A stretch of DNA of 63,877 bases, filler included, from Octopus bimaculoides (Eukaryota): assembly GCF_001194135.2 (NCBI RefSeq). It is 8 parts of 7 records of this genome, joined end to end, with 100 filler letters (N's around TTAATTAATTAA, not from the genome) between each part and the next. Parts side by side here need not be neighbours in the genome. Positions count along the whole stretch, not along the records: positions 24,699 to 35,457 come from NC_068998.1; 7 more parts are not named here. One strand, written 5' to 3'. The number at the start of each line of letters is the position of its first letter. The first letter of the stretch is position 1. A program made the position numbers and the translations under genes. Below the pieces are notes generated by a model. The model worked only from the letters and a program-made list of their open reading frames with translations. It was not told the DNA's origin and searched no databases. Shown here piece after piece: positions 1-63,877 of the stretch.

Positions 1-25
1 TATATATATATATTTATATATATAT

Positions 26-60
<35 letters not shown>

Positions 61-69
61 TAGATATAT

Positions 70-720
70 ACTCTTCTACTATTTTAGTTGTTTCAGTCAT
101 TTGACTGCGGCCATGCTGGAGCACCGCCTTTAGTCGAGTCAATCGACCCCAGGACTTATTCTTTGGAAGCCTAGTACTTGCTCTTATTTCTTTATTGCCC
201 ACGAGGGGCTAAACATAGAGGGGACAAACAAGGACAGACAAAGGTATTAAGTCGATTATATCGACCCACAGTGCGTAACTGGTACTTAATTTATCGATCC
301 CGAAAGGATGAGAGGCAAAGTCAACCTCGGCGGAAGTTGAACTCAGAACGACGTAACGGCAGACGAAATACAGCTAAGCATTTCGCCCGGTGTGCTTAAC
401 GATTCTGCTAGCTGGCCGCCTTGTACTTATTCTATCGTCTCTTTTGCCGAACCGCTAAGTTACGGGAACGTAAACACACCAGCATCGGTTGTCAAGCTAT
501 GTTGGGAGACAAACACAGACACACACACACACATACACATACATACACATATATTCGACAGGCCTCCTCCAGCTTCCGTCCACCAAATCCACCCACAAGC
601 CCCTGGTCGGCCCGAGGCTATAGTTGAAGTCACTTGCCTAAGGTGCCACGCAGTGGGACTGAACCCGGAACATTGTGATTGGTATGCAAGCCTCCCACCA
701 CACAGTCCCTCCTGCGCCTA
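70..720 (-). mobile_element. tRNA-derived SINE, family A (octopus OR/OK-like), interrupted by a nested family-B SINE
   Basis: On the minus strand the head reads GGCGCAGGAGGGACTGTGTGG...GGGTTCAGTCCCACTGCGTGGCA (A/B-box-like). It has an internal (CA)n and the same 3' body as the copies at 9912-10322, 27450-27892 and 60010-60330. Confidence 0.85.
180..422 (-). mobile_element. Family-B SINE nested in the family-A SINE, with 6-bp TSD GTACTT
   Basis: GTACTT occurs at 174-179 and 423-428. The host SINE sequence (AAGCCTAGTACTT|ATTCTATC) resumes exactly after the insert. The body matches other family-B copies (GGCGG..AGCTGGCAGAATCGTTAGCAC...). Confidence 0.85.
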
Positions 721-2289
721 TATATATATATATATATATATATATGCATACATACATACAGACACACACACACACACGTGTTTGCATATATATTAAAATG
801 CAATGTATATAGATTTTATAAATTATGTATTTTGTATTGTATACACATTCATATATGGATGCGTATACATACAGTTATTAACATAAGGAACGGCAGTGGA
901 AGTACTCAATACATGTACCAATTATTCAGTTGTTCAAACCCGTTCTGTTCTCGTGTTTCTAAATATGTTATGTTGTTATGTTTGAAGCGTACCATTTGAC
1001 AATTCGCTGCCATTTTAGTCATCGCCGTCGTCATCATCATCATCGTCGTCGTCGTCATCATTATCAGAATTTCGATAACCACCACCTACACGAACGCAAC
1101 AAGTGTCCGCAAAGTCACCACTAGGACAACGCCGACGACGGCCACCACAACAACCACCACCGCCGCCGCCGCTACCGCCACCACAACCACCACCACCACC
1201 ACCACATTTTTTGTCGGTAAATGGACAAAAGATGGATTTAACGAAATTCCTACACAGCATCAATCACCACACGGTCCTCCTCATCATCATCACCATCATC
1301 ATCANNNNNNNNNNNNNNNNNNNNNNNNNNNNNNNNNNNNNNNNNNNNNNNNNNNNNNNNNNNNNNNNNNNNNNNNNNNNNNNNNNNNNNNNNNNNNNNN
1401 NNNNNNNNNNNNNNNNNNNNNNNNNNNNNNNNNNNNNNNNNNNNNNNNNNNNNNNNNNNNNNNNNNNNNNNNNNNNNNNNNNNNNNNNNNNNNNNNNNNN
1501 NNNNNNNNNNNNNNNNNNNNNNNNNNNNNNNNNNNNNNNNNNNNNNNNNNNNNNNNNNNNNNNNNNNNNNNNNNNNNNNNNNNNNNNNNNNNNNNNNNNN
1601 NNNNNNNNNNNNNNNNNNNNNNNNNNNNNNNNNNNNNNNNNNNNNNNNNNNNNNNNNNNNNNNNNNNNNNNNNNNNNNNNNNNNNNNNNNNNNNNNNNNN
1701 NNNNNNNNNNNNNNNNNNNNNNNNNNNNNNNNNNNNNNNNNNNNNNNNNNNNNNNNNNNNNNNNNNNNNNNNNNNNNNNNNNNNNNNNNNNNNNNNNNNN
1801 NNNNNNNNNNNNNNNNNNCATCATCAATACTCTCACCACCACCGCCGCCGCCACCACCACCACCACCACATTTTTTGTCGGTAAATGGACAAAAGATGGA
1901 TTTAACGAAATTCCTACACAGCATCAATCACCACACGGTCCTCCTCATCATCATCACCATCATCATCACCATCATCACCATCATCATCATCATCATTATC
2001 ATCAATAACAATAACCATAACGTCATTTATCATCAGCGACAAATGTTCCTCTCTTTCGGCCCCGGGAGCAACGTTTCTGGTTATTTTACAAAAGAAGAAA
2101 AGAACAAAACAACAATAAATGAATGGACGTGTATCGGTGGGGTGGGGGTGGGAAGTTTGTGTAATATCGTTGATTCTCTTTTCGATTCATCTTTCTGTCT
2201 TTTCTCTTTTAATGAATCGCTATGTTACCGGGACGTACACCAACCAACAACGCCTCTCAAGCTGTGGTGGTGGAGAACTAACACATGCA

Positions 2290-2382
2290 TAAAGACACGC
2301 ACACACATACATATAAATATACATATAGATACATACATACACACACACATATGCAGACACACGCATACGCAGACACACACAC

Positions 2383-2424
<42 letters not shown>

Positions 2425-2590
2425 GTACACGACGGTCTTCCACGTAGTTTCCGTCTACTAAATCAAGGCTTTGATTGGCCCAAGGTAATAGTATGAGACA
2501 TTTGCCCAAAGTGCCATGCAGTGGAACTGAAACTAGGACCATGTAACTGGGGAGCAAACTTGCAAGCGCCTTACCACACAGCCACACCCG
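2290..2590 (-). mobile_element. Family-A SINE, head and middle (diverged)
   Basis: The sequence TTTCCGTCTACTAAATC..CAAGGCTTTGATTGGCCCAAGG..GACATTTGCCCAAAGTGCCATGCAGTGGAACTGAA..CCACACAGCCAC matches family A. Confidence 0.8.
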
Positions 2591-2984
2591 TCTACACTTA
2601 ACCGACAAGCTCCCAAACAGTTTCCCTCTAAGGATTCACTCACAGGTCATTTTGAGGTCCTTTGGCCGCTGTAGTAGAAGACACTGACGTAGATGTTTTC
2701 CTGAGATCCCAGAAAATTTCTCGGTTCGTGTAGGACCTATCAATTACCCTATGCTCCTAATCTCATGGGACCCTCTTAATAGTAACTACATAAGGCCAAT
2801 CAATAAAACACTGTAAATCCAGGATTACCCTAACTAGGAATGGCAAGCGCTTCTCTCTTCTGTAGCTGTGGCGTTCGTCAGTTTACAGGCGCACGCTGGA
2901 TGTATGCCCACTCACATGAGGGGCCGCATGTCGCCGCAATTCTCGTCTACCTGAAAAATTTCACATACAAATAACTGTTTCAAT

Positions 2985-4990
2985 TTTTGGCACAGGACCA
3001 AAAATTTTATAGGTGGAGATAAATCGATTACATCACCACCAGCGTTGAACTGGTACTTATTTTATCGGCCCCGAAAGAATGAAAGGCAAAGTTGACCAGG
3101 GCGGAAATTGAACTCAGACCGTAAAGACGAAACACCGCTAAGCATTCTGCCAGCTCACCACCTAGGTACAGCTCCGGACATTCTGGCAGGTAGGGGGAAC
3201 AGTCGAGTACATCGACCCCAGTGTTTCACTGGTACTTAATTTATTGACTCTGAAATGATGAAAGGCAAAAACGACCTCGGAGGAATTTGAACTCAGAACG
3301 CAGGGAGGGACGAAATGGCACCAAGCATTTTGCTCGGAGTGCTACCGACTCCGCCAGCACGCCGTCTTACATCGCATACAAATAATAACATAAATTCTGT
3401 TAATTCATTCTAATCTTGGCACAACGAAGGGATTTGTCCATTACATTGACCCCAGAATTCAGATCGTACTTATTTTCCCGACCCTGGAAGGATAAAAGGC
3501 AAAATGGACTTCGGAGGAATTTGTTTTCAGAACGCAAAGAGCCAGAGAAGACGGACGAAATGCTGCTAAGGGGTTTTGTTCGGTGTACTATAGATTCTTC
3601 CAGGCATCCGTCTAATTAACATTAATAATATATTTTTTGTAGCAAAGGCGCAAAAGCCTGAAATTTCAAGAAATTGGTGCCTTGACCATTACATCGGCCA
3701 CACTACTAAATGATATTTTTATGTTATAGATCTCGAATAGAAGAAAAATTAATACCGGATTGAGAGGTATTTGCACTCAGAGCGTAAAGAGCTGACACAA
3801 TGGATTTTTTCCGGCGCTCTAACGAATCTGCCAATTTCCCGCCTTTAACAATAAAGACTTTGGATTTAGGTACAAGACCAAAACTTTTAAGGAGGTGGAG
3901 TTAATTGAATTCAATAACCCAAATTCTTGATTAGTACTTTGTTTTACGGAGCCTTAAAATATGACTGGCAAACTAGGCCATGGCAGAATTCGAACTCAGA
4001 TCATAAGTAGCCGGAGGAATACAACAACAGCTTTTTTTTTATATCACTCAGTAAGAGGTAGGTAAGTGCCTGTGACCCTTTTTTTAACGCTTGTGAGCCT
4101 AGCGAGAGGGGCGGAATAAACAGGTTATCATCAAGGCGAAGATTTGGTCCGAGTCATTCAGACAGATTGGACCCCACTGAAAAGACTCCGAGTATATCAG
4201 ATAAATTTGATCCCACTAAAAAGGTGAGGCAGGGATCTATGAACAAGGTACTGGATGTACCCAAGGAGCAGAGAGTGAAGAGAACCCAAGAACCAGGTAA
4301 TACATCAAATCTGGAGCCCACGATCTGACGATTCTCCATCCCATATTGAACCCAATAATTATTTGTAAAATGAGCACAAAACCCTAAATTTAGGTTTAGC
4401 CAATTAAATAAACTTCAATACTTTATTTTTATCGGCCCTCAAAAAGAATAAAAGGAAAAGTCAACCTTGGTATATCTAAACTCAGAATGTAAAGAGTCGA
4501 AAGTAAATTTTGTAAACTTTTAGAACTACTGTAAATTTATAATTGTAACCGAACGATATTTCACATCCACTGCCCTCAACGCCTTCATAATTATGGTTCC
4601 AAATTTTTGGCACAGTGAGAGGGCTTTAATCTGTACAGTTGACATGATCTGCACTCCACTGGTACTTTATTGACCGGGAAAAAGATTAAAAGTGGTGTTG
4701 ACTGCTGCGGGATTCGAAATCAAAACTTAAAGGACCAGAAGAAATATTACCTACATTTCTTTCGACGCCCTAACAACTTCGCGATCCCGCCACCCTCGTT
4801 AACAAATGTAACCATTTCTCACTTAAGTAAAAGGCCAGGAATTTTAAGGAGAGCCGTTTAGTCAAATGGATCCATCCCAGTACTTGACAGGGACTTTTTT
4901 TATCCACCGCAAAAAGGTGAAAGGCAAAGTCGACTTCAGCAGAATTTAAAAATCAGAACGTAAAAAATCCGGAAGTAATACACCCTCATA
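2985..4990 (-). mobile_element. Cluster of about 8 co-oriented, diverged family-B SINE copies
   Basis: The motifs CTGGTACTT..ATCGAC/GGCC..GAAAGGCAAAG..GAATTTGAACTCAGAACG recur about every 200 bp, starting near 2985, 3170, 3415, 3645, 3860, 4380, 4590 and 4815. Confidence 0.7.
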
Positions 4991-5004
4991 AAAATCCTCT
5001 CTGC

Positions 5005-5108
<104 letters not shown>

Positions 5109-5152
5109 NNNNNNNNNNNNNNNNNNNNNNNNNNNNNNNNNNNNNNNNNNNN

Positions 5153-5164
5153 TTAATTAATTAA
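5153..5164. other. Assembly gap token TTAATTAATTAA (44N+12+44N); also at 14308, 24643, 35502, 40766, 49848 and 57685
   Basis: The identical 12-mer is centred in a 100-nt gap seven times and gives stop codons in all six frames. Confidence 0.95.
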
Positions 5165-5220
5165 NNNNNNNNNNNNNNNNNNNNNNNNNNNNNNNNNNNN
5201 NNNNNNNNCTTATTATTATT

Positions 5221-5707
5221 ATTCCTCTTCTTCTTTTCTTCTTCTTCTTCTTCTTCTTCTTCTTCTTCTTCTTCTCCTTCCTCTTCTTCTTTTCTTCTTC
5301 TTCTTCTTCTTCTTCTACTACTACTTCTTCTCCTTCTTCTTCTTTTTCTTCTTCTTCTTCTACTACTACTACTACTTCTTCTTCTTCTCCTTCTTCTTCT
5401 TCTTCTTCTTCTTCTTCTTCTCCTTCTTCTTCTTCTTCTTCTTCTTCTCCTTCTTCTTCTTCTTCTTCTTCTTCTTCTTCTCCTTCCTCTTCTTCTTTTC
5501 TTCTTCTTCTTCTTCTTCTTCTACTACTACTTCTTCTCCTTCTTCTTCTTCTTCTTCTTCTTCTTCTTCTTCTTCTTCTCCTTCTTCTTCTTCTTCTTCT
5601 TCTTCTTCTTCTTCTTCTTCTTCTTCTTCTTCTTCTTCTTCTCCTTCTTCTTCTTCTTCTTCTTCTTCTTCTTCTTCTTCTTCTTCTTCTTCTTCTTCTT
5701 CTTCTTC
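5221..5707. repeat. (TTC)n-dominated compound microsatellite with TCC/TAC interruptions
   Basis: About 490 bp of TTC units, read directly. Confidence 0.97.
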
Positions 5708-5770
5708 ATAATCATCTTATTCGCGAACACAAAATTGAAGAAGAAAAAAAAAGGACGGAAAAAAACGTGT

Positions 5771-5791
5771 TTACGTCACGAAACAGGAAGT
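5771..5791 (+). promoter_or_regulatory. Candidate promoter motifs (CRE/ATF-like TTACGTCA plus ETS-like CAGGAAGT)
   Basis: TTACGTCA is at 5771-5778 and CAGGAAGT at 5784-5791. A second TGACGT lies at 5931, within a locally CpG-rich island between microsatellites. Confidence 0.25.
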
Positions 5792-5800
5792 AAAACGAGT

Positions 5801-5846
<46 letters not shown>

Positions 5847-5908
5847 ACACAACAATAATAACAACAACAAACAACCACAACAACAAACACAACAAGAAAA
5901 ACAACAAC
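5801..5908. repeat. (AAC)n microsatellite, degenerate at its 3' end
   Basis: Read directly. Confidence 0.95.
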
Positions 5909-6689
5909 AATTCGCGTACCAACGCTGATTTGACGTGAAAATGATTAACATCCAACTCTTAATAACCAAAAACAGAACAACAATAACACCAACATCAACA
6001 TCAGGATTGTCGACACTATCGTAAGCAACAACAACAAGAACTAGAGCTCCTATGTGGTTGCTCAACCGACCAGAAATAACAACCAAATCTCTCCCAAATT
6101 GCACTTCACCATCTTTATCTAGGAAAAGATTTAACATAGTCCGATTCTGTATAAATATTTGTGCGTGTCTGCCTATCTTTCTCCTTCCCCCTCTCTCTCT
6201 GTCTCTCTCTCTCTCTCTCTCTGTATATATANNNNNNNNNNNNNNNNNNNNNNNNNNNNNNNNNNNNNNNNNNNNNNNNNNNNNNNNNNNNNNNNNNNNN
6301 NNNNNNNNNNNNNNNNNNNNNNNNNNNNNNNNNNNNNNNNNNNNNNNNNNNNNNNNNNNNNNNNNNNNNNNNNNNNNNNNNNNNNNNNNNNNNNNNNNNN
6401 NNNNNNNNNNNNNNNNNNNNNNNNNNNNNNNNNNNNNNNNNNNNNNNNNNNNNNNNNNNNNNNNNNNNNNNNNNNNNNNNNNNNNNNNNNNNNNNNNNNN
6501 NNNNNNNNNNNNNNNNNNNNNNNNNNNNNNNNNNNNNNNNNNNNNNNNNNNNNNNNNNNNNNNNNNNNNNNNNNNNNNNNNNNNNNNNNNNNNNNNNNNN
6601 NNNNNNNNNNNNNNNNNNNNNNNNNNNNNNNNNNNNNNNNNNNNNNNNATATATATATATATATACATACATACATTCATACATTATTT

Positions 6690-6950
6690 TATTCTCTTAC
6701 TCTTTTACATGTGTCAGTCATTTGACTGCGACCATGCTGGAGCGACGCCTTTAGTCGAACAAATCGACCCCGGGACTTATTCTTTGTAAGCCCAGAACTT
6801 ATTCTATCGGTCTTTTTTTGCCGGACCGCTAGCTTACGGGAATGTAAACACTAACGACGGTGGGAGGACAAACATAGACACACAAATACATATATATTTA
6901 TATATATATATATACGAAGAGCTTCCTTTAGTTTCCGTCTACCAAATCCA
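6690..6950 (-). mobile_element. Family-A SINE, 3' half (head truncated)
   Basis: The sequence GTCATTTGACTGCGACCATGCTGGAGC..GACCCCGGGACTTATTCTTTGTAAGCC..TTTCCGTCTACCAAATCC matches family A. Confidence 0.8.
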
Positions 6951-8335
6951 TTATTTTACTGCATGCTAGAAATAGCAGCAAAATGCCCTCACCAATCCTA
7001 TCCAGCCTGCGTCTACCGTCTGCAAAAAGAAAGGACACATTAGACTAGTGGTTCTCATCCAAGGTTTATATAGCCCTTAGGGATCCATATAAGATTTTGT
7101 TGTTAAAAATTCATCTGCAACAAATTGGTTATATTTCAACGATAGACACAATATTTTAATAATTATTTTTTTATACAATTCCTAATAATGTTTGATTCTA
7201 AAAATATAATAATGGGGTTTCTTTAAACATCAGATGGCTAATAAGGTCCATCCGGGTAAAATAGTAGTGAAAGGGGTCTATAAGCAAGAAATGGTTGAGA
7301 AACGCTGCTTCAGACAGAAAACGTAATACACACACACACACACATACATACATACATACATACATACATACATACATACATACATACGTACGTACGTACA
7401 TACATACACGCACACATACATACATACACACACCACACACACATACAGACACACACACACTCGCACACACATAAAAGGGATGGTCGCGACTGAAATGTCT
7501 TTGACCATGAGACAGCTCATTCAGGACCGACCTGGGGCTAAACTAACAACAGTAATATTATTACCAATGCAAATTTAAACGAGACGATTAATCCAAGTAA
7601 AAGCTACCGGCTCTTTCTTCTTCAATCTCACGACATACATACAGACAGACGGACGGACAGAAGACAGACTAAAGGATAAACCAAGATGGCTTCTCACTTA
7701 ACATTTACAATGACAGACGACCGTTGACAAATGCTTTGGATAACGACAACTTCCAGATTCCATAAGAAGAACTGGAGAAAAATTACCGAATTCTATAAAT
7801 GGAATCACTTGATGTTGAAATGAAATTTGTATTCCCTCGCAAAACTTCGGTACAGATCTCTCTCAGAGATTTTTTTTTCCTGCAAATAGATGTACGTTTG
7901 TTGTTTTTACTTTTTAATGAAATCTAAAAATACAAACTTAAACAGAGAATAGCTTACATAAATATATCTATGAGTTGGGATGTACATAAATATACATTAA
8001 GACTTAAACTTAATAAACAGCGCACACATACACCACACAAACACACGTACATACACTACACACACACACGAACAGAGTTACCTGTTTACCTTTAGTTTCC
8101 TCTCTGTCTACTTCTCTCTTTCTCTTTCTCTCTGGATACAGAGAGGGGGGGGAAGAGAGAGACAAATAGATAGCTATGTATTAAATTTACAACTCCATCA
8201 ATATACACATCTATAAATAAAAGCGCCGCATATACATACACACAAGGCACAACCACACACAGTTTCCTTTTCTGTATGGAAGCCATTGTTGTGAGGTTTC
8301 ACTGAAGAGTGGAAGAGAAAGAGATAAGAGCGAGC

Positions 8336-8369
<34 letters not shown>

Positions 8370-8561
8370 GAGAGAGAAAGAGAAGGAGAGAGAGAAAGAA
8401 AGAAAGAATTAAAGAAAATAGAAAGAAGCTCTGTGAAGGACAGACAGACAAACAGACGGGCAGACGTATTTGAGTGGTAGACTGACAGACAGACAGAAAG
8501 CTAGTAAGACTTAAAGACCTGTGTGAAACAGAATAGCCGTCTGATTGGCTGTCGGAGTTAA

Positions 8562-8912
<351 letters not shown>

Positions 8913-9254
8913 TGATATTATTTGGTTATCAAATTTCTTCATTTACTTTCTCTTTACACACCACCAAACCGATGTATACATATACATACATTCACGCTTG
9001 TATACATACATATATACATACATGCATATATATATGCGTGTACATGTATGTATGTATGCTTGTAGACATGACTACATGTATATTACTAAAGCATATATGT
9101 GTACACAAATATTTATTCAGCTGTTGGTTACTGTGAGTATGGGTGCATTTATAAAAGTATACAGATTAAAATGTGTGCGAGTGTGCGTGTGTGTGTGAAT
9201 GTGTGTGTATTCATGCGCGTGTGCGTGCATGTGTGTATGTTTTTTGTACATGTA

Positions 9255-9309
<55 letters not shown>

Positions 9310-9911
9310 ATATATATTGGGATTGTACGTGTCTGACAAATGATTTGATCTGAGGTTGTGTTGGAACTAAACCAATTACAGAATGTAAGACAGAAAAATT
9401 AAAACTATTAAAGTTATCAAGAGTCAACAACTATTGAAAAGGTTGCAAGACGCAACGAAAATTTTAGAAAAATAAATAAGTAAATGAATGGAAATTTCAC
9501 CGGTGAGTGTGTTAAATTATAAGGTACTAAAAGAGAATGACTCTCCCCAGATACTAAAAGAGAATGACTCTCCCCAGAATATTAACGTTAGTTAACTATT
9601 TATTATTCAGAGAAGTCAAAAAGTGGTCGAGTGGTCGAGTGGTTGGCACACCAGACAAAATATTTACCGGCGTTACTTCTGCGTTTAAAGTTCGGAGTTC
9701 AGATTACAACGATTGAGACTTTGGCTTACATATTTTCGGGGATCGAAAAATAAGTAACGGTCGAGTACTGGACGGATTTCGATGAAATCGACTGAAATTT
9801 CAGGTCTTCTGCTTTCATATAAGAAAAAGGGTTATGTAAAAAAGCGTTAACATTTTTGTGTGTTTTTGAATGGCTTAAAAGTTCTTTCCACCATGTAATT
9901 CATACATACAT

Positions 9912-10322
9912 ATACTCTTTTACTCTTTTACTTGTTTCAGTCTTTTGACTGTGGCCATGCTGGAGCACCGCCTTTAGTCGAGCAAATCGACCCCAGGACT
10001 TATTCTTTGGAAGCCTAGTACTTATTCTATCGGTCTCTTTTGCCGAACCGTTAAGTTACGGGGACGTAAACACACCAGCAACGGTTGTCAAGCGATGTTG
10101 GGGGGACAAACACAGACATACAAACACATACACACATACATATATATATACATATATACGACAGGCTTCTTTCAGTTTCCGTCTACCAAATCCACTCACA
10201 AGGCTTTGATCGGCCCGAGGCTATAGTAGAAGACACTTGCCCAAGATGCCACGCAGTGGGACTGAACCCGGGACCATGTGGTTCGTAAGCAAGCTACTTA
10301 CCACACAGCCACTCCTACGCCT
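9912..10322 (-). mobile_element. Near full-length family-A tRNA-derived SINE
   Basis: The minus-strand head is GGCGTAGGAGTGGCTGTGTGGTAAG...GGGTTCAGTCCCACTGCGTGG (A/B-box-like). It has an internal CA/TA microsatellite and an (AAAGAGTA)n-type tail. Confidence 0.9.
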
Positions 10323-10538
10323 ATATATATATATATACATATGTATATATATATATTGTAGATAGGGTTACGATACAAGCTGTGTCCTCTTAAAGCTCAT
10401 TTGCTTATTCCAGTACTCCAAAATTGTGTGTAGATGTTATAATTGTGTAAGGTATGCATATGAGAGTTGGAAAATCCTGGAATATATATTTTGCTATTAT
10501 TACATGTCAAAACTGGAGATTAGCAAAAAGTTTCTGAT

Positions 10539-10679
10539 ATTATTTCGTCACCATTACACGTGTTTCATTTGCTGATAGGAGTTACGAAATTATACTTGTA
10601 GGAGAAACATGTATATCTCGTACCTGTACAATTTTGCAGCTCTTATTAGCAAATGAAATACGTGTAATGGCGAATAATA
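10539..10679. repeat. Fold-back inverted repeat (MITE-like hairpin)
   Basis: The arm CCATTACACGTGTTTCATTTGCTGATAGGAG (10551-10581) pairs with CTCTTATTAGCAAATGAAATACGTGTAATGG (10640-10670). Pairing extends imperfectly on both sides. Confidence 0.8.
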
Positions 10680-10804
10680 CCAAACATCGATAAAATAAGT
10701 ACCAGTTACGCAATGGGGTCGATGTAATCGATTAGTCCCCTTCCATCAAATTTCAGGCCTTGTGTCTGTAGTAGAAAGGATTATTATTATGATTGTTGTT
10801 GTTG

Positions 10805-10864
<60 letters not shown>

Positions 10865-10865
<1 letters not shown>

Positions 10866-10995
10866 GGCGGCGAGCTGGCAGAATCGTAAGCACCAAAGTC
10901 GAAATGCTTAGCGGTATTTCGTCTGTCTTCACGTTCTCGGCGGAATTTGAACCCAGAACGTAGCAACAGGCGAAATACCGCTAAGCATTTCGTCC
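10865..10995. mobile_element. Family-B SINE head fused to an inverted family-B piece
   Basis: Positions 10900-10921 (CGAAATGCTTAGCGGTATTTCG) are the exact reverse complement of 10971-10992. Confidence 0.8.
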
Positions 10996-11216
10996 AGCGA
11001 AATGTAAGTCATTCTATATAGAATGTAATTCATTCTATATAAGAAATGAAACCCCGAGATTTAAACCACTTTGATGAGCGCCATGCATGAAACTCTCACC
11101 CCTTAAGCTACATTTGTAACTGTCTGCTGATTAAGAAAATAAAACTTATACATATATATATATATTTATGCACACACATACACACGTGTGTATATATATA
11201 CATAGTGTAATTTATT

Positions 11217-11298
<82 letters not shown>

Positions 11299-12531
11299 TG
11301 CGTTTTTACGTATGTAATAGATACATACATACGCATAAAAGGTATAAAAGTATATATTGTATGTTCTTATTTCTTTGGTTTTTGTTATTGTTGCTGTTTG
11401 TTTATGTTGTTGTTATCTGTCTCACATTTTTCTCTATCATCCAATCATTTACTCTTTCACCATCGGCAAAACATTCGTTAGATAAAAAAAAAAAAACAAC
11501 AGCAGCAACAACAACGTCAACAATCTCAATGATAATATTAACATCAACAACAACACCAGAAACAGCAGTAACAGATGCAATTACATTAGTAACAATGATA
11601 AGTGCAACTACAACTCTAGCAGCACCAATACCACCACCACCACCGCTTACTATTAACAACGACATCATCAGTGATAACAGCAACAACAATAACATAATCA
11701 ACAAAAACAACAACAATAACAGGAAAACAGCAGAAACAACAATAACAATAACAACAACAACAACAACAGCAACGGCATCGACAACAACTACAGCAATACC
11801 AACAACAGCTACAACATCAGTAAACAAACAACGTTAATAAGAGCACCGCCACCACCACAACAACAACGAGTACAATAGCAGAAGCACCACCACCACCACC
11901 AACAACAACAACAAAAACAACAACGGCAGCAACATCATCATCAACAAATGCGGCAGCCAGTTATTAGCAACAATTAGATTTTTACCAAGTTTAAAATGAT
12001 TGAGCGAAAAAGAAGAAAACTAGATTTGTTTTCTTCACATTTCTAAACAGTCTTAAGTTATTTTCTTTTAACTCTCTTCTTTCCTTCCTACCTCTCATTC
12101 TCTCTTTCCTTCTTCTCTTTTATTCCTTCCTTCTTTCTTTCTCTCCACTAAAGATGTTAAGAAAAATATTTTCTCTTTCCAGTTTTTTATTTAGTTTTCA
12201 AAACCCAAAAATTCTTCGTCCGTTTTTGCGTCTTTTTTTTCCGTTTTTTTTTCTCTTCTTAATTTTCTTTTAATTTTCTTTTAATGGCTAACACAGAGAA
12301 GGAAGGGTAGCACCCGGGATAACACCCCTCACCTCATCTTCACTTTTCTTCTTCTTCTTTTTCTTCTTCTTCTTCTTCTTTCTTTCTTTTTTTTTCCGAT
12401 TACATTTTCTCATTGGCCGACAAAATACAAAGGAAGTCAGTATTAACACATATCTCTACTGTATTGAGAACTAAACAGCTAACTAGAAACGAAACTGCAG
12501 TGAGGAGAATAAAAAACAAAACAACAACAAC

Positions 12532-12580
<49 letters not shown>

Positions 12581-12589
12581 GTTTCAAAT

Positions 12590-12813
12590 GCTGGTACAAG
12601 GGCAACGGTAGTGGGGGAGGGGAGGCTAAGTGGATCATATCGACCCCCACTGTTCGACTGGTACTTTTTTATCTGACTCAGAAAGGACGAAAGACAAAGT
12701 GACCTCGATGGAATTTGAAGTCAGACAGTAAATACGGACGAAATGTCGCTAAACATTTAGTCCGGCATGCTAACGATTCTGCCAGTTCGCCGCCTTTGCA
12801 ATGATAATAAAAA

Positions 12814-12854
<41 letters not shown>

Positions 12855-13092
12855 ATGACGATGCTGTTGATCCTTTGTACTAAAGGCTCAAGACCCGAAG
12901 AAATTTGGTGAGAGGGGGACTAGTCAATTACATCGACCCCCAGTATTTCACTGCTACTTAATTTATCGACCCCACTAAAGGATGAAAAGCAAAAGCGACC
13001 TCGGCGAAATTTGAACTTAGAACGTAAAGACGGACGATATGCCGCTAAGCATCTTGTCGGGCGCGTGCTAACGTTTCTATCAGCTCGCCGCC
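12590..13092 (-). mobile_element. Two tandem family-B SINE copies separated by (TAG)n
   Basis: Copies lie at about 12590-12795 and 12880-13092. Each has CGACCCC..CTGGTACTT..GAAAG..CAAAG..GACCTCG..GAATTTGAA and ends CAGCTCGCCGCCTT or similar. Confidence 0.85.
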
Positions 13093-13094
13093 TT

Positions 13095-13125
<31 letters not shown>

Positions 13126-13692
13126 TTAATAATAATAATAGTAATAATAATAATGATGATGATGATTTGTTATTGCTCAATGCCTCCTGTTATTTTCATT
13201 TCGCTGTTAAACACAGCAGAAGGCGGACCTGTTTAGCTCTTATTTCTGTTGAAGCATACCAAAAGCCTTCACTGCCGTCCTTGCCGAGGCTAGCGATGAA
13301 TAAACATAAACATATATNNNNNNNNNNNNNNNNNNNNNNNNNNNNNNNNNNNNNNNNNNNNNNNNNNNNNNNNNNNNNNNNNNNNNNNNNNNNNNNNNNN
13401 NNNNNNNNNNNNNNNNNNNNNNNNNNNNNNNNNNNNNNNNNNNNNNNNNNNNNNNNNNNNNNNNNNNNNNNNNNNNNNNNNNNNNNNNNNNNNNNNNNNN
13501 NNNNNNNNNNNNNTATATATATATATATCGCTAAATAAATAAATATACAAGATTGTACGTAGGAAAATAGAATTCTTCAGAGATTAGATAATTCCCGCAT
13601 CTGCATTGAAAATAATAGATAAGTTAGTGCTAACAGATTTAATTCATGAAGCATTAAAACAAGATTGCTGTATATATGTGTGTGTATGTGTG

Positions 13693-13724
<32 letters not shown>

Positions 13725-14212
13725 TCTATATATCTATCTATCCGCAGTGAGAGAAAAAAGAACCATTTTAGAAACAAGACATGACATAATCCTATAACAA
13801 ATATGATTCAATTTTCCCGGTAAGTACACGAGAAAAAAAGCACTCGGTAGATATACAAGATTAAACAGGTATTGAATTCTTGGAATTCTTAGAAATCTTT
13901 CGAGATTGAATAAATCAATGACAGTACTGGCATCAGATAATACGGCTTCTCCTGCATTAATGATTTCTCTCTCTCTTTTTTTTTCCTTTTTTTTTTTCTT
14001 TTAGATTTCTGTAATGATTTCTCTTGATCACTATTTTATCGTTGGAAACTATTAAACACTTGAAGCTAATAGGGACAATGTTTATTAATGATTTTATGTT
14101 AATTAGATTGGCTATGAGGATGCATATATTTACGGCAGAAGGACGAAAGACGGGTTAATATATATTTCAAGCGATATCAAATTATTACTGGTATTACTGG
14201 TATTGTCAATCG

Positions 14213-14243
<31 letters not shown>

Positions 14244-15067
14244 GCACACATACACACACACACNNNNNNNNNNNNNNNNNNNNNNNNNNNNNNNNNNNNN
14301 NNNNNNNTTAATTAATTAANNNNNNNNNNNNNNNNNNNNNNNNNNNNNNNNNNNNNNNNNNNNGTACAGGACGTCAAAAAAGGAACGGGAACATAAACAA
14401 AGCACAAAAAATGGACTTTTTTTATGGAAAACAGAATGAACACATTGGAAAACAGACAAGCCACTTATGGAACTTTTCCTTCATCAGTTGCCTCTATTCT
14501 AAACTAGGCGTTTCAAAGATGAGGCAGAATGTGCTATTAGAATAGCTCTTCCCACGAAGTGGATTAACCTGCTAAGTGGAGGGTTACAAAGTAGCAAACA
14601 AAAACCAAGACAGGAAAAATTAAACAGTGAAAACAACATTAAGGGTCGTTAGGCCGAACGTGATGAGATATTGAATGCGATGAGATATTGAACACTGTGA
14701 TGTGATGAAGCTGAATGGAGAGAGACAGTAGTTCCGTCTTGTCTTTATGCTGGCTGAAGGGAGAAAGGAAGAGGTGACCACAGGTCACATGTGATCAACG
14801 AGGAGTGGTAGAGAGAGGAAAAGGGAGGAAGTGGAACAAAGGTGAGCGACGAGAGACAAGGAGGAAGAGTAAGAGAGAGATATGTATAGCAGTGAAGGGG
14901 AGAAGCAAGGACAACAGAAGGAAGCAGAACGAGAGGGGGAGATAGGTAAGAAGAAAGATATATAGATAGATAGATAGATAGGCAGAAAGATAGAGTCGTG
15001 TCAGAAATATAAAGTTAAAATTTACTTGCAAATTGACGTGTAGCATTATATATTTATAGGTATATAT

Positions 15068-16134
15068 ATATCATCATCGTTTAACGTCCGCTTTCCATGC
15101 TAGCATGGGTTGGACGATTTGACTGAGGACTGGTGAACCAGATGGCTACTCGAGGCTCCAATCTGATTTGGCAGAGTTTCTACAGCTTGATGCCCTTCCT
15201 AACGCCAACCACTCCGAGGGTGTAGTGGGTGCTTTTATGTGCCACCGGCACGAAGGCCAGTCAGGAGGTACTGGCAACAACCACGCTGAAAATGGTGTAT
15301 TTTATGTGCCACCTGCACAAGAGCCAGTCCAACGGTACTGGCAACGATCTTGCTCAAAAGCCTTTATACGTGCCACCGGCACAAGTGCCAGAAAGGCAAT
15401 GCTGGGCACAGGTGCTATCACGATTTCACTTTTGCTTGCCCCAACAGGTCTTCGTAAGCCAAGTTTCGTATCCAATGAAGGAGACGACGTTGGCATGGGT
15501 GCCAGTTGTCGAATTTAGTTCGATTTCGATTTCACTTGCCTCGACAGGTCTTTGCAAGCAGAGTCTAGTGTCCAGTGAAGAAAAGGTACGCATAAGTGGG
15601 CTGGCTACACCCCTAGTAGAGGCCTAGGATTNNNNNNNNNNGTCTTTGCAAGCAGAGTCTAGTGTCCAGTGAAGAAAAGGTACGCATAAGTGGGCTGGCT
15701 ACACCCCTAGTAGAGGCCTAGGATTTAGGTCTCACTTCGCTTGCCGGGTCTTCTCATGCACAGCATATTTCCAAAGGTCTCGGTCAGAAGTCATCGCCTC
15801 GGTGAGGCCCAATATTCACAGGTCTTGCCTCACCACCTCATCCCAGGTCTTCCTGGGCCTACCTCTTCCACAGGTTCCCTCAACTGCTAGGATGTGGCAC
15901 TTTTTCACACAGCTATCCTTATCCATTCTTGTCACATGACCATATCAGCGCAATCGTCGCTCTTGCACACCACAACTGATGTTTCTTAGGTTCAACTTTT
16001 CTCTCAAGGTAATTACACTCTGTCTAGTATGCACACTGACATTACACATCCATTGGAGCATACTGGCTTCATTCCTTTTGAGCCTGCGCATGTCTTCAGT
16101 AGTCACAGCCCATATTTCACTGCCATGAAGCATG
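15068..16134 (-). mobile_element. RTE/RTEX-type LINE 3' fragment (RT C-terminus, 3' UTR and GAT tail)
   Basis: The ORF piece is MLHGSEIWAVTTEDMRRLKRNEASMLQWMCNVSVHTRQSVITLREKLNLRNISCGVQERRLR. The 3' end is GCATGGAAAGCGGACGTTAAACGATGATGA on the minus strand, as in the copy at 55709-56742. Confidence 0.88.
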
Positions 16135-17218
16135 NNNNNNNNNNNNNNNNNNNNNNNNNNNNNNNNNNNNNNNNNNNNNNNNNNNNNNNNNNNNNNNNNN
16201 NNNNNNNNNNNNNNNNNNNNNNNNNNNNNNNNNNNNNNNNNNNNNNNNNNNNNNNNNNNNNNNNNNNNNNNNNNNNNNNNNNNNNNNNNNNNNNNNNNNN
16301 NNNNNNNNNNNNNNNNNNNNNNNNNNNNNNNNNNNNNNNNNNNNNNNNNNNNNNNNNNNNNNNNNNNNNNNNNNNNNNNNNNNNNNNNNNNNNNNNNNNN
16401 NNNNNNNNNNNNNNNNNNNNNNNNNNNNNNNNNNNNNNNNNNNNNNNNNNNNNNNNNNNNNNNNNNNNNNNNNNNNNNNNNNNNNNNNNNNNNNNNNNNN
16501 NNNNNNNNNNNNNNNNNNNNNNNNNNNNNNNNNNNNNNNNNNNNNNNNNNNNNNNNNNNNNNNNNNNNNNNNNNNNNNNNNNNNNNNNNNNNNNNNNNNN
16601 NNNNNNNNNNNNNNNNNNNNNNNNNNNNNNNNNNNNNNNNNNNNNNNNNNNNNNNNNNNNNNNNNNNNNNNNNNNNNNNNNNNNNNNNNNNNNNNNNNNN
16701 NNNNNNNNNNNNNNNNNNNNNNNNNNNNNNNNNNNNNNNNNNNNNNNNNNNNNNNNNNNNNNNNNNNNNNNNNNNNNNNNNNNNNNNNNNNNNNNNNNNN
16801 NNNNNNNNNNNNNNNNNNNNNNNNNNNNNNNNNNNNNNNNNNNNNNNNNNNNNNNNNNNNNNNNNNNNNNNNNNNNNNNNNNNNNNNNNNNNNNNNNNNN
16901 NNNNNNNNNNNNNNNNNNNNNNNNNNNNNNNNNNNNNNNNNNNNNNNNNNNNNNNNNNNNNNNNNNNNNNNNNNNNNNNNNNNNNNNNNNNNNNNNNNNN
17001 NNNNNNNNNNNNNNNNNNNNNNNNNNNNNNNNNNNNNNNNNNNNNNNNNNNNNNNNNNNNNNNNNNNNNNNNNNNNNNNNNNNNNNNNNNNNNNNNNNNN
17101 NNNNNNNNNNNNNNNNNNNNNNNNNNNNNNAGATATATATGTATAGATATATATGTATAGATATATAAATGCATATATATATATAAATGTATATATATAT
17201 GCATATATATATATAATT

Positions 17219-20218
17219 GATACAGCTGCACTCTCAGAGACTCTTATGGAAGGTGATGGTCAGCTTGAGGAAGTAGGAGGTGGATACACCTTTTTTTGGA
17301 AAGGAAGGCAGAAGGAGGAGCGCAGTGAGGCTGGTGTTGGTTTTGCAGTCCAATCTGATATCCTTAAGAAGTTGAAAGAGCTCCCTGTTCCTATAAATGA
17401 ACGTATAATGACGCTACGGTTGCACATGAAAGGTAAGTGGTTTGCCACTCTAATAAGTGCCTATGCACCTACTTTGACTAGCTGTGATGAAGATAAAACA
17501 ATCTTTTATACCCAGCTGAGAGCCATACTTAGAAAAATCCCCAATTCTGATAAAGTCATTCTACTGGGGGACTTTTATGCCAGGGTTGGAACAGACTGGC
17601 AAATATGGAACTCTCTAGGACGTTTTGGAGTAGGGAAAATGAAAAGCAATGGTCTCATGCTACTGGAGCTTTGTGAAGAACATGGACTTTACATTGCAAG
17701 CACTCATTTTGTGCACAAAGGTGATCACACAACAACATGGATGCAGCCAAGGTCCAAAGTTTGGCACTTGCTGGATTATGTCATCATCCGCAAGCGCGAC
17801 ATTTATGACATTTGTAATGTCAAGTCCTTGCATAGATCAGAATGCTGGACAGACCACAGTCTGGTGCGAGCAAAGTTCCAAATGGTGATTAGGGCGAAAG
17901 AGAGAAGAGGACTAATCAGCATTCCTCGCCGTCTAAATGTCCACAAGGTATATGATGTTGTGGTTAGGAAAGAACTTCAGACTCGCTTGTCCAGCATTGA
18001 AACTGTTGCAGCATGGGAGGATTTTCGAGACCAGGTTCTACAATGTGCAGCCAAAACACTGGGGTATGTTACTGCCAGACACAGAGATTGGTTTGATGAG
18101 AATGATGCTGAAATTCAGTGACTATTGGTGGTAAAACGCCATGCCCACAGTGTATTGCTACACAGAGAACTGTCTACTGTGCAGCGAAGTCTAGCACTTG
18201 CCCACAATAACAGTGTAAAATCACTACTGCAGCGATCTCTCAGGAAGATGCAGAACACTTTGTGGGAGGATCTTGCTCGTGATGTTGAGGCTGCTGCTGC
18301 TGCAAATGACAGCAAGAAGCTTTACCATCTTATGAAGCGAGCTTATGGACCTAAGAGCTCCACATCAGCTCCTTTGCTTTCCAAGGAGTCTTCCACTCTG
18401 TTTACTAAATCAACAGAAATCACAGGTCGCTGGATCGAACACTTCTCTGAACTCCTAAACCATGAGTCAGTTGTGGATGAAACAGTGATTGATACTATGC
18501 AACAAAGACCTATCATTGGCTCCTTAGACTCCTCACCCTCAATAGATGAAGTAATGACATCAATAAGTANNNNNNNNNNTTCCTCTATACAAAGGAAAAG
18601 GAGCCAGAACAATGTGCGGTAACTACAGAGGTATTGCTCTACTATCAGCTGCTGGCAAGGTTCTGGCAAATATTCTTCTTACCCGTCTGAATGGGTGTCT
18701 CGTAAATGATGTCCTATCTGAATCTCAATGTGGCTTCCAATCTAGTAGAGGGACAATGGATATGATTTTCACAGCAAGACAGATGCAGGAGAAGTACTAT
18801 GAGCAGAATATGGATCTTGTCCAGGTATTCATTGATTTAACAAAGGCATTTGATACTATAAATAGGGCCTTTCTATGGAAAATACTTGGCAAACTTGCAT
18901 ATCTGGATCACTTTGTATCTATAATTAAATCATTTCATGATGGCATGGAGGCTTGGGTCAATGTTGGTGGTAGCATGGCGGGACCCATTCCTGTATAGAA
19001 TGGTGTCCTTGCCCAATCCTTGCCCCAACTCTCTTTTCTTTGTACTTTGCTGCTGCTTTTACTCATGGTTTTGCTAAGGTTAGCTCTCTGAGAATATATG
19101 TCAGATATCNNNNNNNNNNTGCTAAGGTTAGCTCTCTGAGAATATATGTCAGATATCGATCTTCTGGCCGCCTCTTTAATCTTCGCCGATTTGCTACCAA
19201 TTCAAAGGTTCTTTAGTCTATTATTCGTGACATCCTTTAAGCAGATGACTGTAACTTAGTCACTCATACAGTGGATGACATGCAAATACTCATGAATTGC
19301 ATTTCTGCTTCTTGCATGGCATTTGGACTCAGCATTAGCCTGGACAAGACTGTTGTAATGTTCCAACCTGCACCAGGAAATCCATATATGGAACCAGTTG
19401 TCTTGGTTGAAGGAACAATTCTGAAGGTAGTAGACAAGTTTGTCTACCTGGGCAGCACACTCGGCCATTCTTGCTCCCTGGATGAGGAAATATCTTTCAG
19501 GTTGCAGAGAGCAACTAATTCCTTCCGGTCTCTTCAGTCTTGTATCTGGTCCCAGCATGGCATCGCAAGGCAAACAAAAGTTGCTGTGTACCTTGCATGT
19601 TTACTGACATCGCTCCTCTACTCATGTGAGACATGGACTCTGTACAAACGTTAGGTAAGGCTCCTTAAACGCTTTCATCAGAGATGTCTCAGGCACATTC
19701 TCAATGTTGGCTGGACCTCAAAAATTCCAGACACACAGGTCCTGAGGACAGCTGATATCTTGAGTATTGAGGCGATGGTGCACAAGCACTGGTTACGTTG
19801 GACTGGACACCTTATTAGAATGAAGGATAGCAGGATTCCTAAGCAGATGCTATATGAAGAACTTGTGAATGGGAGGAGACTCCGGCAGAAACCAAGGCTG
19901 CAATTTAAGGACTGTGTCAAGTCCTCATTAAAGGCCTGTGATATGCAGGACACTGACTGGGAGAACAATGCCTGTCATCGCCACAGATGGAGGAAGCGGG
20001 TTAAGGAGGGGATCGACACTTTTGAGAGAGCACGTATCCAGCATGAAGAACTTAAGCGAGCTGCGAGAAAGCACTCGGCACATATAGTGAATGGGGAAAG
20101 CTTGGTCTGCAATGTTTGCAGTCATGTATGCTTGTCAAGAGCGGGGCTCATTAGCCACCAACGGAGCTGCAAATGCAAAATATCAGTTAGTCAACAGACA
20201 TGGGATGGCCTCCTCTAA
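17219..20218 (+). mobile_element. Near-complete RTE/BovB-like LINE ORF2 (APE endonuclease, RT and C-terminal C2H2-like finger), disabled by several stops and frameshifts
   Basis: Motifs include AALSET..GQLEEVGGGYTFFWKG..EAGVGFAV, ILLGDF.ARVG, HLLDYVI, WTDHSL, NYRGIALLS, FIDLTKAFDTI, ADDC, KFVYLGS, LLYSCETW, LRWTGHLIRM and C.VC..VCLSRAGLISHQRSC. Confidence 0.95.
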
Positions 20219-22051
20219 CGCCTGCACAGTCATCACGCCAATATTTTTACTAAATATTGGGGGCCTGTTGCATTATAATAATAAAAGCAAAATTTCTTTC
20301 CTGAGAGACCTTGCTGCATGCAATCAAGTCCTATGCATAGAACTTGTGGAAACTCACCTCAGCCCTGATATAGAGGATGCAGAAGTACATGTACCAAAAT
20401 ATGTGATACTGCGAACAGACAGAAGGGAAAGGAGCCATGGTGGAGTTGCTGTATACGTCTGTGATGACCTCACACCCCAGGTCTTACTGTCATACTCAAA
20501 TTCGGTATGTGACACTATAATTGTATACATAAGACAACATAATATAGTCATATGCAATACATATTGCCCACCGGATGCTCCAAACCACATAGGCAAATTT
20601 GAAGATTGCCTCACTAGAATTAAAGAAATCCTCATGAAACTGGAACACCACGTGACCATATTTCTTACGGGTGATTTCAACTTCCCCAACGTCAAATGGC
20701 CGAAGGTCTCATACTCTCAGGAATGACTCATCGCAAGCAAGCACAGGTGGAGTCCCTGCTCCACCTCACCAATGCCCTATTCATGGAGCAAGCTGTTCTC
20801 AGACCAACTAGAGTAAATAACATTCTGGATCTCTGCTTCACGAACAATATGGACATTATTCATGATGTGAAAGTGACGCCGACATTAGTCTCAGATCACA
20901 ACATAATAGAGCTGTCTATGTTTGGCCGAAAGTAACAAGAGACATACAGCCTAAAGGAAGCACCCGAAATCTCTCCAATCTAAACTTCCACAAAGCAGAC
21001 TGGAAATCGATCTGGAAAGAGACCCCCAGAGAGGATTGACCAAAAGGTCTCTTCACACCAGACATTGACATGAAACTAGAATGCTTCATGTCTATTGTGC
21101 AAGCCATATGTCAGAAATATGTCCCACAAGGGAGCACAAGGCCAAAACAAATAGGAACAAGATTCTAAGGGAGAGGAAGATCCTCATGAAACAACGGACA
21201 AAAGTTGCAAATCGACTCAACCAGCATCCCAAAAGTAGCGAAAGGTCCCGCCTAAAAATGACACTGATGGAGATAGAAAAAAGGCTGCAACAATCCTATG
21301 TGAGGGAGAAAGCAGACAAAGAAGCCTGGGTTATAAAAAACATTAAGTCAAACCCAAAGGCCTTCTTTCATTACGCAAAAGAAACAGCATCAGTATGCTG
21401 CAAGATNNNNNNNNNNNNNNNNNNNNNNNNNNNNNNNNNNNNNNNNNNNNNNNNNNNNNNNNNNNNNNNNNNNNNNNNNNNNNNNNNNNNNNNNNNNNNN
21501 NNNNNNNNNNNNNNNNNNNNNNNNNNNNNNNNNNNNNNNNNNNNNNNNNNNNNNNNNNNNNNNNNNNNNNNNNNNNNNNNNNNNNNNNNNNNNNNNNNNN
21601 NNTGTACTACTAGCTATAGATGAAGTGGACACAAACTCAACTGCTGGTCCTGATAGTTTCACAGCAATCCTCCTTAAATCGTGTAAGCATGCCCTGGCAA
21701 AACCCCTCCAGATCCTCTTCCAGAGCTTTCTCGCAAATGGCAGACTGCCAAGCAAGCTGAAGGAGGGAATAATATGCCCAGTCCATAAAGGGGGAAGCAG
21801 AGCAGATGCCAAAAACTAGAGGCCTATCTCTCTGACTTCATACATCAGCAAAGTCATGGAATGGATAGTCACATTCCTTGAAGAAAATAACTTGCTGAGT
21901 GATACCCAACATGGCTTTCAACCAGGTAGGAACTGCCTGACCCAGCTCTTACAACATTATGACTGGGTGTTGAGGCAGTTACTCAACAACTCAAATGTGG
22001 ACATAATATACCTTGATTTTGCAAAAGCTTTTGACAAAGTGGCTTTGATTT
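20219..22051 (+). mobile_element. CR1/L2-group LINE ORF2, 5' part (APE endonuclease through RT motif DFAKAFDKV), degenerate
   Basis: Motifs include LLNIGGL, VETHL, RTDR..RSHGGVAVYV, LTGDFNFP, RPTRVNNILDLCFTN, SDHNII, NIKSNPKAFFHY, AGPDSF, ICPVHKGGSR, RPISLTS, QHGF and YLDFAKAFDKV. Confidence 0.92.
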
Positions 22052-22275
22052 GGCAGAGTTTCTACAGCTGGATGCCCTTCTTAACGCCAACCACTCTGAG
22101 AGTGTAGTGGGTGCTTTTACGTGCAACCGGTACGAAGGCCAGTCAGTCAGTACTGGCAATGGCCACGCTTGAAATGGTGTATTTTACATGCCACCTGCAC
22201 AGGAACGAGTCCAGCGGCACTGGCAACGATCTCGTTTGAATGTCTTTTCACGTGCCACTGGCACAAGTGCCAGGA
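22052..22275 (-). mobile_element. RTE/RTEX 3' UTR fragment at the junction of the two CR1/L2 copies
   Basis: GATTTGGCAGAGTTTCTACAGCTGGATGCCCTTCTTAACGCCAACCACTC matches 15165-15215. Confidence 0.8.
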
Positions 22276-22299
22276 AGACGATGTGTATTCCAGATGTAT

Positions 22300-24040
22300 A
22301 TTATGGCATATCTTTCTCACCTACGCTCTAAGGAATAGACTCGTAATCTCTTGAGTTTTTCCCAATAGCTTATATTTTACATAGAGGCTATCTTCTTTGT
22401 GTAGCTTTCTTGCATTGCCTCAAGTTCTGAGATTAATTTGACACTGGTTGTTGACCATAACTGAGAGCAATAGTCAAAGTGGCTTAGGACAAGTGTCCTC
22501 CATAAGACCATCATGGTTTCCTGATCTCTTCTTGTAAAACTCCTAAAAATCCATTTGGTCAGTCGCCTGCATTTCATTGACAATTTAGCAACATGAACAT
22601 GAAAGGATGCATTATTACTCATGTAAATGCCCAGGTCTCACCCTCCAGGTCCAGTGTATTTAATGGGTACTGCATTTAGTTTTGCATGCTGATAGCAGAA
22701 GGCTTGAAACTTTTCAGCATTAAACTGCATGTTATTCTTTACAGCCCACTTGTATATTTCATCCAGCTCACATTGCAGGTGCAAAGTGTCTTCAGGGTTC
22801 TGTATTACCTGTGAGACTTTTGTATCATCTGCATAACTTGTGACAGTGGCTCTCTGTGTGGCTGAGGGCATGTCGGAGAGGGCCATTATGAACAGTAGTG
22901 NNNNNNNNNNNNNNNNNNNNNNNNNNNNNNNNNNNNNNNNNNNNNNNNNNNNNNNNNNNNNNNNNNNNNNNNNNNNNNNNNNNNNNNNNNNNNNNNNNNN
23001 NNNNNNNNNNNNNNNNNNNNNNNNNNNNNNNNNNNNNNNNNNNNNNNNNNNNNNNNNNNNNNNNNNNNNNNNNNNNNNNNNNNNNNNNNNNNNNNNNNNN
23101 NNNNNNNNNNNNNNNNNNNNNNNNNNNNNNNNNNNNNNNNNNNNNNNNNNNNNNNNNNNNNNNNNNNNNNNNNNNNNNNNNNNNNNNNNNNNNNNNNNNN
23201 NNNNNNNNNNNNNNNNNNNNNNNNNNNNNNNNNNNNNNNNNNNNNNNNNNNNNNNNNNNNNNNNNNNNNNNNNNNNNNNNNNNNNNNNNNNNNNNNNNNN
23301 NNNNNNNNNNNNNNNNNNNNNNNNNNNNNNNNNNNNNNNNNNNNNNNNNNNNNNNNNNNNNNNNNNNNNNNNNNNNNNNNNNNNNNNNNNNNNNNNNNNN
23401 NNNNNNNNNNNNNNNNNNNNNNNNNNNNNNNNNNNNNNNNNNNNNNNNNNNNNNNNNNNNNNNNNNNNNNNNNNNNNNNNNNNNNNNNNNNNNNNNNNNN
23501 NNNNNNNNNNNNNNNNNNNNNNNNNNNNNNNNNNNNNNNNNNNNNNNNNNNNNNNNNNNNNNNNNNNCTTTATATTGATGTAACCGATCATCATTGCCTC
23601 TGTTTTTATATCTGCAGTGGTAAAAAAAGTCAGTTGGATTACTGACTTGAAAACAGGGGTGGAGTGAAAACACTTTTGAATTGCTCATTTTGTATTTCAT
23701 TTATCCTCCTTGGGTTTCCTGTGAGTGTACCATCTTTTTCAAGGAGTGGCCCTATCCTGGAGTGCACTGAAGCTGCTTCTTTGGCAAACTTGTAGAAAGC
23801 TTTGGGGTTAGATTTTATATTGTCTATAGCCCAGTCTTTGTCTGCTCTTTCTTTTTCATGGGAGAGTTGCAGATTTTTATCTATCTCCAGCAGTTGTATT
23901 TTCATGCGGGACTTTTCATTGCTTTCAATTTGTTTCTTTAGCCGATTTGAAACTTTTGTACGCCGTCTCATAAGAATTTTCTTCTCCCTGGGGATTTTGT
24001 TCTTGTGTACAGTGGCCTTTCTCTCCGGGACACATTTGTA
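22300..24040 (-). mobile_element. Second CR1/L2-group LINE copy (linker and RT C-terminus), split by a gap
   Basis: Motifs include LLFIMALSDMP..SYADDTKV, MQFNAEKFQ and LVLSHFDYCSQLWS. The linker NIKSNPKAFYKFAK..SRIGPL is homologous to the plus-strand copy. Confidence 0.9.
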
Positions 24041-24061
24041 GCATATATATATATATATATA

Positions 24062-24170
24062 TAGGTGCAGGAGTGGCTGTGTGGTAAGTAGCTTGCTTAC
24101 CAACCACATGGTTCCGGGTTCAGTCCCACTGTGTGGCACCTTGGGCAAGTGTCTTCTGCCATAGCCTCGG
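24062..24170 (+). mobile_element. Family-A SINE head
   Basis: TAGGTGCAGGAGTGGCTGTGTGGTAAGTAGCTTGC..GGTTCCGGGTTCAGTCCCACTG. Confidence 0.88.
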
Positions 24171-24698
24171 GATATATATATATATCTTTATCTATATATC
24201 TCTCTCTCTATATATACATTTAGTAGAAAGTGGGTTATACATCTTTAGATTGTATACCTGACTTTCTACTATAAAATTGAAGAAATTGACGGAACGCTGA
24301 ACTCCAGACTAAACAACTTAAACAACATTTATTTATTTGGTAAAACATACATATCTTTAGTTATACATCTTTAGAGGTGAGAATAACGAGCTGTCGAGTA
24401 TAAGACCGAAAGATGTAGAGACAGCTTTTAAACATAGGTCCATGCTCAATCGCTGGCCAGCGTGAAAGAGAATGAATCGAGCGGGAAACGCTTGCTTTAT
24501 TAATTCTACGCATGCGTAAGACTACGCATGCGCAGGCGTTACTACAGACATATATAGATATATATATTTATCTATATATCTATATATATATATATATANN
24601 NNNNNNNNNNNNNNNNNNNNNNNNNNNNNNNNNNNNNNNNNNTTAATTAATTAANNNNNNNNNNNNNNNNNNNNNNNNNNNNNNNNNNNNNNNNNNNN

Positions 24699-24969
24699 AG
24701 GGATTACCCTCCTATGTATAATCAGGGCAGCGCAAAAAGTTGTTTTGCACAAGCATTTCTATAGCCAATTACACGGATGAAATAATTTTACGCAAAACAG
24801 CCTTCAGACTTTCCCTATTAATTTCATCGTCTTTTGAATTATGAACATATTTACATCATAAGGGTTTTTTCGTTGTAAGGCTTTCTTTTTTAGTTGATTT
24901 TCAGCTAGCAAGACTTATCGTAGATGGCATAATAAGTCACACCCGGACAAGGTCGGGTTATACTGCTAG
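24699..24969 (+). mobile_element. Non-autonomous Helitron-like 3' end
   Basis: The subterminal hairpin CCCG(G)AC-AAG-GTCGGG (24942-24957) is followed 8 nt later by CTAG (24966-24969) and then T, which is the canonical Helitron 3' signature. Confidence 0.7.
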
Positions 24970-25879
24970 TATTTTGATAAAACTGAAAAAATTAAGTTTC
25001 TTTACAAAGATTTCTTCTTCAGTTTTAAAGAAAATATATCGAGCAATCTCATCTATTTCTCTTCAAACTGAAATCACAAGGAATAAGATATCAGAAAGAA
25101 ATGAAAAATGATATGAGCTTGTATAAGGACTAGGGGAAAATATTTATTACTGGACACTTTTCTTGTTAAAAGAATAAAACCAGATACATAAGTTTTGACA
25201 TTGACAAGCTAATAAACATGTTCTCTACTTCCATGAAAAAGTTAAAATAGTAGGTACCTATAAATTATAGGCTCTATAAATTAGTTACTCTTTATATAAA
25301 ATATATTGACACATAACGCTGTAATTTATCAACTACATTAAAAAGGAACAGCAAACTCTAGAAACATTCCAACTAAATTGCTGATCCAACATACAAATGA
25401 GTTGTTGTCACTAATTTGTATTTTCTTGTTGACATTTGCAAATTCTAATTGTGTTCTTTGTTTGGACAACAAATGAAATTTGAAATATATTCAAAATGAG
25501 AATTATAACATCAAAATTCATTCTTAATGGATAAAAACAACTTTTCAAGACCACATGGGTTACATAAGGATAAATGACAGAATGGATTATATGACAACCA
25601 GCTTGTGATTGCCAAAGTATGGATTATAAGATAAGTAACGTATGGAATTTATGGTCATCATAATGTGGAAGATGTGACTTTTAAAAAAAAACTTTAACTT
25701 TTTTGGATATTAATTAAAAAGCTGTTACAAATAAAGTTTTAAAAAAATCTTCTGCTATTTTCATTTGGGGATAATAATTACTCATATGTATTCTTGGGAT
25801 ATATATGATGTTGTCTCCAGTATATATGGTGATGATACACACACACAAAATTTGTATAAATTATATATATGTATATATA

Positions 25880-27433
25880 TGCTGGCCAAAATAAGTTTAA
25901 GACTGATGATGACAGTTGTATTCCTTCATTAATATATTTTTAACAAAATTGTATAAAATTATTTACTTTTTACAGTTTATGTAGAACTTTTTTCTCTTTC
26001 AAATGATACAGGCATTATATATCTTTCTACAATTTCAATAATTTTAATGCGCAATTAATTCAAATGATTAAAAATTGTTGGCAAAATAAGTTTAAGACCG
26101 GACCAAGATTATGCAAATTAATAAACCAAATGGGTGGTCATATGGCTGGTCATACTGCACTGTTTTGTTTAATAATCGCACATTGTTACACATTAATTTG
26201 CTATGGGAAAGAGCATCATAGTACCAGCCCAGTTTCTAGATCAAAGATCATGTTGCTTCATCAGCAAAATGTGTTCTTCATGAACATTAGCAAGCAATTA
26301 AGATGCAGCAAAATGGCTTGCGTTCCAGATTGGCAAAGAACAGGCGCTCCGAGAAAAACAACAGTGCAGCTGGATTGGCAAAGCCATAGGCTCTCTGAAG
26401 GTAACTGAATGCTAACAGCAGTGGACATTTGCAAGTAATTATCTGATGAAACTGACATCAGCTTTATACCACAAATTGATAGAAACTGCTTAAAAGAATT
26501 TGGGCTGTTTGGCTGGATCACTCGAAAGAAACCGATAATTTCTGAGATGAACAGGTGGAAGCAAATCAAGTTTGCTAAAAGCCATATTGAATGGACGGAC
26601 AAAGACTGGTCAAAAGTTCTTTGGGGTGACGAATCACGCTTCTGCATCTTTGGATCAGATGGAAAGACTTATGTTAGACGCCATCCAACTAAAGAATTCC
26701 ATCCTAAGCATGTCAAGAAAACGGTGCAAGCAGGAGGTGGGGTGGGGTGGGGGAATGATGTAGGCCGCATTCAGCAGCTTAGGTGTCGGTTCAATTGTTA
26801 AAGTTGATGGCAGACTGAACAATGTTGGCTATCTGCAATTAGTAAATGAAAATGTGCTGCCATATTTAAATAATCAGATACCACTGGGATCTATTTTTCA
26901 GCAAGACAATTGCCCTGTTCATAAGGTGAGGAAAGTTTTGCAATATTTTCACTGCAGTAATATGGTGGTTATTGAGTGGCCTCCACAGAATCTGAAAGAA
27001 AATTTATGGAATTATGTTTCTAAAAGAGTTCATGCTAAAAAAAACCAACAAATTTGTCCCAATTATATAATTTTATTGAAGAAATATGGCAGAATATTCC
27101 AAGTAATTTTTGTGCTCATTTGTCAAACTCCATGTCCCATTGTTGTAAGGCCATAATTGAAAATAATAGCTATGGAACGAGATACAAATAATAAATTTTT
27201 GTTCGTTGATCATTTGTGCCATAAATTTTCAATTTAAGCAAAATATTTTAATCATTTGAATTAATTACACATTAAAGTTATTCAGATTGTACAAAGACAT
27301 ATAAGACATTCGAAAGAGAAAAAAGTTCTACATAAACTGTAAAAAGTAAAATAATTTTATACAGTTTTGTGAAAAATAAATTAACGAAGGAAAAGAACTG
27401 TCATCATCGGTCTTAGACTTATTTTGGCCAGTG
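25880..27433 (+). mobile_element. Complete Tc1-family DNA transposon (about 1.55 kb) with decayed transposase
   Basis: TA dinucleotides flank both ends. The roughly 190-bp TIRs read (CA)CTGGCCAAAATAAGTTTAAGAC and GTCTTAGACTTATTTTGGCCAGTG. Transposase motifs include RTGAPRKT, RKKP, WSKVLWGDESRF, IFQQDNCPVH and EWPPQ..ENLW. Confidence 0.95.
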
Positions 27434-27449
27434 TATTTTCTTTTTTTTT

Positions 27450-27655
27450 TTACTCGTTTCAGTCTTTCAACTGCAGCCATGCTGGAGCACTGCCTTTAGT
27501 TGAACAAATGAACCGCAGGACTTATTCTTTGTAAGCCTAGTACTTATTCTATCAGTCTCTTTTGCTGAACTGCTATGTTTAGGGGACATAAACACACCAA
27601 CATCAGTTGTCAAACGATGGTAGTGGGGACAAACACTGACACACAAATTCATACA

Positions 27656-27727
<72 letters not shown>

Positions 27728-27892
27728 CATACAACAAGCTTTCAGTTTCCATCTTCCAAATCCACTCACAAGGCTTTGGCTGGCCTGAGGCTATAGTAGG
27801 AGACACTTGCCAAGGTACCATGCAGTGGAACTGAACTTGGAACAATGTGGTTGGGAAGCCAACTTCTTACCACACAGCCACTCTTGTGCCTA
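27450..27892 (-). mobile_element. Family-A SINE (full-length, diverged) with internal (CT)n
   Basis: Collinear with 9912-10322. Confidence 0.85.
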
Positions 27893-27959
27893 TACATACA
27901 TACATACATACATACATACATACATACATACATACATACATACACACACACACAGACAA

Positions 27960-28870
27960 AACACAAACCCCTTCAGGTAGATGGCCCTGCTCGATCTGTA
28001 GAAAAGGCGTAGGTAGAAACTCTATAAGCTGTACCCAGTGTCAGCTATGGACACATAAGGGGTGCAGCAATATCAAAGGAAGACTAACTAGGAAGTTTAG
28101 TTTTTGTATGTGGCAGATGTTCAGGAGCAATAAACACTGAAAATGTGCAGAAAGCAACTTCTGCCACATTCCAAGGAGAAAAACTAGAGGTAGTTGATAG
28201 CTTCTGCTATCTAGGTGACCAAGTTAGTAGTGGGGGAGGCTGCACTGAAAATGTAGCTGCTAGAATAAGAATAGCCTGGGCAAAGTTCAGAGAGCTCTTA
28301 CCTCTGCTGGTGACAAAGGGCCTCTCGCTCAGAGTAAAAGGCAGACTGTATGACGCATGTGTATGAACAGCCATGCTACATGGCAGTGAAACATAGGCCT
28401 TGACTGCTGAGGACATGCGTAAGCTCACAAGGAATGAAGCTAGTATGCTCTGATGGATGTGTAATGTCAGTGTGCATACTCAACAGAGTGTAAGTATCTT
28501 GAAAGAAAAGTTGGACCTAAGAAGCATCAGTTGTGGTGTGCAAGAGAGACGATTGCACTGGTTTGGTCATGTGGCAAGAATGGATGAGGATAGCTGTGTG
28601 AAAAAATGCCACACCCTAGCAGTTGAGGGAACCTGTGGAAGTGGTAGACCCAGAAAGAACTGGGATGAGGTGGTGAAGCACAACCTTCGAACATTAAGCC
28701 TTACCGAGGCAGTGACTTCTGACCGAGACCTTTGGAAATATGCTGTGCGTGAGAAGACCTGGCAAGACAAGTGAGTCCATAATCTGAGGCCTCTGCCAGA
28801 GGTGTAGCCAGCCCACTTCTGTGTACCTTTCCTTCATGGACACTAAACCCCACTTCCGAAGACCAGTTGA
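27960..28870 (+). mobile_element. RTEX/RTE LINE fragment with Cys-rich finger and RT C-terminus
   Basis: Motifs include GRWPCSICRKGVGRNSISCTQCQLWTHKGCS, EVVDSFCYLGD, AARIRIAWAKFRELLPLL, KGRLYDACV and QERRLHWFGHVARMDE. Confidence 0.9.
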
Positions 28871-29011
28871 TTATTGGGGTCGACTAAAAAAAAAATCAAT
28901 CTCTACTCTCTCCTGACCTGTCTTTCTGACATTTTCTCTTGTCAGAAAATGTTAGAAAGACAGGTCAGTTATTCCTCTACAAGTTTTTGTAAATTCTTAA
29001 ATATATCTCCT

Positions 29012-29048
<37 letters not shown>

Positions 29049-29300
29049 TACCAAACAAACATGATTTTTATTGAACTCAAAATACTTTTTGGAATCCTGT
29101 TCTGATTACTTTCTTGTAAACTGTTTTTAACATTTTCTTATTATTATCAAAGAATATATTTTAATACTTTTGTGATAACCAGTACTTAACACAGCAAAGG
29201 ATCATACAAAGCTTTACATTTTACTTTTGACAATCTTTTTCTAAAAAAGTGAAACTGGTCAAGTGAATAAATATCTTTAAAATTGCATTTTCAAACCTTC

Positions 29301-29376
<76 letters not shown>

Positions 29377-29399
29377 ATATATATGTATATGTGTGTATC

Positions 29400-29610
29400 T
29401 TTGTGCCTGTGTTTGTTACCCCACCATTGCTTGACAACCAATGTTGGTGTGTTTACATCAACATAACTTAGCGGTTCTTCAAGGGTGGTCAATACAATAA
29501 GTACTAGGCTTACAAAGAATAAGTCCTTGTGGGATCGATTTCTTAGATTAAAATCGTTTAAGGTTGTACTCCAGTATGGCTGCAGTCAAATGACTGAAAC
29601 AAGTAAAAAT
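29400..29610 (+). mobile_element. Family-A SINE, 3' half
   Basis: CTTGACAACCAATGTTGGTGTGTTTAC..AATAAGTACTAGGCTTACAAAGAATAAGTCC..CAGTCAAATGACTGAAACAAGTAAAA. Confidence 0.8.
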
Positions 29611-29689
29611 AATAAATGAATATATGTATGTATGTATGTATGTATTGGCTCTGAGGCTGGTTGGTTGGGTGGTGTGTGTTACCTTACAT

Positions 29690-31545
29690 GAGAGCATTAA
29701 CTGAATACCTCTTTCCTGGAGTTTAAAATGGTCCCTGGATCAAGTGAGTTTTTTAGGATCCTGGTTCTCTCTGCCAAGCAACACTTACATTGTTTGCTCC
29801 TGTTTATATAAGTTCCCAGTTGCTAAAGGAGCTTTCATTTAATTATGTAGGGGTTTCTTTCTCTTTTAAGTACAATATGTGGCTGATCAGGGATGTGATG
29901 TTGTGCCTTTCCGGTATCTTAAAAGAGGACCTACGGTTATTCAGATGTTGCTTAAAAGGGCCCCTGGTTGAACCAATATATTTCTGTGTCTGTGCACTGA
30001 ATGTGATATCACTACTAATGTTTCTTTCATTAACTCCAGGTCTGGTGTCACTGTTGTTGTCGATACTGTTGTTCCTGGACCTGATCCTGGTGGTTTCACT
30101 GTCGCTGGCATTGTCACCATTTCTGGTTGCAATGTCGGTGTTGTTTCTGCTGTCATAACTGTTGGTATTGTTCTTCTGCTTCTTGATGTGTTGCTTCTGC
30201 CACTGTCATGAATGCTATCAATGTTGTCACCATTGCTGCTGTTGTTGCTCTGACTCCCAATGTTGGTCAGCACCACAGCCTCATACATAACCCCCTTCAT
30301 TTCGCATCGACCCTCTACTGGGTAGTCATTGTACTCCCTACATGAGCATCGTGCCTCTGCTCACAGCTTAAAGGTGCTCTCTAAAATTTGGGTGCGCAAC
30401 TAAAAGTTATGTCTCTCAAACAAACGTCTGTATGTGTGTGACAGTGTGAAGTGTTTGTCCACCAATCTAAGGAAAATTCTTCCCATGCCAATCTTAATGT
30501 TGGGAGAAAAGGGTGGAGTGAACCAAATGACAGTGGTGTTTCCTTTCATGTGTGCCAGGGCTTGGCATATAGATGCAGTCCTTAAACTCACTGGATGCCA
30601 GAGCCTCACTGTAATTGGAGGCTGTGACATCAAAAATAACCTGATTTGTGGACAGGTACAAGATTTTTCTACTGACACCCTTCACTAGGTTCCTGAACAT
30701 GTTAGACAGGTGGCAAGAGACTGTGTTGATATAGGACAATCTCTTGTTTGGTTTGTAGTAGGACCTGTCTAGGTCTAACATAATATCTAAAAAGTTTACA
30801 GTGGTGAGGTGGGTATTAATTATTATCTTGAGCCCCATGGAACTAAGGGTGCTAATTAGGTCCTTTCTAATCCTATCAAAGGTATACCTATTAGTTCCTC
30901 TAGAGAGAGCCATTGCGTTATCTCTGTACAGGTCAAAGAGGACTGATGAGAACCTCTTCTTTAAGGTGTTCTTGTATATACAGTCCTATAAAATTGCAGA
31001 TATCCGTGCTGTCTCCAGCTCCCGTCACCAAATGAGAGGAGCCTACTGGGTCAGTTTGTTTGACCCAGGTCAAACATTTATTAAACAGCAATATTTTCCT
31101 GGCATGCATAATTACATCAATGAAAGCAAGTGCCTTGACCAGTAGCCCTTTCAAAATAGATGGGTAAAAAGCGATTGAGTTGGGTGAACCTTTTCCTGCC
31201 TCTACTCTGGTTGCATTTAAACCATGAAATCACTTCGTTAGTATTATGCCCTAAGGTGAGATTGGAAGCCCCTCCTCCCCCACTGCCTTATGTTGTTGAT
31301 GATTTTTCTTGGTTTGTGTTTGCTTGCCAAACCAATCTCCAATTTGGCCAAGTGGATCAGGTGGCACTTGGGGTTAGAAGCAAAGTTTGGTCCTTGATGG
31401 TGATAAAGGCATTCCTTCTATCCTATTGCCTTCAGCTATACTGTTGTATTGTAGCTAAGTGTCTAATTTCTCGTTCTTGACATGAGTTCTTGTTGCAGTC
31501 AGCTGATTTTATTGTGTGCAGCAGTGTGTGACATACTGATTCTCA
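29690..31545 (-). mobile_element. Penelope-like retroelement (RT and GIY-YIG endonuclease), degenerate
   Basis: RT-like segments are IRKDLISTLSSMGLKIIINTHLTTVNFLDIMLDL..KPNKRLSYIN and VIWFTPPFSPNIKIGMGRIFLRLVDKHF. GIY-YIG-like segments are VMYEAVV, KYIGSTRGPFKQHLNNRRSSF, C..CLAERTRIL and LNSRKEVF. Confidence 0.88.
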
Positions 31546-32492
31546 ACCTCTCCTTAGGATAATATACATAGCCACACAGACAGTTTATCCTATATTTGTG
31601 TCATATTTTGTTTCTTATTCTTGTTTCTTATTCTTGTTACCATGATGATTTATGCTCTAAATATTTTATGTTAAATCAGAGCTATTTTTAGTAAATGGCA
31701 CTGAACACTCTGAATGGAACTTCAGCTTTCTAACAACTTCTTTGTTATTGAGCCATCCAGATCAATCTATTCAACATTAAAAATAGAGTATTTATTAATT
31801 GAAGCTGCTTTTGTCTACAATTCATTTATTTATTCAATGTTTACCTGAATTTTCTATATCATCAGACAGACAGACATATAGATAAATAGAGGGATGGATA
31901 GATAGTATATGAAGATAGATTAGACAGACAGACAGACAAATAGAAAGATAGAATAGAAAGATAGGTCAGACAGACAGATAGATAGAAAGATAGATTAGAC
32001 AGACAGACAGATGGATAAAAAAAAACCCCCAGAAAGATTAGATTGATAGATAGATGTGTCCATTCAAATTTTTAACATGTATTCTTGAGTACTTTATCTT
32101 ATTTCATGCATACCAGGTGGGGCTGGTATGCATGGGCGACTGCTGTCATTCTTTCAGTTTTAATTCTAATGTGAACAACATTACGCATCGGAAACTTTCC
32201 ATCTTTAGGGCCACCACAGCAGAATGGTGTGTCAGTGGATGTGTTGACTGACATAACGAATGTCAGGAAGTGAAACTCTTGATAAAAAACAATAAGGTGA
32301 CAGGTCCAAGGTATATAAAAATACACATTTACTGTTCAATTAGCAGTTCATGCATATGCTCCTCTTTGGTTAATTTATACTGCATACAAAAATAAAAACA
32401 TACTACATACATACAACTGCTTACAAAAATAGGGATTAATGTATAATTTTTTTCTATGTTCATAATTTTTTGTTTACAATATTATAAAAAAT

Positions 32493-33125
32493 ATGCCACC
32501 AAAGAAAAGACATAATCTGTCCAGAAACAAGTACAAAGCAAGGATGATTGTAGAAAATTGAAGAGAGAAGCAAGATGAGATTTTCTCAAGATCAGCAAAG
32601 GGATGCTGCTGGACATTAGACAGAGTCTGAAGAGAGAATGGAGATGAGACTTTCCCAAGATCAGCAAATGCATGCTGCAGCACTTAATGCTGGATCATTA
32701 AATCAATGTTTTAATGATTAGACAGAGGCCCAATAGAATAGCTCTTAGAAACAAACTATGTACAAATTCGTTCTTCACAACTCATGGAGCTGTTTTCTGA
32801 TATGATCCATCCCATTCTTATAAAAATGATAATTCTGTCCAAATTGTCATTTCTGCAAAGCTTTAAAATTTTTCAAATGAAACAAATGGTATGTGCTGCT
32901 CAGGCGGTCAGGTAAGATTGCCAGCACTACCAGCTCCTCCTCAACCTCTTATGGATCTTCTGGAAGGCACTTCCATCCAGTCAAAGGATTTTCTGAACAA
33001 TATCAGACAAGACAAATCTGCATTTCAAATGACATTGTTTACTGCATCTAAGAAGATACTTAAACATGAATTTACGCCGATGTCAAAGTTCAAGGGCAAG
33101 TCTATCACCTCATTGGTTCCCACTT
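32493..33125 (+). mobile_element. Helitron Rep protein N-terminal remnant
   Basis: An MPPKKR start and repeated charged segments are followed by C.FCKALKF..E.NGMCCSGGQVRLPALPAPPQPLMDLLEG...FLNNIRQ..SAFQMT, which is typical of the Helitron Rep N-terminus. Confidence 0.85.
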
Positions 33126-34034
33126 CTGAATCTTTATGTTCTAAGTTCAAATTCCACTGGTGTCAATTTTATCTTTCATTGCTCTGAGATTGATAAAAAC
33201 AGTGCCAGTCAAGTACTGAAGCCAATGGCATAAACTACAATCCCAACCCTTCAAAATTGCTGGCTTTGTACTTAAGTAAGGAACCATTGTTGTTGTAGCT
33301 GTTGTTTACTGTGGATTCAGGCAAGGTCAAATGGTTTAAGAAGTTTGCTTTGCAATCCCAATATCCTTGGTTCAGTCCCATAGTGTGATGTCCTGTGAGT
33401 GAAACTGAGTAGATTGAAACTATGTAGAAGTCCAGTTAATAGATTACACCCCTGTATTTCAGAAGTCCAGCCTTGTTACTTACAATGTAATGCTAATTTG
33501 GCCTGAGAATACATGTTCAGAGAACCCATGTTTATAGAATATCCAACAACGTTGTTAATTTAAAGAGTTCAGTTGACTGAACAATTGAATGTTCATTGTC
33601 AAAACTGATCCATCATTGTACAAATGGTAGAGCACCAGACTAGATCATTTACAGTATATAGTTTGAGATGATTTGTGACAGTATCTGAGTTCGTACCCCC
33701 TCACAGCTAATTTTGCTTTTTATATTACCAGGTAATAAATACCAGTAATATACTTGTTTCAGTTTAGTTTCAAATTCTTTGACGATTAACTTTTTGTCTA
33801 ATCAAAATTAAAGAAAAAAACTCCCATAACTATAAAGTTGGTTTCCAATCACTTATTCTCCACAGTGTGTCTATTGGATGCTGAACAAATGTTACAATGT
33901 CTTGTTGCTTTGCTCCAGCATGTTGTTTATGAGCAAGTTGCAATTGTCATTGGAAAGATTTATAAATACATACAAAAATACACACATAGCAACTGGAATG
34001 TCTTTAAAAACAATGAAACAAAAATATTTTAGAG

Positions 34035-35308
34035 TTATCTACAATGACAAAGGGATGATGGACACCAAAAGGAGAAACAGTTACGATTGCACCATTGGTT
34101 AAAGTGAACATTTCCTGCATGGAGGCCAATTGCTTTACATCGGTTCACACCTGGAGAATATTGTGAGTTGTGAAGAGGGAGGGCAACATTTGTTTGAGAT
34201 GACAGGCTTGGCAATCGATTAGTTAATGGCAAATGTATTGGTTCTGCTATATGTGACGATAAACTTTGTTCCACCACATGGTTGTTACTGGATGTATAGA
34301 AAGGAGCATAACTTAATTCTCGTCGGCATTGACACAAGTTTGATGGACAGTAATTAGCATTACAATTTACAAAACACCAGTCATCCATTCCACCAGATAA
34401 AAGTATAATTGCACGGCATTTTAAAACTGGCTTTATAGGCCATGTTGCTGGAATTCTTGAAGTAGCTGGAGGTTTGAAATAATGTTCACCCCACCAACCT
34501 AAGTTAAACCGTCCAACAGGCGAAGCAACAATTTGAGATACCTTATTTACTTGTTTCCTCACAGTCTTTGGCTTATGACATGGCTTGGAAGATAACAAAG
34601 CTTTTGGCATTGCCGTTGCAACAGGAGATCTTTGAGCAGTAATTTTATGATCTCTGACAAACCAATTTTTCCCAGGAGAAACTGGGTTTGTAAACATTTT
34701 AAAAGATTTTTTTGGTAATATCACAGTTGGTATAGAGGCTGTTGTCTCAATCAATTTTCTGTTTTTGGAATAAATTTTTTCAGCTGACATGTCAGCACGT
34801 GGTTTACTTATTTTCAATCTCCTGTGAGAGTTTCTGTTTGGTGGTACAGCAAGACTGGTTAGTTTGGGAATTGATTTCTCAGTTGGTAATGATAGAGTAG
34901 ATTGTGTTATTTTAGAATTGTACCTAAAAATTTTTTTACTTTTGTCAGCATTTTTGTGTCCCACATCTTTGTTCAAGAGATATTGATTTTTTCCATTCTT
35001 AAGAGATAGTTGATTAACCCAATCAAATAAATTAACTTTGCGTGTTTTCACATTTCCTTTTGGTTGTTCTAATTCCGTAGCTGATGTTGTTGGTCTAAAA
35101 GTTGGTATTGTTTCTGAGGTTATTTTAACTCCAACAGTGCCCTTCTCATCTATAGTTTCACTATTTACTTTCCTTCGAGATATGGAAGAGTAATCATTTT
35201 GGTCAGAAAGTGGTTCGATTGTGATGTCAGCACAATTGTAAAATTCTTCTTGGGGACCACAACCAAGGCAGAATATACCAGATTTATCATCTTTGTCCCA
35301 TGTATTTC
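34035..35308 (-). CDS. Terminal exon of an AA15-like lytic polysaccharide monooxygenase with basic linker and two Cys-rich putative carbohydrate-binding modules
   Basis: A polypyrimidine acceptor TTTCTATTTCAG|35308 (phase 1) begins an uninterrupted reading frame of about 424 codons ending in TAA at 34035. It starts GNTWDKDDKSGIFCLGCGPQEEFYNCADITI (AA15 C-terminal motif GN.W..C.GCGPQE.F..CADI) and ends with two C-x13/15-C-x3-C-x4-CP-x3-C-x-C modules. Confidence 0.85.
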
Positions 35309-35390
35309 CTGAAATAGAAAGAAAAAAATCTTTCAAATATTTCATTACCTATCATCTTAGATTGATAAATATTTTGTTAATAGCAATTGT

Positions 35391-35433
<43 letters not shown>

Positions 35434-35538
35434 GATATACTGCCAGTAAGGTGAGGGNNNNNNNNNNNNNNNNNNNNNNNNNNNNNNNNNNNNNNNNNNN
35501 NTTAATTAATTAANNNNNNNNNNNNNNNNNNNNNNNNN

Positions 35539-36100
35539 NNNNNNNNNNNNNNNNNNNTTCCACGGGTTCCCTCAACTGTTAGGGTGTGGCACTTTTTCAC
35601 GCAGCTATCCTCATCCATTCTCATCACATGTCCATACCAGCGCAATCGTCTCTCTTGCACACCACAACTGATGCTTCTAATGTTCAGCTTTTCTCTCAAG
35701 ATACTTACACTCTGACAGGTATTCACATTGACATTACACATCCAACGGAGCATACTGGCTTCATTTCTTGCGAGCTTACGTATGTCCTCAGCAGTTACAG
35801 CCCATGTTTCACTGCCATGTAGCATGGCTGTTCGTACGCATGCGTCATACAGTCTGCCTTTTACTCTGAGTGAGAGTCCCTTCTATTTTAATGTCGACTT
35901 TTTGATGCTTACAGAGTTTATTAGGGTTGCTTACAGGGTTGCACAGAGTTTATTAGAGGCAGGCTTATGTCCAGATGCTCTTCCTATCATCAGCCTTCAC
36001 CTGTTTCCAAACAAGGTCTCATATTTCCTCGTTGCCAGATGTGTTCTCACAGAATATTGGAAACGAATGACACTTGTTGTATGACAGTGACATTCCTTTA
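35539..36100 (-). mobile_element. RTE/RTEX LINE fragment
   Basis: MLHGSETWAVTAEDIRKLARNEASMLRWMC..QERRLRWYGHVMRMDE, with an adjacent 3' UTR-like piece. Confidence 0.88.
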
Positions 36101-36559
36101 CAACTATTATGCAATGCCAAGACAAAGAGACAGGAACACACACAAATATATACATGTACACACACACACACACACACATTCATATATGGTGGTCTCCTTT
36201 TAGTTTCTGTCTATCAAATCCTTTCACAAGGCTGTAGTATGGAAGACACTTGCTCAAGGCCTCATACAGTTGGACTGAATGTGGGACTGTGTTGTTGGGA
36301 AACAAACATGTTGTAATTGCATTGAACAATATTAGAAAAAAGAGAAAGAAAAAACACGATGGATAAGGCTTAACAAATACTGTATTAGCTTAATGCTTAA
36401 AAGGAAAAGGTTTTATTGTTTTGGACGTTAGTCTTCGTGAGGTAGAAGAAAAGCTTGAGTTAGGAAGACAAAAGGACAAGTCTGATATATTTATATACAT
36501 AAAGGATATAACTTTATGGCCTCTATTTTATTTAGCTGGGTAGGTTTTCTCACCAGCTA

Positions 36560-36900
36560 CCTTGATCCTGTGTTGTCTCCCCTGTAAGATTCAACATCTG
36601 AGGATCATTTCTCACCACTTTGTCCCACGTCTTCTTGGCTCCTCTTACACAGGTTCCTTCCCCATTTAAATATTGGCACATCTTTGTGCATTTGTCCTCA
36701 CATCACTTGACCACACCTGCGTAATCTTCTCCTTTGCATTCTACATCTGATGCCTCTTATACCCAATACATTAAATAAAGATGATGATATGTACACGTGA
36801 TCTGTGTATGGGTTTGGTAAACCTAGAAGGGCACTTAGAAAAAGCATTGCAACTGACATGATGGCATCAAGAGTGGCCCTTGGCTGATTCTTCAATGTTA
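36560..36900 (-). mobile_element. Old RTE-type LINE 3' fragment
   Basis: GIRGIRCRMQRRRLR..GQVM and KTWDKVVRND-like segments. Confidence 0.65.
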
Positions 36901-36959
36901 AGCATGAAAGTTGCATTGTCAGATTTTAGGTGCATTCTTTAAGACATGAAGGAACAAAA

Positions 36960-37770
36960 GCCTTTCGATGGGCCTGGAGGCAGTGTTGTAACACAGCAAC
37001 AGTTTAGTTTTTGATGGATCAAAAGGGGCACATGCTACTTAATTCCGTGATATGTACAACCTTTTAGTGGCACCACTTTGTTCAACTGTTTGGAGCAGAT
37101 GGTTGACTGGAGACAGGGTTGGACTTTACCAACTACCTCAATGGCCTGCTGTGGCTATCAGCTCAGGATGCAGGGTTGAGTGAAAAGCCAATAACAGCTG
37201 ATGAAATATGGGAAATGATGACAAGACACACGATGACGTTATTGAGGCTGGATAGTCTGCCCAATGAGCTTGTTGTCATATGCCAAACTTGTTCAGGAGC
37301 CTCTAGGCAGATATCTACTGCCAGTTGATATCTGCCAAGTGGCCACTGAACTAGTAGAATGGGATAAACCCCTGTTCTGGGAAAACAGTTGTAATAGTGT
37401 TGGTGAGAAAGGACTCAAAGAAGGGAGACAGTTTTAACAACTTCAGCTCCATAATTCTGCTAAATGTAGAGTTGAAGACTTTGGCTAAGGAGTTATCAAA
37501 GAGGTTGGTGCTTGTCATTGATTCTTTGGTAGGTGCGGCACAGGCATGCACCACATCAAATAGACAGTCTCTACCTCATGTGAAGCATCATAGAAATGGT
37601 AGGTAAATAACCTGTTATGGGTTGGGGTCTGATCAATTTAGATCACTTAAGTGTTTGACGGGTTCAACCATCAATACTTGGTGGCTGTTCCTAAGGTGGC
37701 TGGTTTTGGGCCCATCTTCAGAAAGTGGATCACAGGTTCCCTCCACAGTAACATTTGCTTGGCAGTCGGA
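36960..37770 (+). mobile_element. Tx1/L1-clade LINE RT remnant
   Basis: KPITADEIWEMM..RLDSLPNEL and LVRKDSKKGDSFNNFSSIILLNVELKTLAKELSKRL..LVGAAQAC match the L1/Tx1 pattern RPITLLN.D.KILAK.L..RL. Confidence 0.75.
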
Positions 37771-37809
37771 GTAAATGAACAGCTGTATAGTAAGTCAGAT
37801 TGTGCAGGA

Positions 37810-38410
37810 AGGTAGAATACTCAATAACTTGTGTAGTAGCTTCGTAGTCATTTGTTACAAGGGTAAAGGAGATGCCTTAGAGAGAAGTGACTGCATGGTA
37901 TCGAATTATTGGGCCAGGTTATGACAGTCACTGAGTCATAGCCCAGATGATCAAAACAGAGTGAACTTCAATGAGGTGCAGTTTGGTTTCATGTCAAAGA
38001 GCAGTATCAATGCTGTCTTCCAAGACAGCTGCAGAAGAACTTGGTTATCAGTAAATTATTGTATTTGGTATTTGTTGACCTGGAGAAAATCTTTGATAGG
38101 GTGACCCCCCCCCCCCCCGTCTGATCTGGTGCTTGTTACGGCAGTTAGGTGTAGATGAATGGCTAGTAAGAGCCATTCAGGCTATGTACAGGGATGCTGT
38201 CAGTAAAGTGAGAGTTAAAAATGAGTACAGCTATGAATTTAGTGTGCAGGGAGGAGTTCACCAGGGTTCAGTTATCAGTTTCCTCCTATTTTTTCATAGT
38301 CCTCCCAGCCATAACAGTGGAATTTATGGCTGGCTGCCTGTAGGAACTCCTCTATACTGATGACCTTGTTCTTATAGCTGAAACTGTAGTTGAATTAGAG
38401 AAGAAATTCC
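37810..38410 (+). mobile_element. RTE/RTEX RT fragment
   Basis: Motifs include KGKGDALER, EVQFGFM, FVDLEKIFDRV, LRQLGVDEWLVRAIQAMY..GVHQGSVIS and LLYTDDLVLIAE. Confidence 0.85.
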
Positions 38411-38884
38411 AAATGTCTTCTACTATAACTCCAGACTGACCAAAGCCTTGTGAATGGATTTGGGAGATAGAAACTGAAAGAAACTTGTGAAATTTTTGTG
38501 TGGGTGACTGTCTCCTTGCCTTGACATCGCATGATGTCCAGTCCTGGGGAAATATTACTTTGCTTGAAAACAGGTGAGGGTTGGTGACAGGAAGGGCATC
38601 CAACTAGAAAATCTGCTTCAATAGAATTTCATCCGATCCATGTGAGCATGGAAAAGTGTGTATTAAACCAATGATGAATGTGTGTGTACATACATATACA
38701 TATATCATCATCATTTAATGTCTGCTTTCCATGCTGGCATGGGTTGGATGGTTTGACTGAAAACTGGTAAGCTGGGGAGTTGCACCAAGTTCCAATCTGA
38801 TTTGGTGAGGTTTCTATGGCTAGATGCCCTTCCTAATGTCAATCAGTCCAAGAGTAGTGGGTGCTTTCTTCATGCCACCAGCAC

Positions 38885-39112
38885 AGGTGCCATTCATTTC
38901 TACTCTAGGCACAAGGCCTGAAATTTTGGGGAGGAGTAGGGCCCAATTGATTAGATCAACCCCAGTATGCAACTGGTACTTAATTTATTGACCCTGAAAG
39001 GATGAAAGGCAAAGTTGACCTCGGTAGAATTTGAACTCAGAACGTAAAGACAGACGAAATACCTCTAAGCATTTTGTCCGGCATGCTAATGTTTCTGCCA
39101 GCTCACCACCTT
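38885..39112 (-). mobile_element. Family-B SINE
   Basis: GGCACAAGGCCTGAAATTTTGGGG..CTGGTACTTAATTTATTGACCCTGAAAGGATGAAAGGCAAAGTTGACCTCGG..GAACTCAGAACG..CCAGCTCACCACCTT. Confidence 0.88.
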
Positions 39113-39589
39113 ACCAGCACAGCTGCTATTGAAGTGATGCTGGCATTGGCCATGACTATGATCTCACTTGCCTTGACAGGTCAACACAAGCATGGTATGT
39201 TGCCAAAGGTCTTGGTCACTTGTCACTGTCTCTTTTGAGGCTCAAAGCTTGAATGGTGCTTTTATGTGCCACTGGCATNNNNNNNNNNNNNNNNNNNNNN
39301 NNNNNNNNNNNNNNNNNNNNNNNNNNNNNNNNNNNNNNNNNNNNNNNNNNNNNNNNNNNNNNNNNNNNNNNNNNNNNNNNNNNNNNNNNNNNNNNNNNNN
39401 NNNNNNNNNNNNNNNNNNNNNNNNNNNNNNNNNNNNNNNNNNNNNNNNNNNNNNNNNNNNNNNNNNNNNNNNNNNNNNNNNNNNNNNNNNNNNNNNNNNN
39501 NNNNNNNNNNNNNNNNNNNNNNNNNNNNNNNNNNNNNNNNNNNNNNNNNNNNNNNNNNNNNNNNNNNNNNNNNNNNNNNNNACACATTC

Positions 39590-40250
39590 ATGTTTATAAA
39601 GTTAAGCCTATGTCCACGAGTATACAGAAAATAGACTCCATCAAATGCCAGGAGGTATATCTAGAGGTAATTGATAGCTTTCGTTATCTAAGTGACCAAG
39701 TCAATAGTGGAGATGGATACCCCAAGAGTGTAGCTGCTAGAATAAGAATAGGCTGGGCTTAATTCAGAGAGCTTCTACTTTTGTTGATAAGAAAGGGCCT
39801 CTCCCTCAGAGTGAAAGGCAGATTGTATGATGCATGTGTGCAGACAGCCATGTCACATAGCAGTGAAACATGGGTTGTGGCTGCAGAGGACATGTGAAGA
39901 CTTGAAAGAAATGAAGCTAGTATGCTTCACTGGATGTGTAATGTCAGTGTGTATAAAAGACAGTGTGTGAGCATTTTGAGAGAAAAATTGGGCATAAGCG
40001 GCATCAGATGTGGTGTGCAAGAGAGATGAATGACTGCTCTGGTATGGGCATGTGATGTGTATGGATGAAGGCAGCTGTGTAAAGAAGTGCCAATCTCTAA
40101 TTGTAGAGGGAACCTGTGGAAGAAGTAGACTCAAGAAGACATGGGTCGAGGTTGTGAAGCATGATCTTTGAATGTTGAGCCTCATGGAGGCAATGACAAA
40201 TGACCTTTGGCAGTATGCTGCACTTGAGAAGACTCATTAAGCCAAGTAAA
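39590..40250 (+). mobile_element. RTE/RTEX LINE 3' ORF fragment
   Basis: LEVIDSFRYLSD..VAARIRIGWA and KGRLYDACV, followed by similarity to 28145-28770. Confidence 0.85.
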
Positions 40251-40914
40251 ATCATAGTTGTGGCTGGTACCTAAAAACATCCATAACACTTGAGTACTGT
40301 TTGGTATTAGGAAGTGCATCCAGCTGTTGAAACCAAATCCAGGTAAAAACGTCACGAGTTTTGTCGGGGAGGGGGGGTTGTCTGAGGAGGTTTTATCCTA
40401 GGGGAATGATAAATGATGATACATATCTATTTATATATATTCATGTGTATGAGATAAGTCTTCAAAAAAAAAAAACTGTTTTGCAAATGAGGAATTTAGC
40501 AAAATAAATGATGTAATACCAATGAATTAAAATATATGTAAATATAGATAAAAACTGGATATTGGACTAATTATTGCAATCCATTTATCTTTAAAATTCC
40601 ATTTTTCCTCCTTTTTTTTTAAATAATGTTTTAACATTCTCCATTTATTATACTCTTCTTATCCAATTTTCTACTTTAAAAGTGTGTGAGCTTGACCCAA
40701 TTTAGACATGCAGGTAATCACNNNNNNNNNNNNNNNNNNNNNNNNNNNNNNNNNNNNNNNNNNNNTTAATTAATTAANNNNNNNNNNNNNNNNNNNNNNN
40801 NNNNNNNNNNNNNNNNNNNNNATATATATATATATATATACACCGCATCATATATGCAGCTACACACGTGCCGATGACGATTTCTTTTCCTTCTTTGGAC
40901 TTTACTTTTTCTCC

Positions 40915-40947
40915 TTTCCGACGAAGAGCTATGCTCGAAACGTCAAA
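40915..40947 (+). ncRNA. Minimal type-I hammerhead-ribozyme-like motif (U4C variant)
   Basis: The sequence is TTT-CCGACGA-A-GAGC(TAT)GCTC-GAAA-CG-TC-AAA. It has a core similar to CUGANGA, a 4-bp stem II, GAAA, a loopless palindromic stem III (ACGT), a GUC cleavage triplet and a short stem I. Confidence 0.5.
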
Positions 40948-41039
40948 AGCTCTCATTTTGCTGAGTTTCAAACTAATACATTCCTTGTGCGCCTCCTCCT
41001 GCAGTCTGTTAATTTTATTCGTTTATTCGAATTGACTAC

Positions 41040-41070
<31 letters not shown>

Positions 41071-41384
41071 TACCATTTTCCATTCCGAAAATTTGCATAG
41101 TATTACCCTGCAGGCAATTTGAGATGAGATCCACCGTTCCATTGATAAATATTAATTCTTCACTCAAGAATAGAATCTGCCGTTACCACTATGATGATAT
41201 GTTTGAATTGTACGGCGTGTATTTTCATTGGATGTTGTTTTCGTGGGATTCATATATCTGTGTGTTTGTTTACTGCAAGCATGTATGTATCTGGACGTGC
41301 AGTTGAGGCGTTTAGTGTTTAAAATTTGTGTATGTGTCTGTAGTTACTAGAGTTGCGTGCGTGTATACGTCTATGTATCTGTCG

Positions 41385-41447
<63 letters not shown>

Positions 41448-42419
41448 TGCTTGAATCTCTTGAGATGTTTATGTTCGTCTGTAGAAACGGTATTGTGGCA
41501 GTTGAGTTTTAGAAAAGGGAAGAAAATTTTGTTTTTTTTGCTTTGATTTTATCTTTTGTTTTGTGGGGTTTTTTTCTTGTTTTTGGCTTGTAGTTTTTAT
41601 ATAAAAATGAATGACTTAATGTAATCTCAGTAAAGAACCTAAGAACTTCGATTTGTTGAATTTTCTTTTATGTTTTATTTGTTTCAATCATTTTGCTACG
41701 ACTATGTAGGGGTACTCCCATGAAGAGTTTAGTATTTGTTTTTGTACACCTGCGCGTATTTGTACACCTGCGCGTACTAGGTTACAGATTTTTTATGGTT
41801 TTTTTTTTTTTGTAGATACAGGAGAGTTCTTGAGTTTTTGATAGAAGACGCTATTGAGGTAATAAAGCGAGTTCGTTCCTGAAATATCATTTGAACAAGG
41901 AAGAGAAGAAATGAAAAGAAAAAAGAAATACATTGTTCTTATGGGATCTTATTTTGCTACTGTTGGTATACCATTATATTTAAGGGAATACCTGACCATG
42001 AAAGGCACGAAGAGATTAATTCTCTATTCTTATTCACTGTTTTGGTTTCATATTTCAAGATTAAAAGCCTTTCCAAGACACAAAGATGACAGAAAGTATT
42101 TGGTGCTCTATTTAGGAGTTTCCATTAAATTTTATACGGTATACGATTAGTTTTCAAAACTAAATATCTGTAGTTGATTTTGCAACGCTCCGAATGTGTA
42201 ATTATGTTGATAGAGTCAGTTCTTAAAGTGGTTGCTGACATTTCTGCATGGTCAGTGCCATTTCGGTTACTGCTAGATTTGACAGCGGGTGCGTATATAA
42301 CTGAATATTTTTGCAGCTACCGTGGAATAGATACGTGTTTTGAGAGTAGAAGTTGCATTACCGCGTGCTGTTGTCGGTTGTGCTCTAGCGGTAGGAGTTA
42401 TTCTTTATTTTTAATTTAT

Positions 42420-42700
42420 GTTTAGGTATTGGCGAAATCTATTAGAGTCCAATACTTGATATTAAATGAGTTTTTAAGGTTGTGAGCTGACAGAATCATT
42501 AGCATGTCGGGCAAAATGATAAGCGACATTTCGCTAGTCTGTACCTTCTGAGTTCAAATTCCACAGAAGTCGACTTGGCTTTTCATCCCTTTCGGGTTCA
42601 ATGAAGTAAGTACCATTTGAACATTGCGGTTGATATAATCGACTTAACCTCCCCCTTGTTCCAAAATTTGAAATCAATATAAAATGAGTTTGGACAAAAG
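42420..42700 (+). mobile_element. Family-B SINE
   Basis: TGAGCTGACAGAATCATTAGCATGTCGGGCAAAATG..TTCTGAGTTCAAATTCC..GTCGACTTGGCTTTTCATCCCTTTCGG. Confidence 0.8.
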
Positions 42701-44078
42701 AATTCCCTGTTCTTACGTCCGAAGGAAAGTTGGTTATTAAAACCTCACTCCCCAAATTTGACGTCTTAGTCTATATTAGTCAATTATAAAACACTGCCTG
42801 AAAATTTGCCTAGCGAATGCTTACATACATTGGAAATTGTTTTTAATAACGTCTCCACCTATCAGGTTCTGCATATCTATGATACATATCTATGATACAT
42901 ATGTGTGTGTGTGGGGGGGGAGGGTGAACATTTCGAAATTACTTCATATTGTAATTTTAAGATTCGGGAAGTTGAAAAGTTTTCGAAGAGTTCATCCGAA
43001 ACATATCTACTAGAAGCCCATTCAAATTTTAGGAAACTAATAGATTTGGCTCCCATGATAATATCAAAGGGATCTATTTTGTAAGTTTCCATCCATGTGA
43101 TGTCGTCATTAAAAAGCAAGGATCAATTTCCTGGCACTCAGATCGATTGGCATATAGTAATTCAATAAATCAGTTCAATAGTTCCATCTATACAATAGCT
43201 CGTTTTCAGAAAACTACAAAAGGAAAAATCTAGTTCTTTCTTTCATCTTTTAATAAATTCACACATCGACCATCACTGCGCCGTTTTCATGGAGATATAA
43301 AGATACACACATGTACATGTGTTAAGGAACATGCAAGCGCACACGCGCTTTTAAATCCTTCAAACAAACACGGGCATACATGCATAACCAAACATTCAAC
43401 ATAGACATACACACAAATACACACACACACATACACAGCAACTATACATAAACGCATTGTATTTCTGGAGTGAAAACGCACGCTACACATTTCAAAGATA
43501 CCATCATAATAACACGAAATCTTGCTTTCATTCTTGTCTAATGAATTAACATATGCAATTGGAACAGAATATCTTACATCAAATTGCCTGAAGAACCATG
43601 CTGTGTCGAAACTAAGATGTTGATATATAAAGCAGAATATCTAGCGAATAATACAACATATATTGTACTTTGCAAATGAGCATTGTGCTCTGTTCTGCCT
43701 AATATTTATTATGATTCCTTTCTCTCTCAAACTATATAAATATATAGTTGAATACTGAATGTACCCATGATGTTCGGATCTACAGATCTGATAAGAGTTA
43801 GTTTTCTCCATTATACATTTCTATGCTGAATATGCATAATGATGTAAAATGTACGTGTATAATATGCAATGTTGAAATTAATAATACTACATTGAGAAGA
43901 TTACAAAACGGAAATAATCATATAAAAACCACATGGAAATAATAAAGCACTATTGTCCTTTCATATCCTGTGATTTTATATGTGCCTCATATGTGACTAA
44001 AAGACTTCACCAGGTGGTGATATTAAGTTAGGTATGGTTTAGGCCGATACTGGCCGAAACCTATCAAAGTTATCAAAG

Positions 44079-44126
<48 letters not shown>

Positions 44127-44266
44127 ACAGACAGACAAACAGACTAGTTGATATTCAGGTGCACAAGCACATATGTTCAAGCATGTATGCATTTAAACCA
44201 TTCAAAAATGCACACACACTGATTCCTTAAAAACAAAAAGAAATACACTCAAACGTGAAAGGATAC

Positions 44267-44315
<49 letters not shown>

Positions 44316-44625
44316 TGATGGAAATAGCTCAGCATTAACCCATGTAACTCACTGGAGCCAGTAAACGAATATACGATGCTAATTAATGAATTCGTTTATT
44401 ACTCTAGTAGAGTTTAAAAGAAGCACCACCCACATTGCTACTGTATTGCAGTAGCAATATGATATTCTGTAATACTTAAGCAGTAACTGACGTTGTATTC
44501 ATTTCTATATATACTAAAGTAAATGTATACGGGTTGTAGATGAATGTGATAGAAAAAGAAACACAAGCACGTATTCTAAATATATACATTCACACACACA
44601 CACACACGTATATTTATATGCATAA

Positions 44626-44670
<45 letters not shown>

Positions 44671-46008
44671 NNNNNNNNNNATATATATATATACATGTCT
44701 CTTAAAGGATAGAGCTCAAAATCAATGCATTGAAGATACTTTATTGCAGCAACAATTATAATAACAGAAACAACCACAATAAGCCAAACCTATGCACATT
44801 TCAATAGGGTATCCCGGAAAAATAAACCACATCATAAGATGTCTCGTCGCGTAATCGACGGAGTGGTCCCATATGTGTGTGCGTATCTGTCAGTCTATCT
44901 GTGTCTATTTATCTATAACAAATTTGGATGGTAACGGCACTAAAAATACAGAGAAAGATTAAGAATATTAACGTGCGTGCGTGGTTGTGTAGGAGAAAGA
45001 TTTAGTGTGAAGTGTATATATATATATATATATATATNNNNNNNNNNNNNNNNNNNNNNNNNNNNNNNNNNNNNNNNNNNNNNNNNNNNNNNNNNNNNNN
45101 NNNNNNNNNNNNNNNNNNNNNNNNNNNNNNNNNNNNNGAGAGAGGGTGGAAAGAGAGAGGGTGGAAAGAGAGAGTGGGAGAAAGAACCAGAAATATCACA
45201 CGTGTATCTCGTTCCTGCATTTGTTATTTTGAGATGTTCTTATGTTTCTCTTTGAAACAGTTTCTTGTCATTTCTTAATTTACCATTCTCACCTGATAGT
45301 TCGTTTACTACGCTTGCATAGCAATACCATTTCGGGTTAAATTGGCACCAGAGCGAGCACTGCTGATTTAACCACCCGTGACTGGAACCTAAGAATGTTT
45401 GCCAAACATACTCTTTCAGTTTACGTAATATAGGTTTCGTTTAAGTTCTTCCAATTGTTGTTGTCGTTGTTGTTGTTGTTGTTTGCCGGTGGAGAAGGAT
45501 CTTAGGGGCAGAACGATTTGTTTTTCGTTTTTTTTTTTTTTGTTCTCTTTGATTTGTCTTTTTTTGTCTGCTGAAATCTTTTCTCATATGTTCATTATGA
45601 AAGTATAAATAGTTACTATTATATAACGAGTAAATATGCGTGTATTCGTATTTGCGTATATGATGTGTATCTATGTACGTGTGTGCATTTGTATGTAAAC
45701 TTCCATATGTGTGTGTGTGTGTGTGTGTNNNNNNNNNNNNNNNNNNNNNNNNNNNNNNNNNNNNNNNNNNNNNNNNNNNNNNNNNNNNNNNNNNNNNNNN
45801 NNNNNNNNNNNNNNNNNNNNNNNNNNNNNNNNNNNNNNNNNNNNNNNNNNNNNNNNNNNNNNNNNNNNNNNNNNNNNNNNNNNNNNNNNNNNNNNNNNNN
45901 NNNNNNNNNNNNNNNNNNNNNNNNNNNNNNNNNNNNNNNNNNNNNNNNNNNNNNNNNNNNNNNNNNNNNNNNNNNNNNNNNNNNNNNNNNNNNNNNNNNN
46001 NNNNNNNT

Positions 46009-46175
46009 ATTACCCCCCCCCCCGCATAGGACAATTACCCCCTCCCCCAAAGGACAATTACCCCCATTGGTTAATTGACCCCCTCTCCAATATAATTAGA
46101 AGTCTTAAATCATCATCTGTTGTCCTCAGGGGTATTTGTCCTGGGAGGGCGAGTTATTGTCCGTGGGTGGGAGTT
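46009..46175. repeat. Short element with multiple GGACAATTACCCC subterminal repeats and inverted copies
   Basis: (GGACA)ATTACCCC occurs three times at 46009-46065, and inverted GGGGTATTTGTCC and GAGTTATTGTCC occur at 46128-46162. Confidence 0.6.
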
Positions 46176-46257
46176 AAATGTGCAAGACTCAATTTATACA
46201 TATATAAATATATATATATATGCACAAATATGAACGTCTATATATGCATACACATAA

Positions 46258-46346
<89 letters not shown>

Positions 46347-46700
46347 AAGATAGATAGAGTATATTCTTTCGAAGAAAGTTATGTGATGTGATATTGCATC
46401 GAGATAATACTCGTATGCCATATGACTTAATCGACATTTAAATATTTACATTATGCATCAATAAAATACACGTAGTTGTCTCAGATATAGACTTCAACGA
46501 ATAATCAGTAATAACATGAGTTATGTTTTAATTAAAAGAAGTAAATTAATAAAGTATATTTTAATCATCGAGAAAAGAAGATAATATGAAATTAAAATTT
46601 TACGAAGTCCAAACAATTTTATTCATTCGAATCATTTGTATGATTAAATATTTTTTATAACCATTTGGCGACAATTAAAAATTAAATTGTTAGTTTATAT

Positions 46701-47890
46701 CAGTAGTTCCCAACCTGGAGTTCGTTGACACCTGGTGGTCGGCAAAGGTAGTACTGGGTATCCATGAACTAAATTCAAAATTTCATATATATATATACAT
46801 GGTGGTGTACTGGACAGAATTAGCACAGAAATACAGGAGTCGGTCCTCATAACTGAAACGCAACCAATTTTGAACACCAAATACACGTAAATGAGGGCCT
46901 TACAATTGCCCATGGTTGCACGTGTTGTTCACACATATGATGCGGAATATGAAATGAAATTAAATGAAATGAAATGAAACAAAATAAATAAATAACTAAA
47001 AAAAAAAATTTTTTTTTTTAAAGTCTCTATCTGATCTGATATAAACGAAATTGTTACAAACACACATATGGACGCACATACTTACATATAAGCACGAACA
47101 CATAAGTGCGTGCACACATATGAGCGTGCACACATACGAGCTTGCACACACTCACATGCTCATACCGAACAGTTTNNNNNNNNNNNNNNNNNNNNNNNNN
47201 NNNNNNNNNNNNNNNNNNNNNNNNNNNNNNNNNNNNNNNNNNNNNNNNNNNNNNNNNNNNNNNNNNNNNNNNNNNNNNNNNNNNNNNNNNNNNNNNNNNN
47301 NNNNNNNNNNNNNNNNNNNNNNNNNNNNNNNNNNNNNNNNNNNNNNNNNNNNNNNNNNNNNNNNNNNNNNNNNNNNNNNNNNNNNNNNNNNNNNNNNNNN
47401 NNNNNNNNNNNNNNNNNNNNNNNNNNNNNNNNNNNNNNNNNNNNNNNNNNNNNNNNNNNNNNNNNNNNNNNNNNNNNNNNNNNNNNNNNNNNNNNNNNNN
47501 NNNNNNNNNNNNNNNNNNNNNNNNNNNNNNNNNNNNNNNNNNNNNNNNNNNNNNNNNNNNNNNNNNNNNNNNNNNNNNNNNNNNNNNNNNNNNNNNNNNN
47601 NNNNNNNNNNNNNNNNNNNNNNNNNNNNNNNNNNNNNNNNNNNNNNNNNNNNNNNNNNNNNNNNNNNNNNNNNNNNNNNNNNNNNNNNNNNNNNNNNNNN
47701 NNNNNNNNNNNNNNNNNNNNNNNNNNGGTCGGCAAAGGTAGTACTGGGTATCCATGAACTAAATTCAAAATTTCATATATATATATACATAAGGATAAGC
47801 ATATTAAAAGGCGTCCTTGGGAAAACTCATTTAAATAAAAGGGCTGGGAACAACTGTTGGGAAATATTGTGAAAATGTTAGGAACCACTG
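46701..47890. mobile_element. hAT (Charlie-like) MITE with 8-bp TSD GTTTATAT, interrupted internally
   Basis: The left end CAGTAGTTCCCAAC (46701) and right end GTTAGGAACCACTG (47890) are inverted. GTTTATAT occurs at both 46693-46700 and 47891-47898. Confidence 0.85.
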
Positions 47891-47899
47891 GTTTATATA

Positions 47900-48030
47900 T
47901 TATCCTGGCCGAGTGATTAGGGTGTTAAGCTCGTTGTCGTAAGCTCATGGGTTCGAGTTTTGGATCAAGCAGTGCGAGTAACTTCATTTCACGTTTTCCC
48001 CAGTCTACCCAGTTGAAAATGACTACCCGC
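47900..48030 (+). mobile_element. Old tRNA-derived SINE remnant
   Basis: TGGCCGAGTGATTAGGGTG (A-box-like), GGGTTCGAGT (B-box-like) and CCCAGTCTACCCAGTTGAAAATG (CORE-like). Confidence 0.6.
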
Positions 48031-48616
48031 CGTTTACTGATGCATCTCTCTCTTTCTCTCCATTCAGCTGTTACAATCAGAATGTTCAGCTAGGTCAAGA
48101 ATGGATGACCAGGAGGATGCTCATTTTCTTACGACTACAGAAGCACCTAGATGAACTAGCAAACGCATGTTACAAGCTACCAGTGAGTGCTGGGTTAATC
48201 TATCCTGAAAAAATATTAGTGCATAACAATATTCTGATTTTAAAAAAGAGAAGAAAACGAGGCTGGTTTCGTGAACTTTTAATCAAAATAGATCAGAAAA
48301 TTGTAACTATCTCCAATTAGCATTTGAATAGTATGAATTAGTATCACGTTCTGATAAGAATATCTATTATATTACAAGTTACTTATGGTTTCTCACATGT
48401 GTTTTCGTTTTTTTTTTTTCATTGGCAATCACTTCCAAGAAGGCGGCAAGCACTTAATTATACGTTTCTGCGTTACTCATGTTTCACGAATTAGCTTAAA
48501 TAATTGCGTTATCTCACTTTCTCGATGATGAAACTATAAAACTTCATTGAAATACATATTGATGAATCGTTCGATAAAACTTTAGTTCTGGACTTCAACA
48601 TTTCCCTTCATTATCA

Positions 48617-48950
48617 TCATCATCATCCAGTGTTTTAAATCCGGGTTTTGTCCCCGTCAACGGGGGTGCCCGGATCAACCTCAATGCTATAGTAACCGAG
48701 GTTGGCAGGTGCAGCCCACTCTAACCTTTGTGCTGACTGGTGCCCATACTCCTTTGCTATCATGAGGCAGTTTTGGAGCTGGATTTTCTAAGGGAAGCCT
48801 ACCTTTGTATACCCCCAACCTTAGTTTCTAGACATGAGTGGTCCCGAGACCAAAGCCTCTACTACGATTTTTAAGAAATGTGGTGGAAAACTAGCTCAGG
48901 AAGGCAGAGATGCTATTCTCTGAGACCCCTTTCGGAGCACCCCTATGTTT
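48617..48950 (-). mobile_element. Retroposon 3' end with (GAT)n tail and stem-loops, unclassified
   Basis: The minus strand ends AAAACACTGGATGATGATGATG. Hairpins include ATCCGGG..CCCGGAT (with nested CCCCGT/CGGGG) and CAACCTC..GAGGTTG. Confidence 0.5.
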
Positions 48951-49903
48951 TTTTTTAAATATAATTCAGATGTGATAGCTAACCGTTGACTAAGTAACAT
49001 AGCAAACTATATCAACTCAGTATCTCATGATCACAGTATGATAATTGTTAACTTCTGATGAAGTCACATGAAAATCTTTTTCTCCTCAATATCCCTTAGT
49101 TTCATTAAAGAGAAACCTACAGCAAACGGACGTTCATGTTTCAAACTGTTGTTTGTAGTTGTTTTCTTGATTTTTGTAGTAATTTGAATATGTGTATGTA
49201 AACCTAATAACAACACGGTTTTGACTCGATGCCATAGTCATTAGATTTATCAAGTCACGGAGTAAGTTACTCGTTGTCGACCAGAGTACTGATATGAGTT
49301 GCCATCCTTTTACATCCATCCTTCTGCTTTTGTCCATTTATCTGTACTTTTGACTGGCAACGTACTGCAATACGTGATCCGTAAGAATCGGCCTATCTAG
49401 TGCATTGCGAGCATAACTTCATTTACCATATATTATACGACTGATTAAATATATGCTTTACGTATGGAGACCTCCGAATAACAATGAATGAGTTACCAAT
49501 TGTCTTCTACATACACACTCTCACACTCACATACACAAACAAACAAACAAACAAACACACACACACACACACACACATTTATTCAAGTATTTCTTAATAT
49601 TTTTCAAGACGGCGAATTCGCAGAAACGTTAGCACGCCGGGCGAAATGCTTAGCGATATTTCGTCTCTGTGAGTTTGTTGGTTACGCGTCGTACATGTGT
49701 TCGTGGTGAAAATTGCTGGTTATTAGTGTTATTATTTATAATAACTACTCTTTTATTAACTGCAATTTCTGTTAAAATTCTAACTGTTTGAGTTTTTATT
49801 TGANNNNNNNNNNNNNNNNNNNNNNNNNNNNNNNNNNNNNNNNNNNNTTAATTAATTAANNNNNNNNNNNNNNNNNNNNNNNNNNNNNNNNNNNNNNNNN
49901 NNN

Positions 49904-49960
<57 letters not shown>

Positions 49961-50729
49961 ATGTAGCAGAGCATTATTTATTTGCATAAACGCTGCTGGC
50001 TCACTCCCTTAGCGACTTGGAGTTTCGCACAATGCATGTCAGATAGGCATTATTGGAGGAAATATGCGTTCCAATAACGTCTGAATGAAAATGCATGATA
50101 CCAACTCTGAGTAGCGAGCAGAGAAATTATTGAGTCATCAACATTATACAAATGTGTGTGTGTATTTTTAAGTACTTGCAGTCATTCAATTGCAGCCATA
50201 CTGAGATTTTCAGCCCATTATGTTTTTTCAGTCTGGTATTTATTAATACTTATCTGTCGAACCAGTAAACTACGGGACAAAAAAGACAAAACATAAGCAC
50301 GACCAGCACCGGTTTGTGAGCGTGCATGTATGGATGGCAATGAATAAAAAGATGGTTATGCATGCTTTCTATTTATAAAATTCAACTTTTACGGAATTTC
50401 TCAACACGATGGTAATAGTGAATGACACAAAATGCCGAGCAGTGGGATCGAACCTAGATTCACGTGTTTGTGAAGCAAACTTCATTATCACAAGACCAAT
50501 ACATAATATATACATACGTACCTATATACATACTATATATAATATATATATATATATATATAATGTAGTATAAATGTGTACGTATTATATATATATGTAA
50601 AATTGTATATGTAATATATCTCAATATAAGTGTATAAATAATGTAATATATATATAAGACTATCTCTCTTTACATGAATGTGTATGTGTACATATAATAT
50701 ATATATATGTGTGTGTGTGTGTGTGTATG

Positions 50730-50789
<60 letters not shown>

Positions 50790-50833
50790 AATATGTATAT
50801 ACAAACTATAATGTAATTATATATATATATATA

Positions 50834-50868
<35 letters not shown>

Positions 50869-51446
50869 ATACATATATATATAGTACCTGCTATAAATAC
50901 ACTGGCGGTGGGTGGTGGTCCGATCTCGTCCGATCCGATAGTTTTGACAATTTTAAAGCAAAGTGGTTTGTGACTAATGTATAGACACATAAATGTCTGA
51001 CTTCATGCTTAGGTATGAAACAACAACTAGTGTGTGACACAGTTGAACTTGTCACATATAGGACGAGGTGGTTGAACTAGATAAAATAAACCCAACGAAT
51101 GAATAGACAAGAAGGGGGTCCTTTGCGTGGGCCTCTACAAGATAGAAGTTGCAGCCAAATTGCCCTCAATACACTTTACAGTAAGAAAAAAAAAACCAGA
51201 CTCACCCAAAACAAAACAAATGTGAAGGCCACATAGAGTAAAGTAGTCCTAGATACAATATATGTATAACAATATATATATATACATTACGCACATACAT
51301 AAATATACATATGTATGCATAGCAATATATATGCTTATATGTGTGTGTGTACATATACATACACGCACATGTCTATATCCGTAAGAAAAAAGGATTTCTT
51401 GTGTGTATATACATATAGGATCGTTTGTAAACCGGCCTACCTCACT

Positions 51447-51483
<37 letters not shown>

Positions 51484-53384
51484 TCACACACACTAGGTGT
51501 GCGAACCGGGGAGAGTGCCTCTACATAAGCTCGAGACATGCAAAGCATAACAGCCAAATCTTTCTGTAATCACAGTCAATACATAATGGACTACCTTTGA
51601 AAATGAATAAATATAAGAAAACAAATGGGATGATCACGACTGTGACCCTCTTTTGATTCTAGCTTTGTTGGAGCAGGTGTAGCCTGGAGTTAAATAACGA
51701 CAATCAACGAGCTCCGCTCAGATGTCTTGTTTGAATGTGTATGTCACTTGTTTGGCCTATGTACCGTTGTAAATTAGTCGTTAGATGCTTGTTCAATTTC
51801 GGAAGAAACATCATTCGGAGTTCAAATAACTCAGCATTAAGAAGTTTTTGTCATGAAATGTGAGGCAGGGTACACAATAGAATATATTCTCATAGTTTAA
51901 ATATTTCAGTACCAAAGCAGTTTAGTTTACTTTCACAATATTGGGCTTTAAACTACTTAATCTGTTATAGTTCAACTCCACGTCAGTTGTGAATAAGTAG
52001 ACCTTACGTTCAAAGTCATTCCACCCGTGACCATCCGTCTTTTAATGCACTAGGGACTACACGGTGTCCGTTCTTACAGAAAACAGTAACGATTTATTAC
52101 ATATTGAAGGGTAGTGAATTTCAATAAGCAAAATGAGTGTATGTGTTAAGAAACAACGTTCCCCCAAACACTTAATACATCTTGCTTCTTGCAAAAAGAA
52201 TTGTTGAAAGTAAAGTGGTATTAAAGATTATTAACATCAACCCCAGAATATAACGGATGCTTGATTTATCGACTAATCGGTGAAAATTTAGTCATTGAAT
52301 AGAAAATTATTTGATAGTCATGAAATTAAACCTATCATTTGAGTTAGTGATATATATATATATATGGGTTAACTGGATTTGGGGGAGAAAAACTAGGCGT
52401 TGAAACTGTAACTTAGTAGTAGTAATTGTAATGGTTTGATGACAGGTTGGCATCTATGTCGATCATATAAAGTTTGGCTCTTATGGAGCCGCAGCTTTTA
52501 TATAGTTTGCCAAAGATAGAACTAGACATGCAACCCACCAAGGAAATCTCTAGTTTGCGGGGTCACACAACATGCTAGAAATAACTCAACCTTTCACTAC
52601 AAAGGTGTTAAATAATGCGATCCAAAGGACTACAATTTAATATATATTTGTGTGTGTGTGTGTATAATACTATATATGAGTCACTCAAGTCGCTAGAAAT
52701 AGCGAGGGAATCTCCCTCCAGATCACACTGTCTTAAAATATGAAGGGCACATTGGGTACCGTAATACACACACAAGCTAGAGAGCGACGGGGGCTCTAAA
52801 CAGTTGCTCAGTTTGCTGAAAATAGTAGACAAATTTCTCTAAAAACCACCACTACCCATTTTCATGCAGAAAAAACATTAGAAAGATTAAATGAATAAAA
52901 GACAGTATAGTCACGGCTGGAACGCCCTTGATCGTAAGTCTGCTCGGTCAGAGCCTGAAATGGAACTAAACAACTAGATAAACTATATACAAAGTTATAT
53001 TATATATATTATACACTAGATATTGTATAGTCGTGATTCGAACGACTTAGATTATAGTTCTATTGGATCAATGCTGACCTAGGGCTAAGTAGCAATAACT
53101 ACACATAGATAAACAAAGTCGAACAAATAAATAGAAGATGAGTGACAGAGAAAAGGAGACGAATAGGAAAGCCGACAGAGGACAGATACAGAGAGTGAGT
53201 GTGTGTGAGAGATTTGCAACTTTCGTAAGGTCTAGAAAGATAAATGATCAAAATTGCAAACACACCTCTTCGATAAACGATGTTTGATTGTCCCGTTGGT
53301 ATGCCGACAGGGGTTTAAGAACAAAGACTTTTTCCGCGTGTACATGTGTTTTCCGTCTATGAATATATTTGTCGTGGAACCAAG

Positions 53385-53570
53385 CTAGTCAAGTCGAGCC
53401 AAGACAAGCCAGCCAAGCTAGACAAGCTAGCCAAGCTAAGCTAAGCCAAGTTAAAAGCTAATCAAGCCAAACAAGCTAGACAAGCTCTAATCTAAGCCAA
53501 GCTAGTTAAGCAAGCAAGCTAGTCAAAGCAAAGCCAAACGAAGCTTAGTTGAACCCAGCCAAGTCAGTAA
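53385..53570. repeat. Degenerate (AAGCT/AAGCC/AAGCTAG) minisatellite
   Basis: About 25 AAGC-core units, read directly. Confidence 0.85.
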
Positions 53571-53626
53571 AAGTCATAGCTTTACAGAGCCGAGAAACCA
53601 TGATAAAAGAGAACAAAGTTCGAAGC

Positions 53627-53690
53627 CATGTCGGTTTACACCGGAAGTTGTTGTAAGAGGCGTGGGGCGAGCGCAAGGGGGAGAAATATG
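53627..53690 (-). promoter_or_regulatory. Candidate housekeeping-type promoter and start region
   Basis: ACCGGAAGT (ETS/GABP consensus) is at 53640-53648, GC-rich GGGGCG lies upstream, and a minus-strand ATG in the context AACCGACATGGC is at 53629. Confidence 0.3.
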
Positions 53691-54273
53691 TTTGAAATGT
53701 AGTCACTATACCTACTCTCTCTCTCTTTCTACCGATGTATATGTCTCTGTCTACCTTCCTCACTTTCTCTCCTTCTTTCCATCTATCAACAATTATTAGT
53801 ACACATGCACACCATCCATATATCTATATATAACGAGAAACTCGAAATATCGAACGAATTGAGACGTTTGAGTTTCCATCCAATAAATTATATCACTCCA
53901 CTTTCAGTATTGTGTACCGTTATTTCATACTCATGTTTACACTTACGTGAATCTCTGTCTTTCTGTCTGTCCGTCTCATACACACACACACACGTGTGTG
54001 TGTGAGAGAGAGAGATAAAATTATATGTATATATGTTTATGAATTTGTGTTGCAAGATTCTCGATGTGAAACCATGTGTTGAAACAGAATGGACTAAGCG
54101 GAGCAGGAGCACACACGAGGACGGAAAGAGTCGTTGAAGAGGTCACAGATGTGTGACGAAAGATTTCCGGGCAATGGACATGAGTTAAAAATAAGAACAG
54201 TAATAAATGAGTGAGGAACGAATATATAGTGCGTGTGTTTATTTGGCAAAAAAAAAAATTACCGTCCCGAAAT

Positions 54274-54315
<42 letters not shown>

Positions 54316-54657
54316 AGGGAGATAGAGAGAGGTGTAAGGTTGATTTACAGCATGTATTTTTAGTAAACACATTTAGCCTCACTGTGAGATGTAGATATTT
54401 TGGTTAAGCCACGTTTTCCACACTGACCAGAAAAAGGATTAGTTTCAGCTTTTTTAACTACTTCATCAGGGATCGATTAACTATTTTTTTTTCCTGACTG
54501 CAAAGCATAGTGACATATATATTTATATTGCACATGAACTCAGATGCATCTAAATTAGCCTACCCCAATTTGTATAGCAGTTAATCGTTGCAACATGAAT
54601 TAATTACTAGAAGCACTACATTGCTTTTGTGCTGTGGTATATATATGTATGTATGTA

Positions 54658-54765
<108 letters not shown>

Positions 54766-55708
54766 TATATATNNNNNNNNNNNNNNNNNNNNNNNNNNNN
54801 NNNNNNNNNNNNNNNNNNNNNNNNNNNNNNNNNNNNNNNNNNNNNNNNNNNNNNNNNNNNNNNNNNNNNNNNNNNNNNNNNNNNNNNNNNNNNNNNNNNN
54901 NNNNNNNNNNNNNNNNNNNNNNNNNNNNNNNNNNNNNNNNNNNNNNNNNNNNNNNNNNNNNNNNNNNNNNNNNNNNNNNNNNNNNNNNNNNNNNNNNNNN
55001 NNNNNNNNNNNNNNNNNNNNNNNNNNNNNNNNNNNNNNNNNNNNNNNNNNNNNNNNNNNNNNNNNNNNNNNNNNNNNNNNNNNNNNNNNNNNNNNNNNNN
55101 NNNNNNNNNNNNNNNNNNNNNNNNNNNNNNNNNNNNNNNNNNNNNNNNNNNNNNNNNNNNNNNNNNNNNNNNNNNNNNNNNNNNNNNNNNNNNNNNNNNN
55201 NNNNNNNNNNNNNNNNNNNNNNNNNNNNNNNNNNNNNNNNNNNNNNNNNNNNNNNNNNNNNNNNNNNNNNNNNNNNNNNNNNNNNNNNNNNNNNNNNNNN
55301 NNNNNNNNNNNNNNNNNNNNNNNNNNNNNNNNNNNNNNNNNNNNNNNNNNNNNNNNNNNNNNNNNNNNNNNNNNNNNNNNNNNNNNNNNNNNNNNNNNNN
55401 NNNNNNNNNNNNNNNNNNNNNNNNNNNNNNNNNNNNNNNNNNNNNNNNNNNNNNNNNNNNNNNNNNNNNNNNNNNNNNNNNNNNNNNNNNNNNNNNNNNN
55501 NNNNNNNNNNNNNNNNNNNNNNNNNNNNNNNNNNNNNNNNNNNNNNNNNNNNNNNNNNNNNNNNNNNNNNNNNNNNNNNNNNNNNNNNNNNNNNNNNNNN
55601 NNNNNNNNNNNNNNNNNNNNNNNNNNNNNNNNNNNNNNNNNNNNNNNNNNNNNNNNNNNNNNNNNNNNNNNNNNNNNNNNNNNNNNNNNNNNNNNNNNNN
55701 NNNNNNNN

Positions 55709-56742
55709 ACGCGTAAGCTCGCAAGGAATGAAGCCAGTGTGCTCCGATGGATGTGTAATGTAAGTGTGCATACTTGACAGAGTGTAAGTACCTTGAGAGA
55801 AAAGTTTGACCTAAGAAGCATCAGTTGTGGTATGCAAGAGAGACGATTGCGCTGGTATGGTCATGTGGTGAGAATGGATGAGGATAGCTGTGTGAAAAAG
55901 TGTCACACCCTAGCAGTTGAGGGAACCTGTCGAAGAGGTAGACTCAGGAAGACCTGGGATGAGGTGGTGAAGCACAACCTTCGAACATTAGGCCTCACCG
56001 AGGCAATGACTTGTAACTGAGACCTTTGGAAATATGCAGTATGTGAGAAGACTCAGCAAGCCAAGTGAGACCATAATCCGAAGCTTCTGCCAGGGGTGTA
56101 GCCAGCCCACTTATGTGTACCTTTCCTTCATTGGACACTAAACTCTGTTTGCGAAGACCTGTTGAGGCAAATGAAATCGATCCAAATTCGACGACTGGCA
56201 CCCATGCCAACCTCTCCTTCATTGGACACTAAACTCGGCTTGCGAAGACCTGTTGGGGCAAGTGAAATCGAAATTGTGATTGAACTAAATTCGATGACTG
56301 GCAATTGTGCCAGTAGAGTGCTAAGAGCACCGTCCGTGCATGATCATTGCCAGAGCAGCTGTCTGACTTCCATTCCAGTGGCACGTAAATAGCACCATTT
56401 GAGCGTGATTGTTACCAGCATCGCCTTACTGGCACATGAAAAACCGTTTGAGCGAGATCGTTGCCAGTGCCACTGGACTGGCTCCTTTGCAGGTGGCACG
56501 TAAAAGACACCATTTTGAGTGTGGCCGTTGCCAGTACCGCCTGACTGGCCTTCGTGCCGGTGGCATGTAAAAGCACCCACTACACTCTCGGAGTGGTTGG
56601 TGTTAGGAAGGGCATCCAGCAGTAGAAATTCTGCCGGATCAGATTGGAGCCTGGTGCAGCCATCTGGTTCGCCAGTCCTCAGTCAAATCATCCAACCCAT
56701 GCTAGCATGGAAGGCGGACGTTAAACGATGATGATGATGATG
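55709..56742 (+). mobile_element. RTE/RTEX LINE 3' fragment with complete 3' UTR and (GAT)n tail
   Basis: RKLARNEASVLRWMC..QERRLRWYGHVVRMDE..KTWDEVVK. It terminates GCATGGAAGGCGGACGTTAAACGATGATGATGATGA. Confidence 0.92.
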
Positions 56743-56789
56743 ATATATATATATATATATTTATATTTTGCTTGTTGTTGATGTCCTGG

Positions 56790-57285
56790 TGTGGTGACTC
56801 TAAAAAGAGGTAAAGTCCAACAAGTAGATGGTGTGAAGTTGTCCATGGAAGAGATAATGAAGAGAATAGACAAAGAAGGATAAAGGAATCTGGGTGTAAT
56901 GGAAGTTGGTGAATTGATGGAAAGTCAAATGAATTCTCTCAGGCATAGTATGGAAGGCTGAAATTAATTTTGAAAACTAAACTGAATTGGAGGAATAAGT
57001 CCCAAGCAATAAACTCATGGGCAGTTGCTCCCTTGAATATAGGAGTGTAACAATGGAGAACAGAAGAATTACAATCCTTGGATAAGAAAACAAGAAAACT
57101 ATTAACAATACACAGTGCATTCCATCCAAAATGTGATGTCTTGGTATGCTTTAAAGGAAAGCAAGGAGGGTTGGGATTGATAAGTTGTGAGGATTGTATT
57201 CAGACAGGGAAAACTATATTACTTGGTATGCTAAGAATGCAAAAGAATCCTTACTTGTACAAGTAAAGAAGTTGAACTATTATGT
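56790..57285 (+). mobile_element. R4/Dong-clade (restriction-like endonuclease group) LINE remnant
   Basis: LKRGKVQQVDGV, RLKLILKTKLNWRNK.QAINSWAV, EELQSLDKKTRKLLTIHSAFHPKCDV and GGLGLISCEDC. Confidence 0.75.
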
Positions 57286-57369
57286 TCTGAAGCATATGTA
57301 TATTGAGTTCTACGCCAGGTTATTTGTTTCACAATGCCAAAGCGAAATATTTATATATATTCTTTTATT

Positions 57370-57570
57370 CTTTTACTTTTTTCGGACATTTAACTGCAAC
57401 CATGCTAGAGTACCGCCTTAAAGGGTTTTAGTCGAAGAAATTGATCCCAGGACTTATTCTTTGTAAGCCTAATACTTATTCTAATGGCCTCTTTTGCTGA
57501 ACCACTAGATTATGGGGACCTAAACACACCAGTATCGGTTGTCAAGTGATGGTGTTGGGGAATAAACACA
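57370..57570 (-). mobile_element. Family-A SINE, 3' half
   Basis: GATCCCAGGACTTATTCTTTGTAAGCCTAATACTTATTC..AAACACACCAGTATCGGTTGTCAAG. Confidence 0.8.
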
Positions 57571-57583
57571 GACACACACACAA

Positions 57584-57625
<42 letters not shown>

Positions 57626-57759
57626 AATAATATATATATANNNNNNNNNNNNNNNNNNNNNNNNNNNNNNNNNNNNNNNNNNNNTTAATTAATTAANNNN
57701 NNNNNNNNNNNNNNNNNNNNNNNNNNNNNNNNNNNNNNNNTATATATATATATATATAA

Positions 57760-57802
<43 letters not shown>

Positions 57803-59090
57803 TATATATATATACAGCATAGATGGCTTAGGCAAATTTTATAGACGCAACTAAAGTGGCAGAGGGTACTAAATAGTACCAGGATTGCTAAAAATAAGAG
57901 TCAAAACAACTCAATAGCCACAGAAGCAATATCTCAATGACTGACAGGGATATATGTTCCCTAGCGGACATAGCCAGATCACCGGTGATTTCGAATTTTG
58001 ATGTACAGCATCTTAATTCTCATTGGTGGCTCCTACCGAGGGTTAAACCCAGCTTACCTTGTCAGCTTATAAGAAAGCCGTTGAACTCATACGCCGATTT
58101 CAAAAACGGTAAAAGGAAAACTACAAATAATATGGGTGGCTTGTTAGCAATTTAACAATCTGAAGGTTATATACGCAACCATTGACACTTCAGAAAAGCA
58201 AGGACCATTGTAATAACAAGGTGAAGAGACAACGCGGAAACAATAAGAAACAATGTTTCCGCCAGCCAATGCTTGTAGCGTGCTGGCGAGCGTGTTTTTC
58301 GCAATATTTACGTTACTGATTGTTGCACGTGTATACAAACCAACATGGTTAGCTGCCGTATTGGTAGCGACCAAATTTTTTCACTTAAACATTTCGTAAA
58401 GCTCAAGTTTAAAGATTACATTTTTTTCTAATGCTTATGCATTTATTTAGTTATTTTATTTTTTATATTTAACTTTCCTCGGGGGCGACATTAGGACCTG
58501 ATTATCTGGAGTAAGTTTGTTGTTGTTGCTGTTGTTTAATAGCAGGTCGGCGTTGATTGAACAGATAGTAATAATGATTTCAAATTTTGGCACAGGACCA
58601 GCAATTTCAGGGACGAGGGTATGTCAATTACATCGACCGCAGTGATCAACTGGTACTTTTTTTATCGATCACTCAAGGTTGAGAGGTAAAGTCGACCTGG
58701 GCGGAATTTAATCTAAGAAGCATGTTCCCGTCATGCTAATAATTCAGTCATTGAGCAGATATGTATGAAAATAAAGAATTCAAGTCGTAGCCATCCAATC
58801 TTTTTTTATATGTCAATAGCTACATTTTTTAACGTGTCCTATTTATGTGACATAAAGCGGAATTTGATGAAGATTAGACAACTATTTCTAGCAAATAAAA
58901 CGATGCTGTGGAAGTTTCTTAGATGGCTTGTTTCGAGTAGGGTAATTGCAAGAAGTGTATCGTACATAAGTAGCGTTAATTTACTGAATAATCACAACTA
59001 ATAATAATAATAGTATTGCTGTCTAGGAACCTAGTTTCTTCCTTTCTGACCCTATCCAAATCTGAATATTGCTTTTAGCTTTTTAAAGTA

Positions 59091-59306
59091 CGAGTGTGTG
59101 TTGAAAAGTTCCTGGCATTAAGGGTATCGCAAACGGCCTGATTGCAGGCCCAAACACCCGAGTTCTTTTACTGGGCTCAGAAATACTGAAAGACCGCTGC
59201 AATAAGTGTGTGAATCTGAGAGGGGAACATGTTGAATAAAATCATAATTAACTTACTGTCCTGTATTTTCTTTTACCTAAAGCCAAGAACTTTTCAGCAC
59301 CCCTCC
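59091..59306 (+). mobile_element. Mariner-derived MITE with TA TSDs
   Basis: The TIRs are CGAGTGTGTGTTGAAAAGTTCCTGGC and GCCAAGAACTTTTCAGCACCCCTCC, each flanked by TA. The interior retains the transposase C-terminus RCNKCVNLRGEHVE*. Confidence 0.85.
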
Positions 59307-59709
59307 TATATATTATACTTTTCAACAGATGTTGGTCCACTGTTACTATTTGTGTTGCATTAGGTACACAATACTTTATAGATTTATCCGACATGTTTCT
59401 ATTATGTTACATGTAATCTGTTCATACGTGCACATACAAATACAGATGTGTGTGAGTCCATGTAGATAAGGAACAACTGCGACACATGTTCAATTTTGAC
59501 CTGTTTTATTAATGATTTTTTCTGTTACATTATAAATCTTGTATGTTTAGACCAGAATAGTAACGGTTTTTAATCCCAAGTCGTGAATTATGGAACTTTC
59601 ATAATTTCCTTTTCAAATAAAATTGATATTAATGATGTGTTGTTCGAGATTCTGTGCAACAAGTTGAAAAGGGTCTCGCGAATGTGTATGGATGTGTGTG
59701 TATGTACAT

Positions 59710-59710
<1 letters not shown>

Positions 59711-59791
<81 letters not shown>
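59711..59791. repeat. (TG)n microsatellite
   Basis: Read directly. Confidence 0.97.
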
Positions 59792-59793
<2 letters not shown>

Positions 59794-60009
59794 TTATGTA
59801 TGTGTGTGCGTGTGTGCGTGCGTATATATTTTAACAGTGACTCAAAATAGTGACTCAAATTTTCACAGAAGCGAGAAAAATCATCCAGACAAATTGTTTT
59901 TAAGTGATACGAATCTAACTCAAATAGTTTATACATGTAAACAAAAACTCAACGAAACTAGTTGACTGTTATTTTGTTATATAACTTATATCTATCATCC
60001 TTTTATTTT

Positions 60010-60219
60010 TTTAGTTGTTTTAGTCATTTGACTTAAAACACCGACTCAAAGTGTTTTAGTCGGGGAAATCCACCCCAGGACTTATTTTTGTCAGCCTAGT
60101 ACTTATTCTATCGGTCTCTTTTGCCAAACCGCTAAGTTACGGGGACATAAACATACCAGCATCGGTTGTCAAGTGAAGGTAAGTTGACAAACAAACAAAC
60201 ACACACACACACACACACA

Positions 60220-60256
<37 letters not shown>

Positions 60257-60330
60257 CGGGCTTCTTTCAGTTTCTGTCTACCAAATCCACTAACAAGACT
60301 TTGGCGAGCCTGAGGCTATAGTAGAAGACA
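60010..60330 (-). mobile_element. Family-A SINE, head truncated
   Basis: Collinear with 9912-10230. Confidence 0.85.
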
Positions 60331-61559
60331 TTCTCCCCACTCATCAGTCATGATTAAGGACGACGAGATATTCTTCGACGCCCCGACGGACGTACGTGGT
60401 GTATGTGCGACGAAGACAAACACGAATACTTCACGGAATCAGACAAGCGAAAGTACGTGTCTGAGAAAGTGTAGAAATATAAAACAAAGAAACTATAATC
60501 AAAGAAATGTACAATGAAGATAAACATGTCAAAGGAAGAAAGATAAGACAAGACAATCTCAAGCTTCGAGTGATACTCATTATCAAAGTGAAAAAGGCCA
60601 TTAAGAAAGGAAAACGAAGAGAAGCGGATCTATAATTAGTTTCAAGCATAGATATTAGACCCATTTAAATTCGTTTAGTAATGTAGAGTACAGTAAGTCT
60701 ACCTCTCTAACTAATCACATGCATTACCTTAAGGAAAAGAAAATCCCCTAAAATATATCCTGGTCCATAATTGATTTCGGTCTTCAATATCAGGGCCAGC
60801 GCACTGCTTGTAGGCCATGCCTAAAATAATCCTTACACATATTGTTACATAACCTTACACAGTTACTTAATAAGCAGCACGAAGCATTTTCTACATGCAC
60901 ACACAAATTGTCCTTCAAATTTTTCCATTGGTCAAAGTACAAAAAAACTAACACTTTTGGTTATCACTAACATCTGAGACATTTTGCCTAACCGACACTT
61001 CCACATGCATAACCGTTCATTAGATGAACTAGCAGAAAGACCGCCATCCGGGCTGTTTTCTGCTAGCCACTCGATAATATTTCCACATTTGATTCCAAAT
61101 TCTAATAATTTTAATGATATTTTACGTTTAATTATTTCTTTGTATAATAGTGCTCACTTGCTTAGTAAATATTGCTTTCATTATTTTATCACTCATAATC
61201 TCATTTTTAAAGAGTCAATCTGTTATATGTATCTACCATTAATAATTGGCAGAACTTACATAGGTGTGCAGAGATAGATGGATGGATGGAGACACACACA
61301 CACACAAGTCTAGTTCTGTGAGAACACATAGGAATGACGTTTCCTTACTTTTTCAAATATACCCAAATTTAAAATGATCTAATAAAACGATATCATTCAT
61401 TCGGCATGTGTTGAAATATGCCAAAACAATTGAATTCCACACAAATATATGATACTTTACATATAATTTATGTGTTAATTCTATTTACTGAAACTTGCTA
61501 AAAAGCATATTTTGCTTTAAAGTAGTAACTCTTTGTAGACACAATTGTCAATAATCATA

Positions 61560-62545
61560 CCGTTTCCATTTCTCTCAGCCAATGTTTTTATATTAGCCTT
61601 CTTTCGAATTCTAGATATGTAACATACAGCTGATCATGTGACAAGAATTGCCTCGGGAGATATATTCCAATTTGTTCCTGTGCCTGACAGGAAAATTTTT
61701 TGCGTGTAAATGTAAATGGAAATTCCATTTCTTGAGATACATGTGGTATTTTGGGGATTACCAGAGTTGATCCTGCATAAGAACCAGAAGCAACTTCAAC
61801 CTCAATAACATGATCATCTAAACTGACAATGATGTAGCATGTGCCTTTGTAATGTCCATTAATAGCATCTAAATTTCTCAGAAGCATTATGCATAATTTT
61901 TTCTTCAGTTCGAGAATAGTGTACTTTTGTTGATGAACTCGATTGGGTACAGAGTTTCATTATCAACTGTATCTGAGCTTCTGTATATGTTTAGCTCACC
62001 AGGGATCCTGGTCAACAGAAAATCATTCATAAATTGTGCTGCTTCATTTGTTGGAGTAACGATGGTTCTATTTGCAAGCCACACAGGGTTTGTGAAATTA
62101 TCCTGGTCAGCATATACAAAATCGCATAGATCTGAAAGAGTACCACTTTCAAGGCAAGGATCATTGGGTAGTTTGATTTTGAATTCACCTAGGCTTTGTT
62201 CAACAGAAATGTTACCACTTCCTGCATCAAGAAGATAATTAATAAACTCTCTTTCATCGGAATGACCTTCTGTAAGTCTTAGATTGGTTGTCAACTCCAC
62301 TACTTCCACATGATGGCAAAGAAAAGATCACTTTAGTGTTGAATCAACAATTTGTGATCTGACACCATTATTTTGAAATAGAATATTCTCCTCTTGAGAT
62401 ACCCTAACCAGTCGCTCATGTGTAGCTGAAACAGAATCTGTTTCAGTCGCTTTGCCCTGGTTTCATCTGATTCAGTTGCCCGTCTTTCTCTCTGCCGTTG
62501 TGCCCTTTGCTGCTAATTTTTCTTTTTCAGTCGCATATTATATAT
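61560..62545 (-). mobile_element. Helitron PIF1-like helicase remnant
   Basis: Motifs include LTTNLRL..EFINYLLDAGSG, LCDFVY, RTIVTPTN, YRSSDTV..YPIEFIN, MLLRNLD..GT, IPKIP..FPF.F.R and IGIYLP..FLSH.QLYV. Confidence 0.9.
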
Positions 62546-63877
62546 AAATGAAAGATCGTTAAANNNNNNNNNNNNNNNNNNNNNNNNNNNNNNNNNNNNN
62601 NNNNNNNNNNNNNNNNNNNNNNNNNNNNNNNNNNNNNNNNNNNNNNNNNNNNNNNNNNNNNNNGATGAAGGAAGGTAGGAAGAATGAATGAATGAATGGA
62701 CGAATGCAAAATTTAGTGTTTTTATGAAGGATTTTTGTGTTTCCTTTACTAGTCCTTTATGTTTGGAAAAATAGTTTTGCTAAATTCGTAAGTATTTTAT
62801 ATTCTTGTTTGCCTCATAATCAGAATGAAATGGTGATAATTCTTCCTGAGTTTCAGTTTTTTGACTATTCATGAGAAGAGAGGTAGGTTATTTCTTTTCC
62901 CAAACAGAATGAAATGGTAAAATGGGTAGTAAGTTGCTAAGAACCATGGGAATACTACTGTCAGAAATAAATTCATCAACTCCAGACGTAAAACTTATAC
63001 AATCCGAACGTTCTGGTAGATTTTAGAGTTTATTTTACATGTAATGAATCTATGTCATGAATCTTGGTCTTTTGCTTTGTTATTAGTGTAGATTCCATGA
63101 TTACTCGTTTCCTTTTACGTCGAGAAGTCATTGCAATACATTATTATGCANNNNNNNNNNNNNNNNNNNNNNNNNNNNNNNAACAGACTGTTGATTATAC
63201 TACTATTTTATAGAGAAATTCAGCACAGATATATTAAAATATACAATTATAGCAGTATCTTCATGATCTTTTGCAAATTATAGCAGTATCTCCATGATCT
63301 TTTGCAAAGTGTATGAAAAATGTTATAAGTACTATTATTTCATTTCGATGATGAGGCCAAAATGCTTTCAAAATGTTAATGGACCAGTAGATGTGTAAAT
63401 GCTAATGTAGCAAACTAAACATAAACAACGTTGCTGTGTGAACTAGAAACATGAAATAAAGTTTCTTGCTCTAACGCACAGCACACAACCAGAAATCAGA
63501 CTCACAGCCTTTCGATCATGAAACATCTACACTAACCGCTAAGCCACATGCCTTCATATTACTAGCGGACCTAGCGAAAAGGATGACGAATTCAACTCTG
63601 TAAGAATCTTCGTATATCAATATACAGGTAGACATACATATACATGATACACACACACACACATAAACACACATTTTAAATACACTAGCGATTCGCTAAA
63701 TCGGGTCGTCGGTGACTAAATTGGCAACCAACAAAGCTTACTTGGTAAGAAGCGTGATTGTTGGGCACCCTGTAGAACGAAAAATAAGAATTGTCAAAGG
63801 GCAGAAGAGCTCATAAGTAGCCAATAACCATCCAACATTATGTGTAAGTTTGTATGTATGTATATGCATATATATAT

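Follow-up and report, generated by a model that had tools for sequence, protein, structure and literature searches.

We describe the last exon of Octopus bimaculoides LOC106876405, a gene for a putatively secreted AA15 LPMO that most likely cuts chitin. The enzyme appears to be the counterpart of the group I enzyme LPMO15-1 of insects, with a likely part in turnover of the animal's own chitin, and we consider this reading as a whole probable. LOC106876405 is an annotated, uncharacterised member of an already described family. The first-pass annotation, made from the DNA alone, had presented the exon as the window's strongest candidate for a little-studied system; in kind, this does not hold, since the architecture has been published as that of insect group I LPMO15-1 (PMC9156745) and mollusc AA15 genes were reported in 2018 (PMC5823890). 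Literature searches on cephalopod LPMOs and on LOC106876405 returned nothing relevant, no characterised mollusc LPMO was found in the literature searched, and the search for data on the expression, protein or activity of mollusc AA15s, those of cephalopods included, was equally negative.

Terminal exon and gene model

The exon lies in a window of 63,877 nucleotides (the whole stretch of DNA that was analysed), on a 10,759-nt piece that is identical (100%) over its whole length to O. bimaculoides CM046618.1 (GCA_001194135.2), in keeping with the cephalopod origin assigned to it earlier. Three features define it:

34035..35308, minus strand: terminal coding exon (exon 3) of LOC106876405, residues 186-609 plus stop
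34035-34037, minus strand: stop codon TAA, end of exon 3
35309..35328, minus strand: 3' splice site of intron 2, a polypyrimidine tract and CAG acceptor, TTTTTTTCTTTCTATTTCAG

The boundaries 34035-35308, given at first pass for a 424-codon exon with a clean acceptor, are exact; the exon is terminal, its acceptor is strong, and its strand, then unstated, is minus. Exon 3 has 1274 nt, made up of 2 nt from a Gly codon divided by the intron, 423 further codons and a stop, and starts at 35308 after TTTTTTTCTTTCTATTTCAG; intron 2 is phase 1, and the junction divides the codon of Gly186. The translation opens (G)NTWDKDDKSGIFCLGCGPQEEFYNCADITI, in agreement with the GNTWD read previously, and is 100% identical to residues 186-609 of O. 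bimaculoides LOC106876405. In the ORF listing of the piece, the corresponding ORF (34035..35345, minus strand) runs to 436 aa, and the next by length to 139 aa. In a piece with 36% GC, where any codon is a stop with probability 0.069, 436 open codons have a probability of ~3e-14 (~7e-10 corrected for all positions), which excludes a chance ORF.

LOC106876405 has three coding exons, and reconstruction of its GT-AG junctions yields the exact 609-aa protein. The window does not reach exons 1 and 2, which are 5-10 kb past the edge of the piece, within CM046618.1:55,494,410-55,525,873, and the introns are ~5 kb long; these upstream exons belong to a computational gene model, which gene models made independently for Argonauta, Haliotis, Patella, and Biomphalaria corroborate. 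The exon start GNTWDKD is also present in a second Octopus species (L002) and in fragments P0004 and P0005. Sequences P0006-P0009 have the first ~30 residues in common with exon 3 and then continue into unrelated, module-free tails. Canonical AATAAA was absent within 2 kb downstream of the stop codon, where ATTAAA alone was found, 1.3 and 1.9 kb away.

AA15 catalytic domain and predicted copper site

Exon 3 begins with the end of the catalytic domain:

35217..35308, minus strand: end of the AA15 catalytic domain (31 residues, 186-216), containing the GCGPQEEFYNCADITI motif and aligned with 5msz 171-192
35241..35249, minus strand: Glu206-Glu207-Phe208, second-sphere Glu and axial Phe (E-x-F), by alignment with Td Glu182/Tyr184

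The full LOC106876405 protein matched Pfam LPMO_10 (PF03067) over residues 25-214 (E, 6.5e-21; 76 bits vs a cut-off of 23) and aligned unbroken by sequence with Thermobia AA15 (PDB 5msz) over residues 25-216 (E, 1.7e-53), and its predicted fold matched 5msz as well (E, 2.7e-23; TM, 0.92; rmsd, 1.6 Å; 47% identity). Exon 3 alone gave zero Pfam matches, even at E<=10, because it encodes only 31 residues of the catalytic domain and not because homology is absent; its best PDB match was Thermobia domestica AA15 (5msz; E, 0.019), on the motif GCGPQEE[FY]xNCADIxI. The first-pass annotation had recognised AA15 from this C-terminal motif, and would have abandoned the assignment had the gene lacked either an LPMO_10 hit or the N-terminal His-brace residues. 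The full gene model contains both, the latter in exons 1 and 2.

The catalytic domain is 192 residues long (25-216) and mostly encoded outside the window, which cannot itself show the His brace because the residues concerned are encoded in exons 1 and 2. In the gene model, His25 directly follows a hydrophobic leader (MNPESISSIFVVLIVTTSIHQVLP) and aligns with Td His1; its column holds His in 122/122 ungapped relatives. Ala111-Asn112-His113, encoded in exon 2, aligns with Td Ala89-Pro90-His91, so that His113 corresponds to TdHis91. Glu206-x-Phe208 aligns with Td Glu182-x-Tyr184, which confirms the earlier placing of this segment at the second-sphere Glu and axial Phe position, and among the closest relatives the two columns hold Glu in 124/125 and Phe in 121/125. 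Residues 25-216 include 10 Cys; ten are conserved in AA15 (Sabbadin et al. 2018, PMC5823890). The AF2 model has pLDDT 90-98 in the AA15 domain (>=90 in the exon-3 tail, 186-216), and the tail has a dN/dS of 0.05 vs the second Octopus species. Judged by sequence, LOC106876405 encodes a secreted, copper-dependent AA15 LPMO, for which we infer signal-peptide cleavage and copper binding.

With T. domestica TdAA15A (5msz) and TdAA15B the enzyme has in common the fold, the His-brace residues, an Ala ahead of the second His, and ten Cys. The axial residue is Tyr in TdAA15A, which is also active on cellulose, and Phe in the octopus protein, as in the chitin-specific TdAA15B (PMC5823890). An axial Phe goes with chitin specificity in AA15 and AA10 enzymes (PMC5823890), and chitin appears the most likely substrate of the octopus enzyme. 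The Thermobia AA15s, which are gut enzymes, consist of the catalytic domain only, whereas the octopus protein is multi-part.

Linker, modules and spacer

The remainder of exon 3 encodes the following:

34419..35216, minus strand: basic linker, predicted disordered (residues 217-482, 266 aa), from composition and AF2
34419..34520, minus strand: conserved Trp/Pro-rich stretch ahead of module 1 (residues 449-482), from alignment A2
34326..34418, minus strand: 6-Cys module 1 (residues 483-513, CRAIILLSGGMDDWCFVNCNANYCPSNLCQC), C-X13-C-X3-C-X4-C-X4-C-X-C, found by regex
34140..34325, minus strand: S/T/P-rich spacer of 62 aa (residues 514-575) dividing module 1 from module 2, from composition
34041..34139, minus strand: 6-Cys module 2 (residues 576-608, CKAIGLHAGNVHFNQWCNRNCFSFWCPSSLCHC), C-X15-C-X3-C-X4-C-X4-C-X-C, followed by Arg609 and the stop

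The linker has a pI of 10.46, 18.8% K+R, 27% S+T+P, a net charge of +32, and a single Cys. The first-pass description of it as Lys/Arg/Ser/Thr/Pro-rich stands (pI 10.5), but the length of ~290 aa given there does not (266 aa measured). In the AF2 model, pLDDT is <50 over most of residues 243-477 and secondary structure is almost nil; dN/dS vs the second Octopus species is 0.33, with the reading frame preserved. The Trp/Pro-rich stretch is without predicted fold (pLDDT <50 up to residue 477), and its residues P449, G456, W457, W475, P479, L481, and K482 are invariant in cephalopods and gastropods (alignment A2). The spacer starts with a dibasic RR514-515 and has pLDDT <50 for residues 519-572 and a dN/dS of 0.45.

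The same order of parts was found in the mollusc orthologues (Argonauta hians LOC115222289, Haliotis spp., Patella caerulea, and Biomphalaria glabrata LOC106065474), whose catalytic domains are 70-84% identical to that of the octopus. Module 1 is nearly invariant among these long-linker proteins (GGMD.WC..NCNAN[FY]CP). Their linkers extend from 254 aa (Argonauta) to ~685 aa (Biomphalaria) and their spacers from 62 to 273 aa; linker composition is retained (pI 11.0-11.8) but sequence is not, and cephalopod and gastropod linkers can barely be aligned. A basic linker with predicted disorder is thus a property kept in both cephalopods and gastropods; it goes beyond published descriptions, as does the 62-aa spacer separating the two repeats.

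Both Cys-rich modules proposed at first pass are real, and they are tandem only loosely, because 62 aa lie between them. An arthropod-only module HMM, built from 54 arthropod-type two-module proteins selected by regex and length, found module 1 with 12.9 bits (i-E, 4e-6) and module 2 with 21.4 bits (i-E, 8.6e-9); on the octopus protein it totalled 29.2 bits vs a maximum of 8.1 in 2000 shuffles of the exon protein. By this profile, the octopus modules and the paired 6-Cys repeats that define insect group I LPMO15-1 are homologous, so that the modules are not new. Both are strand-helix-strand in the full-length AF2 model (pLDDT, 73-89; module 1, 73-83). Module 2, modelled from the module alignment (A1), reached pLDDT 91.5, with strands at 2-4 and 32-34 and a helix at 12-22; Cys18 and Cys22 (CxxxC) are placed on the helix and Cys32 and Cys34 (CxC) on a strand. 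Module 1 is acidic (pI 4.2) and has a dN/dS of 0.10 vs the second Octopus species; that of module 2 is 0.45, from 34 codons only.

With the CS-alpha/beta peptides (insect and mollusc defensins, scorpion K+ channel toxins, and the scyllatoxin scaffold) the module has in common six Cys and a predicted CxxxC helix and CxC strand; unlike them, it is a domain inside enzymes rather than a free cationic peptide. The disulfides of the CS-alpha/beta fold pair C1-C4, C2-C5, and C3-C6. It is comparable to CBM14/peritrophin-A as a small 6-Cys module occurring in multiple copies on chitin-acting enzymes and stand-alone proteins, but its Cys spacing differs, and Pfam CBM_14 was unmatched even at E<=10, both by the exon and by 48 individual modules. 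The insect group I repeats are unrelated to CBM14 (Qu et al., PMC9156745). Searched against PDB sequences, the module profile gave five weak matches (E, 0.019-2.8), all to cysteine-stabilised alpha/beta toxins or scaffolds. A Foldseek search of the PDB with the module model, 35 residues long, returned 0 matches, probably because the model is too short, and this counts neither for nor against CS-alpha/beta. Pfam searches with 48 individual modules yielded one stray zf-NF-X1 match (E, 0.0012) and nothing else, and CBM14, defensin, and toxin families were rejected at the sequence level on this ground. A literature search for AA15 with 'cysteine-stabilized' returned nothing relevant. The predicted cysteine-stabilised alpha/beta (defensin/scorpion-toxin-like) pattern of the repeat, its lack of a Pfam family, and its presence in a GH18 chitinase go beyond published descriptions.

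The module profile matched 775 proteins at E<=1e-3 among 1.84 billion. Its partners are AA15 domains, and many of the remaining matches are last-exon fragments of AA15 genes. Among the 150 top matches listed, 142 were new, and 92 of these were without an AA15 match; another Pfam enzyme domain, GH18, was found in 2 of the 42 longer AA15-free matches. Three module copies lie between the catalytic domains of one of the two, a GH18 chitinase (P0137), and a stand-alone protein (P0128) has at least 20. Wide occurrence of the module outside AA15 proteins was largely rejected, the named matches that were looked up being AA15 last-exon fragments (Littorina and Pomacea).

Relationship to insect LPMO15-1

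Insect group I consists of an AA15 domain with two repeats of the form C-X15-C-X3-C-X6-9-C-X4-C-X1-C (Qu et al. 2022, PMC9156745); these lie side by side within one motif of 74 aa, in a C-terminal stretch of ~120 aa (PMC9156745). The octopus protein has a putative signal peptide, an AA15 domain, and a pair of 6-Cys repeats towards its C-terminus, the parts of TcLPMO15-1, LmLPMO15-1, and OfLPMO15-1. It has ~57% identity to group I in the catalytic domain and the Ala-Asn-His and Glu-x-Phe motifs in common with it; over residues 25-57 it hardly differs from Tribolium LPMO15-1 (HGRLMDPPARNSMWRFGFPNPVNYNDNEL[Y/F]CGG). In a neighbor-joining (NJ) tree of catalytic domains (192 columns, 200 bootstraps), the mollusc long-linker clade (Octopus, Argonauta, Haliotis, and Patella) was monophyletic in 100% of bootstraps and sister to pancrustacean group I in 82%, which is moderate support; the transmembrane AA15s of group II were separate in 91%.

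The octopus linker, at 266 aa, is strongly basic and that of Tribolium, at 45 aa, near neutral, and the gap between repeats is 62 aa as against 3 aa. The third Cys spacing is 4 in place of the 6-9 of insect group I, a value common to other lophotrochozoan and chelicerate copies, and the octopus protein, unlike insect group I, has a conserved Trp-rich stretch before module 1 and one linker Cys. At 393 aa and with its repeats non-contiguous, the octopus C-terminal stretch departs from the length and contiguity described for group I; this is a difference of length and architecture, not a loss of parts. From its domain order and catalytic-domain phylogeny, the octopus protein appears to be the molluscan counterpart of arthropod group I LPMO15-1.

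Proposed role and alternatives

Beetle and locust LPMO15-1 is needed for the breakdown of old chitinous cuticle at the moult (PMC9156745), and the chitinous cuticle of octopus suckers is periodically shed (PMC3672162). The octopus enzyme may be pictured as beads on a string: signal peptide, catalytic domain, basic linker, 6-Cys module, spacer, and second 6-Cys module. Its two CS-alpha/beta-like modules would be putative docking sites for chitin or a chitin-protein matrix, and the long cationic linker could provide reach and perhaps added electrostatic adhesion. Crystalline chitin chains would be oxidised (at C1, as in characterised AA15s) at the Cu(I) His-brace site, whose axial residue is Phe, and thereby opened to GH18 chitinases. 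The likely role would be turnover or remodelling of the animal's own chitin, presumably in the sucker lining, which is shed periodically, or in the beak, radula, gut cuticle, or stylets. The first-pass annotation had suggested that the enzyme might be tethered to chitin of beak, radula, or sucker, or might digest prey.

An LPMO of the salivary or digestive glands might instead attack the exoskeleton of crustacean prey. Crustaceans are in the octopus diet, the Thermobia AA15s are gut enzymes (PMC5823890), and nothing in the sequence fixes the tissue. We nevertheless consider a digestive role unlikely: gut-type AA15s (Thermobia and insect group III) have the catalytic domain only, while the octopus protein is built like group I, falls with the moulting clade, and has orthologues in grazing gastropods (Haliotis, Patella, and Biomphalaria) that do not eat crustaceans. 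A purely structural or matrix role in association with chitin, on a non-catalytic LPMO-like scaffold whose enzymatic function has been lost, is very improbable given that His1, His113, Glu206, and Phe208 are intact and the AA15 tail is under strong purifying selection (dN/dS, 0.05), even though the very long low-complexity linker recalls matrix or mucin-like proteins and orthologues have automatically been named mucin-5AC-like and FLO10.

The 6-Cys modules could also be read as defensin-like effectors freed by cleavage at basic sites, the exon then encoding part of a bifunctional immune pro-protein. In favour of this are the CxxxC...CxC pattern with predicted helix and strand, the toxins and scaffolds that make up all five weak PDB profile matches (best E, 0.019), and the dibasic RR514-515 directly after module 1. 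Yet the insect modules adjoin each other without processing sites, module 1 is acidic (pI 4.2) where defensins are cationic, and no Pfam defensin family was matched significantly. Chitin-binding domains are normally positioned between GH18 catalytic domains, and module copies sit in just that place. We regard release of effectors as highly improbable. With introns of ~5 kb, exon 3 might have come from a separate gene and been joined to the AA15 exons by the annotation pipeline, a chimera to which we give almost no credence: the AA15 domain spans the junction of exons 2 and 3, with LPMO_10 (25-214) and 5msz (25-216) unbroken across it, exon 3 begins with the last strands of the AA15 fold, and the same architecture was predicted independently in Argonauta, Haliotis, Patella, and Biomphalaria.

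We favour a secreted AA15 LPMO acting on the animal's own chitin. More tentatively, and with considerable doubt on our part, the 6-Cys repeat could be an unclassified, ancient protostome CS-alpha/beta chitin-binding module, common to AA15 LPMOs, at least one GH18 chitinase, and stand-alone proteins of 20 or more copies, and mollusc LPMO15-1 may at the same time drive the periodic shedding or the remodelling of cephalopod chitin, for instance in sucker lining, beak, and radula. We know of no account of the enzymatic renewal of cephalopod chitinous structures. If the 6-Cys module binds chitin on a defensin-like scaffold, it would found a new carbohydrate-binding module family. The conserved cationic linker, predicted to be disordered, lends itself to testing how the action of an LPMO on an insoluble substrate depends on the length and charge of its linker. 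If the octopus enzyme acts like beetle and locust LPMO15-1, chitin turnover would already have included an oxidative step before the ecdysozoan and lophotrochozoan lineages split, and oxidative chitin turnover of the kind seen at the moult would be common to Ecdysozoa and Lophotrochozoa rather than an arthropod speciality.

The exon at window 34035-35308 (minus strand), the last of LOC106876405, lies within a 436-aa open reading frame (ORF) (34035..35345, minus) that stands out in the ORF listing of its 10,759-nt piece (runner-up, 139 aa); at its 36% GC, the chance expectation for an open stretch this long anywhere in the piece is ~7e-10. The first 12 codons of this ORF are intronic, a strong minus-strand acceptor (TTTTTTTCTTTCTATTTCAG/GAAATACATGGGAC) fixes the exon start at 35308, and the stop is TAA at 34035-34037; the exon coordinates of the first-pass annotation were thus exact, as was its peptide, GNTWD...CLGCGPQEEFYNCADITI. 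Translated, the exon matches at 100% identity residues 186-609 of the 609-aa gene product, P0001 ("uncharacterized protein LOC106876405 [Octopus bimaculoides]"; UniRef label, chitin-binding type-4 domain), and the complete piece is identical to GCA_001194135.2 CM046618.1. Three coding exons, found by GT-AG junction testing in the O. bimaculoides locus (L001), rebuild the 609-aa protein.

Coding exons of LOC106876405
L001 10001-10177: exon 1, outside the window
L001 15232-15610: exon 2, outside the window
L001 20191-21464: exon 3, window 35308-34035 (minus)

Since exons 1 and 2 lie outside, the window contains the last exon alone; the exons for the signal peptide and for the two histidines that ligate copper are past the piece edge. 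The Gly186 codon is interrupted by intron 2, a phase 1 intron. The 2 kb downstream of the stop contain no canonical AATAAA. The sole poly(A) signal candidates were ATTAAA at window 32710-32715 and 32159-32164 (minus; 1.3 and 1.9 kb from the stop).

Other elements in the piece (window positions)
25877-27436: decayed Tc1/mariner-type DNA transposon, ~1.56 kb
27656-27722: (TCTC)n microsatellite
27847-28774 (plus): probable decayed retrotransposon
27892-27952: (ATAC)15 microsatellite
29305-29390: (AT)43 microsatellite
31878-32017: imperfect (ATAG)n array
35395-35429: (AC)17 microsatellite in intron 2, ~90 nt upstream of the acceptor

The transposon has inverted terminal repeats of ~210 bp (25877-26087 and 27232-27436, 82-92% complementary) enclosing broken ORFs at 26547-26801(+), which matches Sleeping Beauty transposase (5cr4; E, 9.9e-6), and 26854-27156(+); it had no Pfam match. 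In the probable retrotransposon, ORF 27847-28140 (+) has a PHD-finger-like match (PF00628; E, 3.3e-5), and ORFs 28145-28366 and 28457-28774 (+), without Pfam matches, presumably resemble the C terminus of LINE reverse transcriptase.

Searched against Pfam, the exon translation alone had no match; its top PDB sequence match was the Thermobia domestica AA15, through the motif GCGPQEE[FY]xNCADIxI (E, 0.019). Full-length P0001 matched LPMO_10 (residues 25-214; E, 6.5e-21) and the T. domestica TdAA15A structure 5msz (residues 25-216; E, 1.7e-53), and its AlphaFold2 (AF2) model superposed on 5msz with a TM of 0.92 (rmsd, 1.6 Å; 47% identity). The AA15 LPMO identity proposed in the first pass therefore holds for the full protein, for which the sequence-based prediction is unambiguous. 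His25, directly after a hydrophobic leader, aligned with Td His1, Ala111-Asn-His113 with Ala89-Pro-His91, and Glu206-Glu-Phe208 with Glu182-Glu-Tyr184; among the ~125 closest relatives, the His25 column was His in 122/122, His113 His in 127/128, Glu206 Glu in 124/125, and Phe208 Phe in 121/125, in agreement with the earlier placing of E-x-F at the second-sphere Glu and axial Phe. The catalytic domain has ten cysteines, the number conserved in AA15 (PMC5823890). An axial Phe is associated with chitin-specific activity (TdAA15B) and an axial Tyr with cellulose-active forms (PMC5823890), so the octopus E-x-F points to chitin.

Beyond this domain are two six-cysteine modules.

Modules of P0001
Residues 483-513: module 1, C-X13-C-X3-C-X4-C-X4-C-X-C
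Residues 576-608: module 2, C-X15-C-X3-C-X4-C-X4-C-X-C

By definition, insect group I LPMO15-1 enzymes have a signal peptide followed by an AA15 domain and a C-terminal stretch of ~120 aa that bears two repeats (C-X15-C-X3-C-X6-9-C-X4-C-X1-C), and RNAi showed that cuticle turnover at moult requires the gene in both Tribolium and Locusta (Qu et al. 2022, PMC9156745). Among the 127 proteins retrieved with the octopus protein, most share the pattern (two copies in insects/crustaceans, one in chelicerates, one to five in other molluscs/annelids). An HMM based exclusively on 54 two-module proteins of arthropod type, chosen by pattern and length, scored the octopus protein at 29.2 bits in total (module 2, 21.4; module 1, 12.9), whereas the best of 2000 shuffles of the exon protein sequence reached 8.1 bits. 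The Cys-rich modules are real, and from these scores we conclude that they are homologous to the insect repeats.

In a neighbor-joining tree (192 catalytic-domain columns, 200 bootstraps), Octopus, Argonauta, Haliotis, and Patella formed a clade (100% of bootstraps) sister to a pancrustacean two-module clade (bootstrap 82%). The latter includes P0090 (Tribolium TC002263, 337 aa), which we infer to be TcLPMO15-1, matching its reported length. Outside this grouping fell other lophotrochozoan AA15s, the single-module proteins of chelicerates, and a clade whose C-terminal segment is hydrophobic, fitting group II. There is moderate evidence that the octopus gene represents the mollusc counterpart of LPMO15-1. 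Four retrieved proteins (P0006-P0009) open with the same exon-boundary peptide, GNTWDKDDNSGVFCLGCGPQEEFYNCADI, followed by unrelated basic tails that lack Cys modules; these could be terminal exons from other molluscs, belonging to a separate AA15 paralogue.

No Pfam family covers the module. A profile of 48 diverse modules, searched against 1.84 billion cluster representatives, retrieved 775 proteins at E<=1e-3; among the top 150, an AA15 domain was present in 50 of 142 new proteins, and the rest were often short, the named ones looked up being last-exon fragments of AA15 genes. P0137, a fragment, has three copies in an S/T-rich region between two GH18 chitinase domains, and P0128 (1459 aa) has 20 or more copies without any other Pfam domain. 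P0209 gave partial module matches, and among the members of its cluster is a protein of the haptophyte Phaeocystis cordata. From the module alignment, AF2 confidently (pLDDT 91.5) predicted strand 2-4, helix 12-22, bearing the CxxxC pair, and strand 32-34, bearing the CxC pair; such a helix and strand are the signature of the cysteine-stabilised alpha/beta (CS-alpha/beta) motif of defensins and scorpion toxins. This very short model had no Foldseek match. The profile had five weak matches among PDB sequences (E, 0.019-2.8), all of the CS-alpha/beta fold class (TcoKIK, beta-KTx 14.3, scorpine, and two scyllatoxin-scaffold miniproteins). A CS-alpha/beta fold is a reasonable but unproven lead, and the domain context suggests a chitin-binding role.

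The octopus linker is Lys/Arg/Ser/Thr/Pro-rich, as first described (K+R 18.8%, S+T+P 27%; pI 10.5, net +32), and is 266 aa long rather than ~290 aa. Tribolium LPMO15-1, in contrast, has a near-neutral 45-aa linker and repeats separated by 3 aa instead of 62 aa. The basic character of the octopus linker, not its sequence, is common to mollusc orthologues.

Linkers of mollusc orthologues
Argonauta: 254 aa, pI 11.6
Haliotis: 408-415 aa, pI 11.7-11.8
Patella: 407 aa, pI 11.0
Biomphalaria: about 685 aa

AF2 predicted pLDDT <50 and almost no secondary structure in most of 243-477 and in 519-572 (catalytic domain, 90-98; modules, 73-89). We compared the exon with that on L002, a Logan contig from a second Octopus species.

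dN/dS between the two Octopus species
AA15 tail: 0.05
Module 1: 0.10
Linker: 0.33
Spacer: 0.45
Module 2: 0.45 (34 codons only)

The reading frame is maintained over the exon, which, with the linker dN/dS, indicates a translated, weakly constrained linker. Within the linker, a Trp/Pro-rich stretch just N-terminal to module 1 (residues 449-482, window 34419-34520) is conserved from cephalopods to gastropods (invariant P449, G456, W457, W475, P479, L481, and K482); unstructured in the AF2 prediction despite this conservation, it may provide further aromatic contacts to chitin. The lone linker cysteine, Cys429 (KPCHKPK, window 34578-34580), also occurs in Argonauta, Haliotis, and Patella and is absent from the Biomphalaria linker; presumably unpaired, this residue might link two molecules through a disulfide.

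On the best-supported reading, the product is a predicted secreted, Cu-dependent, chitin-oxidising LPMO; its anchors would be two small modules, locked by disulfides and joined to the catalytic domain by a long, cationic, flexible tether. Its substrate is likely the octopus's own chitin, with beak, radula, gut cuticle, and stylets among the candidates. The sucker lining is a further one, being a chitinous cuticle that is shed periodically (PMC3672162). Prey digestion, also raised in the first-pass annotation, is less likely because gut-type AA15s lack C-terminal modules and orthologues are present in grazing gastropods.

Overall, the first-pass observation was confirmed and its interpretation supported. 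A literature search turned up no publications on LPMOs of molluscs, cephalopods included, and nothing that mentions the LOC106876405 locus. Public annotation already lists the gene, as an uncharacterised protein with an LPMO domain. The occurrence of AA15 in molluscs has been published, as has the combination of AA15 with two repeats; the additions, of modest interest, are a basic linker specific to the lineage, the separation of the two repeats, and a likely fold for the repeat.
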